This document shows positions 1 to 64,000 of a stretch of DNA of 64,000 nucleotides, one piece after another. The stretch comes from Thermoplasmatota archaeon (GTDB lineage Archaea > Thermoplasmatota > E2 > DHVEG-1). The position numbers and the translations under genes are program-made. The DNA is taken from NCBI GenBank assembly GCA_029939595.1, contig JAOZSQ010000004.1:1872-65871 (forward strand). The letters are read 5' to 3'. How positions within the stretch are numbered: position 1 is the first letter of the stretch; each line of letters opens with the position of its first letter. The notes below the pieces were generated by a model, which was not told the origin of the DNA, did not search any database, and worked only from the letters and a program-made list of their open reading frames with translations.

Positions 1-177
1 AACTTCAATTGTTAAAGGACCATGAAATGGTTGTTTTGTTTTAACTGATACATATGTTCCATCATATATGCCCATTGCTTGTAATCTTTTCTTTATTTGA
101 TGACCGCCGTCTATTGATGTGATTTTTCCGGTTGTTTTTTTCTTCAATGACGATAGTGGTATTAGGTTGTCTTCCAT
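1..177 (-). CDS. feoA: FeoA ferrous iron transport protein A (partial, runs off window start; absent from ORF track)
   Basis: Manual translation from ATG at 177: MEDNLIPLSSLKKKTTGKITSIDGGHQIKKRLQAMGIYDGTYVSVKTKQPFHGPLTIEV. It shows the FeoA pattern RLxxMGIxxG...P..GP..I.V. Confidence 0.85.
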   Translation of the reverse strand, partial: MEDNLIPLSSLKKKTTGKITSIDGGHQIKKRLQAMGIYDGTYVSVKTKQPFHGPLTIEV

Positions 178-220
178 TTTTTCCCTTGTTGTTTTTCTTT
201 TATGTAATTGTGCTTAAGGG

Positions 221-229
221 TTTATATAA
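221..229 (-). promoter_or_regulatory. Putative archaeal TATA box for feoA
   Basis: TTATATAAA on the minus strand about 45 nt upstream of the feoA ATG; position and consensus only. Confidence 0.4.
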
Positions 230-319
230 TTTTTGTAGTCCTAAAATCATTAGGCTAACCAAAATTTTATTATTTAATGTCAGAGATTCAAAAAAAAACT
301 ATACTCGATTTAGACTTTC

Positions 320-1525
320 TTAGATTGAAAGAGAACGTTCAGCAACATACAGATTAACGCCGACATGTTTCCAGCAATAATCAAATACTACGTTTGGGTC
401 CATCGGAACCCTTTCTTTACACAATTCCATTGTAAAAGAAAGAATGCCTCTCTCCCCATATAGCCAATTTTCACTTGTACCAATCGTACCACTTAAACGA
501 GGTAAAAGATACTCTTTTCCACTCCAACCATGAGTTAAAAGACGATACGAATTAATCTGAGAGATATTCTCCCCAATTGATACAAATAGCTCTTCATCAG
601 GAACATCTAAGCTGGAATGAGTCCAAGGAAACATAATAACCTCACTATATGAATGATAAGAGAGCGATATTTTGATAGAATCGTGGTTTATGACAAAATC
701 AGAAACGGCTCTTGTCTCATTTTCAGAAAATGGAAATTCTCCTCGATAATTCCAACTTTTATCATTTAGGATAAATGGAAGCATATAGCTCAAAGGTAAA
801 ACATAAGGAAGATACCATTTATAACCGTAATTCCGGTTCAAATCCACTCCATAAGATGTAATTTCATCTTTGTTACCAAATGAACCATAATTTGGTGCAT
901 GATTTTTTCTCCAATTATACTCAACACCATCAGGATTAACCATTGGTATAACAAAGATTTCAGATTCATCAACTATTTCTTTCAAACGCTGTTCAGAAGG
1001 ATCTTCATCAATTAATCCATCATTATCATTGTCAATTCCGTCAAACATATCTTCATTAATCAACCCATCACCATCATTATCATAATCATCTAAGCCATAT
1101 GTTTCAAGAATGTAATTAATGAAAAAAATTAAAGATTCATATGAAGGTTTTTCATTCCCATGATGTGCACCCATTAACAATATTGCGGGTTCACCTTCAT
1201 TTTCCAAAGGATTGTCAGAAATTTTCATCAACCATATTGATCGTCCTTCATATGTTTTTCCAATAGAGATCATCTGAGAAATCTCTGTGTGGTTATTGTA
1301 AAGAGACCATAATTCTGAGGTCATAGATTGATAATCATGATATTGATATTCATCATTCAACTGACTTTGATGATTGATTATTGAAAATGGTATTGCATTT
1401 ACAAAAGCGCTAATCAATAAAATAAAAATAATTCCACAGATCTGGATTTTATATATCAATTTTACATTATTAAACATCTTGTAATCAGGATTATAATTCA
1501 TATTATATAATATTACTCCAAACAA
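320..1525 (-). CDS. Secreted M14 zinc carboxypeptidase with acidic Ca/metal-binding insertion (true start may be 1501 or 1477)
   Basis: HHGNE zinc motif, NPDG, DLNRNY, SYHSY and FTMEL; N-terminal hydrophobic signal; DNDGDGLINED/DGIDNDNDGLIDED insertion. Confidence 0.85.
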   Translation of the reverse strand: MFGVILYNMNYNPDYKMFNNVKLIYKIQICGIIFILLISAFVNAIPFSIINHQSQLNDEYQYHDYQSMTSELWSLYNNHTEISQMISIGKTYEGRSIWLMKISDNPLENEGEPAILLMGAHHGNEKPSYESLIFFINYILETYGLDDYDNDGDGLINEDMFDGIDNDNDGLIDEDPSEQRLKEIVDESEIFVIPMVNPDGVEYNWRKNHAPNYGSFGNKDEITSYGVDLNRNYGYKWYLPYVLPLSYMLPFILNDKSWNYRGEFPFSENETRAVSDFVINHDSIKISLSYHSYSEVIMFPWTHSSLDVPDEELFVSIGENISQINSYRLLTHGWSGKEYLLPRLSGTIGTSENWLYGERGILSFTMELCKERVPMDPNVVFDYCWKHVGVNLYVAERSLSI

Positions 1526-1624
1526 TTATTTTTTTGGATTCAATCAAAACATGAATAATATATTATTATTAAATAAAATAGAAACAATAAGTTTTTTAGT
1601 AATTAATCGTATCCGCGGAATGAT

Positions 1625-1855
1625 ATGTGTCTTGCAATCCCTGGAAAAATTGTAGAAATCGATAAAAAAAATCAAATCGCCCTCGTTGACTATGGAGATA
1701 ATACAAAGAGAAAAGCAAATATCTCACTTGTGGATGTAAAAGTAGGCCAATATGTTTTAGTTCATGCAGGGTTTGCAATACAGATCCTTGATCCAAAAGA
1801 TGCAAAAGAAACTCTGGAATTGTTTAAAGAAATGCTTTCACAAGAGGGGATTTAG
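1625..1855 (+). CDS. hypC: [NiFe]-hydrogenase maturation chaperone HypC
   Basis: MCLAIPGKIV N-terminus, VGQYVLVHAGFAI; 76 aa. Confidence 0.95.
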   Translation: MCLAIPGKIVEIDKKNQIALVDYGDNTKRKANISLVDVKVGQYVLVHAGFAIQILDPKDAKETLELFKEMLSQEGI

Positions 1856-1858
1856 TCT

Positions 1859-2938
1859 GTGTTTTCACTTCACGATAAACAATTAAGCAAAAAAATTGTT
1901 CAGCAACTAAAAGAAAAAGAAATTTCCTATAAATTTATGCATGTTTGTGGAACCCATCAAGATACATTGATGAAACATGGTCTTGACACGCTTTTAAAAT
2001 CCTGTGGAATTGAAATTATTCAGGGTCCTGGCTGTCCTGTATGTGTTACAACACCAAAGGAAATCGAGGAAATGATTCTTCTTGGATTAAAAGGAAAAAC
2101 AATTACTACATTTGGAGACATGCTTCAAGTACCCGGAGAAAATCACTCACTTTCATATCTTAGAACAGAAGGATGTGACATTAAAACAGTTTATAGTATT
2201 GAAGATGCAGTTGATTTTGCAAAACAAAATAAAAGCAAAGAAGTTGTTTTCATGGCCGTTGGTTTTGAAACAACAGCTCCAACAACTGCAAGCGTCATCT
2301 TAAATGAACCACCAGAAAACTTTTCTATACTCTGTTGTCATAGGACTATTCCTAATGCGTTGAAAACAATTGTGGAAATGGGTGAAATCCGTATCAATGG
2401 ACTCATTGAACCAGGTCATGTGTCTGCAATTATTGGAACAGAACCATATGCTTTTTTATCAAAAAAATACCACATTCCTCAAGTTATTACAGGTTTCGAT
2501 CCAATGGATATACTCATGGCCGTTTGGATGCTAGCTAAACAGATAGAAAAAGATGAGCCATATGTACAAAATGAGTACAAAAGAGTGGTTTCAAAAGAGG
2601 GTAATAAAAAGGCAAGTTCAATGCTTGATGATGTTTTTAAACTCGTTGATATGTCTTGGAGAGGTTTTCCGGTTATCACTAAATCTGGTTTGACATTAAA
2701 GAATCAGTTTGAATCTTATGATGCTCGAAAGAAATTCGAAGATATATTAGAACCATTAAAAACTAAAAAATTTACAGAACCAAAAGGCTGTCGTTGTGGA
2801 GAACTTCTTAGAGGACTGATAACCTCAAAAGATTGTCCATTATTTGGAACGATATGCACTCCTCAAAAACCTGTGGGTCCTTGTATGGTAAGTGTTGAAG
2901 GAAGCTGCAATATATTCTATAAATACGATGAAAAGTAG
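1859..2938 (+). CDS. hypD: Hydrogenase maturation protein HypD
   Basis: MHVCGTH, GPGCPVCVT, GFETTAP, PGHVS, CRCG..C..FG..CTP..PVGPCMVS.EGSC; directly follows hypC. Confidence 0.95.
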   Translation: MFSLHDKQLSKKIVQQLKEKEISYKFMHVCGTHQDTLMKHGLDTLLKSCGIEIIQGPGCPVCVTTPKEIEEMILLGLKGKTITTFGDMLQVPGENHSLSYLRTEGCDIKTVYSIEDAVDFAKQNKSKEVVFMAVGFETTAPTTASVILNEPPENFSILCCHRTIPNALKTIVEMGEIRINGLIEPGHVSAIIGTEPYAFLSKKYHIPQVITGFDPMDILMAVWMLAKQIEKDEPYVQNEYKRVVSKEGNKKASSMLDDVFKLVDMSWRGFPVITKSGLTLKNQFESYDARKKFEDILEPLKTKKFTEPKGCRCGELLRGLITSKDCPLFGTICTPQKPVGPCMVSVEGSCNIFYKYDEK

Positions 2939-3018
2939 AAAAATATAGGAAACATACTTATATGCCAAAATTATTTTTAATATTGAAAGAAAAAAACAAT
3001 TGAATTGAAGGCATAAAT

Positions 3019-3531
3019 ATGGCAGCTGACCTCAGTAAAAAGAAAGAACATGATCGCAAGCGAACGGAATGGAGAAAAACTCATCGTGCGTTAAATGGTA
3101 AAATTATTCTTTACCCAGAAAAACCACCAGAACACATTAATGCTCGCGGGAATAAAATTTTTAATTGGTTTTGGAAAAACATACTTCTCCCTACAAACAT
3201 GCATGATATTCCAGCAATTATCTCTTCAATAAAACAACAAATTCGAAATGAAAAAGATAAACATAAAATCAAAAAACTTCGAACTATGATTGCAATGGCA
3301 GATGATGCGTATCAGCTGAAACAGATCGAAAACATTGAAACATATGATGGAGAGCTTCAATTAACAAGTTCAGGACCTTACAATACAGGTAAAGGAATTA
3401 TTTATCAGAGTGGGGGGTACATCACGACAGATTTTTCTGAAGATGAGGACAAAATCATCATGAGAGACATGGATGGTGTGATTATTGATGTTTTTTATGG
3501 TGATGAAATTGAAAAGAATGGTGGAAAATAA
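3019..3531 (+). CDS. Hypothetical protein (basic N-terminus, acidic C-terminus)
   Basis: 170-aa open frame between two real genes with upstream GAAGG; no family recognised. Confidence 0.6.
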   Translation: MAADLSKKKEHDRKRTEWRKTHRALNGKIILYPEKPPEHINARGNKIFNWFWKNILLPTNMHDIPAIISSIKQQIRNEKDKHKIKKLRTMIAMADDAYQLKQIENIETYDGELQLTSSGPYNTGKGIIYQSGGYITTDFSEDEDKIIMRDMDGVIIDVFYGDEIEKNGGK

Positions 3532-3654
3532 ATAGATGCATCTTTATTTTCAACGATAGAAAAATATTCATCATTTTTCAAAATGCACAAATAGTTGATA
3601 TTGAATATAGAAAAATATGCGGTATGAATTATTGAACGGCATATTGGTGTAATC

Positions 3655-5028
3655 ATGCAAGAAATTTTTCCATTTGAAACGATGCTAGTGATTTCCAGCC
3701 TTGCAGTATTCCTTTTATTGGGGGTTGTTTTAAGGGCGAAAATATCTTTTTTCCAGCGATTTCTCATTCCAAGCTGCCTTATAGGTGGGCTTATATTAAT
3801 GATTTTTATAAATCTCAAAGTTATTGTTTTATCTCATTCTACACTTGAAATCCTTGTATATCATCTATTCAATCTTTCATTTATCTCAGTTGGTTTAACG
3901 CCTGTGAGTAAATCCTTAGAACAAAAACATGGAAAATCTAGGATTAATGGGGCACTTGGAATGGGATTAATTCAAGGGGTTATATTCCCTATTCAAGCAA
4001 TCATTGGTGGTTTAATTACACTGTTATTTATCTATGCAGGTTTTGAACTTTTTTCAACATTTGGTTTTTTTGCACCACTTGGTTTCATTGAAGGCCCAGG
4101 TCAAGCCCTTTCAATGGGTCAAACTTGGGAACAGATATCTGCAACAATTTATACAAATGCAACAACTGTTGGATTGACATTTGCAGCAATTGGATTCTTT
4201 TTTTCATTTTTTGTTGGTGTTCCATTGGTTAATTGGGGTATTAAAAAAGGACTTTCAGATCAGACCCCTAAAATTCTTCCAACTGATTTTGTCAAAGGAA
4301 TAATATCAAAAAATCAAGAGAAAAAACCGGCAGGATTTGAAACAACACATCCTGCTAATATTGATGCATTATCCTTTCATTTCACACTTGTTGGACTTAC
4401 ATTTCTTATCACATATGGATTTATAAAAATTATAACTGAGTATTTACCCGATGATATTGCAAAAATGATATGGGGATTTTTCTTTTTCTTTGGTATCGTT
4501 TTTGCTTTATTGATCAAAGGTATTATGAAAAAATTCAATATGATTCATCTTATTGATAGAGAAATTCAAAAAAGAATTACAGGATGGTCAGTTGATTTTT
4601 TACTTGTTGCAACCATTGCTGCTATTCAGGTTGCTGTCATCTGGAAATATCTTCTCCCTATTTCAATAATATCTGCATTAACTGGAACTATCTCTCTTTT
4701 TGTTGTCGTCTTCATCGGTAAACGAATTTGGAAGGAGTATGCATTTGAGCGAACTGCAGGGATTTTTGGAACGGTTACAGGAACTGTACCTAGTGGATTA
4801 TTACTAGTAAGAATACTAGATCCAGATTTTAAGACACCTGCGGCTATTGACCTTGGGCTGACAAGTATTTTTGCAGCTCCTTTTATTCTTGTAGGTATGT
4901 TACTAGTTAATGCACCTGTACTTTGGGGTTGGAGTGTTCAGCAAACCTTAATCGCTTTTTTAGTTATGATGATGATTGCACTGGCTTTGATGAAAGTTTT
5001 TAGATTATGGGGAAAACCTCAATATTGA
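3655..5028 (+). CDS. gltS: Sodium/glutamate symporter (GltS family)
   Basis: Multi-TM protein; FLIPSCLIGG, GFIEGPGQALSMG, GTVTGTVPSGLLL.R..DP re-entrant motifs. Confidence 0.75.
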   Translation: MQEIFPFETMLVISSLAVFLLLGVVLRAKISFFQRFLIPSCLIGGLILMIFINLKVIVLSHSTLEILVYHLFNLSFISVGLTPVSKSLEQKHGKSRINGALGMGLIQGVIFPIQAIIGGLITLLFIYAGFELFSTFGFFAPLGFIEGPGQALSMGQTWEQISATIYTNATTVGLTFAAIGFFFSFFVGVPLVNWGIKKGLSDQTPKILPTDFVKGIISKNQEKKPAGFETTHPANIDALSFHFTLVGLTFLITYGFIKIITEYLPDDIAKMIWGFFFFFGIVFALLIKGIMKKFNMIHLIDREIQKRITGWSVDFLLVATIAAIQVAVIWKYLLPISIISALTGTISLFVVVFIGKRIWKEYAFERTAGIFGTVTGTVPSGLLLVRILDPDFKTPAAIDLGLTSIFAAPFILVGMLLVNAPVLWGWSVQQTLIAFLVMMMIALALMKVFRLWGKPQY

Positions 5029-5059
5029 ACTAAAAAAATCTAAGAATATGTGGTATACA

Positions 5060-5863
5060 TCAGCATTCAGTTGTATCTAAAATATCTGGATTAAGTAAAC
5101 GCTGCTCAACACCATCTTTAAATTTACCAATCTTGTCTGCTTCCATGATTCGATGATCAAAGGTACCACTTACTGGAAGCATTGGACGAATGGTTATTTT
5201 CCCATCGATTACAACGGGTTTTTCTTTAATGGCACCCATTGCTAGGGTTGCTGGAAGATTTGCTATGGGAAACAAGGCCATATATCCGTTTGATAAACCA
5301 AAAACACCAATATTTGAAAGAGAGATACTTCCAAAAGGATTACTTTTTAATTTAATAAAAGGTATTTTAAATCCATTGTCAAAAAGCCACCATTTGATAA
5401 ATTTTACAACTAGGCTTCTAAAAGGCCAAGGAATTTTACCTATGGAATCTTTAATGTTAAACGAATTTTTATCGCCTGATTTTGTTTTTTCAAGTTTTTT
5501 TCTTTGGTATTCAGCAATTTCAGTTATTGTCATGGTTTCTGCTTTTGGAATTACTAAACCTGTTATACTTTTTCCTTTTGTTGCAACTGCAAGGAATACA
5601 TCAACATGTTCTCTTTGTATTAATTTACCTCTTCGAATAAAACAATTCACTTCGGGAACATCAAGATATAATGCACGAGCAATTGCAGAAGTTACGACAT
5701 TTGTTACAGTTACTCTTGTTCCTTTTTGTTTCTTTTCATCGATAAATTTTAACAAATTTGTGGCATCAACTTCGTAAGTTCCATATACTTTTCCATCTTG
5801 GGGTGGTTTATAGATTGCAATCGCTGTTTTTCTCCAATTGGAAGTATTAATTTTTTTTACCAT
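5060..5863 (-). CDS. Stand-alone 2-oxoacid dehydrogenase E2-type acyltransferase catalytic domain (no lipoyl or E3-binding domain)
   Basis: GSISLSNIG and TFDHRIMEAD (cf. DHRxxDG); LAMGAIKEKPVV; only 267 aa. Confidence 0.8.
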   Translation of the reverse strand: MVKKINTSNWRKTAIAIYKPPQDGKVYGTYEVDATNLLKFIDEKKQKGTRVTVTNVVTSAIARALYLDVPEVNCFIRRGKLIQREHVDVFLAVATKGKSITGLVIPKAETMTITEIAEYQRKKLEKTKSGDKNSFNIKDSIGKIPWPFRSLVVKFIKWWLFDNGFKIPFIKLKSNPFGSISLSNIGVFGLSNGYMALFPIANLPATLAMGAIKEKPVVIDGKITIRPMLPVSGTFDHRIMEADKIGKFKDGVEQRLLNPDILDTTEC

Positions 5864-6035
5864 TCTTTTTTCATTTTGATGTATAGAACAATAATAAAAA
5901 AAGTCTTTGATACTATATTTTTTTCAATAGTCAAGTTTTTTCAAAAAAACAAGTAAATAAGAATTATTATGGACTGTTACCAATTTTTAAGTAACTATGC
6001 AAGAGTAAATAAATTATAATTAACAATGGTTAATA

Positions 6036-6123
6036 TGGTACAGGTCAGAGGGAACTTCGATTTATAATGTATCCCATTACTATCCCTTTTGATATACTAA
6101 TAAAAAACCTTTGAACTGTACCA
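6036..6123. repeat. 88-bp element bounded by imperfect 16-bp inverted repeats (MITE-like or hairpin)
   Basis: TGGTACAGGTCAGAGG (6036-6051) vs CCTTTGAACTGTACCA (6108-6123): 14/16 reverse-complement match, within a ~0.9 kb gene-free gap. Confidence 0.5.
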
Positions 6124-6799
6124 CCATCCCTCCGATATTTGATTTTAATATTAATGAAATAATGGAATATTATTACATTTCAATTTTAAAAAGAATAGTT
6201 CATACGTTTAAATACGCCTGTTCATCATCCAGAATGCTTATTTATCGAAAAAATTATCTTTTCTAATTTTTTCCTTCATTATTGATCACTCCACCTAATT
6301 TATACTTCATTTTTCCACATTCTAATATACAAAATAAAATTACATTATTCTTTCATTATTTTTCTACTAATCTCAATACTTTCACTAACCCCTTTAAATG
6401 ATATTTAAACAATAAACAACGATACCATTATTAGAAAGACGATAAATCCGGGGGAAATCGCCAGAGAGGGTGCATCCCTATATCTCCTTACCTGGCCTTT
6501 CTGCCAATTTTTAATGCATATCTTGTTTTTTCACCATTGTTATTTTCATCTAACGTATAAGAAGAAAAAGTAGGTAATAGAAATTATCGCCAACATATAT
6601 TATCTTGAGGGAAGCGGAATTTTTTTTAATTAATTTATTGATGAATGGATTAAATCAGTTTTCTATAAAATATTCAATCATATAAAACTGGTTTGATTAT
6701 CTTCTAAAAAAAGATCATATATAGATAAAATAAGACAATGTTTATATAATCAATTCATCATCTTTTTTTCAATTAATAAAATTAGGGAGACAAGAAATT

Positions 6800-9133
6800 A
6801 TGAAAAAGAAAATTCTTACAATTACAATAATTGGAATGCTTATACTTACTTTCTGTATTTCAATAAATGCAACAAGCAATAATGAGTCAATGAAAAATAA
6901 AGAGATAAACATCAAGTATAATTTTTCCAAACCAATAATTGATTCAATTCAAGTAAACGGAAAAACATTTGATACAATCGAAATGAAAGGTCTTGAAAAT
7001 ATTGGAAAAATAGATGAACCAAACCTTCCAATAAAAGGCGCATATATTTTAATTCCAATGGATTCAGAAGTTAAAGATATAACCGTTACAGGGCATAAAA
7101 CTGAGTTAAGTGGTAAATATAATATTAACCTGGTTAGAAAAACTGACATGACTTATGATCCAATAAATATCTATGAAAAAAATCAATTATATCCTGAAAA
7201 TATCTATGAGAAAATTGATGTATTCAGTTTTAGAGGGTACAACATTCTTGTTTTAAATATTCATCCAGTACAGTACTCACCAGAAAGCGGACAAATCTTT
7301 TACTATGGCTCTATTGAAATATCAATAGAACTTAGTACAACATCTGTTGATAAACAATATTTAAGATTTTTAGAAAAAGATGAAGAAACATTATTAAAAA
7401 TTATTGATAACCCAGAAGTAGTATCTTCATATCACAATCAAGAATCAAATATTGACACATCCGCCTCAGATATGGATCTGCTCATAATTACAAAAGATGA
7501 ATTTAAATCCGGTTTTCAAACCTTATCAGATTTTCATAACAACAGAGGGCTAGAAACTATGATAACAACGCTTTCTGAATTTGATTCAAATACTCCCGAA
7601 GACATAAAAAACTACATCGAATCAACATATAATTCATTTGGAATAGAATATGTATTATTAGGGGCAGATGTCCCTGAAATTCCTGTTAATTACATGGAAG
7701 CTTACAATCCAGCTCTTAAAAAATATGAACTCATCCCTAGTGATCAATGGTATGGAAATGTCGATGGAGATCTAATTCCTGAAATAGCTGTAGGTCGAGC
7801 ATGTGTAGATGATATTAATGATGTCTCCAATTTTGTCTCAAAAACAATTAGCTACATTAATGACAGCTCAGTTGAAACATATGATAAATGTTTAATGGTA
7901 GGACAAAAACTCATGCCATTAACATTTGGTGGGGCATATATGGACGAGCTGATTAATAACTGTGACAAAAATGATTATTCTACAAAAGGAATCCCTGAAA
8001 TTCGATATCATATCGATAAACTCTATGAAAAATATTATACATGGGAGCAATCAGAACTAGTAGAAAATATTAATGAGAATAATTATAATTTTATCAATCA
8101 TCTAGGACATGGAAATTTTTATCATATCATGAAACTTGATGAACCATTTCAAAGAATGGATAATGGCGATCTTGTAACTAGTCATGATGTAACTGATCTA
8201 TTAAAAAATAGTAAACCATTTTTCCTGTACAGTCAAGCTTGTTATTCTGGTTCATTTGATAATAAAGATGATGAAAACAGAACATATGAAGAGGATTGTA
8301 TTGGTGAATATCTCACTGTTAAAACAGAAAATGCAGCGTTTGCAGCGATAATGAACAGTCGTTATGGATTAGGAGCTTTTTTGCTTACAATGGGCCCTAA
8401 TCAATTTTTTAATAGGGAGTTTTGGGATTCTGTTTTTGAAGATAATGTATTAGAGATTGGTATGGCAAATCAATTATCAAAAATTAAAAATATCAACAGA
8501 ATCGCGGCTTATCCTGAACTTGCTCTTGATTATTGCTATTGGGAAATAACTCTTTTAGGAGATCCAACCGTGGCAATTAAAGTCCCAAGTGAAAAATATC
8601 CACATCAACCCGCTCAAGCAACTTTTACAGGGATAAATAAGACCGGCCGAAACCTAATTTTTTCAAGTGTTAGCAATGATCCAGGTGAAGATATACTTTA
8701 TTATTTCTTTGACTGGGGCGATGGAACAAACACTGGCTGGTTTGGACCATTTGATGGAGCTGAAACAGTTGAAGAAAAACATGCTTGGGAAGATGAAGGA
8801 AGTTATCTAGTTAGAGTAAAAGTAAAAAATTCTGGCGGATATGAAAGTCAATGGTCTGAACCAACAAAAATATCAGTTTCAAAAATAAAAAACAAAGCAA
8901 TCGATAATCCATTGCAATATGGTGGTTATTTTATATTTGGATTTATGGGGCTGATTAATCCTGAGGAAAGTTACAGTGAATTTGAGGTGGTATCATTTGT
9001 TTTACTTAGGGGAAATGGGGAGACAATTCAATTAAATCAGGGAGAAATGATCCAAATACAAGGATCAAGGTTTTGCATTAGTTTGAATAATTTCTTTATT
9101 GGCCTTATTGGTGATTATTCAATAATTGGTTAA
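6800..9133 (+). CDS. Secreted gingipain-like cysteine peptidase (C25) with propeptide and PKD-like domain
   Basis: Signal peptide, C25 propeptide region, YVLLGAD, VGR, catalytic NHLGHG and SQACYSG, LLGDP; DWGDG PKD-like module. Confidence 0.9.
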   Translation: MKKKILTITIIGMLILTFCISINATSNNESMKNKEINIKYNFSKPIIDSIQVNGKTFDTIEMKGLENIGKIDEPNLPIKGAYILIPMDSEVKDITVTGHKTELSGKYNINLVRKTDMTYDPINIYEKNQLYPENIYEKIDVFSFRGYNILVLNIHPVQYSPESGQIFYYGSIEISIELSTTSVDKQYLRFLEKDEETLLKIIDNPEVVSSYHNQESNIDTSASDMDLLIITKDEFKSGFQTLSDFHNNRGLETMITTLSEFDSNTPEDIKNYIESTYNSFGIEYVLLGADVPEIPVNYMEAYNPALKKYELIPSDQWYGNVDGDLIPEIAVGRACVDDINDVSNFVSKTISYINDSSVETYDKCLMVGQKLMPLTFGGAYMDELINNCDKNDYSTKGIPEIRYHIDKLYEKYYTWEQSELVENINENNYNFINHLGHGNFYHIMKLDEPFQRMDNGDLVTSHDVTDLLKNSKPFFLYSQACYSGSFDNKDDENRTYEEDCIGEYLTVKTENAAFAAIMNSRYGLGAFLLTMGPNQFFNREFWDSVFEDNVLEIGMANQLSKIKNINRIAAYPELALDYCYWEITLLGDPTVAIKVPSEKYPHQPAQATFTGINKTGRNLIFSSVSNDPGEDILYYFFDWGDGTNTGWFGPFDGAETVEEKHAWEDEGSYLVRVKVKNSGGYESQWSEPTKISVSKIKNKAIDNPLQYGGYFIFGFMGLINPEESYSEFEVVSFVLLRGNGETIQLNQGEMIQIQGSRFCISLNNFFIGLIGDYSIIG

Positions 9134-9187
9134 GGATTTACATAATCCTTTTCAATTTTTTTTTTTATTGTTTGAAAATATTGAATT

Positions 9188-9973
9188 TTATAGGATTTTT
9201 TTCCTTACAAAAAAGATACAGATTGTAACAAAAAGTGAAATAACATATGCAATTATTGATCCAACAATTATGTCATATATTGGATAAAGTAAATGTATCA
9301 AGGTTGCATATGTTGCAACACTTGATAAACCAAGTACCATTGATTTTGCCATCCCTGCTGCAAAATCTGGCCCATGTTCTTTAACTGAAATTAACATTGT
9401 TGATGAAAGAATCGCAGGGAAAACAGAAAAAATACCACTGATGATACTACCAACATTTGCTAAAAACACTGCAATAACGATTACAATACCTGCAAGAAAT
9501 CCACGAAATATTATTTTTTGTGCAGTGTAATGAATTTTAACTTTTCCTATTGAAGGAATTTTCACTATTTTTTCAAGAAATAAAAATACAATCAAAACAC
9601 TTGAAAGATATAAAAGAATAGATACAATAATGTAATCTATTTGAAATATAACTAGCAATGATGATAAAGAAGCCCATACAATAAATGAAACAATAAATGC
9701 AAGTATAGTTGAACGATGAACAAGCAATGAAAAAACAAATAAAAAAATAACATTAACGCTCAATTCAGCAGGTACAACAGCTGCTGCGTCTGACGCAAAA
9801 TCAGTTCCCTTAGAGTATGCAATAAATACAAATGCAACAACAATTGTTGATGGAATTGTCCCTAAAATACCTCCTGCTTTTGAACCATAATTTTCAGCAA
9901 TATACATAACAATAATGACAACAAGTGCAGATAGAATAAATGGAATGAATACTTGAAAAAGTAAGGAATTCAT
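9188..9973 (-). CDS. Multi-pass membrane protein (DUF3147-like, internally duplicated)
   Basis: Two halves with GGILGTIP and SGIFSVFP motifs; about 8 TM segments. Confidence 0.6.
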   Translation of the reverse strand: MNSLLFQVFIPFILSALVVIIVMYIAENYGSKAGGILGTIPSTIVVAFVFIAYSKGTDFASDAAAVVPAELSVNVIFLFVFSLLVHRSTILAFIVSFIVWASLSSLLVIFQIDYIIVSILLYLSSVLIVFLFLEKIVKIPSIGKVKIHYTAQKIIFRGFLAGIVIVIAVFLANVGSIISGIFSVFPAILSSTMLISVKEHGPDFAAGMAKSMVLGLSSVATYATLIHLLYPIYDIIVGSIIAYVISLFVTICIFFVRKKIL

Positions 9974-10040
9974 TAGGTGGTGTCATATATTTTACATTCA
10001 AAAACCATTTGGAAAAAAATAAATTTGTGAATGTATTTAT

Positions 10041-10325
10041 TTACTTTTTTTCTGGTAAAGATTGCTTATCAATTTTTTTTTGCGCAAGTGTATTTGTAAT
10101 TGTGAAATAAAGATATACTGCTCCAAGTTCTAAAGCAAAAATTAGAAGGAACCAACCAAATGTTTTCCCAATCTTCAACCAGCTATTAATATTTGTTATA
10201 TCTAGATTGTTTAAATTATTCATTATCAAAATAGATCCAAAAAAAGGAATGAACATTCCAATAATGACTATTATAAGAATAATTGCTAGATCTTGGTTTT
10301 TCCCCATGAACGTCCAATAATACAA
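10041..10325 (-). CDS. Small 2-TM membrane protein
   Basis: Two hydrophobic helices and a basic tail; start may be 10307. Confidence 0.55.
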   Translation of the reverse strand: MYYWTFMGKNQDLAIILIIVIIGMFIPFFGSILIMNNLNNLDITNINSWLKIGKTFGWFLLIFALELGAVYLYFTITNTLAQKKIDKQSLPEKK

Positions 10326-10541
10326 TTATCATATTAAACATCTTTTACTATCAAATCAAACAAATAAGAAATTATATTATCCTCATAAAGAGAACGACTC
10401 TATATTGTCTTTATCATCGAAAAACTGAGGCATTTATTGTTTGATTTCAGCATTGTATTTTTTGATGGATCATATGAATGTTATACTTTTTCCAATTATA
10501 TTTATAAAGATGAATTTCATTCAACTTATTGGTGAAGAAAC

Positions 10542-11093
10542 TTGAAATGGAAAGATAGATCAGCATATGCGTTTATTAAAACAAAGCAGGGAAAGGCAAA
10601 CGAAGTTTGGGAACGTTTTAAAAACTGGGAAAATATGATTGGTGCATGGATTGTAACAGGTGAATATGATGTTGTTACCTGGTTTGATGCAAAAAATTGG
10701 GATACAATCCATGATTGCATAGCTACAATAAAGGGCTGGGATGATGTAGAAGAAACAAAGACTCATTTGGTTCATGATGGATATAAGAATAATAAATGGT
10801 GGTGGGATAAACCAGTTGGAGCATGGATGTTACTTAAAGAAAATAGGTTAGATGACACTTCAAAAAATATGGAGCAATGGGATTGGGTCACAAGTGGTGC
10901 TAGTATTCCAGGGGAATGGGATTACATGGCCTGGATAGAAGGCGATAACTGGGATGAAATTTGGGGTCACGTCATGGAAATAAAGTCAAATGAATGGAGG
11001 ACTTCTACAATAGTTCCAATTAAATCCTGGTGGAATCAATCCTGGAAAGATAATTGGTGGGGAAATTATCAAACAATGCCAGAAATCAGATAA
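10542..11093 (+). CDS. Trp-rich protein with tandem Lrp/AsnC ligand-binding-like (RAM) domains, no HTH
   Basis: AYAFIKT...VTGEYDVV and a second repeat GAWMLLK...IPGEWDYM; 23 Trp in 183 aa; GGTGA RBS before the TTG start. Confidence 0.7.
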   Translation: MKWKDRSAYAFIKTKQGKANEVWERFKNWENMIGAWIVTGEYDVVTWFDAKNWDTIHDCIATIKGWDDVEETKTHLVHDGYKNNKWWWDKPVGAWMLLKENRLDDTSKNMEQWDWVTSGASIPGEWDYMAWIEGDNWDEIWGHVMEIKSNEWRTSTIVPIKSWWNQSWKDNWWGNYQTMPEIR

Positions 11094-11154
11094 AAAATAT
11101 AATTATTGATGATAACTGCAATTTCAATGTTATCATCATATCCTTTTTTTTATT

Positions 11155-14100
11155 TTAATCCCATTTTCTTTGTTTCCAATCACGAGCAATAACAATGAAT
11201 GTAAGCATGAATACACTTACAATATAGATCATGTTATCTGGCATCATTGTCCCTTGATCAATGGTAAAGTTTTGATTTTGATTCTCTGCTAAATCATAGA
11301 TGTGCCAATCATAAAAAAATACATCTGCATAATATGATGCAACATCTGTCGATTCAATGATTACACCAACCTCTCTGTTTTTCATGATGGAATTTTCATT
11401 CCAATTAATGGAGGATATAAGGACTGTGTTATTATCAATGATCATTCCCTTGTTATGGATGTTTGAAAAGGGAGATGAGTTTGTATAAATAAACTGGGTT
11501 TGTATGCCATATTTTTCGAAGAGTTGTTTTGTTTCATTACATCTTATAATGGTGCTTTTGTAATAGGGATTATAGTTGAAGATTACCTTTATGTCAAGTC
11601 CTTGTTGTGCTTTTGTAATTAGTTCTTGAATCAAAGGGTTCATTTTTCCTTCCCACTCTGGATAGATGTAGAGTTGTTGAATATAGATGCTATGTTGTGC
11701 CTGTAGGATCATGGATTCAATGAGATGGAGGCTGGTATCTGGTGAGAAAACAGGCGTGATTGTTGCAGTTGAGTTGAGATATTTTGTAAGAAATGGATGT
11801 TCATATTTCCCATAGATTGTGGAAGCGCCCATATAGAAATCCGCAGGTATTGTGTGATTCAGGTTATGAAATGGGATAATATCGGGTCTGCTCTGATTGC
11901 AATCTAAATAAAAGATATTTGAAAGATATCTTGCAATACTTTGATTATGAATGATGATGCCCCATTCTCGGTTTCCAAATGAAGGGTGAACTGGAACACC
12001 AGTTTCTGCCCAGTTGCAACTTTCAATTATCAATGTTTCATTGTCAATGATTGCATATTTTGCATGATTGAACGAGTAACGAGAATATCTGTCTCTGCGG
12101 ATATCTTGTTTGATGAAGTAAATATCCGCGCCATATTCTGATAAACGATTCAAAATATAATATCCCTCATCTGAGATACCGCCAACAGGGGATCCTTCCA
12201 TTAGGATAGTGATGCTGACGTTTCTTTGTAAACAGTTGATGAGTTGGTTACAAAGATGCATGTTTGTGAATTCATACATGTTAATTTGAATACTAAAATC
12301 TGCTTTTTTAAGCACATCACTGATTGCTTGATAACTTGAATCAGGTGAAACAAATAATGATAAGGGATAATTTCCTTGAAATGAAAATGGTTTAAGGTCT
12401 GTTTGTCCAATAAAAAAGATCCTTGAATGATTAAAATCTTCCATTGTATTGGTATCAATATAGAAATTGTTTTCTTGCATTCTTTTATAGATCTGCCCGG
12501 GTGATCCAAGAGGTATTGATGATTGATTCCAATGGGTATGGTTATGAAATGATATATTTCCATAACAGATGAAATCAATGCTGTGATTGAAAATGTTTTT
12601 CAATGCAACCGCATCACCTGTATTGCCCATTGTAAAACTTGTTGATCCAATCATCTGAACAATATTCTCATTAGTGTTTTCTTTATATTCAAAATCAGCT
12701 TGAAACCCAGTTTGATTGTAGAATGATCCTGCTTTTTGTGTGATATATAAATGTGAGAAAGCTTTGATAAATGAGTTGTTTGGAAATTGAATAATACATT
12801 GGTCCTCATAATTTTTAAAAGGGGTATTTGTCAGATAAAATCCTGTGAGATTTATAGATATGTTACTTGGATTATAAATACTGAGATATTCATTTGCAAT
12901 TCCTGGGTAATTATGGTAATAAAACTCTGAGATGAGTAGTTGTTTTTCTATCTTTGTTGGTGATGTGTTTGTTATCGTAAATTCGATCTGATTTTCATTG
13001 TTGTATTCATCGAGTTCCTTAATATTTTCTTCATGATCTACAATTACATAAATAGTGTGTTTTCCAAGTGATAATCTACTTGTGTCAAGAAGAATGGAAG
13101 GATATTTTTGGTATTTTCCAATATCTTCATATGTTTTTGATCCAATGTAATGATTATCATCTATTGTATCACAGAAGAAAGAAACATAAACATTGCTTGC
13201 GTTTTTGTTTCCTGTGTTTTTACAATATGCTTTTATTTTCAGGTTTCTACCTTGTCCAATGGTATCAATTTCGTTCCAGTTGGAGTCATATGTTTTTATA
13301 TTTGGTATTGTAAGATCTGGTGCGATTATTTCAAATGAGAATGAATGTAGATCTTGACTGTCTAGATCTTTTTGAGATTGAATAAAAAGAAGAAGAGTTC
13401 CATGGCTGAATTCATTTCTTTGAATGCTACTTTGTGTTACTTTAATGCTTATGTTTTCATGGTGTTTACTTGTGATCTGGATGGTTTTTATGGAAGGTTT
13501 TGCATGCCATCCATGGCTGATATCTTCAATTTTTACCGTGTAAGTATCATTGAAATCTCCGGTATTTTCAATGGTGAGGGGAATAGTGATGCTTTTTTGT
13601 GGTTTTGTTTCAAATGATGATGTTTCTGTTTTGATGCGTGTGTTGTATTGACCTTGTGAGATTGTGATGTTATCTTTAATCATTATTTTTTGATTATTTT
13701 CGTTTAAAAAATAGAGTGTGTAGTTTGATCCAGTGGGACATGAGAGTTTTACAAATCCGTCTGTTGATGATAAACCTTCATTTATGGAGTTGTTTTCACT
13801 TGAATAAATGCTTAGGATTTCACTATTTTTGTTAGAAAGTAATAGTCGTTGATTCTGAGGTGGTGAGAGTTCATTTTCTGTGAGGGTGGTTACATAATAT
13901 CCACCTGGAATTGCGTTTTTTGTTGACGTGTCCATGTCCAAAAGATTTACTTCTTTATTGAATTCAGTGGTAATGGTTTTTTCCCGGATTTTAATATGAA
14001 AAAATGCTGTTTGTTGATGGGTGATGTATTCTTTGTATGTCTTGTAGTTGGTGTTGAATCTAAGATGTACCCATTGGGAATATGAGCCAGTTTCATTTGG

Positions 14101-14940
14101 GGTGATATTGAAAAGATATCTGTCTGAATATTGCCATTGGTTAAGGTCCCATGTTTGACTTGCAATAGAGTGAGTAGAATTATCTGCTTGGATGGCTACT
14201 TTCATTTCATAAAAATTACTACTACTGAAATTTTGAAGTTGTATTTGAATGGAGAATGGAAGGCTGTATGAGTCTGAGGTATATGCTTTTGGGATAAAAC
14301 TTGGAGCCATGGTGATGGAGATGTTTCCTTTTGATGTGTAAATATTCGTGTCACCGGGTGTTGGAGTATGTGTTTCTTTAAAATCGTTAATGCTGTTGTT
14401 TGTGTCTATAAATGTGGTTCTTATAATACTCATTGCTTCTTGAATACTTGGAATTGGTTCTCCTGGTATTTCAGGGTAATCTTCACCCCATTCAACACTA
14501 TCGACGTGGTATCCAGTTTGGTTTTTAAGGATGATCATATCGTTAAGGTTTCCAAGACCGTTTCCTATTGATAAATCATCAACAGTAAGAAGTAATATGT
14601 TGGATGGAATAGTTGTGTTGTTGTATAGCTCTGTTCCTTTATCTGTGATGATACAGTATTGATTTGAGGGTAGTATCATGCTATTATTGCCTATAATCAT
14701 GTATGGTTCAAGGGTGTCTGTTTGAAAGTTATCTGTAATTGTCCATTGACTCATGTTGATTGATTTGTTTGTAGGGTTGTATATTTCAATCCATTCATGG
14801 GTGTTATCGTTTTCAAGGGGATTGATCATGATTTCGTTAATGATTGGATTTGAATCGACTATGGGAGATTGAAATAAAATATATGTGAAAGCTAGGATAA
14901 AAATAAAAGTTTGGATGATGCTCCAGTTATTTGATGTCAT
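11155..14940 (-). CDS. Large exported phospholipase D-family protein with two lamin-tail domains, CARDB and C-terminal TM anchor
   Basis: Two HKD motifs (HAKYAIID, HNKGMIID); IINEIM..EWIEIYN and ISEFY..EYLSIYN LTD motifs; PDL...NTG...DELDEYNN CARDB; C-terminal TM. Confidence 0.85.
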   Translation of the reverse strand: MTSNNWSIIQTFIFILAFTYILFQSPIVDSNPIINEIMINPLENDNTHEWIEIYNPTNKSINMSQWTITDNFQTDTLEPYMIIGNNSMILPSNQYCIITDKGTELYNNTTIPSNILLLTVDDLSIGNGLGNLNDMIILKNQTGYHVDSVEWGEDYPEIPGEPIPSIQEAMSIIRTTFIDTNNSINDFKETHTPTPGDTNIYTSKGNISITMAPSFIPKAYTSDSYSLPFSIQIQLQNFSSSNFYEMKVAIQADNSTHSIASQTWDLNQWQYSDRYLFNITPNETGSYSQWVHLRFNTNYKTYKEYITHQQTAFFHIKIREKTITTEFNKEVNLLDMDTSTKNAIPGGYYVTTLTENELSPPQNQRLLLSNKNSEILSIYSSENNSINEGLSSTDGFVKLSCPTGSNYTLYFLNENNQKIMIKDNITISQGQYNTRIKTETSSFETKPQKSITIPLTIENTGDFNDTYTVKIEDISHGWHAKPSIKTIQITSKHHENISIKVTQSSIQRNEFSHGTLLLFIQSQKDLDSQDLHSFSFEIIAPDLTIPNIKTYDSNWNEIDTIGQGRNLKIKAYCKNTGNKNASNVYVSFFCDTIDDNHYIGSKTYEDIGKYQKYPSILLDTSRLSLGKHTIYVIVDHEENIKELDEYNNENQIEFTITNTSPTKIEKQLLISEFYYHNYPGIANEYLSIYNPSNISINLTGFYLTNTPFKNYEDQCIIQFPNNSFIKAFSHLYITQKAGSFYNQTGFQADFEYKENTNENIVQMIGSTSFTMGNTGDAVALKNIFNHSIDFICYGNISFHNHTHWNQSSIPLGSPGQIYKRMQENNFYIDTNTMEDFNHSRIFFIGQTDLKPFSFQGNYPLSLFVSPDSSYQAISDVLKKADFSIQINMYEFTNMHLCNQLINCLQRNVSITILMEGSPVGGISDEGYYILNRLSEYGADIYFIKQDIRRDRYSRYSFNHAKYAIIDNETLIIESCNWAETGVPVHPSFGNREWGIIIHNQSIARYLSNIFYLDCNQSRPDIIPFHNLNHTIPADFYMGASTIYGKYEHPFLTKYLNSTATITPVFSPDTSLHLIESMILQAQHSIYIQQLYIYPEWEGKMNPLIQELITKAQQGLDIKVIFNYNPYYKSTIIRCNETKQLFEKYGIQTQFIYTNSSPFSNIHNKGMIIDNNTVLISSINWNENSIMKNREVGVIIESTDVASYYADVFFYDWHIYDLAENQNQNFTIDQGTMMPDNMIYIVSVFMLTFIVIARDWKQRKWD

Positions 14941-15037
14941 TATGATTAAATCCCCTTAAATAAAACCCCCTTGAGGTAAAAAGTATTTATAAATATATCG
15001 TTAAAACAATAATAATACTTATTCTTAAAAAAATAAG

Positions 15038-15108
15038 AGGGCGGAGAGGGATTTGAACCCCCGTATGAGGATCTGCAGTCCCCCACATAGCCGCTTTGTT
15101 ACCCGCCC
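15038..15108 (-). tRNA. tRNA-Cys(GCA), intronless, CCA not encoded
   Basis: Reverse complement GGGCGGG..., anticodon arm GGGGA-CTGCAGA-TCCTC, T arm GGGGG-TTCAAAT-CCCTC, acceptor TCCGCCC plus U discriminator. Confidence 0.95.
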
Positions 15109-15400
15109 GAAAATAGTGGTTACCCTACCTAATGTAGGTTACCTACCCTATGCGTACCCCGTGAATTCAGTTCTTGGTTTTAATTCTTTTGGTTCAATTG
15201 CTCCTAATAATGCACTTAACAAATTGTGTGTAGGTCTTCGATTTAAAAAAAACGTTCCATTTGTTAGAGACATCTTTTTTTAAGCATTGTCATTGGATTA
15301 TAACAATCATTCAAAACATTATAATATTTAGATATATTTATATAATGATAATTACAATTATCCATAAGATAATACTATATTATAATTGAGGGTAAAAAAT

Positions 15401-16321
15401 ATGAAAAAGAAATCGAGTTTTTTGATAATAACACTCATAATTTTAGTTATGATTCTGCCAATAGTTACTGCAAATTTTAATAATGAAATACCAACCAATA
15501 ACTTTAGGAAAAATTCAATATTTGAAAAAATGACTGGTGGTTCCATCATGGATAATTTTGTCGAATTTCTAAAAAATTTTCCCTTTATAAATAAAACAAT
15601 TAACAGTATAAGAAATATTTTTGGGTTAGTAGAGGACAGTTCAGATGACCAAGAAGATGGCATTAATTATGAGCCATTTTATCAATCTGATACAAACGAT
15701 CCTAAATCATCAAAACCAACCGATACTAGTATTTCAGTTACAATTGAGGATTTTGATATAACTTATACAACAACAGACGATGATTTTGAATTTGATGTAT
15801 CATTTAATGGAAGAACCACAGGAAATGTCTATGCATGTTATTGGATAATTGTTTCTTATTTTAATGATGGGACTTGTAGCTATTATAACATGTGGAATGG
15901 CCCAAATCAAAAAGAAATTGAACTATCTGATACTTCTTTTGGATTAACATTCTTTGGAAAAGGTCCGGGTGGATATAGTGATTGGTCACGTTTTCAAGGC
16001 CATCAATATATGAAAGGAAAAATAGGAGATCAAGATGAAATCCCTGTTGAAATCGATAAAACTCCGGTTGAATCAGAGGAGATCACACTGGATATATATG
16101 TTGTTGATACTTTATTATATGTAAGAGCTTTTAGCGATAAAGAACTAACACAATGGAACCAAGATTCAATAAGCCTTTTTGATGAATTATCTGAAAGTAT
16201 GTACAATACTCCTCAGAGAAATCAGGGTGATGGACCTGGCAAAGGCACACCAGGTTTTGAAGTACTAACTCTTATTGCATCCTTAGGTATTGTAATAATT
16301 TTCATAAGAAAGAGAAAATAA
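15401..16321 (+). CDS. Exported acidic protein with PGF-CTERM archaeosortase sorting signal
   Basis: Signal peptide MKKKSSFLIITLIILVMILPIVTA; ends GTPGFEVLTLIASLGIVIIFIRKRK (PGF + TM + basic tail). Start moved from 15386 to ATG 15401. Confidence 0.85.
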   Translation: MKKKSSFLIITLIILVMILPIVTANFNNEIPTNNFRKNSIFEKMTGGSIMDNFVEFLKNFPFINKTINSIRNIFGLVEDSSDDQEDGINYEPFYQSDTNDPKSSKPTDTSISVTIEDFDITYTTTDDDFEFDVSFNGRTTGNVYACYWIIVSYFNDGTCSYYNMWNGPNQKEIELSDTSFGLTFFGKGPGGYSDWSRFQGHQYMKGKIGDQDEIPVEIDKTPVESEEITLDIYVVDTLLYVRAFSDKELTQWNQDSISLFDELSESMYNTPQRNQGDGPGKGTPGFEVLTLIASLGIVIIFIRKRK

Positions 16322-16407
16322 AATCAATGTTGATTGGAAGCATTTCCTCTAAAAAATTAAGTTGATCAAATATCTGGTTTAAACCTTAAAAAAATATTAG
16401 TTTTTCA

Positions 16408-17337
16408 TCAGGTTTCTTCTATCCAAATACCCGAACCAATGAAATGTAGTTTTTCTGCATTAAGATTCAATAAAAGAAATACTTCATCTTTTGTAAAACA
16501 AAATGGTTTATCTGCTGAAAAAGAGAGAGAATTATCTTTGATGTCTGTTATTGTTATTGGAATGGTCTGCATTCCAACAGTTACATGAAATTTTCCCTTT
16601 TCAACTGTCGGATAGAACTTGTTTTTTGAGAAATTAAGGGAAATATTCTGTTCAACTTGTGCACTTTCTGGTTTGCATAAAAACCTTCCTCTCACTAATT
16701 CGTCAATATGAGCACCTTTAATCGCTAAGCCCACTCTTGAGCCTGCTGCTGCTTCTTTTTCATCTTTATCCATCATCTGGATAGAACGGACAATGATCTC
16801 TTTTTTGTTAGGTAAAATATTAAGTTTATCATGAGTGTGAATTGTTCCTTGTTTAATGAATCCAAGAACAACTTCACCAATTCCTTTTACTGGAAATGAA
16901 TGATCAATGGTTACAATTGCTGGCAGGTCATGATCTTTATTAAGATTTATTTCCTGTATTTTTTCCATGATTTTATGAACATCTCTTTCTATGATTTCAA
17001 AATGATTCAGGGAAGTATCCTTAATCATTTCTTTAATTGAAGATGTATCAGAAAAAGCAGGGACAACAATGAATCCATACTTCAATTTCATTGCATCAAT
17101 CATTAACAGTGTTTCTCCAAAGGAAGGAGTAATATTTTCAGCAGATAATATTGCAGCATCAATGATGCCTAGGATCTGAGTTTTAACTGTTAGTTTATCA
17201 TCTACGGGATGAATGAAGGAATAAATTGAATCATCAAGTTTTCTGTGATAAAGAACCATGTCACTTTCCGTTGCTTTTTTCCCTAATTCTTCTGCAAGGG
17301 AGTTATCATGAAAAATTCCTATTGTTAACTGTTTCAT
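16408..17337 (-). CDS. SelB/EF-Tu-like protein with degenerate G domain (archaeal SelB-like family)
   Basis: EF-Tu domain II motifs IDHSFPVKGIGEVVLG, VRSIQM, GSRVGLAIKG; N-terminus ELGKKATESD lacks a full P-loop. Confidence 0.8.
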   Translation of the reverse strand: MKQLTIGIFHDNSLAEELGKKATESDMVLYHRKLDDSIYSFIHPVDDKLTVKTQILGIIDAAILSAENITPSFGETLLMIDAMKLKYGFIVVPAFSDTSSIKEMIKDTSLNHFEIIERDVHKIMEKIQEINLNKDHDLPAIVTIDHSFPVKGIGEVVLGFIKQGTIHTHDKLNILPNKKEIIVRSIQMMDKDEKEAAAGSRVGLAIKGAHIDELVRGRFLCKPESAQVEQNISLNFSKNKFYPTVEKGKFHVTVGMQTIPITITDIKDNSLSFSADKPFCFTKDEVFLLLNLNAEKLHFIGSGIWIEET

Positions 17338-17421
17338 AAGGACTGCATCGCTGTCTTTTACATAAAAGTATTCATTAAAAACGATATTTTTGTATGATAT
17401 TATCCAGTGAAATATATGTGA

Positions 17422-18939
17422 TTACTGGTTAGGTTGACTAATTGGCTGCCAATCAAACTCAATCCAGGGTAAAAAAAGTCCAATAATGTTTCCATTTGGG
17501 AAATACATTAGACCTGGAATTAGTTTTACAGGGCCATTTAAATCGTCCCAGTAATTCTGCCTCCATGTGTTAGAGGCAAGGAAACCTATCTTACATAGTT
17601 TTGTAAATTTTGCTTGCTCATCATTTTCAATAAAATTATTGTTTTCAATTAGGTTCTTTATAGAATAAGAACAAAACATTCCTCTTCCATTATCAACCAG
17701 GTCATTTAAAGAGATATGATTTTGATTTCCTTCTTCAACATAAATACCAGTTGAACATTTTGTTATTAAGTTAGATTTAACAACATTTTCATTGCTTCTA
17801 AAAACATAAATCCCTGAGTGAGATGATTCAATATTATTGTTTATTATGGTATTGTAGCTTCCATGTAATACTTCAATACCTGCAAAAAGAAAGTCTCCAT
17901 TAATAGTAACTTGTTTGATTGTATTGTCCGACCCATCAACATAGATTGCACTTCGTTGTTGTGTTTCTGAGACAATATTGATGTTTGTAATAGTACAATG
18001 ATTGCTGTTTATTGTTTTGATTATGTTTAATCGTTCATCATTATTGCATAAAAAAGTAAGGTTTTGAATTGATGAGAAATGTGCTGAATCTAAAAATAAA
18101 TATTCGGAAGGATTACTCGCTGATATAATTGTGCTTTCTTTATCTTGACCATTAAGATTAATGGCTTTATCTATCTGAATATTCTCATCATATGTTCCAG
18201 AATAAACAAACACAGTGTCATATTCATATGCTATGTCAATAGCATCTTGTATGTATCTAAAAGGAAAAGACTCTGATCCATCCCATGGGCCATCAATATT
18301 GTCATCATCAACAAAGATTGTGTTCTGTGGAAAAACAAAGACTTCATTGATAATAACCTCTTCAACAGGCCAATCATCCATTCTATGTTTTCTCATGGTT
18401 TCAACAGATGCAATATCTCTAATAACCTCAATTCCCTCAATTACAATACCAAAAACTGCATAGTTATCATCTAAAAACGATTGAGGACCATCACAAATAA
18501 AAAATTGACTAGTAGCACTATTAGGGTCATTTGTTCGAGCCATACTAATAGCCCCATCAACATGACGTGCATCAGGATGAATCTCCAGATCAATTGTACC
18601 AAGAGGACTTTTCGTATATGAGCCATTAACATCAAATCCTCCACCTTGAATCATAAAATCATCAATAACTCGATGAAAAACAAGTCCATTAAAAAAACCG
18701 ATATTTGCTAATTCAACAAAATTATTTACAGTTACTGGTGCAAGATCATCATAAAAAGCAAGCTTTATTGTTCCCATATTTGTATGCATAACTGCTATTG
18801 TTTGATCAAGGGAGCTAGATTGTTGATATGAGCTTTGTACTTGTGAAAGGCTACTTATTGAGGGAAGTAACAAGATAGCAACAATTAAAAAAATAAAGGT
18901 ATGAAATAGCTGTTTTTTTGAAATTATATCTGCATTCAT
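17422..18939 (-). CDS. Exported cyclophilin-type PPIase fused to a NosD/pectin-lyase-like beta-helix
   Basis: FHRVIDDFMIQGGG, ISMART..PNSATSQFFI, YAVFG; then VDDDN...IQDAID...GTYDENI and Asn-rich repeats. Confidence 0.85.
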   Translation of the reverse strand: MNADIISKKQLFHTFIFLIVAILLLPSISSLSQVQSSYQQSSSLDQTIAVMHTNMGTIKLAFYDDLAPVTVNNFVELANIGFFNGLVFHRVIDDFMIQGGGFDVNGSYTKSPLGTIDLEIHPDARHVDGAISMARTNDPNSATSQFFICDGPQSFLDDNYAVFGIVIEGIEVIRDIASVETMRKHRMDDWPVEEVIINEVFVFPQNTIFVDDDNIDGPWDGSESFPFRYIQDAIDIAYEYDTVFVYSGTYDENIQIDKAINLNGQDKESTIISASNPSEYLFLDSAHFSSIQNLTFLCNNDERLNIIKTINSNHCTITNINIVSETQQRSAIYVDGSDNTIKQVTINGDFLFAGIEVLHGSYNTIINNNIESSHSGIYVFRSNENVVKSNLITKCSTGIYVEEGNQNHISLNDLVDNGRGMFCSYSIKNLIENNNFIENDEQAKFTKLCKIGFLASNTWRQNYWDDLNGPVKLIPGLMYFPNGNIIGLFLPWIEFDWQPISQPNQ

Positions 18940-19035
18940 TCAAATATTCTCCTAAATTAATAATAATTTATCATAATATAAATCTATCTCATTAAATATG
19001 TAAATTGAGGCAAAAGGATATATTTCTGATAAAAT

Positions 19036-19740
19036 TTACATCAAGAAAGGAAGAATAACAATACTAAAAAAACGATTAGTACCATGTAATACCCATGCTC
19101 CAACAAGATTTTTTGATCTTCGACAGATTTCAATTGTTAAAAAACCCTGTACAATTGTACTGATTATAAATGGGCTAGTAAAATTTTGAGGATGCATTAA
19201 AACAAAACTTGCTAATGAAGTAACATATGCAATTTTTAAATTTGTTTTTCTTACTAAAAAGATAAATAATATTCCACGGAAAAAGAATTCTTCTGTAAAT
19301 GACTCAACAAAACTTACTACGCCTAATGGATAGTTTGAAACAAGAGCACCACCAATTATAAATTTTGCTAAAAAAGTAACTGTTAACATTATTGGAAGAA
19401 AAAGAAAACCAAGTTTCAGGCTTTTTTCAAATCCTTTTTCTGTGATTCCAAATTGTTTAAATGAATAATCTTTCTTTTTTTTCTTTGGTTTATTTTTTAA
19501 TTTCCAGGTGACAAATAAGACTATTAATGGAAGAAATACAAATAACAAAAATTTAGTGACAATATTGGCTGTTGAATTAAAACCATTTGTTAACGGCCAA
19601 TATGCAATTACAATAAAGACCATAGTAAAAAATATTGCACTAATTTCACCAATTGATCCTCGTTTATATTTCGCTGAATAAATAATAGGAATAAGCATGG
19701 GAATAAGCATAGGCCATAAAAAGAAATCAAAATAAACCAT
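19036..19740 (-). CDS. CPBP/CAAX intramembrane metalloprotease
   Basis: EEFFFRG, FVLMH and HGTNR motifs in a multi-TM protein. Confidence 0.85.
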   Translation of the reverse strand: MVYFDFFLWPMLIPMLIPIIYSAKYKRGSIGEISAIFFTMVFIVIAYWPLTNGFNSTANIVTKFLLFVFLPLIVLFVTWKLKNKPKKKKKDYSFKQFGITEKGFEKSLKLGFLFLPIMLTVTFLAKFIIGGALVSNYPLGVVSFVESFTEEFFFRGILFIFLVRKTNLKIAYVTSLASFVLMHPQNFTSPFIISTIVQGFLTIEICRRSKNLVGAWVLHGTNRFFSIVILPFLM

Positions 19741-20015
19741 TTATCTCTCACCAAAAAACAATTATAACCTTGTTATAAAAAAAGTTTTCCTTCACTTCTG
19801 AAAATGAAAATATCACTCACAAGTCATGGAAAAATTAAATTAGAAAAATTCTAACCTTTTCCAATCTGTATTTATAAGGATATTCAAATAAATATGATCT
19901 TTTGAATTGCTTTTAGTGATTAGAAATATTATGAAAGTTGTAAAATATTTATTTTAATAATATTCACCATAGTTAATTAAATGAGATGTTTTTTAACCAT
20001 ATCTCTACTTGGAAC

Positions 20016-20051
20016 ACGCAAGTTACCGTGCAAGTTACCGCGCAAGCTAAA
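20016..20051 (+). repeat. Three imperfect 12-bp tandem units
   Basis: ACGCAAGTTACC GTGCAAGTTACC GCGCAAGCTAAA; reads TQVT-VQVT-AQAK. Confidence 0.7.
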
Positions 20052-20105
20052 TTGATCCTAAATTCGACAAAATAGAAAAGTCACTTCTGCAATGAGCCTT
20101 TCCAG

Positions 20106-20741
20106 TTAACCATCAATATTTTCTATTTCAGCAACTACTCGACAGGGAGAGCCATCAGCATTGGCGATATTTAATGGAAAAATATAACACTTAAACCGCT
20201 TCTGATGAATTTGCTCCAAATTAGTTAGTTGTTCCACAATTCTAATATTATGAGAAAACAGTAGTTTATGAATCAGATATGGCTCATTATCCGGGGTGAA
20301 TGAGTCAATACCTAGAATCGAAATATTTTTCTTAATTAATTTTTGAATAGTACTTTCAGAAATCACAGGATAATTATCAAAATAATCTTTTTCATAAATA
20401 TGCTTACTATGCCCTGTGAAAAAGAAGACTATATCTCCTGATTTAACTTCACTAACATCAACATCGATTATGGGTTGATTGCAAACATCAAAAAGAATGG
20501 TTTCACCAATATATGAATCAATTAGATAATCTGAAAGTGTTTTTCCAGATTCAATCATATGTTTTGGAGCATCAATGTGGGTGGAAAAATGTGATGTAAA
20601 ATTTAGCAGTTTTTCATTCCATCCATCAGCATCAATCGTTGCAAATTGACTAATTTTAGGTACAGGGCTACCAGGAAATACGGGTATGCGGCTGTCAATT
20701 GGAAGGGTTAAATCAATAAACATACCCAAACAAACAATCAT
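20106..20741 (-). CDS. Cyclase family metal-dependent hydrolase (kynurenine formamidase-like)
   Basis: HFSTHIDAPKH, LGIDS, EQLTNL, DGSPCRVVA. Confidence 0.85.
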   Translation of the reverse strand: MIVCLGMFIDLTLPIDSRIPVFPGSPVPKISQFATIDADGWNEKLLNFTSHFSTHIDAPKHMIESGKTLSDYLIDSYIGETILFDVCNQPIIDVDVSEVKSGDIVFFFTGHSKHIYEKDYFDNYPVISESTIQKLIKKNISILGIDSFTPDNEPYLIHKLLFSHNIRIVEQLTNLEQIHQKRFKCYIFPLNIANADGSPCRVVAEIENIDG

Positions 20742-20890
20742 TAACTTTTAAAGAATATGCTAAAAAACGAGTAAAATGGCTAAATCAAACAATGAAAAGA
20801 TTAAATTATAAATAGTGAATAATAATTGCCAATATACAATATAAATATCATTATTTATCATTCAACAAATAGAAGGAGAATTGAATAATT

Positions 20891-22237
20891 ATGAGAAAAA
20901 CAATGATAGTTACTATTGTATCAATCATATTCTTATTATCACTTGAAATTATTGGAACCATACCCTTAGGGTCCTCATCAGCAAAAGACCCTATAGAAAA
21001 TGATCAAAATATCATATTTATTGAACCAACCCAATTACACCATAATGAAAAAATGGATTATGGCTTAATTATGGCCGGAGCCGCTGCTAATCAAATAACT
21101 CCAGATCTATCTACTCAATCGCCAATTTTTATTGGCGGATTTGGAAGAAATAGGGTAGCAACAGGAATTCATGATGATATCTGGAGTCGATGTTGTGTTG
21201 TTCAAATCGGAAACACAACCATTGCATTCATATCTGTTGATTTAATTGGTGTTATGTATCCAGAATACCAACGAATAATGTCATATCTTGATGAAAACAC
21301 CTCAATTGATCTAGTGGTTCTTACCAGTACACATAATCATGAAGGACCTGATGTTATTGGCCTTTGGGGAAAAGCAATCTGGTCAGGGATCAGTTGGGAT
21401 TGGTATGATGGAGCATTATCAATTATTGCTGATACTATAAAAGAAGCATATGAAAATATGAAACCTGCTGGAATTAAACTAGCTCATGCTATTGCTCTGG
21501 GCATGTCTAGAGATAGTAGAGAACCAATTATCATGGAAGAACAAGTGGAAACTATCCAACTGGTTGATTATGATGAACAAGTAATTGCCACTATGGTATG
21601 TTATGCTAGTCATCCTGAGGTTCTTTGGGATGAAAACACATTGATAAGCTCAGATTTTCCCCATTATATTTTTGAACACATTGAGGAAACAATAGGTGGA
21701 ACTACACTTTTTATCCAAGGGTCAATAGGTGGATTAATCACACCTAGAACACAGAATCATAGCTATGAAAGTGCAAAAGATTTTGGGGAGTCCATTGCAG
21801 ATATTTCAATTAATTCTTTATATAATTCATCTATTATTTGGGAAACACATGTTCGTTTAGAAACTAAAGAAATTTTCGTTCCAATGACTAATCCAGTGTT
21901 TAGAATCGCTTCAATTCTTAATATCTTAGACCGACCATTATATAATTTCAGAAAGGACCTAAAAACCTCAGTAAATATCATTGAATTAGGGGAAGATGCA
22001 TCACTATTACAGATAGTAACCGTTCCAGGTGAAGATTTTCCAGAAAACTGGTTTGAGCTTAAAGAAAAAATGCATGCAAAACATCGGATTCATATTGGTC
22101 TAGCAACTGATGAACTTGGTTACATTGTCCCAATTGAAGATTACAACCCAAAAGATTATGAAGAAAGCATGAGCGCATCAAAATATTTAGATCCACTTAT
22201 ACATCAAACACTAGAAAATATGTTGACATTATTTTAA
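20891..22237 (+). CDS. Exported neutral/alkaline ceramidase-like hydrolase
   Basis: GIHDDI.SR, STHNHEGPD, YASHPE, SSDFP, PGE, ELGYI...YEE; signal peptide. Confidence 0.7.
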   Translation: MRKTMIVTIVSIIFLLSLEIIGTIPLGSSSAKDPIENDQNIIFIEPTQLHHNEKMDYGLIMAGAAANQITPDLSTQSPIFIGGFGRNRVATGIHDDIWSRCCVVQIGNTTIAFISVDLIGVMYPEYQRIMSYLDENTSIDLVVLTSTHNHEGPDVIGLWGKAIWSGISWDWYDGALSIIADTIKEAYENMKPAGIKLAHAIALGMSRDSREPIIMEEQVETIQLVDYDEQVIATMVCYASHPEVLWDENTLISSDFPHYIFEHIEETIGGTTLFIQGSIGGLITPRTQNHSYESAKDFGESIADISINSLYNSSIIWETHVRLETKEIFVPMTNPVFRIASILNILDRPLYNFRKDLKTSVNIIELGEDASLLQIVTVPGEDFPENWFELKEKMHAKHRIHIGLATDELGYIVPIEDYNPKDYEESMSASKYLDPLIHQTLENMLTLF

Positions 22238-22387
22238 ATAATTATTAAAGACATTTATAAACCTTCATAAACTGAATATATTAGGTCTATGAAATTATTT
22301 AAGATAAAAACATTATTTCAATCACATCAACATTTATAACGGTAAAAGGAATCAAAAGAAAATAAATCTTTTTGAAAGTGATATAAA

Positions 22388-22837
22388 ATGCAAAAAACAA
22401 TTTATGAAGAGACATTAAAAATAGGTCTTGTTTTAAACATTATTTTTATCTTCACCTCATGTGCAATTTTAATTCCAACCATATATTCTTTATATTTAGG
22501 GGAAATAATTGCTACTTTAATATTGTTAATATCTTTGGTTTTCACTCTAATTATTATTTATGCGGTTTTACCAAAAAAATATCAGATCTATAATGATAAA
22601 ATAAAAATTGTTTGTGGATTATTTAGTATAAAAATTCCTTTTGATAATATTGAATATATTGATATTCATCCATCATCAAACATATATGCAAGCCTTGATG
22701 CTCTTCGTTTTGGAACTGGAACAGGACAAAAATGTGTGATGATTAAAAGAAAACATGGAATGAATGTTTTAATACAACCTATGAACACTGAAAGATTTAT
22801 GGAAATCATTAACAAGAAAATTAAAAATACTGATTGA
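22388..22837 (+). CDS. 2-TM protein with bacterial PH-like domain
   Basis: Two TM helices followed by IPFDNI.YI and VLIQP.N.ERF. Confidence 0.6.
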   Translation: MQKTIYEETLKIGLVLNIIFIFTSCAILIPTIYSLYLGEIIATLILLISLVFTLIIIYAVLPKKYQIYNDKIKIVCGLFSIKIPFDNIEYIDIHPSSNIYASLDALRFGTGTGQKCVMIKRKHGMNVLIQPMNTERFMEIINKKIKNTD

Positions 22838-22852
22838 TAATTACCAATAAAC

Positions 22853-23422
22853 ATGTATCTATTTTTTGACACTGAAACAACTGGACTGCCTAATAATTGG
22901 AAAGCACCTGTAACCGATCTAAATAATTGGCCAAGAATGATTCAAATTGCCTGGATCTTATGTGATGACGAAGGAAATCGTATTGAATCAGATGATTTTA
23001 TTATAAAACCTGAAAACTTTGAAATTCCAAAAGATGCATCAGCAATTCATGGTATATCTACTGAAAAAGCAATTGAAGAGGGTGTAGATCTTAAACAGGT
23101 TTTAGATAAGTTTGTTGAATTAGTTGAAAAATCTGAGTGCGTTGTTGCTCATAATATTAGTTTTGACGAAAAAATTCTTGGTGCAGAACTGTTAAGAAAA
23201 GAAGTTAAAAGCACCTTTAATAAAAAAAGAAAACTATGCACAATGAAATCATCAACTGACTATTGCAGAATCCCAGGATATTATGGATATAAATGGCCGA
23301 AACTTTCTGAATTACATATTAAATTGTTTGGTGAGGATTTTGATGAAGCCCATGATGCATCAGTAGATATCAATGCAACAGAAAAATGTTTTTGGGAAAT
23401 GAAAAAAATAGGGATAATATAA
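22853..23422 (+). CDS. DEDDh 3'-5' exonuclease (DnaQ-like)
   Basis: FDTETTG, AHNISFD, AHDASVD. Confidence 0.9.
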   Translation: MYLFFDTETTGLPNNWKAPVTDLNNWPRMIQIAWILCDDEGNRIESDDFIIKPENFEIPKDASAIHGISTEKAIEEGVDLKQVLDKFVELVEKSECVVAHNISFDEKILGAELLRKEVKSTFNKKRKLCTMKSSTDYCRIPGYYGYKWPKLSELHIKLFGEDFDEAHDASVDINATEKCFWEMKKIGII

Positions 23423-23477
23423 GATATACAGCTTCAATATGAATCATATAAATTCTTTTAACAAAGGAAGATAGAAA

Positions 23478-24257
23478 ATGAATTTAAAAAACATTGATTT
23501 CTATTACTTTTCTGGAACAGGTAATACATTTCTTATTGTTAAAAAGATGAAGCAAGCATTTGAAAAAAATGATATTAAAGTTAATCTTTATCGATTGGAA
23601 AAAACAAAACCCAAAGACGTTGATTTGAATAACACAATTGGTCTTGGATTCCCAGTTGCAGAACAAGGAACATACCCTTTTGTATGGGATTTTGTAAAAT
23701 CACTTCCATCTGCAAAAGGCACAGATATATTTCTAGTGGATACATTGCTTGCATATTCTGGAGGTATAGTTGGCCCAATGAAACAGATTGTAAAAAGGAA
23801 AGGATATAATCCAATTGGGGCAAAAGAAATATTAATGCCAAATAATCTTTTTCCAAAAAGAATAGACATTGAAAAGAAAAAAAGAAAAATCCTCAAAGGC
23901 CAAGAGAAAGCATCGCAATATGCAGAAGATATCATCAATGGAAAATCACGATGGAAACATATCCCTCCTTTTTCTGATTTATTGGCAATATTTTCAAAAA
24001 GCCAAAAAACTTGGAAATTTTTTAGGTGGTATTATCCACTGACAATAGATAAAACAAAATGTAATAAATGTGGATTATGTAGTAAAATATGTCCTATAAA
24101 TAATATTGAGATGAATGAATATCCAAAATTAAAGAATGGATGTACGATTTGCATGAGATGCATTTCTTTTTGCCCAAAAAATGCAATACATGTTCCAAAG
24201 AAGAAATATATTAGATATACTGCCCTTAAGATACATGAGTTACTGGATTCATCATGA
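23478..24257 (+). CDS. EFR1-family flavodoxin-ferredoxin fusion
   Basis: YFSGTGNT flavodoxin start; CNKCGLCSKICP and CTICMRCISFCP 4Fe-4S motifs. Confidence 0.85.
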   Translation: MNLKNIDFYYFSGTGNTFLIVKKMKQAFEKNDIKVNLYRLEKTKPKDVDLNNTIGLGFPVAEQGTYPFVWDFVKSLPSAKGTDIFLVDTLLAYSGGIVGPMKQIVKRKGYNPIGAKEILMPNNLFPKRIDIEKKKRKILKGQEKASQYAEDIINGKSRWKHIPPFSDLLAIFSKSQKTWKFFRWYYPLTIDKTKCNKCGLCSKICPINNIEMNEYPKLKNGCTICMRCISFCPKNAIHVPKKKYIRYTALKIHELLDSS

Positions 24258-24321
24258 TCATCTAATCTATTTATTATCAAAATTTTTATTAGACTAGATT
24301 GTTTAGGAAAAAATAATAAAC

Positions 24322-25197
24322 ATGCTTAAAGAAATTATTGCAAAAACAATATTGCATTATCATAAACGTCAATTTGCAACAAATTGGGATGCAAATATAT
24401 ATCGTGGTTGTGGACATAATTGCAGATATTGCTTTGCTCAGTATTCACATAAATATTTAGAAAATACTGATTTCTTCAATGATATATTTGTAAAAACAAA
24501 TTCTCCTGAATTATTATACAAGGAGTTAGGGGAAATAAAATGGGATAAATCTCCTGTTAATGTCTGTGGAATATCGGATTGTTATCAACCCGTAGAACAG
24601 GTTTGTAAAATCATGCCAAGGGTTATAAAATCCTTTATTGCAAAGAGAAATCCTTTGGTCATTACCACAAAATCATCTTTACTTCTTCGTGACATAGATT
24701 TAATAAAAGAACTACTCAAAGTTGCAGAGGTTTCAATAATTGTTTCCGTATCAACTTTGGATGAAGAAAAAAGAAAATTGGTTGAACCAAATACTGCTCC
24801 AACAATTGACCGATTGAAAATATTAAAGAAATTTAACGAAATAGGATGTAAAACATCTGTATTGTTTGTACCAATCATTCCATTTATTTCAGATGATTAT
24901 GAAAACCTTGATGCAATATTTAGAATTACAAAAGAATTTAATCTTGGTTCTATAAATGCCTGGCCATTACATTTACGAGGTAATACTAAAAACGTTTTTT
25001 TTGATTTTTTACAAAATAATTATTTAGAATTATTGCCAAAATTCAAAAAACTATATCAAACAAAAAACGCATCAAAAGAGTACTGTAAAGATCTTTTTTC
25101 TAGAATTGAAGAATTGAAAGTGAAATATCAACTATATTCTACATATAAGCCTACAAAACCAATAAAAAAACCAATTCAAACATCATTGTTTGATTAA
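24322..25197 (+). CDS. SplB/Rv2578c-like radical SAM protein (putative DNA repair)
   Basis: NIYRGCGHNCRYCFA, SDCYQP.E, ITTKS, EP.TAP...RL. Confidence 0.85.
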   Translation: MLKEIIAKTILHYHKRQFATNWDANIYRGCGHNCRYCFAQYSHKYLENTDFFNDIFVKTNSPELLYKELGEIKWDKSPVNVCGISDCYQPVEQVCKIMPRVIKSFIAKRNPLVITTKSSLLLRDIDLIKELLKVAEVSIIVSVSTLDEEKRKLVEPNTAPTIDRLKILKKFNEIGCKTSVLFVPIIPFISDDYENLDAIFRITKEFNLGSINAWPLHLRGNTKNVFFDFLQNNYLELLPKFKKLYQTKNASKEYCKDLFSRIEELKVKYQLYSTYKPTKPIKKPIQTSLFD

Positions 25198-25395
25198 TAA
25201 AATAGGGGATAATTCTGAAAGCAATTTACCCATCAAAATAAAACAAATCTTTAAATTAACTGACAGATTCAATTCTTATAAGATTGAATAGACATTCAAA
25301 AATATATTTTTACGTTAGTATCTGGAGATCACGATGAAAAAAATAAAAACAAACTTTATTCACATCATATATATAGAAAAAATAAGAGACAAGCT

Positions 25396-25791
25396 TTGAT
25401 AGTAATGATATGTATAGTTATTATTGGATCTTTATCGATAATTTTTGGTATTAATGGTTTATTAAGATATAGTTCAATAATTATGCCTATACTGGGAATA
25501 ACATTTGGTATTATTAGCTGGATATTTTCTTATATTGGTTTTTCAAGAGAATTAATTGTTTTTGAAGATAGAATCGTTATACCTACTGAATTTAGACGTA
25601 AGTTCATTCCCCTTTCTGAAATAATTGAGATTAGACTCAATACAAGTTCCAAAGAGGATAACAATGAGATAGATATATGTTTAGAAAATGGTGAAATTGA
25701 ACATTTATCAAAGAATAAGATAAAAGCGTGGGAAGAATTCAAAAATGTACTTATTAATGAACTAAAATCTAAAATAATTGTAAAATTATAG
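25396..25791 (+). CDS. 2-TM protein with PH-like domain
   Basis: Two TM helices then IPLSEI.EI; family uncertain. Confidence 0.5.
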   Translation: MIVMICIVIIGSLSIIFGINGLLRYSSIIMPILGITFGIISWIFSYIGFSRELIVFEDRIVIPTEFRRKFIPLSEIIEIRLNTSSKEDNNEIDICLENGEIEHLSKNKIKAWEEFKNVLINELKSKIIVKL

Positions 25792-25935
25792 TTTTTAATA
25801 AAAATCACACTTCTGATGCTAATATCAAATGAATCCTTTTCATTAACTGTGACCAAAGATTCATAAACAAATTAAATTTATTATAATCTATCCCTTTTGT
25901 AAAAGAAACTACCATTCAAATTCAGATAGAAAGAC

Positions 25936-26994
25936 TTAGGATAAGGGATGTTTATTAAAAAAATCCCAGATAAGGTCATTAGCATCTATCTGATATGTTG
26001 GAGATTTAAACCATTCATGGCCACCTTCCATATAAGTAACCAAAACCACCTCGGTATTATCGCTTTCATTAGTATAGGTCTTTATAGATATCTTTTCATC
26101 TTCTGATGTCCAAATATTTGGTTCGGGGTTGCATTTATTATGTTCTACCCAGAAAGAAATTGATTCATTAACTGAACCTATATAGACCCATAATTCATCA
26201 GATCTCCATTCAAATACTTTTTTCCAAGTACCATCAAATGGTACATGTTCATCCTTCATCCCATGAAAGATTATCACGGGTATGGGATTAGATGGAGGCG
26301 GAATGATATAGGGGATGATCGATTCATTTTTTTCGGGTACATAACCTATGCCACTGATTGAGCCGGCGATTGGAGCAATGGCCGCTATCCGATGAGATAG
26401 TTCAGATCCAAGTCGATACGCCATCATTCCTCCACCTGAAATTCCTGTAATATAAATTCGTGAGGAATTAACATTGACTATTGTTTCTAGATCATCTAAT
26501 AAGTCATTAATGAACCCTACATCATCAATAGAATTATCATCCCACCGATTCCATTCTCGTGATGAGGTCAACATATAGAAAAGATCTCTCAATAATGCTA
26601 TTGGGCGATTATAGTGAGCGCTAAGACGAAGCATCTCCCCATTTGGATATACCGTAATAAATCCCTCTTCATCTGCTTTTTTGTCCATATCACAGTAGCT
26701 TTGTAAATTTTTTGCGTTTGAACCAACACCGATTCCATGTAGCACTAACACAAGAGGCATAGATTCATCGTTTTCGTATGATGGTGGGATGTGAAGTCGG
26801 TATGATCGTATTCGTCCATCTACGTATATATAATTGACATAGTCTCCAGGTTTCATTGAGTCTTGACTGATATTCTCTTCTTGAATGTGGGAAAAATCTC
26901 CCGAAATCGTTATGATGCAGGTATTAAGTAATAAAAGAATTATGCTGATGGTTATCCCATTTCTCAATATGATTTTCATGTCATATACATCCAT
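25936..26994 (-). CDS. Exported PHB depolymerase/LpqC-like esterase
   Basis: LVLVLHG, DDVGFI..L, RIYITGISGGG, FHGMKD, GGHEW. Confidence 0.85.
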   Translation of the reverse strand: MDVYDMKIILRNGITISIILLLLNTCIITISGDFSHIQEENISQDSMKPGDYVNYIYVDGRIRSYRLHIPPSYENDESMPLVLVLHGIGVGSNAKNLQSYCDMDKKADEEGFITVYPNGEMLRLSAHYNRPIALLRDLFYMLTSSREWNRWDDNSIDDVGFINDLLDDLETIVNVNSSRIYITGISGGGMMAYRLGSELSHRIAAIAPIAGSISGIGYVPEKNESIIPYIIPPPSNPIPVIIFHGMKDEHVPFDGTWKKVFEWRSDELWVYIGSVNESISFWVEHNKCNPEPNIWTSEDEKISIKTYTNESDNTEVVLVTYMEGGHEWFKSPTYQIDANDLIWDFFNKHPLS

Positions 26995-27131
26995 TATAAT
27001 GGTCAGTCTTAAGCTTTGAGACTTTTCATTTTTAAAATATGTTGATTTTCCTTAAAAATATGTCACAATCAATCATATCTCATAAATATATTGTTGTTAT
27101 AATATTTAAAGCACTATGTTTTAATCAATAG

Positions 27132-27320
27132 GTCAATCTTGGAAATAAAAAGGAATTAAAATGTAATGAAAGATATTATGCATCATCTGAAATTACATGG
27201 CAATTAAAATTACTTGGATACAAAAAGATTGATATTTATGGTGTAAAACTAGGAGCTTTTTCAAGAGATGATAAACTTACAATCAAAGATTTTGAGATGC
27301 TAGTTATTGCTGAAAAGTAA
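27132..27320 (+). pseudogene. 3' remnant of a class I SAM-dependent methyltransferase-like gene
   Basis: Start-less frame VNLGNKKELKCNERYYASSEITWQLKLLGYKKIDIYGVKLGAFSRDDKLTIKDFEMLVIAEK*, preceded in frame by TAG (27129). It resembles C-termini of small methyltransferases (recognised from memory). Confidence 0.6.
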
Positions 27321-27469
27321 AGTAATGTAATTACACACATGTGTTGACTTATTAAATCATTAATTGCAAATATTAATTACATATTTTTTATAAAAATAAT
27401 AATGGACATCAGCCAACAGATAAATTTATATGATAAATCATGTGTTAAATTATTAATGAGGAGTTAATT

Positions 27470-28651
27470 GTGATACGAATAAACCGAAATATATTGAATG
27501 CAAGTATTTGTATTATTGTTGTTATCATATTATTTTCAGGTACACTTTCAGCATGTACAGGTTTTACTACTAGTAAAGGTGATGAAGTTTTTACAGGACA
27601 TAATAAAGACTGGTGGAGCACTGATACATATATCCATGTTTATCCATCTGATGAAGAAACACATGCAAGAATGTTTTTTGAAATACCATATCCTCATATT
27701 TTCAATAGTGAATATAAGGTCCTTGCGGGTGGAATAAATGATCAGGGACTTTTTTATGAGAGTTATGTTACACCTCTTCTTTTTGCGTCATTTGAATTCT
27801 TTAAACCACTATTATTTAAGAGTCCTGTTGAATATATTCTTGAGCATTTTTTCACTGTTCAAGAAGTCGTTGATTATATAGAATCACATAATCTTTTCTT
27901 TCTGAATTATATCCTATGTTCTGGACAAATTTTTGTAATAGATAAAACGGGTGATTCTGCAATTATTGAAGGGGATGAAATCATTAGAAAACAAGGTGAT
28001 TATCAGGTTTGTACGAATTTTTTACATAGTCGACCAGATCTAGGGGGATACCCTTGTTATAGATATGAAACAGCAACATCTATCCTTGATAATATTACTG
28101 ATCCTTCTGTTTCATCTCTTGTTTCCATTCTTAATGCAACACATCAAAAGGGGTATACTCAATATTCATCAATTTGTGATTTAAACAATTTAACCATGTA
28201 TCTATATCAATTTCACAATTATGAAAAAGGAATAAAAATTGATCTAAATACTGAATTTCAACAGGATGCTCATTCCTATTATTTTCCTTCTCTTTTTGAG
28301 CCAGAGACAAATCAAGCACCAGATAAACCAAATACTCCAATGGGCCCAACATCAGGTGTAATCGATGAACAGATTTTATTTGAGACAAATACAACAGACA
28401 TTGATAATCCATCAGACGAAATTTATTACAAATGGAATTTTGGTGATGACATGCAAACAAATTGGGTTCTTAATAATGAAAGATATATGGGAAAAATGAC
28501 ACATAGTTGGAGTAAATCCGGCTCATTTTCAGTAACAGTGAAAGCAAAAGACATCTATGGAAAAGAAAGCCCATGGTCAGATCCACTGGAAGTGAGCATA
28601 TCAAGATTTAATGATGATTTTTTTACTTCATTTTTACAATTGAGAAAATAA
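27470..28651 (+). CDS. Exported Ntn-hydrolase (C45/C59-like, Cys nucleophile) with PKD-like domain
   Basis: Signal peptide then CTGF...GHNKDW, GGINDQGL, CTNF, TQYSSICDL; WNFGD PKD-like module. Confidence 0.8.
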   Translation: MIRINRNILNASICIIVVIILFSGTLSACTGFTTSKGDEVFTGHNKDWWSTDTYIHVYPSDEETHARMFFEIPYPHIFNSEYKVLAGGINDQGLFYESYVTPLLFASFEFFKPLLFKSPVEYILEHFFTVQEVVDYIESHNLFFLNYILCSGQIFVIDKTGDSAIIEGDEIIRKQGDYQVCTNFLHSRPDLGGYPCYRYETATSILDNITDPSVSSLVSILNATHQKGYTQYSSICDLNNLTMYLYQFHNYEKGIKIDLNTEFQQDAHSYYFPSLFEPETNQAPDKPNTPMGPTSGVIDEQILFETNTTDIDNPSDEIYYKWNFGDDMQTNWVLNNERYMGKMTHSWSKSGSFSVTVKAKDIYGKESPWSDPLEVSISRFNDDFFTSFLQLRK

Positions 28652-28857
28652 ATAAAAATTTTTCATTATATTTGCTTAGAGAAAATAGGTGTTGTTAGAT
28701 ACCAAATACCTACAACACTAAACCGTTGATAGACACCAAATGTCCTCAAACGTGCTCTAAGTAATATATTCCTCTCTACTTTCTAATATTTAAATGCTGC
28801 ATGGTATTTTTTCAATATGTAAAACATCCAAGAAACAGTATGAATCTTCAGATGAAT

Positions 28858-30015
28858 CTATTCCTCAGATAAAACGGGTTCATTATCTGGAAAATCCCAA
28901 TCATTAAGTGGATCAATGTTCACAAGGAAAAAAAGCAGGACCGGAAGACTCTCTTTCATCCAGTATACCAGATTATTATGAGGGCCACCGCCAATATATC
29001 CTGGATCATATTTTTGTGAATAAACCTCAAAACAAAATGAAGGGACATGGAATTCTTTGAAAACCCAATGATGTACAATACCAAAACCATAAGGATTAAT
29101 ATAATCGGGGTCCAATACAGCATATTGTGTATTATTTTTTATCCAATTTAACGAAGATCTTAAGATATTTTTTTCATGTATTGAAATTTTATACTCTGGT
29201 TCATGTTCAATTTCATAAACTGGCAATATTGCATGCATTGCCGTATGACAATTCACATAAAATGATATCTTGTTGAGTGAATGCATGAAATCATAAAATG
29301 CAGCTGTTTCTGGTTCACAAAAAGGTTTTCTCCCACAGTTTGTGTATGTTTGATCTTTTCTTGGAAAATGTATATAGGGTATTTTTATAAAACCAAATAG
29401 TTTTCCAAGAGGGTAGTTATCTCCTCTAATCCTTCCAAAATGAACATCGAAGTTTCTGTTCAGATCAATTCCATTTTCGTTATATCGTTCATCGTTTTCT
29501 CTTCCATCAGGATTAAGAAGTGGGATTAGATAAATAACAGATGAGTTTAGTATATCATTAACTGAGTTGTTTTTTCCAAAATTTATGAGGAGATATTCAG
29601 CTAAATAGAGAACGATTTCACAAGCTTCCCATTCATTTCCGTGAATACATCCATCAATGACACAGTTATTTTTAATAGAATTATTATTCTCATTTGTTAT
29701 TTTCATACACCAGATATCTCTATTTTCTACACTTTTTCCAATGGAGAAAACATCAATTAAATCTGGGTATTCTTCATTATAATCATGTATAAATTGAGTT
29801 GTTTTTGTGTAATCATGGTATTGTCCATCTGTCCAGTTAGGAAGGATGAGTGGATTATCTAATGAGATCTTCTTAGGTTGTTGATTGTTTAATTCATCAC
29901 TTTTTGATTCTTTTTCTAGGCAACCAGATTGTATGCATTGAATGATGATTATAATGATTACAATAAGATGAAAAATCGATGATTTACTTCCTCCTTTTTG
30001 ATGTTTAATTGCCAT
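28858..30015 (-). CDS. Exported M14 zinc carboxypeptidase
   Basis: IHGNEW, NPDG, DLNRNF, NCHT, CFEV; signal/lipoprotein-like N-terminus. Confidence 0.85.
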   Translation of the reverse strand: MAIKHQKGGSKSSIFHLIVIIIIIIQCIQSGCLEKESKSDELNNQQPKKISLDNPLILPNWTDGQYHDYTKTTQFIHDYNEEYPDLIDVFSIGKSVENRDIWCMKITNENNNSIKNNCVIDGCIHGNEWEACEIVLYLAEYLLINFGKNNSVNDILNSSVIYLIPLLNPDGRENDERYNENGIDLNRNFDVHFGRIRGDNYPLGKLFGFIKIPYIHFPRKDQTYTNCGRKPFCEPETAAFYDFMHSLNKISFYVNCHTAMHAILPVYEIEHEPEYKISIHEKNILRSSLNWIKNNTQYAVLDPDYINPYGFGIVHHWVFKEFHVPSFCFEVYSQKYDPGYIGGGPHNNLVYWMKESLPVLLFFLVNIDPLNDWDFPDNEPVLSEE

Positions 30016-30314
30016 ATTAAACTTGATATATTAATTGCATTATTATATTAAAAACTATAGTTCTAATAGATTTGATTCTAGTTTCTAGAAATTACAAAAT
30101 TACCATTTTTTTATTTATTATCCCATGCCCATAACTCTGCTTAAAAGATACCCTGCAACCCAAATGCTAGATATCATTGAGCATACTATTAAAATCTCAA
30201 TTTTTTCCATTTGAAGCTCACCTCCTGACTTCTATTAATTATTATCAAATAATACTTTATAAACTATTTGGAAACAATTGTTTTATTAACAGATGTTTAA
30301 TGAATATTTTGTTC

Positions 30315-31523
30315 TTATGCACCAAATTTTTCAAGACGATTTGCGTTAGCAAGTGCAAGAGCTATAAGATCATCAGCAGGTAAACGAGTTCCTAGACCTC
30401 CCAGAATACATGCTCTTTCACCAAATTGATCCACTGAATCTTTTCGACAATCCTTAGACCATAAAAGAACAGGGACAGGATGCCAACTATGCATCTTTAA
30501 TTTTGAAGGTGTCGAATGATCCCCTGTAACAACAATTACATCTGGATGCAGTGCTCTTAATCGAGGAATCTGTCTGTCTACTTCTTCAATAACTGCTTTC
30601 TTCTTTTCAAAATCTCCATCTTCCCCATAACTATCCGTTTTTTTTATATGTAAATAAAAATAATCATATTCATCCCAATGCTGCTCCAAAGTATCAAATT
30701 CTTCATCAATGGACTGACCGGTTTCAAGAACATCCATCCCAATTAATTTCGCAACACCTCGATACATTGGATAAGCAGCTATTGCAGCACTTTTCAACCC
30801 AAAACATTCCTTCATTAAAGGCCAGGATGGCTTCTGAGAGAAACCCCTTAACAGCACCATATTTGCAGGGTGTTCATCTTTAAGAATCATATGTGCTTGA
30901 CTAATAAATCGACTCACAAGACCTGCAGTATACTCCGCAGAAGAATCTAACACAATTGGATCTAATGGTTTTTTCCCAATCTCTTGAGGGTCCGTATCCT
31001 TAATTTTTCCAGATAAATTTTCCCCTCTAAATACAACAAGAAATCGATGTTCTTTCACTGTTTCAACAAAAACCTCAACATTTGGAATACTTATGTTTTC
31101 ATTGAGAAGATTACAAAGATCAATGTTTTTCTCAGTAGATATTCTTCCAGCTCTTCGATCCATAACCTGATCTTGATTGTTTATTGTACAAAAATTACCA
31201 CGCGCAGCAACATCGCCCTCTTTTAAATCAAAACCAATACCATTTGCTGCAAGAACGCCTCTGCCAACCTGATATTTTAATGGATTATATCCAAAAACAC
31301 CAAGATGGCCTGGGCCACTTCCCGGAGTAATAGCAGTTGAAACAGGGGTTTGAAGACCACATACACTATCTTTTGCAAGCTCATCTAAATGGGGAGTAAA
31401 AGCGGCTTCAAGCTCTGTTTTTCCATCTTCATCTCTAGGGAGACCTCCAATCCCATCCATAATTAGAAATACTATTTTTGATTGATTTTGCTTAACAAGG
31501 GATTGTATCAATTCTAAATCCAT
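30315..31523 (-). CDS. apgM: 2,3-bisphosphoglycerate-independent phosphoglycerate mutase (archaeal type)
   Basis: IMDGIGG, TPGSGPGHL, HIKKTDSYGEDGD, TGDHSTP, HSWHPVP. Confidence 0.92.
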   Translation of the reverse strand: MDLELIQSLVKQNQSKIVFLIMDGIGGLPRDEDGKTELEAAFTPHLDELAKDSVCGLQTPVSTAITPGSGPGHLGVFGYNPLKYQVGRGVLAANGIGFDLKEGDVAARGNFCTINNQDQVMDRRAGRISTEKNIDLCNLLNENISIPNVEVFVETVKEHRFLVVFRGENLSGKIKDTDPQEIGKKPLDPIVLDSSAEYTAGLVSRFISQAHMILKDEHPANMVLLRGFSQKPSWPLMKECFGLKSAAIAAYPMYRGVAKLIGMDVLETGQSIDEEFDTLEQHWDEYDYFYLHIKKTDSYGEDGDFEKKKAVIEEVDRQIPRLRALHPDVIVVTGDHSTPSKLKMHSWHPVPVLLWSKDCRKDSVDQFGERACILGGLGTRLPADDLIALALANANRLEKFGA

Positions 31524-31707
31524 TTTTCCTCATCTCTTCAACAATACTCTATTCAATATATTAAATAGAACAACTCAAAAATACCTTCTGCTAATAAATA
31601 TTGCCTTTTTTCACAATTAAACACAAAATATCGCTTTTATATCAGTAAACCATAAAAACAAAAGCATCATTTCAGAAAGTTTTATTTCAGATATAGTTGA
31701 TTATTTC

Positions 31708-32766
31708 ATGGAAAAACAAGTAAGATGTCCGAAATGTAAAACAATTATTACGCTAAAAGGGGAACCTGGTGAAATTCAAATCGCAACATGCCCATCATGT
31801 AATCTCAAAGGTAAAGTGACATTTGACAGATCAATTACTCATGATAAAAGTGCAATTAAAGTAGTAGATCTAAAAAAAAATTATGGGGATCTAACTGCTG
31901 TAAACTCAATTTCATTTACTGTAAAAATGGGTGAAATCTTTGCATTTCTAGGGCCTAATGGCGCAGGTAAAACAACAACAGTTGAAATGATAGAGTCAAT
32001 TCGTAAACCAACAAAAGGAAATATCACATTATTTGGAAAGGACATTCGCACATCTTTTAACTCTATAAAAGAAAGAATTGGGATTTTACCACAAGAATTT
32101 CATTCATTTGATCGCTTAAAAGTACGAGAAACACTTGAATATTATCAAAGCCTCTTTAAAAAACAAGCAAATATTGATGAAATCATTGAAATGATGGATT
32201 TAAACGCGTATGAATCAAAATTATATAAAGATCTATCTGGAGGATTAAAACAAAGAGTGGGAGTAGCCATAGCCCTCGTTAACGATCCGGATATTGTATT
32301 TCTAGATGAACCAACAACGGGACTGGATCCAAAAGCAAGACGTGAAGTTTGGAATGCCATTGCAGATTTAAGAAACAGAGGGAAAACAATTTTTTTAACC
32401 ACACATTACATGGAAGAAGCAGAATTTCTTGCAGATCATATAGCAATTATCCATAAAGGATCAATCATTGCAGAAGGAACATTGGAAGAACTGATGAAGC
32501 AATATGGAAAAAGCAGTATGCTTCATATAAGAAATTGTAACCACCCACAAATAATTCAACTGTTAAGCAAGCAAGGGTTTAATGCAACAAAAAAGGATAA
32601 GGGAACAATTTCAATAAACATTGAATATACGGATAAAATCCTTGAAATATTATCATGGCTTCGTCATGAATGTATTGAATTTGGAGAAATTGATATTAGA
32701 CGTCCAAATCTTGAGGAAATATTTTTACATTTAACTGGTGCAAAACTTGGAGGGGAAAATACATGA
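31708..32766 (+). CDS. ABC-2 exporter ATPase with N-terminal zinc ribbon
   Basis: CPKC...CPSC N-terminus; GPNGAGKTT, LSGG, FLDEPT, TTHY. Confidence 0.9.
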   Translation: MEKQVRCPKCKTIITLKGEPGEIQIATCPSCNLKGKVTFDRSITHDKSAIKVVDLKKNYGDLTAVNSISFTVKMGEIFAFLGPNGAGKTTTVEMIESIRKPTKGNITLFGKDIRTSFNSIKERIGILPQEFHSFDRLKVRETLEYYQSLFKKQANIDEIIEMMDLNAYESKLYKDLSGGLKQRVGVAIALVNDPDIVFLDEPTTGLDPKARREVWNAIADLRNRGKTIFLTTHYMEEAEFLADHIAIIHKGSIIAEGTLEELMKQYGKSSMLHIRNCNHPQIIQLLSKQGFNATKKDKGTISINIEYTDKILEILSWLRHECIEFGEIDIRRPNLEEIFLHLTGAKLGGENT

Positions 32767-33878
32767 ATTACCGGTTTATAATCAATGATTTTGTAGTAAG
32801 TTTCAAACAATGGATTAGATCTAGAGGAACAGTTTTCTGGACATTATTATTTCCAATTCTATTAATCTTAATATTCGGGGCGATTTTCTTAGGATCAGAT
32901 GATATTTCATATAATTTGTATGTACAAGATAATGATGATTCTATGTCATCTACTCAGTTTATTGGAATTCTAGAAAACATTTCAGTTCTAAATATTAAGA
33001 CTATTGATAACTCAGAAGACATTAAAGAATATATGAAGGATAATGATATTTCAACTGCGATAATGATCCCGCAAGGTTTTGAACAAACCATATTTCAATA
33101 TAAGACAAATCCTGATGATGAAATACATATAGATATAACCTTTTTTTATGATCCATCTGAACAATCAACAATGTCAGTTATGCAAAATATTTTATCAAGT
33201 ACAATTTATGAATATAATTTAATTCTAGAAGAAAGTCATAAAGTTATTGGAATAAGTCAAGAAACAACTCTGCAGGAAGATTTTAGTTACATTGATTTCT
33301 TTATACCTGGTATCATTGGTCTTACAATAATGAACTCTTGCATTTATGGAAGTATTGAACGAAATACCAAATTTCGAAAAGCAGGGATCTTGCGAAAAAT
33401 GTTAACAATGCCTGTTAGTAGAACAGAATGGATAATTGCAAAGATGTTATTTATGCTGTTTTTATCATTCCTTTCAACATTTGTTATTCTGATATTTGGC
33501 GTACTTGTTTGGGATCTTAGTATACATATCACACTTTTTGCATTTATCCTAGTAATTGCTACAAGTTTCATGTTTTCAGGGATGGGAATGATTATTAGTA
33601 GATTTGTAAAAGATGAAGAAACTGCTGATATGGCAGGTGGTGCGATTTCATTTCCTATGATGTTTCTAGCTGGAACCTTTTTTCCATTAGAACAAATGGA
33701 TCATATACTGCAAATAATTGCACAAGTTCTCCCCCTCTATTATGTTAATGAGGGTTTGAGAAATGCGATGGTATATGCAAATTTTGATAAAGCTTTATGG
33801 TTCACAGGAATTGTATCAATCTTTGCAATAGTATTTTTCATGGCAGGGGCATTATTAACTAAATGGGATGAAAATTAA
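32763..33878 (+). CDS. ABC-2 type permease
   Basis: FWTLLFP, FFIPGIIG, FPMMFLAGTFFP; ATGA overlap with the ATPase. Confidence 0.9.
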   Translation: MNYRFIINDFVVSFKQWIRSRGTVFWTLLFPILLILIFGAIFLGSDDISYNLYVQDNDDSMSSTQFIGILENISVLNIKTIDNSEDIKEYMKDNDISTAIMIPQGFEQTIFQYKTNPDDEIHIDITFFYDPSEQSTMSVMQNILSSTIYEYNLILEESHKVIGISQETTLQEDFSYIDFFIPGIIGLTIMNSCIYGSIERNTKFRKAGILRKMLTMPVSRTEWIIAKMLFMLFLSFLSTFVILIFGVLVWDLSIHITLFAFILVIATSFMFSGMGMIISRFVKDEETADMAGGAISFPMMFLAGTFFPLEQMDHILQIIAQVLPLYYVNEGLRNAMVYANFDKALWFTGIVSIFAIVFFMAGALLTKWDEN

Positions 33879-35965
33879 CGATACTGCTTAGGTAAAATGA
33901 AATGTGTGTTTTTGAAAAATGAAAAATCCATATGGTCCCAGTCATCAAAGTCACCTGGACCATGTGATCCATCTGAAAAACCAAGAATCAGATATGTATA
34001 AAAATAATTCATACAACTTCTATAATTCAGATATTTAAACCATTGAATAGTAAATGGCAAGGTAGCAATTTTATTATCATTTCCGCCATGATCATCAACT
34101 GTTAAACCAAGAGTGTGGCCAAGTTCATGAATGGATGCACCTATTATGAATCGTTGCCTAGGATATGGTATTTCAAATTGATTTTTCAAAATATCAGCAG
34201 ATATGCAAAATGAATCAAGAGCATCACACCCGATAAAGGAAAAACCGCTTGAAGGTCCATAATCACAAATTAGTCCATAATGAAAAATTCCTTTTCGTGG
34301 ATTATTAATATCATTATGTAAAAAATAATCCCAATAGAAATCTTTTAAATCTGCAAAAGAAAAATTTGAGGTGTACGGTATTTGCTCTCCACCATCTAGA
34401 TTCCCTACATCAATGTGCAATGAGATATTATTTTCCTTAAAAATTTCAACAGCTTTTTTGATATACTCTTCACTTGGTTTATTTGATTCAGTTGAATTTG
34501 ATTGTGATTCTATCCAATCAAACTCTAAAAATATATCCTTTTGAAATGGATGCGAACCATATTGATCAGTATAACATTCCTCAACATTGGATAAACCATC
34601 ATTATCTGGATCTAAATTCAAATGATTGTCAAAAACCGATGGGTTATATCCATATTTTGTTTCCCATAAATCAGCAGCACCATCTCCATCTGTGTCTTTT
34701 CCTGAGATTGAAGAATATCGATCAATTGATCTATCATTATATGGAATATTATCAAATAGAGGTGCTTTCCATGATGCTCCATTTTGTTCAATTTTATTAA
34801 ATTCCCAAGGTATAAAATCCACTTGACTCTTTTTTTGTTTAATATTATCTTGTTGATTTCTTTCTATAAAACCTGGTCCAAATTGTGACCCCCACCAATT
34901 CTTCTCAGCATCACAAATGGCACGTTCTGAGTAAACACCACAAATTGAGTTGTATATATTATTCTTTTGAAATGATATCTGACTTTGGGAATTGTAGATA
35001 CTTATTCGTAGATTCTTCGAAATATTGCAATGTTTAATGGATATATTTTGGGATTGATCCATAATTAAAAATCCTGCATGGGTGTTATATGAAATTGTTG
35101 AATGTTTAATAGATATATTTTGACAAAAGGAACTTTTCAATCCAAAGCCATTATGGGATATAATGCAATTATCGAAAGAAATTGAATTGCACGATTCTAA
35201 AAAAAATCCTCCTTGATTGTCATTGTTATTGTACGCAGCAGATTTTGTTATTGACATTTCTGATGATTTTTCAATATAGTAACCAATGCCATTTGTATGG
35301 GCTAAACAACCTGCAATAGAAGTATTTGTTGAATCTATGATTTGGATTCCAATTCCATTATGAAAAAATGAGCAGTTGGTAATGGTTGTATCTCTGGAAT
35401 TGACAAGAGATATTCCGGCCCCATTAGTTTGAAAATGATGATTTTTGATGCTGTTGTTTGTTTGATTGCTGATATATATGCCATTTTTCGTTCGATAAAA
35501 TTGGCAATTAACTATTGTGTTGTTGGATGATTCAAGTAAAATTCCAGAATCATGTATATTTCCTCCTGAATTTTGTAAAGTAATATCTGAGATTGTTATG
35601 TGATCTGATTGCAAATGTAATATTGATGAATGATAATCTCCATCAATAATGGTTGTATTTTTCTGTTGACCTATTAATGTTATCTGTTTAGAAATAAGGA
35701 TGTTTTCGTGATATATTCCCTGAAAAATATAGATGACATCTTCCTCATCTGCATGATGAACCCCATCTTTGATGAATTGATATGGTCTATCAATTGATCC
35801 ATCCCACGGGCCATTGGAATTGGCTCCATCAACATAAATTGTATGGTCTAAGATGATCTGTTCAATTTGTTTTATATCTTCTGAAATGATGCCATTACTT
35901 GAGATTAACGAAGTGGAAAATAACAATAATATCAATACATATGAAAAATATCTATTTATGCCCAT
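33875..35965 (-). CDS. Exported beta-helix (NosD-like) protein with C-terminal zincin-like domain
   Basis: Beta-helix repeats; DTDGDG..D.WE and DPDNDG Ca-binding-like loops; HELGHTLGL..DDH; SCMNY. Confidence 0.75.
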   Translation of the reverse strand: MGINRYFSYVLILLLFSTSLISSNGIISEDIKQIEQIILDHTIYVDGANSNGPWDGSIDRPYQFIKDGVHHADEEDVIYIFQGIYHENILISKQITLIGQQKNTTIIDGDYHSSILHLQSDHITISDITLQNSGGNIHDSGILLESSNNTIVNCQFYRTKNGIYISNQTNNSIKNHHFQTNGAGISLVNSRDTTITNCSFFHNGIGIQIIDSTNTSIAGCLAHTNGIGYYIEKSSEMSITKSAAYNNNDNQGGFFLESCNSISFDNCIISHNGFGLKSSFCQNISIKHSTISYNTHAGFLIMDQSQNISIKHCNISKNLRISIYNSQSQISFQKNNIYNSICGVYSERAICDAEKNWWGSQFGPGFIERNQQDNIKQKKSQVDFIPWEFNKIEQNGASWKAPLFDNIPYNDRSIDRYSSISGKDTDGDGAADLWETKYGYNPSVFDNHLNLDPDNDGLSNVEECYTDQYGSHPFQKDIFLEFDWIESQSNSTESNKPSEEYIKKAVEIFKENNISLHIDVGNLDGGEQIPYTSNFSFADLKDFYWDYFLHNDINNPRKGIFHYGLICDYGPSSGFSFIGCDALDSFCISADILKNQFEIPYPRQRFIIGASIHELGHTLGLTVDDHGGNDNKIATLPFTIQWFKYLNYRSCMNYFYTYLILGFSDGSHGPGDFDDWDHMDFSFFKNTHFILPKQYR

Positions 35966-36047
35966 AATATCATATTATATTACAGATGTCCAATATATAA
36001 ATATATGTTTATCATTTTATAAAAAAAGAAAAAATGAGTACTGATTT

Positions 36048-36299
36048 TTATTCGTCTCCTGAGAGACTCCTAGTACTAATTAATGTTTTTGAATCAGACA
36101 CTCCTTTTAATGAACGGATTTTTTTCAGAACAACGTCACCTATCATATTGATGTTTTCAGTACGAATTTTAATTAAGATATCATATTCACCAAATAATGG
36201 ATGAACTTCAACTATCTCTTCAATTTCTTTATCAAGTGCTCTGAACACTTCTTTTTCATAAAGTGGGCTTATTGATAGTAATGCAAATCCAGTTGCCAT
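36048..36299 (-). CDS. Stand-alone Lrp/AsnC ligand-binding domain protein
   Basis: EVHPLFGEYDILIKI...IRSLKGVSDSKTLI; 83 aa. Confidence 0.85.
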   Translation of the reverse strand: MATGFALLSISPLYEKEVFRALDKEIEEIVEVHPLFGEYDILIKIRTENINMIGDVVLKKIRSLKGVSDSKTLISTRSLSGDE

Positions 36300-36440
36300 G
36301 CAATTCCGAATAAAATCATATGATATTAGTGTTTTGATGTTAATTCATGATTTTCGAATTCATGAGAAAATTTATTTTTTATGGAATATAAAAAACACTT
36401 TTATATACCCTGTAGAAATATCGATGAATAAAATGAAAAG

Positions 36441-37442
36441 GTGATTGAAATAATGAATCCCATAAAAAAAATGATTTTGCCAATATCTGTACTATTTTTA
36501 ATATTGGCAATATGTACCCCGTTAACAATGGCTGATGAGAATAAAGATATTACAGATGATACTGATGATGTAATTTATACCAATGCATTAGCTGAAACAG
36601 AAGATATGTTGGAATATGTAAGCAGACCTAATGTTGATATTGTAAAAATAACCTATATTCATTCTGATAATTCAGAAGAAGCTACACTGATCCTGGAAGT
36701 TGGTGGAATCATCGAAAACATTAACGATTTTGAAAATCCAGATCTCGATGATCTAAATATTACTGGAAGAACAATTACATATGTGATGGATTTAGAGACA
36801 TCTAAAAAAACATATTCAATAGAATATTTAAATGAAACATGTAGTGTTAATGGAGAAACCGCAAGTTTTGAAGTTGATGGATCTACATTATCAATAACTT
36901 TTAATTTAACTGCATTCAATGAAACATTTGTCTCATTGATTGGATATACCACTGAGTTTGAATTAGCATCGTTAATGGATATGAAGATTTATATGGATGT
37001 AGCACCAAATTCGGCATTGTTTATCGCAACGATTGATGCAGATTATACTGGAGAAGTAAATGAACAAATATCCTTTTCTGGTACATATGACGATTTATTA
37101 GAGTTGTCTACTGGACCATATACTTATACATGGGACTGGGACGATGGAAGTCCTGATGAAACAGGCCAAAACCCAACACACACATTTAATACACCTATAC
37201 CATATAATGTTACATTAACTATTGAAGATTCGTCAGGTTTAAGTGCTTCTGCGACTCATCGAATTACAATTTCTGAAGGGTCGAGCAGTTCCAATAATGG
37301 AAATGGCGATAATGGTGATAATGGTGATAATGGTGACGACTCATCAGACGATGATGGATCAAGTATGATGTTATTTGTAGGTGTTGTTATCGTTATTGTT
37401 ATTATTGGAGTAATTGCTCTTTTAGTGGTTATAAGGCGTTAA
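36441..37442 (+). CDS. Acidic exported PKD-domain protein with C-terminal TM anchor
   Basis: Signal peptide, YTWDWDDG...NPTHTF..Y.VTLT, G/D/N linker, TM plus RR. Confidence 0.8.
   Translation: MIEIMNPIKKMILPISVLFLILAICTPLTMADENKDITDDTDDVIYTNALAETEDMLEYVSRPNVDIVKITYIHSDNSEEATLILEVGGIIENINDFENPDLDDLNITGRTITYVMDLETSKKTYSIEYLNETCSVNGETASFEVDGSTLSITFNLTAFNETFVSLIGYTTEFELASLMDMKIYMDVAPNSALFIATIDADYTGEVNEQISFSGTYDDLLELSTGPYTYTWDWDDGSPDETGQNPTHTFNTPIPYNVTLTIEDSSGLSASATHRITISEGSSSSNNGNGDNGDNGDNGDDSSDDDGSSMMLFVGVVIVIVIIGVIALLVVIRR
37308..37334 (+). repeat. In-frame (GATAATGGT)x3 repeat encoding a DNG linker
   Basis: Three perfect 9-bp copies just before the TM anchor. Confidence 0.85.
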
Positions 37443-37468
37443 TCGCCTCTTTTTCCCTTTCTTTTTTT
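37434..37468 (+). terminator. Hairpin plus pyrimidine/T-tract terminator
   Basis: AGGCG-TTAAT-CGCCT followed by CTTTTTCCCTTTCTTTTTTT at the gene end. Confidence 0.5.
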
Positions 37469-37529
37469 CGTTTTAGGATAGTTTTTTATTATAGTTCTAT
37501 GTTTCCTGTTTTAATTTTGAGGAATTGGC

Positions 37530-38873
37530 ATGGATGAAGAGAAATCAGAGTTTGGATATACAAAAAAATCTGCTTGGGAATGTTTTTCAGATGAACAGAT
37601 CCAAGAAGCTTATTCATTTTGTGAGGGTTATAAAGATTTTTTAGGAAAAGTTAAAACTGAACGCGAGGCAATTGATGTAATATCAAAAATAACTGAACAT
37701 CATAACAGAAAAACCTATGTCAATAAACATGCATCCGCTGCAATTATTACAAAAGGTTTAAAACCTCTTTCTGAGGGTTTGCGAATAATTATTTCACATG
37801 TTGATTCTCCTCGCCTTGATTTAAAACAGATCCCTCTTTTTGAGGATTCTGAAAGCAATCTTGCAATGTTTCAAACACATTATTATGGTGGAATTAAAAA
37901 GTTTCAATGGGTGACTATTCCTCTTTCAATACATGGAGTTGTAATTAAAAAAGATGGATCAAAAGTAACATTTAGTCTTGGTGAAGACATTAATGATCCA
38001 GTTTTTTTTGTTCCTGATTTACTTCCTCATCTTTCCCATAAAATTCAAGATAATAAGAAATTGAAGGATGCTATTCAGGGTGAATATCTGGATTTAGCTA
38101 TTGGAACAAAATTAGATAAAAATAGTGAAAAAAATAAATTAAAAAATGCGATTTTAAATAAGCTTCATGAAGAATATGGATTGATTGAAGAGGATTTTAT
38201 TTCTGCTGAGCTTGAAATTGTCCCCTCTTTTAAGCCTCGGGATGTTGGTTTTGATCGATCAATGATTGGTGCTTATGGCCAGGATGATCGTGTTTGTGCA
38301 TATACTTCGTTAAAAGCAGTATTAGATGTTGAAAATCCAAATTATACATCGATTGTTTTATTTGTTGATAAAGAGGAAATCGGAAGTGAAGGGAATACTT
38401 CTGCGCAATCAGCAACATTTTTACGATCATTAATTACAGAAATTGACCCTAATGTGGATATTGATAAAGTTATGCTTAATTCAAAAGTGATTTCCGCAGA
38501 TGTTGATGCAGCTATCACGCCTAATTATACAGAGGTCTTTGAATTAAAAAATGCATCTGCAATTGGAAAGGGAATTTCCATGTCAAAATATACCGGACAT
38601 GGTGGGAAATATAGTGCAAATGATGCATCAGCAGAATACGTCGGTGAAATTAGAAGGATGCTTAATGATCATCAGATCCCATGGCAAACAGGAGAATTAG
38701 GGAAGGTAGATAATGGTGGAGGTGGAACGGTTGCAAAATATTTTTCCAGACTTGGAATGTCAGTTATTGATGTCGGACCTCCGGTTCTCTGTATGCATGC
38801 GCCATTTGAAATCACAAGTAAATTGGATGTATATGCCTGTTATTTAACATATAAAGCATTTCTTACACAATAA
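37530..38873 (+). CDS. M18 family aminopeptidase
   Basis: SHVDSPRL, YYGGIKKFQW, GQDDR, DKEEIGS, SADV, MHAPFE. Confidence 0.92.
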   Translation: MDEEKSEFGYTKKSAWECFSDEQIQEAYSFCEGYKDFLGKVKTEREAIDVISKITEHHNRKTYVNKHASAAIITKGLKPLSEGLRIIISHVDSPRLDLKQIPLFEDSESNLAMFQTHYYGGIKKFQWVTIPLSIHGVVIKKDGSKVTFSLGEDINDPVFFVPDLLPHLSHKIQDNKKLKDAIQGEYLDLAIGTKLDKNSEKNKLKNAILNKLHEEYGLIEEDFISAELEIVPSFKPRDVGFDRSMIGAYGQDDRVCAYTSLKAVLDVENPNYTSIVLFVDKEEIGSEGNTSAQSATFLRSLITEIDPNVDIDKVMLNSKVISADVDAAITPNYTEVFELKNASAIGKGISMSKYTGHGGKYSANDASAEYVGEIRRMLNDHQIPWQTGELGKVDNGGGGTVAKYFSRLGMSVIDVGPPVLCMHAPFEITSKLDVYACYLTYKAFLTQ

Positions 38874-39047
38874 AAAATATTCATACTATTTAAAACATGA
38901 AACATTAAAAGTATTTAAATTACCTGGAAAAATATATATAATAGTGATGTTTAACATATCATGTTTGCGTAAGTTTTATATGGTACTTATTTTATTTGCT
39001 TGAAAGCGTATCATACTTTAATGATCTGGTGAAAGAGGTTTTTTTAA

Positions 39048-40001
39048 ATGATCCAAACAAAATCTAGAAAAAATAAGAATAAACAAAATATTGAGGAAAT
39101 CACTCGATGTCCTGAATGTAGTAGTACCCATTTAACAAGGGATTATTCAAGGGGAGAATTGGTTTGTGAGGAATGTGGTCTAGTTATTGATGAAGATTTT
39201 ATAGATCATGGGCCTGAATGGCGTGCATTTGATAGTGATCAGCGAGAAAAACGTGCTCGTGTTGGAGCTCCTATGACATATACTATTCATGATAAAGGTC
39301 TTTCAACAATGATTGGGTGGAAAAATCGTGATTCATATGGAAAATCCATTCCAACAAGAAACAGAGCACAATTATATCGATTAAGAAAATGGCAACGACG
39401 TATAAGAATCAGTGATGCAACAGAACGGAATCTTGCATTTGCATTATCTGAACTTGATCGAATGGCATCAGGTATGGGCCTTCCTCGTAATGTTAGAGAA
39501 ACTGCTGCAATGATTTATAGAAAGGCAGTTCTTAAAAACTTAATTCGTGGGCGAAGTATTGAAGGTGTTTCAGCAGCAGCATTATATGCAGCATGTCGAC
39601 AGTGTAATGTCCCTCGTACTCTTGATGAAATCGCAAATGCATCCAGAGTTTCAAGAAAGGAGATCGGTCGAACATATCGATTCATCGCAAGAGAACTAGG
39701 ATTAAAACTTATGCCAACTTCTCCACAGGATTATATCTCAAGGTTTTGCAGTGAACTGAAACTCAGTGGTGATGTTCAAGCAAAATCAATTGAAATCTTA
39801 AAGGATGCAGCAGATAAGGAACTTACAAGTGGTCGAGGACCAACAGGTGTGGCAGCAGCATCAATTTATATTTCTTCAATTCTATGTGGTGAACGAAGAA
39901 CCCAAAGAGAAGTAGCAGATGTCGCAGGTGTTACTGAGGTTACGATTCGAAATAGATATAAAGAACTTGCAGAGAGATTAGATATAGATATCATTCTCTA
40001 A
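39048..40001 (+). CDS. tfb: Transcription initiation factor IIB
   Basis: CPEC..CEECG zinc ribbon, GPEWRAF, two cyclin repeats, [13 protein letters not shown]. Confidence 0.97.
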
Positions 40002-40012
40002 ACCCTTTTTTT

Positions 40013-40624
40013 ATGACTCGATGGTATACAGAAAAGAAAAGAGAGCATTATTACAAGGATGCAAAGAAACAGGGTTATCGAGCAAGATCGTCCTATAAAT
40101 TAATACAAATTCAGAAAAAATTTCAGATTATATCAAAGGGTGATTATGTTCTTGATCTTGGTGCAGCGCCTGGTGGTTGGAGTCAAGTAGCTGAGGAATA
40201 TTGTGGTTCAGATGGACAGGTCATTGGAATTGATTTATCAAGAATATATTCATTAAAAAATGTGATTTTTTTAAGAGGTGATGTAACAGAGGAATCAACG
40301 ATTTCTCTTATAAAAGATACAATAGAGCCTCATCCCGTTAATGTTGTTTTATCAGATATGGCACCGAATATTTCTGGGAATTATTCTCTTGATCATGCTC
40401 AAAGTATCTATCTATCGAATCATGCATTAAATGTGGCAACTACACTTTTAGAAAATAAAGGTCATTTTGTTTGCAAACTTTTTATGGGCGAATCCTTTGA
40501 AGATTTTTTAAGTTCTGTAAAAAAATGTTTTAGAAAGGTTCAATGTTTTTCACCTCAAGCTTCTAGAAAGAGTAGTAGTGAAACATATATTGTTGCTAAA
40601 TCATTTAATAAAGATAAATCTTAG
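40013..40624 (+). CDS. rlmE: 23S rRNA U2552 2'-O-methyltransferase RlmE/FtsJ
   Basis: YRARSSYKL, DLGAAPGGWSQ, SDMAP, ASRKSSSETY. Confidence 0.93.
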   Translation: MTRWYTEKKREHYYKDAKKQGYRARSSYKLIQIQKKFQIISKGDYVLDLGAAPGGWSQVAEEYCGSDGQVIGIDLSRIYSLKNVIFLRGDVTEESTISLIKDTIEPHPVNVVLSDMAPNISGNYSLDHAQSIYLSNHALNVATTLLENKGHFVCKLFMGESFEDFLSSVKKCFRKVQCFSPQASRKSSSETYIVAKSFNKDKS

Positions 40625-40803
40625 AAATAATGGCCTGTAAAATATCATTATATATTCGAAATTGCAACGTTTATAAAAAATAGTTGAACTGTAACTATTG
40701 TTAACTCAATGCATTTTTCTAGGGAAAACTTATAAATCATGAAAAGTCATTAATAATACGTATTAGATGACCCTATTAAAGGCCAAAAAAAAGGGGAATA
40801 GTA

Positions 40804-41778
40804 ATGACCGACGATTCACTGATGACATTAGAGCGTTTTTTTCAAGTAACAAAAGAAGATGTTGAAAAGAAAATAATTTCAAAGGTGAAAGATCAACAGA
40901 TCGTTAAAATTTTACAGGCCGGAAAACGACTTCGTCCCCTTATTGCTCAGTTAAGTTTTAAAGTTTGTACGGGTGGAAAAGAGACACCCTATCAATATCA
41001 ACAATCCATTGAAGGATCCGTTGCCATTGAGCTTGCGCATACTGCATCTTTGGTTCATGATGATATAATTGATAAAGATACTATGAGGCGAGGGAATGTA
41101 GCATTTCATATAGATGCAGGAATACCACGTGCATTACTCATAGGTCATCGTATGTTATCTATTGGATTTAATATTGCACTAAGTCATGGGCCAATTATTG
41201 CAAAATTATATGTTGACACATGGGATGAAGTTCTTAATGGTGAGCTTGAAGAAGTAGATTATAATCAGACGGAACCAGCACCAGAAAACGGATTTGGCAT
41301 ATCATCAAAATCATCAATTTTTAAGGAATATTTCAAAATCATTAACATGAAAACAGCATCTCTTTACGCTACTGCATGTAAAGCCGGAGCAGTTGAAGCA
41401 GAAGCAAAAGGAGAAATTCTTGAAATTCTTTCGGCATATGGCCGGGAAATCGGACTTGCATATCAACTTGCAGATGATCTGGTGGATCTTGAAAATGGTG
41501 AAATGATAGATAGTGTTATCATACCTCTATTGACAAGACTTGAAAATAAAAAACTAGATTCAAATTCATTGAAGGCAAAAGCCATCCAAAGAAAACTAAC
41601 AAAAAATTCAGATAAAATAAAGGAACTATATATTGAGGAAATTAACAGACATATCAAAAGAGCTGAACAACTCAGTAGATCTGATCTTATCCCGCCATCT
41701 CACTATGCTGTACTTTTACAAAATGCTCCTTCATTCATAATTAATAGGATGTTAAAAGAAATCAATGTCACTGTATAA
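40804..41778 (+). CDS. trans-Polyprenyl diphosphate synthase
   Basis: GKRLRP, HTASLVHDDIID...RRG, KTA, YQLADDLVD. Confidence 0.88.
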   Translation: MTDDSLMTLERFFQVTKEDVEKKIISKVKDQQIVKILQAGKRLRPLIAQLSFKVCTGGKETPYQYQQSIEGSVAIELAHTASLVHDDIIDKDTMRRGNVAFHIDAGIPRALLIGHRMLSIGFNIALSHGPIIAKLYVDTWDEVLNGELEEVDYNQTEPAPENGFGISSKSSIFKEYFKIINMKTASLYATACKAGAVEAEAKGEILEILSAYGREIGLAYQLADDLVDLENGEMIDSVIIPLLTRLENKKLDSNSLKAKAIQRKLTKNSDKIKELYIEEINRHIKRAEQLSRSDLIPPSHYAVLLQNAPSFIINRMLKEINVTV

Positions 41779-42436
41779 ATTCTTGTTTTTTCTTTTTATT
41801 GTTTCTTCTATACAAGTATATAATTATACCAATGATAAATATTGATGCAATGATTATTAACCCTGCATTTAAATTTTGTAATAAAATTGTTTTTAACGAT
41901 TCAGCAAAATAAGCAACCAGTGTACAACCAATAACTGCCCCTAATGTAATTGATATTAACGTAGTCCAGGGTTTCATTCCAATTAAACGACCGACAATAG
42001 AGCCTACCATGCCCCCAGATCCTTGAAACGGTATCATAACAAATAGCATGATACCAATAAAGCGGAGTGGTTTAATCCAACTATACTTATTAGACGATGT
42101 TTTCCCAATACTTTCAACTTTTTTCATAAATGTTCCAATCAAGGGAATATTTTTTGCAAGGTCATAATTCCAGATTAAAAATAGGGCGACAATAAAATCA
42201 ACAAAAGCAATAGATAATGCCATTACCAATGGATGAATTCCAACTAAAATTCCTGCTGGAATAATAGTTTCTTTACCTAAGGGTGGGAAAAAATATGCAG
42301 AAACAAATGACCAATATTTACCTTGCATATCATTAACAAATACATAACCAACAAAAGATACAACTCCAATCCCTAAGACAACTGGAAATGTAAGGTGAAA
42401 TGTTTCAATAACCCATTTTTTTCTCTCATCATTCAT
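41768..42436 (-). CDS. Small multidrug export-like membrane protein (COG2426-like)
   Basis: FVMIPFQGSGGMVGS motif, multi-TM. Confidence 0.7.
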   Translation of the reverse strand: MNDERKKWVIETFHLTFPVVLGIGVVSFVGYVFVNDMQGKYWSFVSAYFFPPLGKETIIPAGILVGIHPLVMALSIAFVDFIVALFLIWNYDLAKNIPLIGTFMKKVESIGKTSSNKYSWIKPLRFIGIMLFVMIPFQGSGGMVGSIVGRLIGMKPWTTLISITLGAVIGCTLVAYFAESLKTILLQNLNAGLIIIASIFIIGIIIYLYRRNNKKKKQEFIQ

Positions 42437-42446
42437 CTAGATTTCC

Positions 42447-43115
42447 TCATTTATTTGATGAAATAAAAATAGCTGCATGATCCTTTTCAAAAGGAGATAA
42501 TTCAATTAGTTCGTTAATGTGCATTCCTTCTTCTTTCAGTTGATTTTCAACCATTAAAAAAGCATTTGAAGGTTTCATTGCAACATCAATACTTCTGGCC
42601 TTTACCATGATAACTCCTTCACTGTTTTCTTTTAAGAATAATTTTGAGTTTTTTGCAAAGATTTCTGCTTGATTCCTCTGAGAAATATCTTGGTAAATAA
42701 AATCAACTTCTGAGACCATATGAGTATATCTATCTGGATGATTCGCATCTTCAATAATAGGTATAATATTATTTCTTTGTTTTACAAGTTTTAAAAGAGT
42801 TTTTGCAACCACTGGCGATGGTTCCACAGCATAGATGTAGCCTTCTGAACAAATATCTGATAAATGACTTACGGTTGTTCCTGATGCTGCCCCCAAATAT
42901 AAAACTGATGTTGATGATTCAAAGGGTAAAGAAATATCTTTTTTTGTTAAAGCAGAAGCAAGTTTACTTCGATATGGATTCCATGAACGATATTGCATTC
43001 CCTTGAATGTTCGAAGAGCCTCACCATATACCTTAATATTCTTGCAGTTCGGTGGATTTATCGTAAAGAGTTTATTTCCCTTTTGAAAGACTCCATTAAT
43101 TTTAGATGGTTTCAT
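42447..43115 (-). CDS. flpA: Fibrillarin-like rRNA/tRNA 2'-O-methyltransferase
   Basis: YRSWNPYRSKLA, LYLGAASGTTVSH, QDISQRNQ, KARSID, PFEKDH. Confidence 0.95.
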   Translation of the reverse strand: MKPSKINGVFQKGNKLFTINPPNCKNIKVYGEALRTFKGMQYRSWNPYRSKLASALTKKDISLPFESSTSVLYLGAASGTTVSHLSDICSEGYIYAVEPSPVVAKTLLKLVKQRNNIIPIIEDANHPDRYTHMVSEVDFIYQDISQRNQAEIFAKNSKLFLKENSEGVIMVKARSIDVAMKPSNAFLMVENQLKEEGMHINELIELSPFEKDHAAIFISSNK

Positions 43116-43204
43116 TTCAAGATAAGGTAAACACTACAGTTGTTTAAGGTTTTGTCGAAATGTTAAATTACCCCTTCTTAATATCCCATGACGGGGAAAT
43201 TCAT

Positions 43205-44311
43205 ATGTCAACACAATCACCATTACATAAGAACCATGCAGAATTAAAAGCCAAGTTTACAGAATTTGCTGGATTTAATATGCCATTGCAATTCTCATCA
43301 ATAAAGGATGAACATTTACAAGTGAGAAAATCAGTTGGTTTATTTGATGTTTCTCATATGAGTAATGTATGGATTACAGGTAAAGATGCTGAAAAATTAC
43401 TTACATTAACAACAATTGAAGATGCATCAAAAATAGTGAAAAACAAAAGTCAATATACAGCAATACTCAGGGACGATGGAACGATTATTGATGATACGAT
43501 TTTTATGCATCTTGATGATCGATTCATGATTATTCCAAATGCTGGAATGGATGAGATTGTTACAGATTGGTTAAATAAAAAGGCAAAAGAACATAATTTA
43601 TCTGTAAAAGTAGAAAATGTTTCAAAAGACTATGTCATTCTTGCAGTTCAGGGCCCTAAATCAAAAGAACTTTTACAGAAAATGACTGATGTTGACCTAA
43701 GTACAATTGGTTTTTTTGGATGTAAAGAAATTGTTCTAGCAGATCAAAAATGTATCATTTCTTACACAGGTTATACTGGTGAGCTTGGTTTTGAATTACA
43801 GATTACACCTGTTGAAAAAGCAGTACCTCTTTTTAATAAAATTCTTGGAATTGGAAAAGAATTTAAGATAAAACCAATTGGTCTAGGAGCACGAGATACA
43901 TTACGTTTAGAAAAATGTTTTTTACTGGCAGGAAATGAGTTTGAAGGTGGACGTACACCATTAGAAGCTGTGATGTCATGGGCGATAAATTGGGATCATG
44001 AGTTTATTGGAAAAGAATCATTGCTAAAACAAAAAGAGGAAGGATCATATCAACGTTTGACCTGTCTAGAATGTAATGAAAAAGGAATACCTCGACATGG
44101 AAATGAGGTGAAAAAGGATGGAAAAATTGTTGGAATGATTTCAAGTGGAACTATTTCACCTTGTTTAAACAAAGGAATTGCTTTGGCTTATGTGGATCCG
44201 GATGAAAGAAAGATCGGATCAGAGTTAGATATTGTTATTCGTGGTAAGAATATCAAGTCAACAATTGTGAAATCACCATTTGTAAAAAAAGATTGGATTT
44301 CAACTCAATAA
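43205..44311 (+). CDS. gcvT: Glycine cleavage system T protein (aminomethyltransferase)
   Basis: FAGFNMP, GLFDVSHM, GYTGELGFE, GLGARDTLRLE; start moved to ATG 43205. Confidence 0.95.
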   Translation: MSTQSPLHKNHAELKAKFTEFAGFNMPLQFSSIKDEHLQVRKSVGLFDVSHMSNVWITGKDAEKLLTLTTIEDASKIVKNKSQYTAILRDDGTIIDDTIFMHLDDRFMIIPNAGMDEIVTDWLNKKAKEHNLSVKVENVSKDYVILAVQGPKSKELLQKMTDVDLSTIGFFGCKEIVLADQKCIISYTGYTGELGFELQITPVEKAVPLFNKILGIGKEFKIKPIGLGARDTLRLEKCFLLAGNEFEGGRTPLEAVMSWAINWDHEFIGKESLLKQKEEGSYQRLTCLECNEKGIPRHGNEVKKDGKIVGMISSGTISPCLNKGIALAYVDPDERKIGSELDIVIRGKNIKSTIVKSPFVKKDWISTQ

Positions 44312-44353
44312 TAACATTAAAAAATAATGGAATGATATGGGGAATTGATAGTT

Positions 44354-44734
44354 ATGTCAAATGAAATACGTGATGATTTAAAATATACTGATTCTCATGA
44401 ATGGATAAAGATAAATGATTCAATAGCAACAATAGGCATTACGGATCATGCACAATCGGAATTAACTGATATTGTGTTTGCAGAACTCCCTGAAATTGGT
44501 AAACTGGTTAAAAAAGGAGATGAATTGTGTGTTGTGGAATCGGTAAAATCTGTTTCTGAGATCTATTCACCTCTTAGTGGAAAAATTGTAAAAATAAATG
44601 AAAAACTAGAAGATGCACCTGAAATCATAAATGGACAACCATATGATGATGGATGGCTTGTTGAAATTGAAATTGAAAAGAAAGATGAAATTGATGCTTT
44701 AATTTCAGGGTCTGAATATCAAAAACTGATTTAG
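44354..44734 (+). CDS. gcvH: Glycine cleavage system H protein
   Basis: HEW, GITDHAQ..L.DIVF, lipoyl site VESVKSVSEIY, PYDDGW; start ATG 44354. Confidence 0.95.
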   Translation: MSNEIRDDLKYTDSHEWIKINDSIATIGITDHAQSELTDIVFAELPEIGKLVKKGDELCVVESVKSVSEIYSPLSGKIVKINEKLEDAPEIINGQPYDDGWLVEIEIEKKDEIDALISGSEYQKLI

Positions 44735-44934
44735 GACTTTATAAATATTATCTCGGATATGGGGATTATATATCACTTTTTGATAACTTTCAATCAGAGT
44801 TTCCAGGTGAACATGGAGCTGGATTTAAACATATTCATGATGCTTTTGAAGATGAAAAATCTGCATATTGGAAAAATGAAATATTAACACCCACTGAAAA
44901 AAGAAATGAGAGATTTTATAGAGGAATATTGTAG
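44731..44934 (+). pseudogene. Start-less open-frame fragment of unknown origin
   Basis: 67 stop-free codons with protein-like composition (LGLYKYYLGYGDYISLFDNFQSEFPGEHGAGFKHIHDAFEDEKSAYWKNEILTPTEKRNERFYRGIL*); no in-frame ATG. Confidence 0.4.
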
Positions 44935-45106
44935 AGCTTGGACTGTTACTGTTTGGGCAGTATCATAAAAAAATTGAATCTAATAAAATGTGTTTCTTTC
45001 TGTAAATCTCCAAATTTTCCTATATAAAAAAACCTTCATTTTAAAATTTAGATAATATTTAACTTTTTTCGAAACATACTTATATTGCATTATATATCTC
45101 AGAATC

Positions 45107-45181
45107 AGGCGGAGAGATGGGATTGCAAGTAATTACAATTTTTTTTTTGGAACGGTGTTTAACACCTCCGCCGCCTCCCCC
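45107..45181. ncRNA. Candidate structured RNA/leader upstream of thrS
   Basis: GC-rich ends; GGCGGAG pairs with CTCCGCC; ATTGCAA-GTAA-TTACAAT hairpin followed by T10; GGTGT-TTA-ACACC hairpin. Confidence 0.4.
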
Positions 45182-45251
45182 AAAAATATGTTATAAGCAG
45201 CATATTTAAAAACCGGAAATTGTTTATCGGGTTCAAGTAGGATTTGATGCA

Positions 45252-47123
45252 ATGAAACTTTTACTTATTCACAGTGATTATATTGAATATGAGGTACGAG
45301 AAAAGGCGATTAAACAACCCGAAGAGATATCAATCCAAAAAGATAGATTTGACGAGGCTCTTACGGTTTTTACTGCTGTTGAAAAGATCGATGAGAAAAA
45401 ACCGAAATCGTCTGTAAAACAAGCAATTAATGAAATTCTAAAGGTTGCTGAGCAATTAAAAGTCAATAACATCATGCTTTATCCATATGCCCATCTTTCA
45501 TCATCTCTTGCTTCCCCTAAAAAAGCAAAAGAAATCATTATTGAAATTGAATATGAATTAAAACAGCATGATTATAATGTAAAAAGATCTCCTTTTGGAT
45601 GGTATAAAGCATTTAAAATTTCATGTAAGGGTCATCCCTTATCAGAACTTTCCAGAGAAATAATCCCTGTTGACGATGAATCAGATTCATTGAAAAAAGA
45701 AAGAAAACTTAGTTCAGAGTGGCATATATTAACAGAGGATGGAACTTTACATGATGTTGGATCATTCCAGTTCAATAAACATGATAACTTAAAGAAATTT
45801 ACATGGTATGAAAAAGAAAAAGCTCGAGCAGTAACACAGGAACCAGCACATGTTAAACTAATGCAAAAACTGGAGATAGCAGATTATGAGCCAGCATCTG
45901 ATGGCGGAAACATGCGTTATTATCCAAAGGGAAGATTTATAAAAAAATTAATTGAACAATATGTGAATAAACGTGTTGCAGAATACGGCGGTTTAGAAGT
46001 AGAAACACCAATCATGTATGATATAGACCATCCGACTCTTTCAAAATATCTAAAACGATTCCCTGCTCGACAATATCAAATTGAAAGTGATAAACGAACG
46101 TTTTTTTTACGTTTTGCAGCATGTTTCGGTCAATTCCTTATGGCACATGATTCAACAATTAGCTACAAGAACCTTCCATTAAAACTATATGAACTAACTA
46201 GGTATTCTTTCAGAAGAGAGCAATCTGGAGAGATTGCGGGTTTGAGACGACTGAGAGCTTTCACAATGCCAGATGTTCATTCATTAGTTTCAGATATGGA
46301 TATGGCAATGGATGAATTTAAAATTCGGTTTGATCTTAGTCTCAGTGTTTTAAATCAGATTGGTATTGAAACCTCTGATGTGGAGATGGCTTTAAGGACA
46401 ACAAAAACGTTTTATAATGAAAACAATGAGTTCATTGTTGATCTTTGTAAAAAAATTGGAAAACCAATTTTAATAGAACTATGGGATGAACGTATTTTTT
46501 ATTTTGTTTTAAAGTTTGAGTTTAACTTTGTCGACATGTCCAATAAAGCATCTGCGCTATCAACAGACCAGATAGATATTGAAAACGGGGAACGTTATGG
46601 AATAACATTTACTGATACATATGGTAAACAGAAACATCCATTAATTCTTCATTGCAGCCCATCAGGTGCTATTGAGCGTGTGATGTATGCACTACTTGAA
46701 AAAGAAGCAATAAAAATGAGCAAGGGTGAAAAACCAATGCTTCCAATATGGCTTTCACCAACACATATCCGTTTAATTCCGGTGGGTGAAGAATTTAAAG
46801 AAGATTGCCAAACACTTGTTAAACAACTTCAAGATGGTTGTTATCATTCAATTCGAGTTGATATTGATGATCGTGAGCAAAGTGTTGGTCGTAAGATCCG
46901 AGATGCAGAAAAAGAATGGATCCCTATAATCATTGTCTATGGAGAAAAAGAACAAAAAGAACATCTTTTCAAACCTAGATTTAGATTAAAGGAACTCTCC
47001 GAAAAAGAAACATATAGTTTAGATGAAATAAGGCAATTAATTGTTGACAATACAAAAGAATTTCCTCAGCATCCTCTGCCGTTACCATTACTTCTTTCAA
47101 TGAGGCCAAAGTTTAAAGGATAA
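45252..47123 (+). CDS. thrS: Threonyl-tRNA synthetase, archaeal type with N-terminal editing domain
   Basis: MKLLLIHSD, YPYAHLSS.L, PFGWYKAF.ISCKGHPLSELSR, RFAACFGQF, FTMPDVH, HCSPSGAIER. Confidence 0.96.
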   Translation: MKLLLIHSDYIEYEVREKAIKQPEEISIQKDRFDEALTVFTAVEKIDEKKPKSSVKQAINEILKVAEQLKVNNIMLYPYAHLSSSLASPKKAKEIIIEIEYELKQHDYNVKRSPFGWYKAFKISCKGHPLSELSREIIPVDDESDSLKKERKLSSEWHILTEDGTLHDVGSFQFNKHDNLKKFTWYEKEKARAVTQEPAHVKLMQKLEIADYEPASDGGNMRYYPKGRFIKKLIEQYVNKRVAEYGGLEVETPIMYDIDHPTLSKYLKRFPARQYQIESDKRTFFLRFAACFGQFLMAHDSTISYKNLPLKLYELTRYSFRREQSGEIAGLRRLRAFTMPDVHSLVSDMDMAMDEFKIRFDLSLSVLNQIGIETSDVEMALRTTKTFYNENNEFIVDLCKKIGKPILIELWDERIFYFVLKFEFNFVDMSNKASALSTDQIDIENGERYGITFTDTYGKQKHPLILHCSPSGAIERVMYALLEKEAIKMSKGEKPMLPIWLSPTHIRLIPVGEEFKEDCQTLVKQLQDGCYHSIRVDIDDREQSVGRKIRDAEKEWIPIIIVYGEKEQKEHLFKPRFRLKELSEKETYSLDEIRQLIVDNTKEFPQHPLPLPLLLSMRPKFKG

Positions 47124-47195
47124 ATATAGTTTTCAGAAAATAGGTCAATTAAGAGAAAATAATATTTCAAATAAAATGGGGAAGGATAGAATAAT

Positions 47196-48326
47196 ATGAT
47201 AAAAAGAGAAGAAATTCAAAACATTGTTGATTCATATGATCATGATGAAATAACGATTGGTGTTCTAGGTGGACATTCTGGTCTTGATGTGTGCAGAGGC
47301 GCTAAAAAACATGGATTTAAAACATTAGCTGTTTGTCAAAAGGGACGAGAGAAAACATATGCAAAATATTACAAAACCCGTTCAGACAAGCGAGGTTGTG
47401 TTGATGAAGCTATTGTGCTGGATAAATTCTCTGATATTGTAAAACCTGAGATTCAAAAAACACTTCGCGATAAAAACACAATTTTTATCCATAACAGATA
47501 TTTTTGGGTATATTTTGATTTCAAGGATATTGAAAACAATTTTAAGGTACCTATTTATGGAACCCGCGGGATGGTAAAACTTGAAGAGCGAGATGTCCCA
47601 AAAAATCAATATTATATTCTTAAAAAAGCTGGTATACGCTACCCTAAAATCATTAAAAAACCTCAAGATATTGATCGTCTCGTTATAGTAAAGGTAAATG
47701 AAGCAATTCGCGGGTATGAACGAGCTTTTTTTTATGCAAGTAGCTATAAGGATTATTTAGAGAAATCAGAAGATCTTCTTAATAAAAAATTAATAACAAA
47801 AGAATCATTGGACGTAGCAGTAATTGAGGAATATATAGTTGGAGCGCAAATTAATTTTAATTATTTTTATAGTGCAATTGATGATGAATTAGAGATTATG
47901 GGGACAGATACAAGAAGACAGACTAACCTGGATGGCCTTCTGAGGCTTCCGGCTAATGAACAAATTGAAGTCATGAAATATATGAAACCAAAAATAATTG
48001 AAACCGGTCATATCGCATCAACTACAAAAGAATCAATTATTGAAAAGATCTTCATGCTTGGGGAAAGTTTTGTATCGACTACAAAAAAAGAATATCCGCC
48101 AGGTATCATAGGTCCATTTGCATTACAAGGAGCGATTGCTGCGGATAAAGGAAAGGAAGAGATGGTTGTTTTTGATGTCTCAATGCGAATTCCCGGTAGC
48201 CCTCTTACAAGGTTCACTCCTCATTCCGGATATTTATATGGCGATTCTATAAGTTATGGTGAACGTGTTGCAATGGAAATTAAAAAAGCATGTAATCTAA
48301 AACGTCTTAAGGATATTGTTACATAG
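47196..48326 (+). CDS. purP: PurP-like ATP-grasp FAICAR synthetase
   Basis: LGGHSGLDV..GAK, IETGH, GIIGPFALQ, FDVSMRIPGSP. Confidence 0.85.
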   Translation: MIKREEIQNIVDSYDHDEITIGVLGGHSGLDVCRGAKKHGFKTLAVCQKGREKTYAKYYKTRSDKRGCVDEAIVLDKFSDIVKPEIQKTLRDKNTIFIHNRYFWVYFDFKDIENNFKVPIYGTRGMVKLEERDVPKNQYYILKKAGIRYPKIIKKPQDIDRLVIVKVNEAIRGYERAFFYASSYKDYLEKSEDLLNKKLITKESLDVAVIEEYIVGAQINFNYFYSAIDDELEIMGTDTRRQTNLDGLLRLPANEQIEVMKYMKPKIIETGHIASTTKESIIEKIFMLGESFVSTTKKEYPPGIIGPFALQGAIAADKGKEEMVVFDVSMRIPGSPLTRFTPHSGYLYGDSISYGERVAMEIKKACNLKRLKDIVT

Positions 48327-48333
48327 AATAGAA

Positions 48334-48897
48334 TTATTTGCAAATAATTGTTTGTTTTTCAGAAATAATTATATCTACTGGTTTATCATGAAGGCCAGTT
48401 GGGATAGAGTTAACGATTTGAAAGTCATATGCCAATGCAATTAATGCAGCTTTTGGGTTTTTTTCTATCAATCTATCATAGTATCCTTTTCCATGACCCA
48501 GACGATTTCCTTGTATATCAAAGCCAATTCCGGGGATAATTATCAAATCAATATTGTGGTAAATATGATTGTTTTCTTTTGTTGGTTCAAGAATTCCATA
48601 AGCACCATTCACTAGATCCGTCCAGTTATTGACCATAATAGGATCAATCATGAAAGTTTTCGTATTTGAACGTGAAACAAGAACGTTTTTCTTTGTTTGA
48701 AGAGATTTTTTTATGAGATCATGGGTGAAAACCTCATGACCATATGAAACATAAAAAAGAACGTTACCTGATTTTTGAAACAATGGGCATTCTTCTAATT
48801 TTTTTTGAATAATTTTACTTTTATTATTAACCTCATCAATAGACAGCGATTTTCGTTCAACCAATAATCGAGATCTCAAATATTCTTTATCGCTCAT
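48334..48897 (-). CDS. 5-formyltetrahydrofolate cyclo-ligase
   Basis: EV.T, GILEP, PGIGFD..GNRLGHGKGYYDR, HDKPVD; start moved to ATG 48897. Confidence 0.92.
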   Translation of the reverse strand: MSDKEYLRSRLLVERKSLSIDEVNNKSKIIQKKLEECPLFQKSGNVLFYVSYGHEVFTHDLIKKSLQTKKNVLVSRSNTKTFMIDPIMVNNWTDLVNGAYGILEPTKENNHIYHNIDLIIIPGIGFDIQGNRLGHGKGYYDRLIEKNPKAALIALAYDFQIVNSIPTGLHDKPVDIIISEKQTIICK

Positions 48898-49018
48898 ACA
48901 AGTACATGAAATAATGACATGTTTTATAAAAAAATTGGGAAAAAATGCAAGATACAAACAATCCAGACTACAAATCTATTTAAGAAATAAATTCATCTAA
49001 CAGAATTGGACTTTATTA

Positions 49019-49999
49019 ATGAATAACAAATTCTTTAAAAAGGCAAAAAAATTCCTACCATTTATCGGCATCATTATTTTTATCTATACAATTTATGCAT
49101 TAGATATCTCAGACATTATCGATGCAGTTTTATCAATAAATCCTCTTTTTTTATTACTAGCAATCCCTCTAACTATTCCAAGAGTATTAATTCGAAATTA
49201 TGCATGGAAACTGATAATGGATGAACAGAACATTCAAATTTCATATTGGAATCTATTATCAATTTTTTTAATGGGCTATTTTTATGGAACAATCACACCA
49301 GGATATCTAGGACAATTAATGCGAATCCCCTATCTTAAAGAAAAAACAAATGAGCCATATGGAAAACTTTTTTTCAATTCATCTATTGAAACTATTGTTC
49401 ATACGACTACACTATACCTGATGATGTTTATTGGTGCACTTATAGTACTTGGTTCTTTTCCTCAGTTGCTTACAATTACAGTGAGTTGGGTGATTATCCT
49501 AAGTGTTGTTTTACTAATATTTATAAGAAAAAATCGTGGCGAAATCATTTTTAAAAAACTCATACACATTTTCATACCTAAATCATTAAAAATATATTTT
49601 CAAGATTTTGCAAAATCATTTTATACTGATTTCCCACGTATAAAAAAACTTCTTTTACCAGCATTTCTGGGATTATTCACATGGATTATTATCTACTCAC
49701 AATATTATTTAATCATAATGGCTCTCAATCTACCAATTCCTTATCTTTATTTTCTACTTTTATTTCCAGTAGCAAATCTGGCAGCATTAATCCCTATATC
49801 TTTTGCAGGACTTGGAACCCGTGAGTTAATTGCAGTAATCTTATTTACAACACTATTCTCTGTTCCCGATGAGAAGATATTTGTAGTTTCCCTATTGGGT
49901 TTTATTATCACAGATATAGTAACTGGTTTAATTGGATTAGTTCTTGCATTTAAAGAAAGTGGAAAAGATATGTTCAATAAAAACTTCATTTCTTCTTGA
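49019..49999 (+). CDS. Lysylphosphatidylglycerol synthase TM / UPF0104 flippase-like protein
   Basis: GTITPG.LG, PISFAGLGTRE, multi-TM. Confidence 0.8.
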   Translation: MNNKFFKKAKKFLPFIGIIIFIYTIYALDISDIIDAVLSINPLFLLLAIPLTIPRVLIRNYAWKLIMDEQNIQISYWNLLSIFLMGYFYGTITPGYLGQLMRIPYLKEKTNEPYGKLFFNSSIETIVHTTTLYLMMFIGALIVLGSFPQLLTITVSWVIILSVVLLIFIRKNRGEIIFKKLIHIFIPKSLKIYFQDFAKSFYTDFPRIKKLLLPAFLGLFTWIIIYSQYYLIIMALNLPIPYLYFLLLFPVANLAALIPISFAGLGTRELIAVILFTTLFSVPDEKIFVVSLLGFIITDIVTGLIGLVLAFKESGKDMFNKNFISS

Positions 50000-50106
50000 T
50001 AGTCTCCTGGTAGATGGTAAAAAAGATATTTATACTAAGGATGTATTTACTCACCCAAATCAAATATGATCAAAGAACTATTTTACAGAAAGATTTTGTG
50101 GTGCCT

Positions 50107-51060
50107 ATGAAAATCGAAGGAATAGGTTTTGGAAAAGCTATTTTATTTAATGAACATTTTGTAGTGTATGGTGTACCTGCAATAGTCTCAGCAATTGGTA
50201 AATACACAGTAGCAAAAGCAACACCTTATGAAAAACCAGAACTAAATTTAGAAGATAACAGACAAGCAACACCTCGCTATAAAGAGGATAAAAAGGATCA
50301 GCAATTAGATTCCATTCGTAGAATCATTGAAAAAATGGAAATTGATTTTTCAAATGGTGGAGTTAATGTCGAACTTGCGGGTAATCTTTATTGTGCTAGT
50401 GGTATTGGAGCAAGTGCTGCATCTTGTGTGGCAATGGCTAGAACGCTTTCAAATTATTATGGACTTGATTTAACAGATGATCAAATCAATGATATTGCTT
50501 TTGAAGGTGAAAAAGGATACCATGGAACTCCCTCGGGAATTGATAATACTGCATCTACCTATGGCGGACTTATATGGTTTGAAAAAAAGCAGGAAAACAT
50601 AATGGAAAAAATATCACTAGCTAACCCCATTGAAATTGTCATTGGAAACACTGGAAAAGTAGCTGATACTACAAAAGCTGTTGCTGGTGTACGAGAAAGA
50701 AAAGAGGCAAATCCTGATAAATATCAAACGATTTTTAATCGAGCTGAAAACATTGCATATCTTGCTAAACAGGCTTTTCATGATGAGGATTATCATGAAA
50801 TAGGAAAGCTAATGACTGAGAATCATAAATTATTGCAACAAATTGAGGTGTCATCTCGTGAACTTGATTTCCTTGTAAGACTTTCAAAAGAGTATGGTGC
50901 ATATGGTGCAAAACTTACAGGTGGAGGACTTGGTGGAAACATCATTGCATTGACACCTGGAAGAAACCTTCAGGAAGAAGTAGCAAATGCAATTGAAAAA
51001 GAAGGATTTCAAACAGTGAAAACCCAAATTGGTGTCAGGCGTGATGGTGACTTAGAATGA
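50107..51060 (+). CDS. mvk: Mevalonate kinase (GHMP family)
   Basis: GKAILFNEHFVVYG, GIGASAA, HGTPSGID, GAKLTGGGLGG; start moved to ATG 50107. Confidence 0.9.
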   Translation: MKIEGIGFGKAILFNEHFVVYGVPAIVSAIGKYTVAKATPYEKPELNLEDNRQATPRYKEDKKDQQLDSIRRIIEKMEIDFSNGGVNVELAGNLYCASGIGASAASCVAMARTLSNYYGLDLTDDQINDIAFEGEKGYHGTPSGIDNTASTYGGLIWFEKKQENIMEKISLANPIEIVIGNTGKVADTTKAVAGVRERKEANPDKYQTIFNRAENIAYLAKQAFHDEDYHEIGKLMTENHKLLQQIEVSSRELDFLVRLSKEYGAYGAKLTGGGLGGNIIALTPGRNLQEEVANAIEKEGFQTVKTQIGVRRDGDLE

Positions 51061-52367
51061 AGTTAAGAGAGTTTCTATCTCATCTTGAAGAAAAAGGAAA
51101 ACTTGTACGTATTACAAAACCTGTGTCTCATGAATATGAAATAGCAAATATTATTTATTCATTAAATGAAAAACCTGTTATTTTTGAGAACGTAAAAGGA
51201 TTTGATTATCCGGTTTTTGCAGGAATAACCTCTGATCGGGACATTATTGCAGAAGGTATTGGTACAACAAAAGATAATCTTCTAGCTTCTCTTGTTGATG
51301 CGCTTCAAAATCCGGTGAAACCTGATATGATAGAAAATGCTCCCTGTCAGGAAGTAATCATCAATGAACCAGATCTTTCAAAGTTTCCAATTTTACATCA
51401 TTTAAATGGGGATGGAGGGAGATACTGCTCAGCAACTGTTGCAACCATTAAAGACCCAGATACAGGAAGAAATGTATCATATCATCGTTTGATGGAAATT
51501 GGAAAAAATAAATTTACAGCCAGATTAATAAAAAACCGACAAACCCGGACAACCTATGATAAAATTGAGGGTGATTTAGAGATGGCGATCTGTTTTGGAA
51601 ATTCTGTTGCCACAATGGTAGCAGCCTCTCTTGGACCACCATCAGGAGTTGACGAGTTTTCTATTGCAAATGCTCTTGATAAAACAGATCTTGTGAAATG
51701 TGTAACAAAAGATCTTGAAGTACCTGCAGATTCAGAAATAATATTTGAGGGAAGACTTACAAGAGATTTAGATAACGAAGGGCCATTTGTTGACCTAACT
51801 GAAACAAGAGATTTTGTACGTCAAGAACCCGTCTTTGTCATTGATTGTATCACCCATAGAAAAGATGCAATGTATCAAGCATTGATCCCGGGACGTCTTG
51901 AACATAAAACATTAATGGGAATGCCAAAAGAACCAACAATATTTAATGAAGTAAATAAGGTTGTAGATTGTAAAAATGTATATGTAACAATGGGCGGGGG
52001 AAGCTGGCTACATGGTGTTGTTCAAATCAATAAACAACATGATGATGATGCAAAGAAGGCAATTGATGCATCATTTGAAGGTCATAAAAGCATGAAACAT
52101 GTTACAATTGTAGATGAAGATGTTGATCTCTTTGATCCTCTTGCAGTTGAATGGGCAATGGCCACACGATTTCAAGGGGATAGCGATATGGTTGTCAAAG
52201 TGGATCAATCAGGAAGCAGTCTGGATCCCTCTGGAAAACATGAAGAAGGCAAAAAAACCTTGACAACAAAAATTGGTTTCGATGCAACGATTCCAGGTCA
52301 TGTTGATAAAAAGAAATATGAGATTGTAAAGTATCACAAAGTTGATCTAGATGATTACCTCCGGTGA
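51057..52367 (+). CDS. UbiD-family prFMN decarboxylase, probable trans-anhydromevalonate 5-phosphate decarboxylase
   Basis: NVSYHR, EGPFVD, EH..LMG, VDEDVD, SSLDPS, KIGFDAT; overlaps mvk and is clustered with AcnX genes. Confidence 0.85.
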   Translation: MKLREFLSHLEEKGKLVRITKPVSHEYEIANIIYSLNEKPVIFENVKGFDYPVFAGITSDRDIIAEGIGTTKDNLLASLVDALQNPVKPDMIENAPCQEVIINEPDLSKFPILHHLNGDGGRYCSATVATIKDPDTGRNVSYHRLMEIGKNKFTARLIKNRQTRTTYDKIEGDLEMAICFGNSVATMVAASLGPPSGVDEFSIANALDKTDLVKCVTKDLEVPADSEIIFEGRLTRDLDNEGPFVDLTETRDFVRQEPVFVIDCITHRKDAMYQALIPGRLEHKTLMGMPKEPTIFNEVNKVVDCKNVYVTMGGGSWLHGVVQINKQHDDDAKKAIDASFEGHKSMKHVTIVDEDVDLFDPLAVEWAMATRFQGDSDMVVKVDQSGSSLDPSGKHEEGKKTLTTKIGFDATIPGHVDKKKYEIVKYHKVDLDDYLR

Positions 52368-52668
52368 AGGAAAATATAAGGTTACTCTTGAAGAAAAAAA
52401 AATCGGAAAGGATATTCTATACATATTAAACGGGGGAGAAAAACCTCACATTGGATGTATTGTAATTTGTGAGGTAGGAGCGGATCCTCAAGTAATTTCA
52501 TTAGGGTCTCATTTTGATCATATTGTTCTAGATCCTATTGCAAAAATGGGGTGTCAGAAATATAAAACAACCGTTGTTGCAATTGGTGGAATACATATCG
52601 ATAATGCAACAAAAAAAGAAATTGATATAATAATACATCATTGTAACTTCATTCAAAAGCAACTCTAA
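52351..52668 (+). CDS. LpdD-like small protein (putative prenylated-flavin chaperone)
   Basis: GGEKPHIG, H.D, VAIGGIHIDNAT..EI motifs; overlaps the UbiD 3' end. Confidence 0.6.
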   Translation: MITSGEGKYKVTLEEKKIGKDILYILNGGEKPHIGCIVICEVGADPQVISLGSHFDHIVLDPIAKMGCQKYKTTVVAIGGIHIDNATKKEIDIIIHHCNFIQKQL

Positions 52669-52871
52669 CAACTTTTCATTTGCTCCTTGTTATCTTATCT
52701 AAAATCTATTGATTGATATCTCGATTTAATTAAAATGATTTCAATTTATTATTAAAGATATGATAAATAGATTTATAAGAGGATATATTTTCTCATTTTT
52801 ACTATTCTTTCATATGATAAAAAATATGTACATCTAAATGTGAACTAAAACCAATAAAAGAGTTTGATATC

Positions 52872-54059
52872 ATGTATTTAAATAGAGATGAAGAGGCAAT
52901 ATTAAATGGGGAAAATGGCGAAGTAATGCAAAGGTTATTTCGACTGCTTGTTAGACTTGGAGAAATATATAATGCAGAAAATATGATTCCTGTGGGCTCT
53001 GTTCAAGTGGCCGGAGTTTCATATAAATCCGTTGATGACCCCGGTCTTGCATTTTTAGAGGATCTTTCGAAACAAAACGCAAAAGTAAAAGTCCTCACAT
53101 TTTTAAATCCAGCAGGAATGGATCTTGAAGCATGGGAAGAAATTGGTTTTCCAAAAGATTTTGCAGAAAACCAACTACGAATCATGGATGCATTTAAAAA
53201 AATGGGCATAGTAATCACCTCAACATGCACACCATATCTGGCAGGAAATCTCCCTCGTTTTAGAGAACATATCGCATGGTCAGAATCATCTGCTGTGAGT
53301 TTTTCAAATTCTGTGATTGGTGCACGAACAAATAGGGAAGGAGGACCTTCTGCACTTGCAGCAGCAATATGTGGTCGAACACCTAATTATGGACTTCATC
53401 TATGGGAAAATCGTCAACCAACCATTGCAATTCATGTTGATGCGGAGTTGAAATATGCAGCAGACTATGGTGCACTAGGGTATCATGTTGGAAAACAAAT
53501 CAAAAATAAAATCCCATATTTTACAGGAATTAAAGATGCAAACACCGATCTTTTAAAGGCACTTGGTGCGGCAATGGCTGCATCTGGTGCGGTAGCTCTC
53601 TATCACATAGAAGGTTTAACACCTGAGGCAGATCTTGTAGAATCAAAAGATCTGGAAAAGATTACAGTAAGCAAGAATGACATTTCAGACACATATAATA
53701 CCTTAAATAAAGGATCTGATCCCGATATTGTTATTTTAGGTTGTCCACATGCATCACTCCGAGAGATAGCGACATTATCTGAAAAGGTATCTGGAAAGAA
53801 ATTAAAAAAACCAGTATGGATCTGTACATCTCGAATGATGAAGGAAGCATCTAATCGCATGGGTTTTACACAGATTATTGAAAATGCAGGTGGAAAAATT
53901 GTTGCAGATACTTGTATGGTTGTATCGCCTATTGAACAGATGGGATTCAAAAAAACAGGAGTAAACTCTGGAAAAGCTGCAAACTATATGCCAGGTTTTT
54001 GTAAACAAGAGGTTGTGTATAAGAATATTGACGATCTCATAGAGGAGGTTTTAGAATGA
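52872..54059 (+). CDS. AcnX large subunit (DUF521), probable phosphomevalonate dehydratase large subunit
   Basis: SVQVAGVSY, TCTPY, WSESSAV..NSV.GARTNREGG, GCPHAS, DTCMVVSP. Confidence 0.9.
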   Translation: MYLNRDEEAILNGENGEVMQRLFRLLVRLGEIYNAENMIPVGSVQVAGVSYKSVDDPGLAFLEDLSKQNAKVKVLTFLNPAGMDLEAWEEIGFPKDFAENQLRIMDAFKKMGIVITSTCTPYLAGNLPRFREHIAWSESSAVSFSNSVIGARTNREGGPSALAAAICGRTPNYGLHLWENRQPTIAIHVDAELKYAADYGALGYHVGKQIKNKIPYFTGIKDANTDLLKALGAAMAASGAVALYHIEGLTPEADLVESKDLEKITVSKNDISDTYNTLNKGSDPDIVILGCPHASLREIATLSEKVSGKKLKKPVWICTSRMMKEASNRMGFTQIIENAGGKIVADTCMVVSPIEQMGFKKTGVNSGKAANYMPGFCKQEVVYKNIDDLIEEVLE

Positions 54060-54439
54060 AAGGCAGGATGATTTCACCGGGGAAAGCAGAAGGAGAAGCC
54101 ATTGTGTCTACTGAACCTATTGGATTCTATGGCGGTATTGATATAAACACAGGAATTGTCATTGAAAAAGGTCACATGCTTGAAGGACAAAGCGTTAAAG
54201 ATAAAATCCTAGTTTTTCCAAATGGAAAAGGATCAACTGTTGGATCCTATGTTATTTATGGTATCGCAAAAAACAATGTTGGACCAAAAGCAATTATAAA
54301 TAAGGAAACAGAAACCATTGTTGCAACAGGTGCCATTTTAGCAGGTGTACCATGTGTCGATGGAATTGATATTGATCAAATTAAATCAGGAGACATTCTT
54401 GAAGTTAATGCTGATGAGGGTGAAGTAAATATTAAATAA
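54056..54439 (+). CDS. AcnX small subunit (DUF126), probable phosphomevalonate dehydratase small subunit
   Basis: FYGGID, KGSTVGSYV; ATGA overlap with the large subunit. Confidence 0.9.
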   Translation: MKGRMISPGKAEGEAIVSTEPIGFYGGIDINTGIVIEKGHMLEGQSVKDKILVFPNGKGSTVGSYVIYGIAKNNVGPKAIINKETETIVATGAILAGVPCVDGIDIDQIKSGDILEVNADEGEVNIK

Positions 54440-54568
54440 ACCTTGATTTGTCACTTGAAATTTATTGAAAATGATATTGAGTTCATACAGAATAATTTCA
54501 TCTAAAAAACTTGTTTATTTTGAGGAAATTTCAATGGAAAATTAAAAAAAAGGAAAATATGTGAAAAA

Positions 54569-55759
54569 CTAATTAAATAGTTTTTCAAACATTGAAAATT
54601 GGGAAAATAACCATTCAAAGAACGGATGTGAATATGCTTTTCCTTTTGGAACTGATACTTTTAACCAAGTCCAATCGGTTTCGGCCCCATCAGGATCTTT
54701 TGCCTTCACTTTAATAATAAAAGTCCCTTCTTCATCCCAAATATGAGTCTCAGAAATAGTTTGCCCTGAATTATGTGGCCCAATCCAACCTGAATCCGTA
54801 CCATCACCCCAATCAATAAGATAAGAAACATCATCGCCATCTGGATCAGACGTACGAATGTCATACTCATAAGATTCACCAGGTTTGCCATTTTCCGGTC
54901 CGGTTATTGTTGGTGCTTCTGGCGGCATATTTGGAAGTTCTTCATTATTTGTGATACTAATATCAATGTTAACAATTCCTTCATCTGCCCATTCAGCACT
55001 TAATATAAAATCAAGATCATGAACATCACGTTCTGCACACACTTCAATTAAATCTCTGTGATATGATGATCCAGCACCACCTCCAACAACAGCTTGATAG
55101 CCCCCATCATAAAATGCAGAGGGATATCCTGCAAGATTGAAATCACCAATTCGTGAACTTGCTAAACTGCTTTCATCTGTAACCATATCAATATAATAAA
55201 ATGGATAGTCTCCACTCTTATAGACACTATTTAATTCACTTGCCATATATGGACAATATTGGCACCAAGTTGCAGTTGCTACTTCACAGAAAATTGTATG
55301 AGTAAATTCTTCGTTTTTAACATTTTCATCAGTCTGACCCGGTTCACATCCAGCTGCTGCATCAACGAAATATGTTTTGTAAGGTCTTCCCTCTGGTGGA
55401 TCTCCATATGCAGTATGTTTAGTAGGATTAAATATTGCTGCAAATATCATTACATTTCCTTCTTCAACATCACCTTGCCAAGTAATTGAATCAGTATACG
55501 TATCAAGATATGCAATTTCGACATCATCATTAAAAGCATAATCCATAAAAGCATAGTGATATGGTGCACCATTATACATGTCCCATCTAGATTCAATTTC
55601 AGCGATATATATACGAAGATGACCCTTGTATTCGCTACCCATTGACATTGTGTCAGTAGATATTTTTTTATTGTTTTCAATTGATAATGAACTTATTGCA
55701 GGTACAATTAAAAGTGAAATTGTACACAGGATAATAATTTTTTTTAGATTTATTTTCAT
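54569..55759 (-). CDS. Exported protein with thioredoxin-like (Omp28-like) CxxC domain and PKD-like domain
   Basis: EVATATWCQYCP, GYPSAFYDGG, IDWGDG...W.GP, KAKD. Confidence 0.7.
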   Translation of the reverse strand: MKINLKKIIILCTISLLIVPAISSLSIENNKKISTDTMSMGSEYKGHLRIYIAEIESRWDMYNGAPYHYAFMDYAFNDDVEIAYLDTYTDSITWQGDVEEGNVMIFAAIFNPTKHTAYGDPPEGRPYKTYFVDAAAGCEPGQTDENVKNEEFTHTIFCEVATATWCQYCPYMASELNSVYKSGDYPFYYIDMVTDESSLASSRIGDFNLAGYPSAFYDGGYQAVVGGGAGSSYHRDLIEVCAERDVHDLDFILSAEWADEGIVNIDISITNNEELPNMPPEAPTITGPENGKPGESYEYDIRTSDPDGDDVSYLIDWGDGTDSGWIGPHNSGQTISETHIWDEEGTFIIKVKAKDPDGAETDWTWLKVSVPKGKAYSHPFFEWLFSQFSMFEKLFN

Positions 55760-55835
55760 ACTTTTGTCCCCAATATTATAAAACGATTGTTAATTATTTA
55801 AATTTTTCCTATTTATATTTATAAATTGTATTGAA

Positions 55836-57128
55836 TTATAGAAAAGCTCTCATGCTCCACATTGTTCCAACTCCATTTAATTCAACAGTATGTTCGCCTT
55901 CATCATCATTCCAAGAGATGGTACCAGATGCGATATTTCTACCTATTTTCATCCCAACATAAGTTGGAAATTTCCATATTTTTTCATATGATTGATCAAA
56001 AGTAAGGTCCATATTCAAAGAAATATCAAACGTATTTAACAAAGGTTGAGTTAAACCAGGTTGCCCATTCAAATTAATTTTTTGAGGCATGGAAACAAAG
56101 GTAAATATTTCTTTATCAGACGTTATTATCTCAGGGTTTATGTTGTTTAGAGCAGTGATAGTATCACCCGAATTTGTAGTTAAAATAAGTGTTCCAAAAG
56201 GATTGATTTCTGATACTTTTGTTGAAATATATTGGGGATTATTATAATATGAAGTGAAATATAAATTCCAGCCATTATCAAGAGCTATATGTGTCCAATC
56301 CCATCCATTAATTAATCCTTTCGTTACTAGATTTGGTGACCAGGTATGTTCATGATGACCGATTCCATGTACTAAGTGGGTGACTTCATTTATAGATACA
56401 GTTCCTGTGACATTACAACCCATGAATACATAACTTGCCAGGTTTCTATTTGTTTTATCAAATGAATTTTCACCAATAGTCCACATTGCATCAAAAGGTG
56501 CAAAGAATCTTAAATCCAGTGTAATGTCATTATTTTGATCAATATCTTCATCTTCTATGTGAATAAACCATTCAGGTGATTCGCCTTCTACCCAGGAGTT
56601 TTCAAATGTGACACTGACACCAGGTGTTTTTGCTTGTAGAGTTGGTTGTTTAAGAATTCCTAATCCTCGTTCCTTATTAATTACACCACCATATTCTTCT
56701 CCATTTGGCCCATGAAGTGTGACAATCATCATATCTGGTTTTGATGTGCCTAAAAGATCGCTTCGTGCCATGTGGTTAAAGCTGATTGATGCAACCCATC
56801 CTGCCAAATCACTATTTTCATCAAAGACAACAGAATAATACCACCATTCACGAGAGACACTCATTTTATCGTAGTGCAAGCCCTCATTCTCCGGGGAAAC
56901 AGATCGCATATATCCTGGAATTATTGATTCTGGAGGGACTATTGGTTCAATGATTGGTTCATCTGGTTCACTAGGTTGCATTTGTTCAGAAGATGGGGTG
57001 ATAATGTCTTCAAGTTCAGGAGAAATACTTCCAGATCTCACAAGTACAATACCAGCTATCACTACAAGTACAACAACAATGATAGAATCAATTTTTGAAA
57101 TTTTTATTTTTTTTGTAAATGAGATCAT
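55836..57128 (-). CDS. Membrane-anchored lipocalin-like protein (CrtC/AttH/tocopherol-cyclase-like fold)
   Basis: N-terminal TM and Pro/Glu stalk; EWWYY, HEHTW, GWDW motifs. Confidence 0.55.
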   Translation of the reverse strand: MISFTKKIKISKIDSIIVVVLVVIAGIVLVRSGSISPELEDIITPSSEQMQPSEPDEPIIEPIVPPESIIPGYMRSVSPENEGLHYDKMSVSREWWYYSVVFDENSDLAGWVASISFNHMARSDLLGTSKPDMMIVTLHGPNGEEYGGVINKERGLGILKQPTLQAKTPGVSVTFENSWVEGESPEWFIHIEDEDIDQNNDITLDLRFFAPFDAMWTIGENSFDKTNRNLASYVFMGCNVTGTVSINEVTHLVHGIGHHEHTWSPNLVTKGLINGWDWTHIALDNGWNLYFTSYYNNPQYISTKVSEINPFGTLILTTNSGDTITALNNINPEIITSDKEIFTFVSMPQKINLNGQPGLTQPLLNTFDISLNMDLTFDQSYEKIWKFPTYVGMKIGRNIASGTISWNDDEGEHTVELNGVGTMWSMRAFL

Positions 57129-57346
57129 GAATTTTTCGCTATATCATTTTTATTTTACTATATTTATATAGATTTCTATACAGATATTACCGGACATATA
57201 ATGGAAAATATTCATTTCTCCATAAAAAAAATAGATTGATCGTATCTTATTTTAATGGATGGATGGCAATTACTAATCAAGGAAATCTTTAATAATAACA
57301 GCAATATTTACCTCATTTTAAGATTAATTTAAGGGAGTTTATACCT

Positions 57347-57568
57347 TTGGTAGAAAAAAAAGAGATAGGAAACATTTTTTCAAAAGAATTACAATGGATT
57401 AAAGACAAAGATGTACAGGAAAAAGTAATTACTGTTTGGAAAACCGCAGCAGACCAAGGAAAATGGAAAACATTTGATAAAACCCCTTTCACATTTCTAT
57501 TTAAAAATTCTGGAAAACTAGCAGATCATACAAAAAGGATAACAAATTTATGGGGGAATAATGTATGA
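57347..57568 (+). pseudogene. Probable truncated HD-domain protein (N-terminal 73 aa)
   Basis: ELQWIKD..VQEKV..VW..A...PFT......DHTKRIT ends at the first His helix with no HD motif; ATGA overlap with citF. Confidence 0.5.
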
Positions 57569-59061
57569 AAGTGAAAAATGCAGCTGGAAAAGAAATTGAA
57601 ACTAGTATTTCAGGCCAATCATTCATACCTTTTAAAGGCGGAAAAAAACACAATAGAGATTCAAAAATTGTTAGAGACATTGAAACGGCTCTTAGAAAAT
57701 GTGGTTTTAAGTCCGGAATGACAATCTCATTTCATCATCAACTAAGAAATGGGGATTATGTTGTTAACAACACGTTTGAAGCGATTAAAGACATAGGGTG
57801 TAGAGACCTTCGGCTCGCTCAAACAGCTTTATTTAATGTCCATAAACCAATAATTAATTACATAAAAGATGGTGTTGTCACTAGAATTGAAGGGAGTGTA
57901 AATGGCGTTGTTGGTGATTTCATATCCACAAACAATCCATTAGAATCACCTGTGATATTACGCTCACATGGTGGAAGATGGGGGGCAGTGAAATCAGGAG
58001 AACTCCATCCAGATATCGCAGTTATTGCTGCATCAGCAGCAGATTGTAGAGGAAATGCAACAGGACTTATCGGAGAAAGTGCTTTTGGAAACATTGCTTA
58101 TTCTCCAGTTGATGCGTGGCATGCGGATAAAGTTATTATTGTTACAGATAATATTGTGAATTACCCAAGTCCGTTTCGTGAAATATATGAAGGTCTGGTG
58201 GATTATGTCGTTGAAATTGATCAAATAGGAGATCCTAATAAAATTGTAAGTGGTTCTTTGAAAATAACAGAGGATCCAATGAAATTAAACATTGGAAAAA
58301 ACTGTGTTGATCTGATGGAAGCCGCAGGAATTGTAAAGAATGATATGATTTTTCAGGCAGGAGCAGGTGGTATTTCTCTTGCTGCATTAAAGTATCTGGG
58401 TCAACGTCTTAAAGAAAAAAACATGGTTGCAGGATGTTCAACAGGTGGACTTACAGAATTTATTGTAAACATGTACAATGACGATATATTGAAACAAGTA
58501 AATACCTGCCAGTGTTTTGATACAGTTGCAGTTGATTTCGTGAGAAATCATCAAGAAGCGATTTCTACAATTGGAGAATATTCAGATCATACGATGAAAG
58601 GAAGAAATACAGATAAGCTAGATGCTGTAATTCTAGGTGCAACAGAAGTTGATACCCGTTTTAATGTGAATGTAAACACACATAGCAATGGAAAAATGCT
58701 ACATGGGATTGGAGGTCATCAAGATGTATCAGCCACTGCAAATCTTACTATTATAACCGTTCCAGTGTTTCGAAAAAGTAATCCTATTGTTCGAGAACTT
58801 GTAACAACGATTTCAACACCTGGCGATATCATTGATGCAATTGTTACAGATAAGGGTATTGCAATTAATCCAAAACGAAAAGATCTAATAGATAAGGTTT
58901 CAGGGAAGGTTAAGATTGTGGATATTGAGGATTTGAAAAACATTGCATATGATGAGACAGGTGGCCCAATAGAGTCAGTAATTGGAGATGAAATTGTTGG
59001 TATTACAAAGTATTTTGATGGAACGGTTCTTGATAATATTTATCGGGTATTGGGGGATTGA
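57565..59061 (+). CDS. citF: Citrate lyase alpha subunit / family II CoA-transferase
   Basis: TISFHHQLRNGD, RSHGGR, FQAGAGG, GATEVD..FNVNV, GIGGHQD, DAIVTDKGIAINP.R.DL. Confidence 0.9.
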   Translation: MKVKNAAGKEIETSISGQSFIPFKGGKKHNRDSKIVRDIETALRKCGFKSGMTISFHHQLRNGDYVVNNTFEAIKDIGCRDLRLAQTALFNVHKPIINYIKDGVVTRIEGSVNGVVGDFISTNNPLESPVILRSHGGRWGAVKSGELHPDIAVIAASAADCRGNATGLIGESAFGNIAYSPVDAWHADKVIIVTDNIVNYPSPFREIYEGLVDYVVEIDQIGDPNKIVSGSLKITEDPMKLNIGKNCVDLMEAAGIVKNDMIFQAGAGGISLAALKYLGQRLKEKNMVAGCSTGGLTEFIVNMYNDDILKQVNTCQCFDTVAVDFVRNHQEAISTIGEYSDHTMKGRNTDKLDAVILGATEVDTRFNVNVNTHSNGKMLHGIGGHQDVSATANLTIITVPVFRKSNPIVRELVTTISTPGDIIDAIVTDKGIAINPKRKDLIDKVSGKVKIVDIEDLKNIAYDETGGPIESVIGDEIVGITKYFDGTVLDNIYRVLGD

Positions 59062-59069
59062 GTTTTATT

Positions 59070-59846
59070 ATGGATCCATGGAAAACAAAGATTACAAAGG
59101 TTGAACCAAATCATCTGGTTACTTGTGGTTATCGACAAGAGGATTTAATTGGGAACATCCCGTTTTCACATGTCGTTTATCTCCTATTGAAAGGTGAACT
59201 TCCTAGTGAAAAACAAGGGAAAATGATGGATGCAATTCTGACTGCATGTATAGATCATGGAGTAACTCCCCCTTCTGCAATGGCAACACGGGTGGTTGCA
59301 TCTGGAGGTGTCCCACTTCCCACAGCAGTTGCAGCTGGTATATTATCAATTGGTGATGCCCATGGTGGAGCTATTGAAAAAGGTGCAAAATTCATGCAGC
59401 AAGGAATACAAAGGATGAAACAAGAAGGATTAACAATTGAGGAAACAACAAAATTACTTGTCTCTGAAAGCAGAGAGAAAAAACAACGTATCCTTGGTTT
59501 TGGTCATCGCATTCATACATCTGATCCACGTACACAACGTTTGTTTCAACTTGCTGATGAATTAAACATAAAAGGAAATCATGTTTTACTAGCAAAATCT
59601 ATCGAAAAAGAACTAAAGGAAGTAACGGGAAGACAACTCCCAATCAATGTAGATGGAGCAATTGCAGCAATTATTTCAGATATGAATTTTGATTGGAAAC
59701 TTGGAAAAGGTTTTTTCCTTATTGGAAGAGTTGCAGGTCTTACCGCTCATACATATGAGGAACAGACAATGTTCAAACCAATGAGGAAAATGTTTACAAT
59801 AAATCATGAATATAATGGTCAAGATGAAAAAACACTTGAAAGATAA
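59070..59846 (+). CDS. Citryl-CoA lyase-like protein (short citrate-synthase fold)
   Basis: W.T.IT, DHGVTPPSA, AHGGA, GFGHRIH..DPR, NVDGAIAA; about 259 aa; start ATG 59070 (TTG 59058 possible). Confidence 0.85.
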   Translation: MDPWKTKITKVEPNHLVTCGYRQEDLIGNIPFSHVVYLLLKGELPSEKQGKMMDAILTACIDHGVTPPSAMATRVVASGGVPLPTAVAAGILSIGDAHGGAIEKGAKFMQQGIQRMKQEGLTIEETTKLLVSESREKKQRILGFGHRIHTSDPRTQRLFQLADELNIKGNHVLLAKSIEKELKEVTGRQLPINVDGAIAAIISDMNFDWKLGKGFFLIGRVAGLTAHTYEEQTMFKPMRKMFTINHEYNGQDEKTLER

Positions 59847-59884
59847 TAGAAAAAAATAATTATGAAAAACGGAGGTTAATAAAC

Positions 59885-61684
59885 ATGGGAAAAACAATTA
59901 TTCAAAAAATATTTGAGAATCATTCAGAACAAGAAGCAATCGTTGGGAATATCATTGATATCAGCATTGATGCACGTGTTGCAAGAGATTTTGGTGGAGC
60001 AAACGTTGTAAAAAATCTTGTAGATCATAACCTATTAATTGATGATCCCAAAAAAACATTTTTCACATTTGATTGTAACCCTGGTGGATGTAGTCAGAAA
60101 TATGCAGAAAATCAACATATCTGTCGATTATATGCACGAAATAATAATATCGATATTTATGATATAGATATGGGTATCGGAACACATATTGCAATAGATA
60201 AGGGCCTTATTGAACCTGGAGGAACCATTGTTTCGACAGATTCACATGCAAATATTCTAGGTGCAATTGGTGCCTTTGGTCAGGGGATGGGAGATAAAGA
60301 TATATCTCATGCATGGGCACACGGGAAGGTATGGTTTAAAGTCCCTCCATCTGTAAAAATTATTCTAAAAGGAATGCCAAAGGAGTCTACCTCTCCAAAA
60401 GATGTTGTACTTCTTATGTTAAAACAGCTTGGTGCAAATGGTCTTCTTGGATATGCAGCAGAAATACATGGAGAATATGTAGATACGCTTTCTCTTGATG
60501 GAAGGATCACGATTGCATCAATGGCTACAGAGATGGGAGGTATCATTCTTCTCTTTCCACCAAATAATGAGGTAATTAAATTTTATCAGGACAACTTGGG
60601 AAGAAAAGTACCTAACATATATGCTGATGATGATGCAGAATATGAGAAGATAATTGAAATTGATATCTCACAGAAAGGACCACAAATATCAAGACCAGGT
60701 CATCCTGAGGATGTTGTATCTGCTGATGAAGTTAAAGGAACAATTGTTGATTCAGGGTTTATTGGGTCTTGTACTAATGGACGTATGGAAGATTTAAGAG
60801 CTGTTGCATCAATATTAAAAGGTAAGAAAATTGCTCCTGGGAGAGTATTAAAAATTGTACCTGCCACAGACAGTATTTGGAAACAATGTTTAAATGAAGG
60901 TCTAATTGAGATTTTTAAAGAAGCAGGTGTATTGATTGGATCGGCAGGTTGTGCAGGTTGTGCAGCAGGACAAATAGGTCAAACTGGAAAAGGTGAAGTA
61001 GAAGTTTCAACGGGTAACAGAAATTTTGTTGGAAAACAAGGGAAAGGAGATGTATATCTTACTAGTCCTGAAACAGTTGCAGCATCGCTTATCTCCGGAG
61101 TCATTACTACAAAGGAAGAGATTTCTAAACCAATTAAATTTTCAGCAAAATCTGATATTGTGGATAAGGGGATAAAGATGGAAAAATCAACCTTCCAGGA
61201 ACCATTAAAAATGAAAGGGCGAGCGTGGGTGATAGCAAAGGACAATATTGATACTGATATGATTTTTCATAACCGGTATTTACATATCACAGATATTGAG
61301 GAAATGGGACAATATACTTTTGATAATCTCGAAGGATATGAAGATTTTGCAAAGAAAGCAAAACCTAGCGATATCATTGTTATTGGAAAAAATTTTGGTT
61401 GCGGAAGTAGCAGACAACAAGCAGTGGATTGTTTTAAATCTCTTGGAATAAGTATTATCATAGCTGAATCTTTTGGTGCAATATATGAGCGTAATGCCAT
61501 AAACAATGCAATGCCGATCCTTGTGGCTGATAATATTTCCAAAAAGATTAATGATGGAGATATTATAGAAGTAGATCTAAAAACAGGAAATATTTTAGAC
61601 AGTACACTTAAAGAGAATTTTAAGGCAAAGCCTTTTTCAAAATCTCAGATGGATATTTACATGCGCGGTGGGTTGCTTTCATAG
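59885..61684 (+). CDS. Fused LeuC/LeuD-type (homoaconitase/isopropylmalate isomerase-like) aconitase-family hydratase
   Basis: STDSH, FIGSCTNGR, GCAGCAAG [4Fe-4S] ligands; swivel domain NIDTD and NFGCGSSRQQA in the same ORF. Confidence 0.9.
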   Translation: MGKTIIQKIFENHSEQEAIVGNIIDISIDARVARDFGGANVVKNLVDHNLLIDDPKKTFFTFDCNPGGCSQKYAENQHICRLYARNNNIDIYDIDMGIGTHIAIDKGLIEPGGTIVSTDSHANILGAIGAFGQGMGDKDISHAWAHGKVWFKVPPSVKIILKGMPKESTSPKDVVLLMLKQLGANGLLGYAAEIHGEYVDTLSLDGRITIASMATEMGGIILLFPPNNEVIKFYQDNLGRKVPNIYADDDAEYEKIIEIDISQKGPQISRPGHPEDVVSADEVKGTIVDSGFIGSCTNGRMEDLRAVASILKGKKIAPGRVLKIVPATDSIWKQCLNEGLIEIFKEAGVLIGSAGCAGCAAGQIGQTGKGEVEVSTGNRNFVGKQGKGDVYLTSPETVAASLISGVITTKEEISKPIKFSAKSDIVDKGIKMEKSTFQEPLKMKGRAWVIAKDNIDTDMIFHNRYLHITDIEEMGQYTFDNLEGYEDFAKKAKPSDIIVIGKNFGCGSSRQQAVDCFKSLGISIIIAESFGAIYERNAINNAMPILVADNISKKINDGDIIEVDLKTGNILDSTLKENFKAKPFSKSQMDIYMRGGLLS

Positions 61685-61755
61685 GCATCCCATTTAATAT
61701 TTCCCATTGCAATTATACAAAAAGTTAAATAGGGATAATTTATATTTTTCTATTA

Positions 61756-62142
61756 ATGAAGGATGGAGAAAGGTTTGAAAAGAAAATGGAGATGGAATAT
61801 TCTTCAAATTCTGGAACGCTTCAAGTGAACGCTGAGCAAAATTCAACAATGTTTCAGGCAGAAACTCAAGAATTAGAACTTGATCCGCGTTTTGTTGATA
61901 TTCGGTCTATGAAGGTAAATAGAAATGGAGTTATTGTAAATTTTTCATCTATGGTACTATGTGAAACAGACGGAGAACAATTTATCACAAAGATGTATGG
62001 TGTAAAAATGGATGGAAAAAGTCCTGATTCTTTCTTTAACCAAATACCTTCTTTAAAAGATCATATGTTTGGAGAAAAGTGGGAAAAAGCAGTTGAACGA
62101 CAACGGGCTCGAATGGAAAAACGAAAATCAATTGAATTTTAA
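61756..62142 (+). CDS. Hypothetical protein (paralog of next gene)
   Basis: 128-aa ORF sharing EY..SG.L and F..IP.L.D patterns with 62164-62496. Confidence 0.7.
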   Translation: MKDGERFEKKMEMEYSSNSGTLQVNAEQNSTMFQAETQELELDPRFVDIRSMKVNRNGVIVNFSSMVLCETDGEQFITKMYGVKMDGKSPDSFFNQIPSLKDHMFGEKWEKAVERQRARMEKRKSIEF

Positions 62143-62163
62143 TCATGACTGTTAGGTGTTATA

Positions 62164-62496
62164 ATGAAAAAGGTTTATCAATATCGAAATGTAAAACATC
62201 TTGAATATATACCAAGTTCTGGTAAATTAACGATGAATATTGATGGTTCTGACGATGATTATGTCACTCAGGCAAACAATGTTGAGATGGATATTTTATC
62301 TCAAGATTTTCGTCATGTGAAGCATGTAGCAATAAAAAGTGATGCTTTACATGTTGATTTTTTAAACCCTATTAATTGTAATCTTGAATCGAGTAGATAT
62401 GACGAAAAACTCATATGCAATGTTGATCTTGAAGGTGAGAACACTACTGCATTTGTTGAGAAAATACCAGGTCTTGCAGATCGTATAATTTTATAA
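62164..62496 (+). CDS. Hypothetical protein (paralog of previous gene)
   Basis: 110-aa ORF, GGTG RBS, shared motifs as above. Confidence 0.7.
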   Translation: MKKVYQYRNVKHLEYIPSSGKLTMNIDGSDDDYVTQANNVEMDILSQDFRHVKHVAIKSDALHVDFLNPINCNLESSRYDEKLICNVDLEGENTTAFVEKIPGLADRIIL

Positions 62497-62739
62497 ATAG
62501 ATTAATGGAATATAACTTTCAGAGTGCATTAGTAATTGTTTTGAAAAATTTGTATTGATTATTGATATGTTTATAAATTTTTTAACAATAAATTTGTAAT
62601 TTTTTTCATCGTTGATAATCGATATTCAATTTTCATTTGAATATCTTAAAATCGTTCTTTTTCATATAAAAACATAGAAATTAATAAATATATACAAATT
62701 ATATTAATAATCATTAAAATTAAAAAAAGGGGTTTAATT

Positions 62740-64000
62740 ATGCGATCAAAAGAGTTTAAAAAAATAAATATAATTATAATTTCATGCTTATTTATTATTT
62801 CAGGCATTATTCCATTAGGAATTAGTGGCCCTATTAGTGAAAAAGATAAAAAAGATCGAGCGGTCACCTTATATGTTGGCGGAACAGGTCCTGGAAATTA
62901 CACTTTGATTCAAAATGCAATTTATAATGCAAGCAACGGAGATACTATTTTTGTTTATAATGGAACATATTACGAAAATATCAAGATAAATAAAACTCTT
63001 AATCTCATTGGAGAAAACAGTATAACAACCATTATTGATGGTGGTGAAAACAGTAATGTTGTTGAAATATCAGCAGTATCTACAAACATATCTCATTTTT
63101 CAATTACAAATGCAGGAGACACCCCTCCAAACGTTTCAGGCATTATTATTCATTCCAATAACAACATTATTCAAAATAATATCATAAAAAATAATGATAT
63201 ATATGGAATTAATTTAGAAAATTCAACAGGAAATCAGATTGATAATAATACAATCAAAAACAATGGTGAAGGAATCAGATTATCACAAGCATCATCAAAT
63301 CATATATCAAATAATGACATTCATTCGAATTATTATGGTATCAGAAATTGGAATGGTAATTCTACTACAATAGTCAACAATACAATAGATGATAACAGTA
63401 AATACAATATTTTTCTTTATATCTGTCAACAAACAATTATATCTGGAAATGTTCTAAATAATTCAATATTTGGAATCCGTTTATGGTCCACAACCTCAAT
63501 AAATGTCATTGGAAATGAAATTACCAATAATACATGTGGCATTCATATAAATGCTTCAAGTGGCAATAATCTGATATATAATAATTATTTCAATAATGCT
63601 GATAATATCAATAATTCCGGATTTACTAACCAATGGAATATTTCACAAACAAATGGAACAAATATCATAAATGGGTCCTATATTGGCGGGAATTATTGGA
63701 ATGATTATATTGGCTATGATATAAATGGTGATGGTTTTGGAGATGTAAATATTCCTCACCCTCCAGGTGATTACCTCCCACTTGTACCAGTGAATCATGC
63801 CCCTGTTGCAAATTTCACATATGCTCCAACAAATCCTAGCAGTCTTGATGTGGTACAATTCAATGACACTTCAACGGATCCTGATGGAAATATTGATATC
63901 GTCAATTGGTCCTGGATTTTTGGTGATGGCAACAGTAGTTATGATCAAAATGCAACACACACATATACAAGTAATGGAAATTTCACTGTAATTCTCTTCA
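62740..64000 (+). CDS. Exported NosD-like beta-helix protein with PKD domain (partial, runs off window end; absent from ORF track)
   Basis: Manual translation MRSKEFKKINIIIISCLFIISG...LYVGGTGPGNYTLIQNAI...GTYYENI...GGNYWNDY...PVANFTY...WSWIFGDG. Confidence 0.88.
   Translation, partial: MRSKEFKKINIIIISCLFIISGIIPLGISGPISEKDKKDRAVTLYVGGTGPGNYTLIQNAIYNASNGDTIFVYNGTYYENIKINKTLNLIGENSITTIIDGGENSNVVEISAVSTNISHFSITNAGDTPPNVSGIIIHSNNNIIQNNIIKNNDIYGINLENSTGNQIDNNTIKNNGEGIRLSQASSNHISNNDIHSNYYGIRNWNGNSTTIVNNTIDDNSKYNIFLYICQQTIISGNVLNNSIFGIRLWSTTSINVIGNEITNNTCGIHINASSGNNLIYNNYFNNADNINNSGFTNQWNISQTNGTNIINGSYIGGNYWNDYIGYDINGDGFGDVNIPHPPGDYLPLVPVNHAPVANFTYAPTNPSSLDVVQFNDTSTDPDGNIDIVNWSWIFGDGNSSYDQNATHTYTSNGNFTVILF

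Follow-up and report, generated by a model that had tools for sequence, protein, structure and literature searches.

A divergent archaeal SelB-like protein with a deleted P-loop, encoded near a tRNA-Cys gene in a Thermoplasmatota archaeon

In a stretch of 64,000 nucleotides from a Thermoplasmatota archaeon, referred to as the window, we found an intact ORF whose product belongs to the 'divergent' clade of archaeal SelB-like proteins (aSelBL) in the MM1309/aEF-X family. The protein is a new member of a known family. At a distance of 1.3 kb, the aSelBL gene has a tRNA-Cys gene that we regard as unrelated to it. Taken together, the locus very probably represents a divergent aSelBL that has lost its P-loop and lies close to tRNA-Cys by chance, in a gene order that is not conserved. 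The divergent clade was defined by Atkinson, Hauryliuk and Tenson in 2011, and both the degenerate G domain and a Cys-tRNA hypothesis for aSelBL were already published at that time (PMC3037878).

Analysis of the whole 64-kb window with ARAGORN revealed a single tRNA gene, tRNA-Cys(GCA), at positions 15037-15108 of the minus strand, which was also the sole archaeal tRNA-Cys found in the assembly. Rfam RF00005 matched positions 15038-15108 of the same strand with 52.7 bits. The gene has U73 as discriminator and does not encode CCA. The aSelBL gene (16408-17337, minus strand) codes for 309 aa and is separated from tRNA-Cys by 1,299 nt, so that the ARAGORN, Rfam and ORF data confirm the first-pass annotation, which had described a SelB-like gene and tRNA-Cys(GCA) on the same strand 1.3 kb apart. 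The gap contains one ORF on the opposite strand (15386-16321, plus strand, 311 aa) for a secreted or surface protein with a signal peptide and a PGF/Loki-CTERM-type sorting tail; no homologue of this ORF was present beside tRNA-Cys or aSelBL in the relatives compared. The aSelBL gene converges on the surface-protein ORF and tRNA-Cys diverges from it. Hence aSelBL and tRNA-Cys do not form one transcription unit. A gene for an LTD-CARDB-PLD protein (11155-14940, minus strand; Pfam) follows tRNA-Cys downstream after 97 nt and has the same orientation, and a cyclophilin and beta-helix gene (17422-18939, minus strand; Pfam) is located upstream of aSelBL, a pairing common to orthologues with 68-69% identity. 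An Rfam E-value search of positions 13000-20000 gave no structured RNAs other than tRNA-Cys, and scans for promoters and terminators stayed at shuffle level, with models of bacterial type that are unsuited to an archaeon. A role of tRNA-Cys as attachment site of an integrated element was rejected, as a search of the rest of the genome gave no partial copies of tRNA-Cys, the similarity being confined to the T-loops of other tRNAs.

According to Pfam, the PDB match, AF2 and Foldseek, the 309-aa protein consists of the EF-Tu-type domains I-III only and has no C-terminal SECIS-binding/domain IV extension, the domain composition of divergent aSelBL; its relatives are 300-320 aa long. The ORF matched Pfam GTP_EFTU_D2 (PF03144; domain II barrel) with an E-value of 3e-12. 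Its top PDB match by sequence was MM1309 of Methanosarcina mazei (3WNB/C/D; E 7.6e-27), and 3wnb was also the top Foldseek match (E 9.2e-28, TMq 0.85) of the AF2 model (pLDDT 97.4), which shows a G-like domain and two beta-barrels. The relation to MM1309 suggested earlier is therefore borne out by sequence and by fold. GTP-form EF-Tu, aIF2-gamma and SelB gave TMq values of 0.8-0.86 and GDP-form EF-Tu one of about 0.51, although the closed shape of the model may simply reproduce the closed form of 3WNB. Identity as a true SelB was rejected, since the TIGR00475 selB model scored 74.9 bits against a cut-off of 242.25, with a match limited to positions 157-318 of its 581 positions, and no protein of the genome exceeded this cut-off. 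The family was present in 167 of 251 sampled genomes of the phylum and in 143 of 151 genomes of the sampled class that contains the ANME-2/Methanosarcinales MAGs.

For the analysis of motifs we used an alignment of 81 family members (A1) and an alignment of 26 close relatives (A2). At the former P-loop site the protein has the sequence GIFHDN (residues 7-12; 17302-17319, minus strand), which lacks GK[ST] and is five residues shorter than GTEKSGRT of Methanosarcina-type proteins (GIFHD-----N in the alignment). This gap is present in most of the 81 aligned members, and G7, F9, H10 and D11 are invariant among the 26 close relatives. The site therefore shows the deletion of 4-5 residues and the loss of GK[ST] that mark G1 in divergent aSelBL, whereas the P-loop retained in conservative aSelBL of the MM1309 type (Gly7-Thr15, KSGRT) is deleted. 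The second G-domain deletion of the clade, comprising 10-14 residues relative to conservative aSelBL and aSelB, was also found, in the form of gaps of 9 and 18 columns past the FSDT region in comparison to L178, L179 and L181.

In MM1309, the P-loop Gly7-Thr15 contacts the GTP phosphates, and switch I is formed by Gly22-Ile30 (PMC4329189). The sequence LGKKATESD (residues 18-26; 17260-17286, minus strand) matches this switch I and represents the family-wide LGKKGT-xSD motif, in which at least 90% of the 81 family members share K20 and D26; LGKK itself aligns with Leu21-Lys24 of MM1309 at the start of switch I. The first-pass annotation had interpreted LGKK as what is left of the P-loop and had deduced from it a possible action without GTP. 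Loss of the GTP-binding loop holds, but LGKK is not its remnant, the true P-loop being deleted and GIFHDN standing in its place. Since the P-loop is deleted, a loss of GTP binding is plausible, and so is GTP independence of the protein as judged from its sequence, albeit on other grounds than a P-loop 'reduced to LGKK'.

Further residues of the G domain agree with this picture. KGT replaces G2, with LGKKAT at residues 18-23, and the position of the catalytic His in switch II is occupied by Asp47 (17197-17199, minus strand) in the alignment, the equivalent of Tyr50 in MM1309 (PMC4329189). Asp97 (17047-17049, minus strand) corresponds to the guanine-binding Asp103 of MM1309, the HMMER alignment ending with query residue 97 at chain residue 123 (tag +20). 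This residue is nearly invariant in the 26 close relatives of A2, but not in the 81-member A1, and its retention in the close clade makes some contact to a nucleotide or base possible. The aminoacyl-binding pocket described for aSelB (PMC3037878) is retained. Asp145-His146 (16900-16905, minus strand) correspond to Asp191-His192 of Methanococcus maripaludis aSelB, with D145 being invariant in all 81 sequences, and Arg201 (16735-16737, minus strand) corresponds to Arg247 and is conserved in at least 90% of A1. Tyr30 (17248-17250, minus strand), located in the A1 consensus SDIxxYN and equivalent to Tyr33 of MM1309, is a candidate for the aromatic 'lid' residue over the pocket.

The genome (2.2 Mb, 93% complete) was searched for the Cys, Sep and Sec pathways, including the comparison of CysRS with SepRS/SepCysS and the selD search that had been proposed as checks. 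A canonical CysRS is present (547 bits), and the genome search gave neither SepRS (best match 54.7 bits, cut-off 380) nor SepCysS (22.8 bits, cut-off 365), the two enzymes of the tRNA-dependent Cys pathway. On the basis of these searches and of those for SelB and SelD, the EF-Pyl and SepRS-pathway readings of aSelBL were rejected. Of the selenocysteine machinery, neither SelD (best match 20.6 bits, cut-off 125) nor an ARAGORN call for tRNA-Sec was obtained in the 93%-complete genome. An ARAGORN call 'tRNA-Pyl(cta)' on contig C32 was dismissed, as its gene includes CCA, its cloverleaf is ordinary and the contig looks foreign. McrA was not found in the 93%-complete genome, in line with the description of the organism as a non-methanogen. 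The genome also has its own aEF1A-like and aIF2-gamma-like genes.

If aSelBL and tRNA-Cys formed a conserved pair, the two genes should lie no more than a few kb apart in other lineages, both related and unrelated ones. Among 213 other distinct loci from three archaeal phyla, whose flanks comprised 1.90 Mb and 59 tRNAs, not a single tRNA-Cys was located near aSelBL, with about 0.9 expected by chance, and hence there is no enrichment of tRNA-Cys. The survey is a sample in which 200 of the 213 loci had at least 1.4 kb of downstream sequence and about 90 loci had flanks of only 1.5 kb, and its tRNA calls were made by ARAGORN, so that atypical tRNA-Cys genes could be missed. The linkage was absent in orthologues with 85-86% identity, for which at least 5.9 kb of downstream sequence was available, and in those with 84, 69, and 68% identity. 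In same-genus genomes, tRNA-Cys and aSelBL were on different contigs in five of five cases, and in five of five tRNA-Cys adjoined the orthologue of the PLD gene. Compared to the relatives with 69 and 85% identity, the gene order changes directly downstream of aSelBL. The proposal that the linkage supports a Cys-tRNA role thus did not withstand the synteny check that had been set for it beforehand.

The prior for one gene pair to lie at most 1.3 kb apart in a 2.2-Mb genome is about 0.12%. This value holds for a single pre-specified pair, and the coincidence with just tRNA-Cys is notable, as the one tested family member binds Cys-tRNACys (PMC4329189), a result that the first-pass annotation had stated correctly. 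A tRNA gene of any kind was present within 2 kb of aSelBL at 35 of the 213 loci; without the tRNA(CAU) cases, the number dropped to 18 of 196 (9%), which is about background, and a general enrichment of tRNA genes beside aSelBL was therefore rejected. The published context analysis of aSelBL dealt with neighbouring protein genes and makes no mention of tRNA genes (PMC3037878).

The proximity itself could be due to an assembly artefact, i.e., a chimeric contig joining the tRNA-Cys block to the aSelBL block. Logan unitigs break within the tRNA (about 15063) and near 16433-16462, and alternative junctions occur at 16396/16404 in runs X1-X3. However, run X1 yielded a Logan contig of 1,400 nt that covers positions 15063-16462 without any difference and joins the 5' part of tRNA-Cys to the surface-protein ORF and further to the end of aSelBL, reaching 54 nt into the 3' part of the latter, at a depth of 15.9 compared to 16.5 and 16.8 in its neighbours; run X1 may be the source sample, and the contig is thus not independent support. 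The alternative junctions resemble an insertion rather than a different gene order. They point to an additional IS/MITE-like insertion site at 16396-16404, between the surface-protein ORF and aSelBL, in close strains from other samples in Logan, where the flanks overlap by 9 nt, as in a duplication, and the loose ends share inverted TGAACCTTTAAGG. An artefact is therefore extremely unlikely. We also consider it very unlikely that selection keeps aSelBL and tRNA-Cys together and that their linkage is evidence for a factor dedicated to binding, protecting or delivering Cys-tRNACys. The same-strand location at a distance of 1.3 kb, the protection of Cys-tRNACys from hydrolysis by MM1309 (PMC4329189) and the conserved SelB-type pocket would agree with such a factor, but the linkage is missing at all 213 other loci and already gone at 84-86% protein identity, an opposite-strand gene lies in between, and tRNA-Cys has its conserved partner in the PLD-like gene.

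Another client is suggested by genes for a non-initiator tRNA(CAT), which made up 17 of the 39 tRNAs within 2 kb of aSelBL. In many same-genus relatives, this tRNA gene precedes aSelBL by 51-57 nt on the same strand; in three ANME-2/Methanosarcinales MAGs, the upstream distance is about 610-660 nt. By elimination this is the AUA-decoding tRNA-Ile2(CAU), as the genome has an initiator tRNA-Met as well as an elongator tRNA-Met with an intron, and encodes TiaS. In Thaumarchaeota, MetRS is encoded upstream of aSelBL (Atkinson 2011, PMC3037878). That tRNA-Ile2(CAU), or CAU-anticodon tRNAs more widely, should be the client in place of tRNA-Cys, with a function in Met/Ile discrimination, is nevertheless quite improbable. 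The arrangement has only two independent origins (five parsimony changes on the tree, mostly losses) and is absent from 50 other loci sampled in the class of the ANME-2/Methanosarcinales MAGs; it was likewise missing at the 30 loci from Thermoproteota and at 40 loci from further families of Thermoplasmatota. Moreover, the present window has no tRNA(CAU), a tRNA gene followed 55 nt on by a protein gene can be mere compact order, and the pocket is of the SelB/Cys type. MetRS can mischarge tRNA-Ile2(CAU) before agmatidine is added. A tRNA chaperone that works without nucleotide and in some lineages has as its real client tRNA-Ile2(CAU), which it might for example hold or screen, is hinted at by the tRNA(CAU) upstream in the genus and in ANME-2, by MetRS in Thaumarchaeota and by Cys-tRNACys being the sole assayed substrate, but we regard it as highly doubtful. 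The authors of the MM1309 study proposed a general back-up elongation factor, 'aEF-X', which would serve many aminoacyl-tRNAs without amino-acid specificity, e.g., when aEF1A is oxidised; docking suggested that any of the 20 amino acids could fit the pocket, and the assays were confined to Cys-tRNACys (PMC4329189). The reported conservation of ribosome-contact patches in domain II (PMC3037878) and the wide distribution of the family also fit this proposal. For aSelBL it is unlikely, since divergent members have neither P-loop nor catalytic His, so that the known EF-Tu type of delivery by ribosome-triggered GTP hydrolysis and release cannot work, and since such a strictly conserved SelB-type Asp-His/Arg pocket speaks for one particular side chain.

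The preferred explanation remains a divergent aSelBL near a tRNA-Cys gene with which it has no functional connection. A recent rearrangement limited to the strain or species probably placed tRNA-Cys near aSelBL; the tRNA gene is separated from aSelBL by the opposite-strand gene, probably has a transcription unit of its own and belongs with the downstream PLD-like gene. The aSelBL protein might be held permanently in a closed, 'GTP-like' shape and could bind the 3' end of aminoacylated tRNA without need for a nucleotide. In this state it would shield the labile ester bond or the side chain of the bound aminoacyl-tRNA and may pass the tRNA on to the ribosome. Cys-tRNACys is the leading candidate for the substrate, an idea derived solely from the homology to MM1309 and the SelB-type pocket. 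As the proximity to tRNA-Cys is a one-off gene order of the strain, it adds no clue to the role of aSelBL, and a Cys role should not be argued from synteny with tRNA-Cys. Without a conserved link, the Cys hypothesis rests on homology and a single-substrate assay. aSelBL, described 15 years ago, is among the few widespread translation-factor paralogues that still lack an assigned function; a conserved link to one tRNA would have given a first hint from the genome at its client, and tRNA-Cys does not provide that hint.

Among known systems, EF-Tu, aEF1A and aIF2-gamma have the same overall fold as the present protein and share its domain II barrel (Pfam PF03144), but they are canonical GTPases whose tRNA specificity is general or directed to the initiator. 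Archaeal SelB (M. maripaludis, 4AC9/4ACB; TIGR00475) has homologous domains I-III (E 2e-16, TMq 0.80-0.86) and the same pocket residues. In contrast to the present protein, SelB possesses intact G1-G5 motifs and domain IV, and its partners are tRNA-Sec, SelD, PSTK and SepSecS, of which tRNA-Sec and SelD were not found in this genome. MM1309 of M. mazei ('EF-Pyl', aEF-X), a 'conservative' aSelBL (3WNB, 3WNC, 3WND; PMC4329189), resembles it in the closed three-domain shape, here that of the AF2 model, in the LGKKGT motif of switch I and in the loss of the catalytic His (Tyr50 versus Asp47). It differs by about 40 additional residues in the G domain and by a P-loop (GxxKSGRT), which is deleted here, and binds GTP with a Kd of 0.43 μM (PMC4329189); biochemical data exist for MM1309 only. 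The closest agreement is with divergent aSelBL (PMC3037878), which are proteins of about 300 aa that consist of three EF-Tu-type domains without a C-terminal SECIS-binding extension, with the G1 deletion of 4-5 residues, a further G-domain deletion and KGT in place of RGITI, lacking the catalytic His and keeping the Asp-His/Arg pocket with its aromatic lid, and which are found in Thermoplasmata-type non-methanogens without Sec and Pyl machinery. Nothing essential separates the present protein from this group, within which its clade has an invariant GIFHD of its own at the former P-loop and keeps Asp97.

The single tRNA gene that ARAGORN called in the window is tRNA-Cys(GCA) (minus strand, 15037-15108), and the Rfam tRNA model matched 15038-15108 with 52.7 bits. 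The tRNA carries U73, the discriminator expected for tRNA-Cys, and CCA is not encoded. The gene for the archaeal SelB-like protein (aSelBL), an ORF of 309 aa at 16408-17337, is located on the same strand with a gap of 1,299 nt, which confirmed the first-pass annotation of a SelB-like gene and tRNA-Cys(GCA) 1.3 kb apart on a common strand. The ORF in between (15386-16321, plus strand) encodes a surface protein whose sorting tail is of the PGF/Loki-CTERM type and which also has a signal peptide. Since it is convergent with aSelBL (86 nt between the stops) and divergent from tRNA-Cys, the latter two genes are not one transcription unit. A 1,400-nt contig of sequencing run X1, possibly the source sample, covers 15063-16462 with 0 differences and physically joins all three genes. 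Within the surface-protein ORF, contigs of X1 and of a second run, X2, carry 326 unrelated letters in place of 341 nt (15771-16113), which represents a variable cassette inside this PGF/Loki-CTERM-type protein. Directly upstream of tRNA-Cys (15109-15165, minus strand), two near-copies of TAGG(G)TAGG(G)TAACC flank a small hairpin (GTAGG-TAA-CCTAC), and this arrangement might have a promoter or regulatory function.

Conservation of the linkage was surveyed in 80 GTDB species representatives with flanks of up to 10 kb, 19 relatives from the same genus up to the same class, metagenome contigs carrying the closest aSelBL orthologues, the class holding ANME-2/Methanosarcinales MAGs (gene present in 143/151 genomes, 50 loci examined), Thermoproteota (31/151 genomes, 30 loci examined) and 40 further Thermoplasmatota families. 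Deduplication gave 213 distinct aSelBL loci, 200 of them with at least 1.4 kb downstream, and 1.90 Mb of flanks in total. In this flanking DNA, ARAGORN, with introns allowed, called 59 tRNA genes and no tRNA-Cys; about 0.9 would be expected by chance (one tRNA-Cys per ~2.2-Mb genome, random placement). With the window included, 1/214 is the level given by chance. The closest orthologues settle the point: three contigs with orthologues of 85-86% identity have no tRNA-Cys in at least 5.9 kb downstream, an orthologue of 84% identity is followed by a radical-SAM gene in its place, and those of 68-69% identity by a peptidase M32 gene. The linkage, which had been taken as support for a Cys-tRNA role, is thus not conserved in the loci surveyed and does not provide this support; it is coincidental. 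A selected linkage with tRNA-Cys is very improbable. Five genomes of the same genus have tRNA-Cys (92-99% identical, the fifth being a partial match) and aSelBL on separate contigs. In all five (loci L108-L112) tRNA-Cys lies just upstream, within ~100 nt, of an orthologue of the LTD-CARDB-PLD gene, and therefore the conserved pair is tRNA-Cys and the PLD gene (11155-15108 in the window, minus strand), not tRNA-Cys and aSelBL.

The gene order in the same genus is genes of contig C4 of the window's own assembly (G000), tRNA(CAT), aSelBL and genes of contig C86. In the window's genome, tRNA(CAT) is still present on C4 (G000:C4:20765-20841) and aSelBL is gone from there; it now follows a cyclophilin/beta-helix gene, as in the 68-69% relatives. 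Because synteny with these relatives stops right after the aSelBL stop codon, and the order of the surroundings differs even among 85% relatives, the proximity to tRNA-Cys is the product of a recent breakpoint. Contigs of ~99% identity from X2, a third run (X3) and a minor X1 strain diverge in both directions between the surface-protein ORF and aSelBL. A 9-nt stretch (16396-16404) is present in both of their flanks, and their loose ends have inverted TGAACCTTTAAGG in common, which suggests that the extra DNA is an IS/MITE-like insertion polymorphism. The aSelBL orthologues of GTDB same-genus genomes are just 47-58% identical to the window protein. The aSelBL locus evolves fast and rearranges often.

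EF-Tu domain 2 is the sole Pfam match of the protein, and its best NCBIfam match, selB with 74.9 bits, is far under the 242-bit cut-off. The best solved relative by sequence is the SelB-like protein MM1309 of Methanosarcina mazei (PDB 3WNB, 3WNC, 3WND; E 7.6e-27), followed by archaeal SelB (E 2e-16) and then eEFSec and EF-Tu. An AlphaFold model from 81 family members was very confident (pLDDT 97.4, pTM 0.93), with 3wnb as top Foldseek match (E 9.2e-28, TMq 0.85). Because the TMq was 0.80-0.86 to GTP-form EF-Tu, aIF2-gamma and SelB, but ~0.51 to GDP-form EF-Tu, the protein is predicted to adopt the closed, tRNA-binding shape. The family comprises 2,058 cluster representatives at E ≤ 0.001, nearly all of 295-350 aa. 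Annotations of the closest matches read 'EF-Tu/IF-2/RF-3 family GTPase' for Thermoplasmatota MAGs and, where JGI assigned the name, 'selenocysteine-specific elongation factor'. The window protein is a member of aSelBL as described by Atkinson et al. (2011; PMC3037878), a family that was treated in primary papers of 2011 (PMC3037878) and 2015 (PMC4329189) and in a 2015 survey.

In MM1309, the P-loop comprises Gly7-Thr15 (…KSGRT) and switch I Gly22-Ile30 (PMC4329189). In the alignment with genome-derived Methanosarcina-type proteins, GIFHD-----NSLAEELGKKAT of the window protein is set against GTEKSGRTSLAANLGKKGT, which indicates a 5-residue deletion that took away the P-loop. LGKK, previously regarded as the reduced P-loop, is instead the start of the family-wide motif LGKKGT-xSD (K20 and D26 are shared by at least 90% of the 81 family members), the switch-I/G2 equivalent termed 'KGTXX' in 2011 (PMC3037878). 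The catalytic His is missing, its position being occupied by Asp47, and there are two more G-domain deletions. Together with the P-loop deletion and the KGTXX-type motif, these are what defines the 'divergent aSelBL' clade. Across the 26 closest relatives, G7, F9, H10 and D11 do not vary, and Asp97, which corresponds to the guanine-binding residue Asp103 in MM1309, hardly varies. This argues that the former P-loop site is under selection for something, although it is very unlikely to bind GTP in the classical way. Conservation extends to the SelB-type aminoacyl pocket (Asp145-His146, Arg201 and the lid residue Tyr30).

The window's MAG has 2.64 Mb and 32% GC and is 93% complete; runs with its DNA derive from marine sediment and hydrothermal vents. 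No McrA match was obtained in this genome, in accordance with a non-methanogenic host. CysRS is present (547 bits), whereas SepRS, SepCysS, SelD and true SelB remained under cut-off in the 93%-complete genome and ARAGORN called no tRNA-Sec in the assembly. Besides the window's tRNA-Cys, the assembly contains only one other, on contig C32 (427 kb, GC 32.9%, resembling the bin). This contig carries ~35 tRNA genes, the inspected ones with encoded CCA, a CTA-anticodon (amber-reading) tRNA and a gene for a 399-aa bacterial-type EF-Tu; it could represent a huge phage, or else foreign DNA that was binned wrongly. On another contig (G000:C45:5133-6897), an aIF2-gamma-like gene is followed after ~400 nt by an intron-containing elongator tRNA-Met(CAT); here, too, the gene of a translational GTPase adjoins that of a tRNA.

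The recurrent neighbor of aSelBL is a non-initiator tRNA(CAT) on the same strand. Many relatives in the genus have it 51-57 nt upstream (L010:9871-9945, L017, L042, L069, L186-L189), and in three ANME-2/Methanosarcinales MAGs (L083, L086, L087) the distance is ~610-660 nt. Its identity as tRNA-Ile2 follows by elimination: the genome has initiator and intron-containing elongator tRNA-Met besides this third CAT tRNA, which resembles tRNA-Ile(GAT); TiaS is also encoded. The trait requires five changes on the tree, with two independent origins, and is absent from ~190 other loci surveyed. When the tRNA(CAT) cases were removed, 18/196 loci (9%) had a tRNA within 2 kb, a background level. The neighborhood is a weak lead rather than a finding, and a role of aSelBL tied to tRNA-Ile2(CAU) seems quite improbable.

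MM1309 keeps one and the same closed structure whether GMPPNP, GDP or no nucleotide is bound, has undetectable GTPase activity and raises the half-life of Cys-tRNACys, the sole aminoacyl-tRNA tried, from 80 to 300 min (PMC4329189), in line with the binding of Cys-tRNA(Cys) ascribed to it in the first-pass annotation. The divergent member encoded in the window is inferred to bind the acceptor end of an aminoacyl-tRNA in a nucleotide-independent manner and would protect the bound aminoacyl-tRNA and perhaps also deliver it. Cys-tRNACys is the most likely client, a tentative assignment. A general 'aEF-X' role was also put forward for MM1309 (PMC4329189); that aSelBL is such a general back-up factor is considered unlikely. 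Cys-tRNA binding and possible GTP independence had already been proposed by Atkinson et al. (2011; PMC3037878), and published work also covers the family itself and the degeneration of its G domain. The linkage was the one specific new claim and is unsupported. The initial observation holds; its interpretation is only partly supported. Compared with the known systems, the window protein differs from true SelB and from the GTP-binding MM1309 subtype, and agrees with divergent aSelBL in every sequence and structure feature compared.

What the first reader, a model, noticed from the sequence alone, without database searches (positions are those of the whole stretch)
52351..52668. LpdD-like putative prFMN chaperone embedded in the archaeal mevalonate operon
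Seen: a 105-aa ORF overlapping the UbiD stop by 17 bp, with GGxxPHIG and GGIHxDxA motifs. Established: Lactobacillus LpdD, from the gallate decarboxylase (UbiD) system, has been described as a prenylated-flavin-binding protein. Inference: this is an unrecognised accessory component of archaeal isoprenoid synthesis that matures or delivers prFMN to the anhydromevalonate-phosphate decarboxylase. The family call is from motif memory.
Basis: partly seen in the sequence, partly recalled or inferred. Interest (0 to 1): 0.62.

Follow-up and report, generated by a model that had tools for sequence, protein, structure and literature searches.

The report
LpdD-type flavin chaperone in mevalonate operon
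A small gene overlapping the end of the decarboxylase gene in this archaeon's mevalonate (lipid-precursor) operon is a clear relative of bacterial LpdD, which binds the decarboxylase's prenylated-flavin cofactor; it is therefore probably a cofactor-loading helper missing from the published pathway scheme, and it occurs only in some archaeal lineages.

Summary
A 105-aa ORF at 52351-52668 overlaps the stop of the UbiD-type gene by 17 nt and carries GGEKPHIG and GGIHIDNA.

The family call also holds:
- Pfam PF21758 (LpdD_chaperone/PAC_bac) scores 77 bits.
- The best PDB sequence hits are Lactobacillus plantarum LpdD.
- The AlphaFold model (pLDDT 97.9) superposes on LpdD at TM 0.83-0.87.
- The three Mn2+ ligands of LpdD are kept.

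The gene sits in the operon mevalonate kinase, UbiD-type decarboxylase (AMPD), LpdD-like, AcnX large, AcnX small. AMPD lay immediately upstream in 29 of 29 related loci. This genome has one UbiD, one UbiX and no MVD-type decarboxylase.

Other archaea show independent linkage to the cofactor system. Three genomes of a small-genome phylum have UbiX-AMPD-LpdD-PMDh. In Thermoproteota, 22 of 26 copies abut UbiX.

The gene is not universal: it occurs in 40 of 301 Thermoplasmatota, whereas UbiD occurs in 267. Published AMPD reconstitutions work without it.

My best reading is a prFMNH2-binding helper dedicated to AMPD. This is inferred from homology and linkage, with no biochemistry. I found no paper linking LpdD to the mevalonate pathway, although databases already name the family. 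I file it as a new member of a known kind, of moderate interest.

The parts
50014..51060 (+). Mevalonate kinase (GHMP kinase). The real start is probably the ATG at 50107.
   Evidence: TIGR00549 mevalonate kinase scores E 7.2e-71, 238.9 bits against a cut-off of 163. Pfam finds GHMP_kinases_N and GHMP_kinases_C. A homologue aligns only from residue 38, and the sequence upstream of 50107 is AT-rich.
51057..52367 (+). UbiD-family decarboxylase, taken to be anhydromevalonate phosphate decarboxylase (AMPD). It is the only UbiD homologue in the genome.
   Evidence: Pfam finds UbiD_N, UbiD and UbiD_C. TIGR00148 scores 346.8 bits. The own genome holds a single UbiD match. The AMPD assignment rests on the operon with mevalonate kinase and AcnX; activity was not tested.
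52351..52668 (+). LpdD-family protein (105 aa), a putative prFMNH2-binding chaperone.
   Evidence: PF21758 scores 77.4 bits, E 8.9e-22. PDB phmmer finds LpdD 8p4w/8pzh/8po5 at E about 9e-6. The AlphaFold2 model has pLDDT 97.9. Foldseek gives TM 0.83-0.87 to LpdD.
52432..52455 (+). GGEKPHIG loop. H33 corresponds to LpdD H35, a Mn2+ ligand.
   Evidence: The alignment places query H33 on chain residue 35. H33 is invariant in 46 of 46 family members. The ligand role comes from PMC10865409.
52510..52518 (+). H54-F55-D56, corresponding to LpdD H61-K62-D63 (Mn2+ ligands H61 and D63).
   Evidence: D56 aligns with D63. H54 is kept in 45 of 46 members, and position 56 is D or E in 45 of 46. LpdD has a 5-residue insertion just before this motif, so the H54-to-H61 pairing rests on the motif and not on an unambiguous alignment.
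52585..52608 (+). GGIHIDNA loop. G80 and H82 are invariant across the family.
   Evidence: LpdD has AGIHVNQ at the aligned position.
52669..52871 (.). A 203-bp AT-rich spacer between the LpdD-like gene and the dehydratase genes. It contains a TATA-like TTTATAA (52773-52779) and a T5 run.
   Evidence: Sequence read. In most relatives these two genes abut or overlap instead. Promoter or terminator function was not tested.
52872..54059 (+). Phosphomevalonate dehydratase large subunit (AcnX).
   Evidence: PF04412 AcnX scores E 4.6e-160.
54056..54439 (+). Phosphomevalonate dehydratase small subunit (AcnX swivel domain).
   Evidence: PF01989 scores E 3e-32. NF003046 scores 179 bits against a cut-off of 163.

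Best explanation
The ORF encodes a genuine member of the LpdD family (Pfam PF21758), the small dimeric proteins shown in Lactobacillus plantarum to bind reduced prenylated FMN (prFMNH2) and to help activate UbiD enzymes.

In this genome its client would be the only UbiD enzyme present: the mevalonate-pathway decarboxylase that converts trans-anhydromevalonate 5-phosphate to isopentenyl phosphate.

Proposed mechanism, all inferred:
1. UbiX, encoded elsewhere in the genome beside the lipid enzyme GGGP synthase, makes prFMNH2.
2. The LpdD-like protein captures this oxygen-labile cofactor at its conserved His/His/Asp metal site and surface loops.
3. It hands the cofactor to newly made apo-decarboxylase, raising the fraction of active enzyme.

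The 17-nt overlap with the decarboxylase gene suggests the two are made together by translational coupling.

Shown here: family membership, fold, conserved ligands, and conserved gene linkage to UbiD or UbiX in several archaeal phyla.

Inferred: prFMNH2 binding, transfer to the decarboxylase, and any need for the protein in vivo.
For: Family membership:
- PF21758 scores 77.4 bits against a cut-off of 27.
- The best PDB sequence matches are LpdD, E about 9e-6.
- The model has pLDDT 97.9 and superposes on LpdD at TM 0.83-0.87, rmsd about 2 A, against 0.55-0.63 for PAC3/PAC4/Pba3-4.
- The LpdD Mn2+ ligands H35/H61/D63 (PMC10865409) correspond to H33/H54/D56, which are kept in at least 45 of 46 family members.

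Linkage:
- In 29 of 29 related loci the gene lies directly downstream of the AMPD-type UbiD, and it overlaps that gene in most of them. Mevalonate kinase is detected upstream in 23 of them, and AcnX follows directly in 22.
- In a 301-genome phylum sample, 24 of 24 checkable pairs have the same 470-bp spacing to the UbiD core domain, allowing for 467 and 581 bp in two of them.
- The gene stays with AMPD when the dehydratase genes are separated: the 203-bp spacer here, 3.0 kb in L004, 1.7 kb in L016, and no dehydratase gene within 6 kb in L002 and L012.
- In another phylum, 3 of 3 positive genomes have MVK-UbiX-AMPD-LpdD-PMDh.
- In Thermoproteota, 22 of 26 copies abut UbiX and 25 of 25 determinable copies have UbiX within 4.1 kb.
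- Bacterial members sit in LpdD-UbiX-UbiD operons.

Own genome: one UbiD, one UbiX, and no MVD-family decarboxylase. AMPD is therefore the only possible UbiD client and appears to be the only route to isopentenyl phosphate.
Against: - There is no biochemical evidence for this protein or any archaeal member.
- The gene is absent from most UbiD-bearing genomes of the same phylum: 40 of 301 have it, against 267 with UbiD. One close AMPD (68% identical, L065) is followed by a Cys-rich DUF3795 gene instead.
- The Methanosarcina mazei pathway works in E. coli with AMPD plus UbiX only (PMC12547664), so the helper is not generally required.
- Even for L. plantarum LpdD, earlier work reported little or no role in gallate decarboxylation, and the later study found only modest activation (PMC10865409).
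- In Asgard archaea the family is common (104 of 251 genomes), but 18 of 20 sampled copies are not next to UbiD, UbiX or mevalonate genes.
Confidence: 0.72

Rival explanations
1. The protein is a permanent, stoichiometric subunit of the decarboxylase, needed for structure or catalysis, and not a transient cofactor chaperone. This would parallel the way VdcD is an integral part of the VdcCD vanillate decarboxylase.
For: The overlapping reading frames are conserved across relatives, which suggests coupled and roughly equimolar synthesis. IMG annotates some members as 'gallate decarboxylase subunit D'. The position next to AMPD is fixed in 29 of 29 loci.
Against: L. plantarum LpdD is encoded apart from LpdC, next to the UbiX homologue (PMC10865409). 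In Thermoproteota the gene abuts UbiX and not UbiD. AMPDs from organisms or constructs lacking it are active. VdcD is an unrelated family, and this protein gave no NCBIfam match at all.
Confidence: 0.15
2. The protein is a catalytic maturase that oxidises AMPD-bound or free prFMNH2 to the active iminium form without oxygen, a step that strict anaerobes must solve somehow.
For: All archaeal lineages found with the gene are sediment or anaerobic groups by record title or earlier scan note; this link is an inference. The LpdD paper raises oxygen-independent maturation as an open problem. The invariant His/His/Asp/His cluster could bind a redox or acid-base metal.
Against: The published LpdD work found binding of the reduced cofactor only and no evidence of a catalytic role. 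The known maturase PhdC belongs to a different, flavin-reductase-like fold. Many anaerobic archaea with UbiD lack the gene.
Confidence: 0.08
3. The protein serves the neighbouring AcnX-type dehydratase, for example in Fe-S cluster handling or assembly, or it is a proteasome-assembly-type chaperone as the older Pfam name suggests.
For: In most relatives the gene lies between the decarboxylase and dehydratase genes and overlaps both. The fold is distantly related to PAC3/PAC4/Pba3-4.
Against: When the dehydratase genes move away, the gene stays with the decarboxylase. In other phyla it is linked to UbiX. TM to the proteasome chaperones is only 0.55-0.63, against 0.83-0.87 to LpdD. This protein has no PAC4 Pfam hit, and there are no proteasome genes nearby.
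Confidence: 0.03

Closest known systems
LpdD (lp_0272) of Lactobacillus/Lactiplantibacillus plantarum, the prFMNH2-binding chaperone of the LpdB/LpdC gallate decarboxylase system (PDB 8PO5, 8PZO, 8PZH, 8P4W; Pfam PF21758)
   Same: Same Pfam family and same fold (TM 0.83-0.87). The GGxxPHIG and GIHxD loops and the His/His/Asp metal ligands are conserved. Both are small single-domain proteins, and both are encoded with genes of the UbiD/UbiX system.
   Different: Sequence identity is only about 23-25%. The protein is shorter (105 aa) and lacks a 5-residue insertion before the HxD motif. The partner is a mevalonate-pathway decarboxylase acting on an aliphatic substrate in an essential pathway, whereas LpdC is a catabolic aromatic-acid decarboxylase. 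The gene overlaps the UbiD gene, whereas lpdD sits next to the UbiX homologue lpdB. The host is an archaeon. No biochemistry exists.
Eukaryotic proteasome assembly chaperones PAC3/PAC4 and yeast Pba3/Pba4
   Same: Distantly similar beta-sandwich fold flanked by helices (Foldseek TM 0.55-0.63).
   Different: This protein has no significant sequence or Pfam PAC4 match. The conserved His/Asp loops are an LpdD feature. The genomic context is a cofactor-dependent decarboxylase, not the proteasome.
VdcD / 'D subunits' of hydroxyarylic acid decarboxylases, and PhdC/YclD prFMN maturases
   Same: They are also small accessory proteins encoded beside UbiD enzymes that affect their activity.
   Different: They belong to unrelated families and folds. 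VdcD is an integral subunit of the active VdcCD oligomer (PMC10865409), and PhdC is a flavin-reductase-like oxidative maturase (PMC13040415). This protein matched neither type in Pfam or NCBIfam.
Published archaeal mevalonate pathway (MVK, PMDh = AcnX large and small, AMPD = UbiD homologue, UbiX/PFS, IPK) as reconstituted from Methanosarcina mazei
   Same: The same enzymes surround the gene here: MVK, AMPD, PMDh large and PMDh small.
   Different: The published scheme and the M. mazei reconstitution construct contain no LpdD-type protein. Here one is inserted between AMPD and PMDh.

Membership tests
LpdD / Pfam PF21758 (LpdD_chaperone, formerly PAC_bac) | Match to the family HMM above the curated threshold | tested here: met
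   77.4 bits against a cut-off of 27, E 8.9e-22, covering profile positions 2-108 of 115. The whole-genome scan finds this one copy.
LpdD / Pfam PF21758 | Direct sequence similarity to the characterised L. plantarum LpdD | tested here: met
   phmmer against PDB gives LpdD chains as the top three hits, E 8.6e-6 to 9.6e-6 over residues 6-93. The next hit has E 0.059.
LpdD / Pfam PF21758 | LpdD fold | tested here: met
   The AlphaFold2 model has pLDDT 97.9 and pTM 0.88. The Foldseek top six hits are all LpdD, with TM 0.83-0.87 and rmsd 1.9-2.3 A.
LpdD / Pfam PF21758 | Mn2+-binding residues H35, H61 and D63 of LpdD | tested here: met
   H33 and D56 align directly with H35 and D63. H54 matches H61 through the H-x-D motif next to a 5-residue indel. 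The positions are kept in 46/46, 45/46 and 45/46 (D or E) family members.
LpdD / Pfam PF21758 | Genomic association with UbiD and/or UbiX | tested here: met
   The gene overlaps the UbiD gene here. The pairing is conserved in 29 of 29 related loci. In Thermoproteota the gene abuts UbiX. Bacterial members sit in LpdD-UbiX-UbiD operons.
LpdD / Pfam PF21758 | Specific binding of reduced prFMN and enhancement of UbiD activation | not testable with these tools
   This needs anoxic biochemistry with purified protein.
LpdD / Pfam PF21758 | Homodimer | not tested
   Only a monomer model was made.
PAC3/PAC4 proteasome assembly chaperones (Pfam PF16093 PAC4) | HMM match, and association with the proteasome | tested here: not met
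   This protein has no PAC4 hit at E<=0.01. Structural similarity is only distant, TM 0.55-0.63. There are no proteasome genes in the neighbourhood. Some Asgard members do give weak sub-threshold PAC4 hits.
VdcD-type decarboxylase D subunit | Match to a VdcD-type model | tested here: not met
   This protein gave no NCBIfam match of any kind at E<=0.01.
Anhydromevalonate phosphate decarboxylase (the neighbouring gene 51057-52367) | UbiD-family enzyme encoded with mevalonate kinase and AcnX-type phosphomevalonate dehydratase, in a genome without an MVD-type decarboxylase | tested here: met
   UbiD domains and TIGR00148 are found. The operon context is shown. It is the only UbiD in the genome. 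PF22700 finds nothing except a sub-threshold hit on the mevalonate kinase itself. Catalytic activity cannot be tested here.

The most novel reading that the evidence does not exclude
In these anaerobic archaeal lineages the LpdD-like protein may be more than an optional helper. It could be an obligatory partner, made together with AMPD, that allows loading and oxygen-independent maturation of prFMN. On that reading, all membrane-lipid synthesis in these organisms would depend on it. Lineages lacking it would need a different, still unknown solution, for example the divergent PAC4-like genes seen upstream of ubiX-ubiD in some Asgard genomes.
Probability: 0.15. Interest if true: 0.7.

Novelty: new member of a known kind. 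Interest (0 to 1): 0.45.

Why it matters
The archaeal mevalonate pathway makes the precursors of all archaeal membrane lipids. Its decarboxylase step depends on prenylated FMN, a cofactor that is hard to load and mature.

A dedicated cofactor chaperone encoded within the operon would add a component to the published pathway scheme. It would give LpdD-family proteins a role in an essential biosynthetic pathway, beyond the aromatic-acid decarboxylation system in which LpdD was characterised.

It would also offer a simple, testable way to improve heterologous use of the ATP-saving archaeal pathway in isoprenoid production, by co-expressing the helper.

The patchy distribution raises a further question: how do the many archaea without this gene activate the same enzyme?

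Tried and rejected
- **Locus search with the 46-sequence alignment.** It failed because no stretch was conserved enough. A 13-sequence alignment worked.

- **Locating the PF21758 copy of Methanosarcina acetivorans.** The control line reports that it exists, but I could not find where it lies.
  - Cluster look-ups gave no organism names.
  - A name is not accepted as a search centre.
  - The third homologue search did not list it.
  - The four long-contig candidates I looked up had bacterial-looking neighbours such as LysR regulators and flagellin.
  - So its position relative to AMPD or UbiX remains unknown.

- **Giant multi-repeat hits P0127 and P0203 from the representative search.** They are compositional artefacts with no PF21758 domain. 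P0124 had the same kind of multi-stretch match but is too long for the family scan and was not checked.

- **A replacement gene next to UbiD in LpdD-negative Thermoplasmatota.**
  - Their UbiD homologues are only about 39% identical to this AMPD and are not clustered with mevalonate genes.
  - One closer AMPD (L065) is followed by a DUF3795 Cys-rich gene.
  - No analogue was established.

- **Rejected readings.** I rejected the proteasome-chaperone reading and the dehydratase-helper reading for the reasons given under rival explanations.

Full report
**Observation**

The window holds a 105-aa ORF at 52351-52668 on the + strand. The upstream ORF, 51057-52367, is a UbiD-family protein. Its stop codon ends at 52367, so the two frames overlap by exactly 17 nt.

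The ORF is not a chance frame. It has 230 homologues at E<=1e-3 in the 5.8-billion-protein collection, and nearly all of those listed are 105 aa long. It also folds with mean pLDDT 97.9.

**Family**

Four independent tests place the protein in the LpdD family.
- Pfam PF21758 matches at 77.4 bits against a cut-off of 27, E 8.9e-22. This family was called PAC_bac in the local copy and is labelled LpdD_chaperone in the precomputed annotations.
- The only significant PDB sequence matches are the Lactobacillus plantarum LpdD chains 8p4w, 8pzh and 8po5, E about 9e-6.
- The model's six best structural matches are all LpdD, with TM 0.83-0.87 and rmsd about 2 A. The proteasome chaperones PAC3, PAC4 and Pba3/4 follow at TM 0.55-0.63.
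- The paper that characterised LpdD identifies H35, H61 and D63 as Mn2+ ligands and reports H35 and H61 as strictly conserved (PMC10865409).
  - Here H33 and D56 align with H35 and D63.
  - H54 sits two residues before D56, as H61 does before D63. LpdD has a 5-residue insertion just upstream, so this one pairing rests on the motif.
  - Across 46 diverse members, H33 is kept in 46, H54 in 45, D or E at position 56 in 45, and H82 in 46.

The family is small: 327 clusters at 50% identity among 1.84 billion representatives. UniRef already names bacterial members 'prenylated flavin chaperone LpdD', and IMG names some archaeal ones 'gallate decarboxylase subunit D'. NCBI entries for the close relatives read 'hypothetical protein'.

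**Local context**

The surrounding genes are:
- mevalonate kinase, 50014-51060 (TIGR00549, 239 bits; its real start is probably 50107);
- the UbiD-type gene;
- the LpdD-like gene;
- a 203-bp AT-rich spacer;
- AcnX large subunit, 52872-54059;
- AcnX small subunit, 54056-54439.

This is the lower archaeal mevalonate pathway: mevalonate kinase, phosphomevalonate dehydratase and anhydromevalonate phosphate decarboxylase, as laid out in PMC12547664.

The genome (2.64 Mb, 93% complete) has one PF21758 copy and one UbiD. It has one UbiX on another contig, downstream of a PcrB-family GGGP synthase and an inositol-monophosphatase-family gene. It has no MVD-family decarboxylase; the only PF22700 hit is a sub-threshold one on the mevalonate kinase itself. 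The UbiD-type enzyme is therefore the only possible UbiD client of the LpdD-like protein. It also appears to be the only route to isopentenyl phosphate. An earlier scan note places the organism in Thermoplasmata, MBG-D group; I did not test that.

**Conservation of the pairing**

A scan of species-representative genomes returned 52 loci. In all 29 loci whose LpdD-like protein is at least 38% identical to this one, the AMPD-type UbiD lies immediately upstream.
- Mevalonate kinase is detected upstream in 23 of them. Several of the others are cut by contig ends.
- AcnX large and small subunits follow directly in 22.
- The AMPD/LpdD overlap is 17 nt in 11 loci. In most others it is 20-26 nt if an upstream TTG is taken as the start. 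The LpdD-like stop usually overlaps the AcnX start.

The gene stays with the decarboxylase when the dehydratase genes are displaced. The separation is 203 bp here, 3.0 kb in L004 and 1.7 kb in L016, and no dehydratase gene lies within 6 kb in L002 and L012.

In an even sample of 301 genomes of the phylum, PF21758 is present in 40. These are 35 of 36 genomes of the window's own family plus five from four other families. UbiD is present in 267. For the 24 positive genomes whose UbiD coordinates were printed, the two matches lie on the same contig and strand. The spacing is 470 bp in 22 of them, 467 bp in one and 581 bp in one. The one LpdD-positive genome without a UbiD match has the gene 390 bp from a contig end.

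**Other archaeal phyla**

| Group | Genomes with PF21758 | Context of the copies examined |
|---|---|---|
| Thermoproteota | 26 of 301 | 22 of 26 abut UbiX; 3 have it 1-4 kb away; 1 is at a contig end; none has UbiD in the fetched flanks (up to about 6 kb each side) |
| Asgard archaea | 104 of 251 | 2 of 20 sampled copies lie beside UbiX and the AMPD-PMDh cluster |
| Bacteria | not surveyed | At least 9 of 20 loci have UbiD or UbiX within 6 kb; some have LpdD-UbiX-UbiD operons |

- In Thermoproteota the adjacent copies are tail to tail with UbiX wherever I read the strands.
- Ten of the 20 Asgard copies sit in a conserved block: glycine-cleavage P1, P2, LpdD-like, ThiS-like, MiaB-like. That block looks like plain synteny within one lineage.

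The recurring partners of this family are therefore the enzyme that uses prFMN and the enzyme that makes it. This supports a cofactor-related role independently of the homology to LpdD.

**Limits**

- The gene is missing from about 85% of UbiD-bearing genomes of the phylum.
- Sampled LpdD-negative genomes have UbiD homologues only about 39% identical to this AMPD and not clustered with mevalonate genes.
- One AMPD at 68% identity is followed by a DUF3795 Cys-rich gene instead.
- The M. mazei pathway functions in E. coli with AMPD and UbiX alone.
- For L. plantarum LpdD, earlier work reported little or no role in gallate decarboxylation. The later study found better activity at basal UbiX levels and modest activation of E. 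coli UbiD, with binding of the reduced cofactor only and no sign of catalysis.

The protein is therefore best seen as a lineage-specific helper and not a universal pathway enzyme.

**Mechanism proposed**

1. UbiX makes prFMNH2.
2. The LpdD-like protein binds it at the conserved His/His/Asp site and its loops.
3. It passes the cofactor to apo-AMPD made from the same transcript.

Family membership and gene linkage are shown here. Binding, transfer and physiological need are inferred.

The rivals considered are a stable subunit (0.15), an oxygen-independent maturase (0.08), and a helper of the dehydratase or proteasome (0.03).

**Literature and novelty**

No paper in the searchable library combines LpdD with archaea or the mevalonate pathway. 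The LpdD paper itself and the PhdC maturase paper each mention neither. The library lacks most subscription journals, so this shows absence from what I could search and does not prove the link is unpublished.

Earlier notes of this scan report the same arrangement in at least 13 other genomes. These are leads, not evidence, but my independent tests agree with them.

I classify the finding as a new member of a known kind: a known chaperone family with a new client and pathway.

**Not done**

- I could not find the position of the Methanosarcina copy.
- No complex model was made.

Noticed in passing
window 52669-52871: A 203-bp AT-rich spacer separates the LpdD-like gene from the AcnX dehydratase genes; it holds a TATA-like TTTATAA and a T5 run. 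In most relatives these genes abut or overlap. The operon may be split into two transcription units here.
   Followed up: partly
window 50014-50107: The mevalonate kinase ORF as listed starts at 50014. A homologue aligns only from residue 38, which corresponds to the ATG at 50107, and the sequence before it is AT-rich with a TATA-like element. The true start is probably 50107.
   Followed up: partly
own genome contig C74:44-2059 (L054): The genome's UbiX is the last gene of a run on one strand: an inositol-monophosphatase-family gene, a PcrB-family GGGP synthase, then UbiX. This ties the cofactor synthase to archaeal lipid synthesis. It lies at the very end of its contig.
   Followed up: partly
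L065 (G015:C47) 4181-4528, minus strand: In a related genome without LpdD, the AMPD gene (68% identical to this one) is followed by a 115-aa Cys-rich DUF3795 protein and a possible acetyltransferase-like ORF that I did not scan. The dehydratase genes lie 3.8 kb away.
   Followed up: partly
L031, L035, L075-L099 (Thermoproteota): In 22 of 26 genomes the LpdD-like gene abuts UbiX; they are tail to tail wherever I read the strands. In the two loci whose neighbours I inspected (L031 and L035), it lies downstream of ORFs that in L035 are topoisomerase VI B and A (L031 has ORFs of matching sizes that I did not scan). No UbiD lies in the fetched flanks.
   Followed up: partly
L046, L101-L109, L111 (Asgard, Thor-like): PF21758 is present in 104 of 251 Asgard genomes. 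In one lineage it sits in a conserved block: glycine-cleavage P subunit 1, subunit 2, LpdD-like, ThiS-like, MiaB-like radical-SAM protein. It has no prFMN genes nearby.
   Followed up: partly
L118 (G819:C1) 6073-6381 and L110 (G1022:C28) 6000-6308: Two Asgard loci place a PF21758 protein beside UbiX and the AMPD-PMDh cluster. In L118 it is directly upstream of UbiX-AMPD-PMDh, and in L110 directly downstream of UbiX. The L118 copy is divergent (35.6 bits) and both also give weak PAC4 hits, so they bridge the LpdD and PAC4 families.
   Followed up: partly
P0200 (335 aa): A fusion of an LpdD-family domain with a MobA-like nucleotidyl-transferase domain.
   Followed up: no
L120, L121, L125, L126: A conserved bacterial cluster on one strand: CoA-transferase, LpdD, UbiX, UbiD, a xanthine-dehydrogenase-type molybdoenzyme, then an alcohol dehydrogenase and a LysR-type regulator. 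The substrate is unknown.
   Followed up: no
L122-L124: A widespread marine bacterial LpdD-family gene (14 contigs) lies next to a hexapeptide-repeat protein, with no UbiD or UbiX within 8 kb.
   Followed up: no
P0124, P0127, P0203: Very long proteins scored as having 16-17 matching stretches. The two that could be scanned (P0127 and P0203) have no PF21758 domain and look like compositional false positives. P0124 is too long for the family scan and was not checked.
   Followed up: yes

Follow-up and report, generated by a model that had tools for sequence, protein, structure and literature searches.

The question raised by this locus is whether a CoA-transferase of the citrate lyase type and a citryl-CoA lyase of the citrate-synthase (CS) fold, encoded side by side in an archaeon, form a system for splitting citrate. 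To our knowledge, textbooks recognise only four citrate-splitting routes, namely ACP-dependent citrate lyase, ATP-citrate lyase (ACL), citryl-CoA synthetase with citryl-CoA lyase (CCS/CCL), and reversed citrate synthase. The same four are the only ones covered by a 2026 survey (PMC13147460), and no published description of a pairing of CitF with CCL was found in the literature. The stretch of DNA analysed, 64,000 nucleotides and referred to as the window, belongs to a sediment archaeon of the MBG-D group (Thermoplasmata) with a genome of 2.64 Mb that is 93% complete.

The citF-ccl operon and its gene products

The operon of citF, a CS-fold lyase and a LeuCD-fusion hydratase that had been described in a first-pass annotation was recovered as open reading frames on the forward strand. 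The first of these, citF (57565..59061), encodes a CoA-transferase of 498 amino acids resembling the citrate lyase alpha subunit (EC 2.8.3.10-like), whose identity as a CitDEF-type alpha subunit is indicated by 430 bits to PF04223 and 347 bits to Salmonella CitF (1xr4). Its score against TIGR01584 is 469.6 bits, just below the equivalog cut-off of 501.45, which counts against the citrate lyase reading. The citF stop codon is followed after 8 nt by the ATG of ccl (59070..59846; 258 amino acids), which is the likelier start of that gene, with a TTG at 59058 as an alternative; a 258-residue lyase with the ATG start is also called in a 97% relative. Outside the operon, the same annotation had placed a GltS transporter in the window, of which there remains a weak match to PF03616 (32 bits) at 3655-5028.

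The ccl product scores 300 bits against the citryl-CoA lyase model NF004866 (cut-off 245) and 236 bits against the CCL of Hydrogenobacter thermophilus (6hxp), compared with at most 78 bits to any other solved chain of the citrate synthase family. Among 21 orthologues, the His residues of the motifs DHG, HGGA and GFGHR, the Arg of DPR, the Asp of NVDG, and the Phe and Arg of FFxxGR are invariant, and all these catalytic and oxaloacetate-binding residues are common to the H. thermophilus enzyme. The lyase of about 259 residues with an intact His/His/Asp set reported at first pass is thereby borne out, and, as judged from these alignments, the protein is closely related to characterised citryl-CoA lyase and retains a complete active site. 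It is a stand-alone CS-fold lyase of the CCS/CCL kind with the catalytic His/His/Asp. A longer version of the lyase, of 350-360 amino acids, is also found alongside CitF.

The third gene (59885..61684) starts 38 nt beyond the ccl stop, its ATG preceded by GGAGG, and encodes an Fe-S hydro-lyase of 599 amino acids in which LeuC-like and LeuD-like parts lie within one chain. Although this protein had been taken for a fused aconitase, it reaches only 288.7 bits against the aconitase model NF005558 (cut-off 612), compared with 944 for the aconitase of the same genome on contig C22, and its orthology to aconitase was rejected on this score. By its sequence, the hydratase is instead tentatively assigned to the isopropylmalate/homoaconitate isomerase subfamily, scoring 386.4 bits against NF001614 (cut-off 385) and 146 bits against TIGR02087 (cut-off 109), with the isopropylmalate isomerase (IPMI) of M. 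jannaschii (4nqy/3vba) as the nearest solved structures. It resembles the archaeal IPMI/homoaconitase enzymes (M. jannaschii LeuCD and HacAB) in its large part (240 and 224 bits), its small part (130 and 100 bits), the cluster-binding region and the motif GxNFGCGSSRxxA, and differs from them in the fusion of its subunits into a single chain and in the position of its gene in a citF-ccl operon. Its specificity loop, DTDMIFHNRYLHIT, is conserved as DTDMI[FY]HNRYL[SHAT]IT in 120 of 121 sequences; the segment FHNRYL[S/H/A/T]IT is unlike both LPARYLVYT of IPMI and IPGPYLRTT of homoaconitase (HACN), and its core YL[S/H/A/T]I matches neither YLVY nor YLRT.

In relatives, citF is preceded by a gene for an HD/HDIG-domain protein, which is full length (172-173 amino acids) in 20 other loci with upstream DNA. 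Here it is reduced to a remnant of 73 amino acids (57347..57568, forward strand) that corresponds to residues 1-70 of the 172-residue protein, with 58% identity over this range to the HD protein of one relative (L024), the HD metal-binding part being deleted; its stop codon overlaps the citF start (ATGA). The same 73-residue reading frame recurs on an independent contig carrying a 97%-identical CitF, and an intact HD paralogue is present on contig C55 of the same genome.

In every one of the 21 loci retrieved with sequence beyond citF, ccl lies next to citF, at CitF identities of 60-97%, and the hydratase gene comes next in 15 of them and is missing from six, so the arrangement is not a product of chance. 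The supply of citrate from isocitrate, put forward at first pass as the task of the hydratase, is a conjectural role. In two relatives (G181 and G182), genes resembling LeuC/LeuD and the isopropylmalate or homoisocitrate dehydrogenases (IPMDH/HICDH) are found in a single operon together with those for CitF and the lyase. The CitF-CCL pair is tied genomically to an HD protein, to LeuCD-type hydro-lyases and to an IPMDH/HICDH-like dehydrogenase.

Missing citrate lyase partners and an exchangeable activation module

The absence of the canonical citrate lyase partners CitD, CitE and CitG, which had been noticed within the window, extends to the whole genome. No match was obtained there to CitD, the ACP (PF06857), or to CitG (PF01874), with positive controls detected for both, nor to CitE/HpcH (PF03328), for which the control was detected in 10 of 14 genomes; CitX and CitC are absent among the scanned neighbours of the locus. 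In a class-wide survey of 197 genomes of Thermoplasmata, CitF is carried by 80 of the 108 genomes of the archaeon's own family, and CitD by none of the 108. In other families of the class, CitD accompanies CitF in 41 of 46 CitF-bearing genomes (Fisher p = 5e-28), so the search method does detect CitD, and PF06857 finds it in 42 genomes of those families in total. Far from tracking CitD, CitF is thus unlinked to it in this family, where citF and ccl co-occur without it. In the CitF tree, the proteins linked to a CS-fold lyase form a single clade (support 100/100), and those linked or fused to CitD/E fall outside it.

The module is dispensable, as indicated by 12 family genomes, two of them single-contig, that have neither CitF nor a fusion of CCS-like and CCL parts. 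In another 16 family genomes without CitF, a protein of 712-718 amino acids with a full-length citrate-synthase-type domain is present. In the four of these examined for locus context (G016, G017, G051 and G103), this protein follows a SucC-like gene, and the two are flanked by the same HD gene on one side and by the same hydratase gene or an rSAM gene on the other; in G016, the pair was scored as SucC-like and SucD-like::CCL. CitF and the CCS-CCL fusion show zero genome overlap within the family. The position of CitF is taken in relatives by an ATP-dependent CCS-like activating enzyme, as would be expected if CitF makes free citryl-CoA, and this exchangeability argues that it does.

A search for CCS or ACL over the whole genome established that other citrate-cleaving enzymes are encoded besides the proposed citF-ccl system. 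At the locus itself there is no AclAB and no SucC/SucD-like citryl-CoA synthetase (CcsAB). Elsewhere, aclB (ATP-grasp; C22:104-1387) and aclA (a fusion of a CoA-ligase alpha domain with a CCL module; C16:59405-61213) lie at contig ends, as parts of a canonical aconitase-aclB/aclA-IDH cluster split over the two, the isocitrate dehydrogenase (IDH) being monomeric and AclB being the sole ATP-grasp_2 match above cut-off in the genome. Of the 80 family genomes with CitF, 66 also have ACL. CitF-CCL is therefore a second citrate-type system beside the canonical ACL-aconitase-IDH set, and such duplication of one reaction has to be accounted for, for instance by a different substrate, direction or regulation.

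Proposed reaction and competing readings

In view of the gene identities, the operon structure, the conserved pairing, the missing partners and the exchange with CCS-like genes, citF and ccl probably encode a two-enzyme citrate lyase that would act through free citryl-CoA, independently of both ACP and ATP. CitF would move CoA from acetyl-CoA onto citrate, yielding acetate and (3S)-citryl-CoA, and the CS-fold CCL would split the latter into oxaloacetate and acetyl-CoA, which would re-enter the CitF step. In sum, citrate would yield acetate and oxaloacetate, with acetyl-CoA in a catalytic role. Free acetyl-CoA is accepted in vitro by the alpha subunit of bacterial citrate lyase when isolated, and we infer that CitF likewise accepts it in vivo, that it acts on citrate, and that cleavage is the physiological direction. 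The ACP-free cleavage proposed at first pass survives in part, in that the lack of CitD and CitE, the CCL active site and the exchange with CCS speak for it, whereas the coexistence of ACL and a hydratase that is no aconitase speak against it.

The hydrolysis of acetyl-CoA yields about -32 to -36 kJ/mol. At 1 mM, the CCL step is given as -2.1 kJ/mol and the cleavage of citrate by citrate synthase as +38.8 kJ/mol (PMC13147460). From these values and the textbook figure for hydrolysis, the conversion of citrate to acetate and oxaloacetate at 1 mM is estimated by us at roughly -10 to -14 kJ/mol, so that cleavage would be favoured without ATP.

The proposed system shares with bacterial CitDEF (EC 4.1.3.6; E. 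coli, Klebsiella, Leuconostoc) a CitF-family CoA-transferase for the first half-reaction and the expected ATP-free net conversion. It differs in having neither ACP (CitD), nor the TIM-barrel lyase CitE, nor CitG, in its lyase of the unrelated CS fold, in a thioester carrier that must be free CoA, and in the separate clade of its CitF. With CCS/CCL of H. thermophilus and the derived ACL (AclAB/ACLY), it has in common the CCL as second enzyme, the proposed free citryl-CoA intermediate, and the fusion of CCS-like and CCL parts at the same locus in relatives; unlike these, it would form citryl-CoA by transfer from acetyl-CoA in place of ATP-dependent ligation, and would release acetate instead of net acetyl-CoA without using ATP.

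Among the alternatives, a modest chance is accorded to the same chemistry acting on a citrate homologue (homocitrate, 2-methylcitrate or citramalate), as the reaction at the C-C bond in a LeuBCD-type 2-oxoacid pathway that is separate from the TCA cycle. Such a role would suit the full canonical citrate set elsewhere in the genome, the IPMI/HACN-type hydratase with its unique loop, and the LeuBCD-type genes sharing the operon in G181 and G182. The genome also encodes a split LeuC/LeuD and one IPMDH/HICDH-like dehydrogenase (best model homoisocitrate dehydrogenase, 279 bits, below cut-off), and it has no condensing enzyme of the LeuA/HCS/CimA type, its sole PF00682 match being pyruvate carboxylase subunit B. 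Against it stand the far higher score of the lyase against the characterised citryl-CoA lyase than against other solved CS-family chains, the CCS/ACL-like nature of the swapped-in modules, and the invariance of all oxaloacetate/citrate-binding residues of citrate synthases, given that an enzyme specific for pyruvate or 2-oxoglutarate would be expected to alter the oxaloacetate pocket.

It is unlikely that the pair runs synthetically, joining oxaloacetate and acetyl-CoA to citryl-CoA and passing the CoA on to acetate, as a thioester-sparing citrate synthase that feeds 2-oxoglutarate synthesis. A canonical citrate synthase is absent from the genome and from the listed family matches, full-length forms (>420 bits) occurring only in three other families, all without CitF, and a beta-decarboxylating dehydrogenase lies in the same operon in relatives, both of which would fit this direction. 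The estimated free energy nevertheless favours cleavage; the equilibrium constant for citrate cleavage is near 0.3-1 M, and at equilibrium with physiological concentrations of acetate and oxaloacetate, citrate would stay below the micromolar range. Moreover, the ACL that this genome also encodes could produce citrate with a gain of ATP, as it reportedly does in Desulfobacter postgatei.

Fainter still is the prospect that CitF-CCL is not a stand-in for ACL but works with it in a loop of substrate-level phosphorylation, or that the CitF-CCL, HD, LeuCD and IPMDH-type genes make up a second "citrate-like" branch, complete in itself and so far undescribed, in which activation by CoA transfer and activation by ATP can replace each other. 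In the loop, ACL would run toward citrate (acetyl-CoA, oxaloacetate, ADP and Pi giving citrate, ATP and CoA) and CitF-CCL would split the citrate exergonically into acetate and oxaloacetate, so that energy-starved peptide-fermenting archaea would convert acetyl-CoA to acetate and ATP by way of citrate. Hardly credible is an adjacency devoid of functional meaning, in which CitF would serve as a general acyl-CoA:acid CoA-transferase while the CS-fold protein would act alone as a weak citrate synthase, for which the sub-cut-off CitF score and an orphan CitF elsewhere (P0125), whose neighbours are not of the citF-ccl operon kind, might be cited, against the unbroken pairing, the mutual exclusion at one slot between CitF and the CCS-CCL fusion, and the single clade of lyase-linked CitFs.

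Implications for citrate metabolism in benthic archaea

If the preferred reading of an ACP- and ATP-independent citrate lyase is true, a CoA-transferase and a citryl-CoA lyase would constitute a further route of citrate cleavage, in which one half each of two unrelated systems has been recombined. The exchange of CitF for CCS-like genes would then be a natural instance of one intermediate being activated either by ATP or by CoA transfer, with a bearing on how ACL and citrate synthase evolved. The reductive TCA cycle ("rTCA") is scored from ccl or acl marker genes in metabolic reconstructions, and the pair alters how such markers are to be read. It is also widespread, occurring in 80 of 108 species genomes of MBG-D/Thermoprofundales, which are among the most abundant groups of benthic archaea.

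The citF-ccl-hydratase operon

The genome containing the window (C117:1872-65871; genome of 2.64 Mb, 128 contigs, 93% complete) finds its best matches among uncultured Thermoplasmata of MBG-D/DHVEG-1 ('Thermoprofundales'), such as SG8-52-3 and M9B1D. The locus is composed of four co-directional elements on the forward strand, including a 73-aa ORF (57347-57568) whose stop overlaps the citF start (ATGA), citF (57565-59061, 498 aa), a gene of citrate-synthase (CS) fold termed ccl, and a LeuC-LeuD fusion encoding a hydratase (59885-61684, 599 aa), which lies 38 nt downstream of ccl with GGAGG ahead of its ATG. The likely start of ccl is the ATG at 59070, 8 nt past the citF stop, giving a product of 258 aa as in the gene call of a 97% relative (contig L046), while a TTG at 59058 represents the alternative, mechanical ORF start. 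The gene 3' of the hydratase has an AT-rich upstream region of its own. A promoter and terminator scan, based on bacterial consensus in an archaeal host, returned counts equal to those of shuffled sequences. Two small downstream ORFs, 61756-62142 (128 aa) and 62164-62496 (110 aa), match nothing in Pfam or NCBIfam; ORFs of like size and position (132 and 112 aa) occur in the closest relative, L046, and are absent from more distant loci, and the pair was therefore rejected as a hidden carrier.

CitF scores 430 bits against PF04223, 347 bits against Salmonella CitF (1xr4), and 469.6 bits against TIGR01584, under the cut-off of 501. In a representative-sequence search, where the query's own cluster was not among the matches, the nearest outgroups share at most 47% identity and include CitF-CitD-CitE fusions. 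The lyase reaches 300 bits with the NCBIfam citryl-CoA lyase (CCL) model NF004866 (cut-off 245) and 236 bits with the H. thermophilus CCL structure 6hxp (HtCCL), compared with at most 78 for citrate synthases and 65 for modules of ATP-citrate lyase (ACL). An alignment was made of 21 orthologues, HtCCL, long CS-like partners, one fusion of citryl-CoA synthetase (CCS) with CCL, and the genome's own AclA. The motifs DHG, HGGA, G(F/Y)GHR, DPR, NVDG, FFxxGR, and PMR(K), which correspond to catalytic and oxaloacetate-binding residues of citrate synthases (E. coli residue list from PMC13147460), are invariant in all 21 orthologues, and their residues are nearly all present in HtCCL and mostly in the remaining rows. 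The first-pass annotation, which had described a lyase of about 259 aa with its His/His/Asp intact, was thus correct on this point.

Wherever upstream DNA is available in the other loci (20 cases), citF comes after a gene encoding an HDIG-domain protein of 172-173 aa. In the window, only residues 1-70 of this gene remain and the HD motif is gone. An assembly artefact was rejected as the cause, since the independent contig L046, whose CitF is 97% identical, carries the same 73-aa ORF (384-605). The short ORF thus reflects a genuine lineage-specific deletion, and the operon has no strict need of the HD protein in cis. Elsewhere, an ORF of 467 aa at L033:1941-3344 consists of an N-terminal HD-protein segment fused to residues 214-497 of CitF, its C-terminal part; in this MAG, the ORF reflects a deletion or else a chimeric assembly.

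CitF without its canonical partners

Whole-genome profile searches in which the positive controls gave matches returned none for CitD, CitE/HpcH, or CitG. The reported operon of citF, lyase, and LeuCD-fusion hydratase is confirmed. The strongest control for the absence of CitD is the contrast between families. Of the class's 197 species genomes, 126 contain CitF and 42 contain CitD; within the source genome's own family, 80 of 108 genomes contain CitF and none contains CitD, whereas in other families CitD accompanies CitF in 41 of 46 genomes, often as a CitD-CitE fusion (Fisher p = 5e-28). The possibility that citF always tracks citD and citE therefore fails in this lineage. Another orphan CitF context was observed on a metagenome contig (L045, with P0125), where a CitF of 43% identity directly follows an oligopeptide-type ABC transporter, with no CitD/E and no CS-fold lyase in the 5 kb upstream.

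The association of citF with ccl was followed in loci from genomes (20) and metagenomes (three) and on one additional contig (CitF identity 60-97%). In every one of the 21 loci reaching past citF, and in L046, ccl lies directly 3' of citF. The hydratase comes after ccl in 15 of these 21 loci; in L033, the next ORF is an unrelated gene of 1228 aa encoded on the other strand, and in the five other hydratase-less loci (L023, L024, L026, L027, and L031) ccl is followed by a B12/radical-SAM gene. The product of the latter, a 439-aa B12-binding protein distantly BchE/HpnJ-like, is encoded after the lyase in both citF-ccl and CCS-CCL operons lacking the hydratase (the five loci named, 3' of ccl, and L034 and L035). 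In a maximum-likelihood tree, all CitFs linked to a CS-fold lyase form one clade (100/100 support), apart from those fused or adjacent to CitD/CitE.

Exchange of CitF and a citryl-CoA synthetase-like module

In sixteen CitF-less genomes of the family, a full-length citrate-synthase-type domain forms part of a protein of 712-718 aa, and the fusion and CitF co-occur in 0 of 16. Four of these loci were fetched (G016, G017, G051, and G103), and all four share the neighbourhood of the window, with the mevalonate-pathway AcnX genes, the HD gene, a 427-aa gene, and a 712-715-aa gene; a divergent membrane protein is located ahead of the HD gene in three of them, and the gene 3' of the 712-715-aa gene is the orthologous hydratase or the radical-SAM gene, except in G017, where an unrelated ORF occupies this position. 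In G016, the pair scored as a SucC-like protein and a SucD-like protein fused to a CCL domain (NF004866, 218 bits). A long lyase of 350-360 aa, resembling that of the fusion, accompanies CitF in three further genomes (G006, G181, and G182). The same operon slot is thus filled in three ways, pairing either CitF or CCS with either a short or a long CCL. Of the evidence available, this non-orthologous displacement argues best that CitF would supply the lyase with citryl-CoA, as CCS does.

Citrate cleavage by CitF and CCL without an ACP is well supported by comparative genomics and is probably the function of the module. Full-text literature searches found no description of a CitF and CCL pairing; citrate goes unmentioned in the main MBG-D genomics paper, and a 2026 survey lists no routes of autotrophic citrate cleavage other than ACL, CCS/CCL, and reversed citrate synthase (PMC13147460).

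The hydratase bears on a rival reading, in which the module handles a citrate homologue instead of citrate. Described as a fused aconitase in the first-pass annotation, it is not an aconitase orthologue, reaching only 289 bits with NF005558 (cut-off 612). It scores 386 against a cut-off of 385 with NF001614, the aconitase/IPM-dehydratase large-subunit subfamily, has a LeuD/DmdB-like C-terminal domain, and finds its closest solved structures in M. jannaschii IPM/citramalate isomerase and homoaconitase. Its small-subunit loop, DTDMI[F/Y]HNRYL[S/H/A/T]IT in 120 of 121 sequences (query and orthologues), differs from the specificity loops LPARYLVYT (IPMI) and IPGPYLRTT (HACN) of the M. jannaschii enzymes, and a homologue search, yielding only orthologues of 69-100% identity, is uninformative on substrate. 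Elsewhere, the genome encodes a split LeuC/LeuD pair (contig C2) and a single IPMDH/homoisocitrate-dehydrogenase-like protein (393 aa), which falls below all equivalog cut-offs; the gene immediately after it encodes an intact HD paralogue sharing 44% identity with the operon HD protein of relatives (C55:44566-46344, outside the window). No synthase of LeuA, homocitrate, or citramalate type is found in the genome, the sole HMGL-like match being pyruvate carboxylase subunit B. A citrate homologue as substrate is unlikely, as the oxaloacetate pocket of CCL is unchanged, although G181 and G182 lend it some weight by uniting LeuCD-, IPMDH/HICDH-, and HD-type genes with CitF and the lyase in one operon.

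A second module and its possible physiological context

A search for other citrate cleavers revealed that CitF-CCL is accompanied by ACL. Genome-wide, PF00285 matches just two sequences, ccl and a 602-aa reading frame running off the end of contig C16. The latter is AclA (SucD-like plus CCL module) and is followed by a monomeric IDH of 751 aa (C16:57168-61213, outside the window). At the start of contig C22, aclB is preceded by a 654-aa aconitase (NF005558, 944 bits, cut-off 612; C22:104-3363, also outside), with an AMP-forming acetyl-CoA synthetase and a class I fumarase nearby. Because these genes lie at contig ends, acn-aclB-aclA-idh is very likely one cluster split by assembly only. With the genome's AclB as query, ACL was detected in 91 of 108 family genomes, including 66 of the 80 with CitF; CitF-CCL is therefore a near-universal second module, not a replacement of ACL, and what sets it apart may be its substrate, direction, or regulation. 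Canonical citrate synthase (>420 bits) occurs only in three other families, which lack both CitF and ACL.

Published reaction energies, given for 1 mM, are -2.1 kJ/mol for CCL, -8.0 kJ/mol for ACL, and +38.8 kJ/mol for citrate synthase run in the cleavage direction (PMC13147460). With the textbook energy of acetyl-CoA hydrolysis added, we estimate about -10 to -14 kJ/mol for citrate conversion to acetate and oxaloacetate, likewise at 1 mM. Thermodynamics thus favours cleavage, and net synthesis would call for acetate and oxaloacetate at concentrations outside the physiological range.

The window encodes many NosD/beta-helix and PKD-domain surface proteins and abundant peptidases, such as an M14 carboxypeptidase (28858-30015) and an M18 aminopeptidase (37530-38873), with a C25 peptidase in neighbours. 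The GltS transporter noted earlier corresponds to a Na+/glutamate symporter-like protein (3655-5028) with only a weak match (PF03616, 32 bits). The surface proteins, peptidases, and symporter-like protein are consistent with peptide degradation, and the peptidases and transporter fit the peptide-fermenting lifestyle proposed for MBG-D (PMC6461988). One plausible route would lead from glutamate through 2-oxoglutarate and (iso)citrate to acetate and oxaloacetate.
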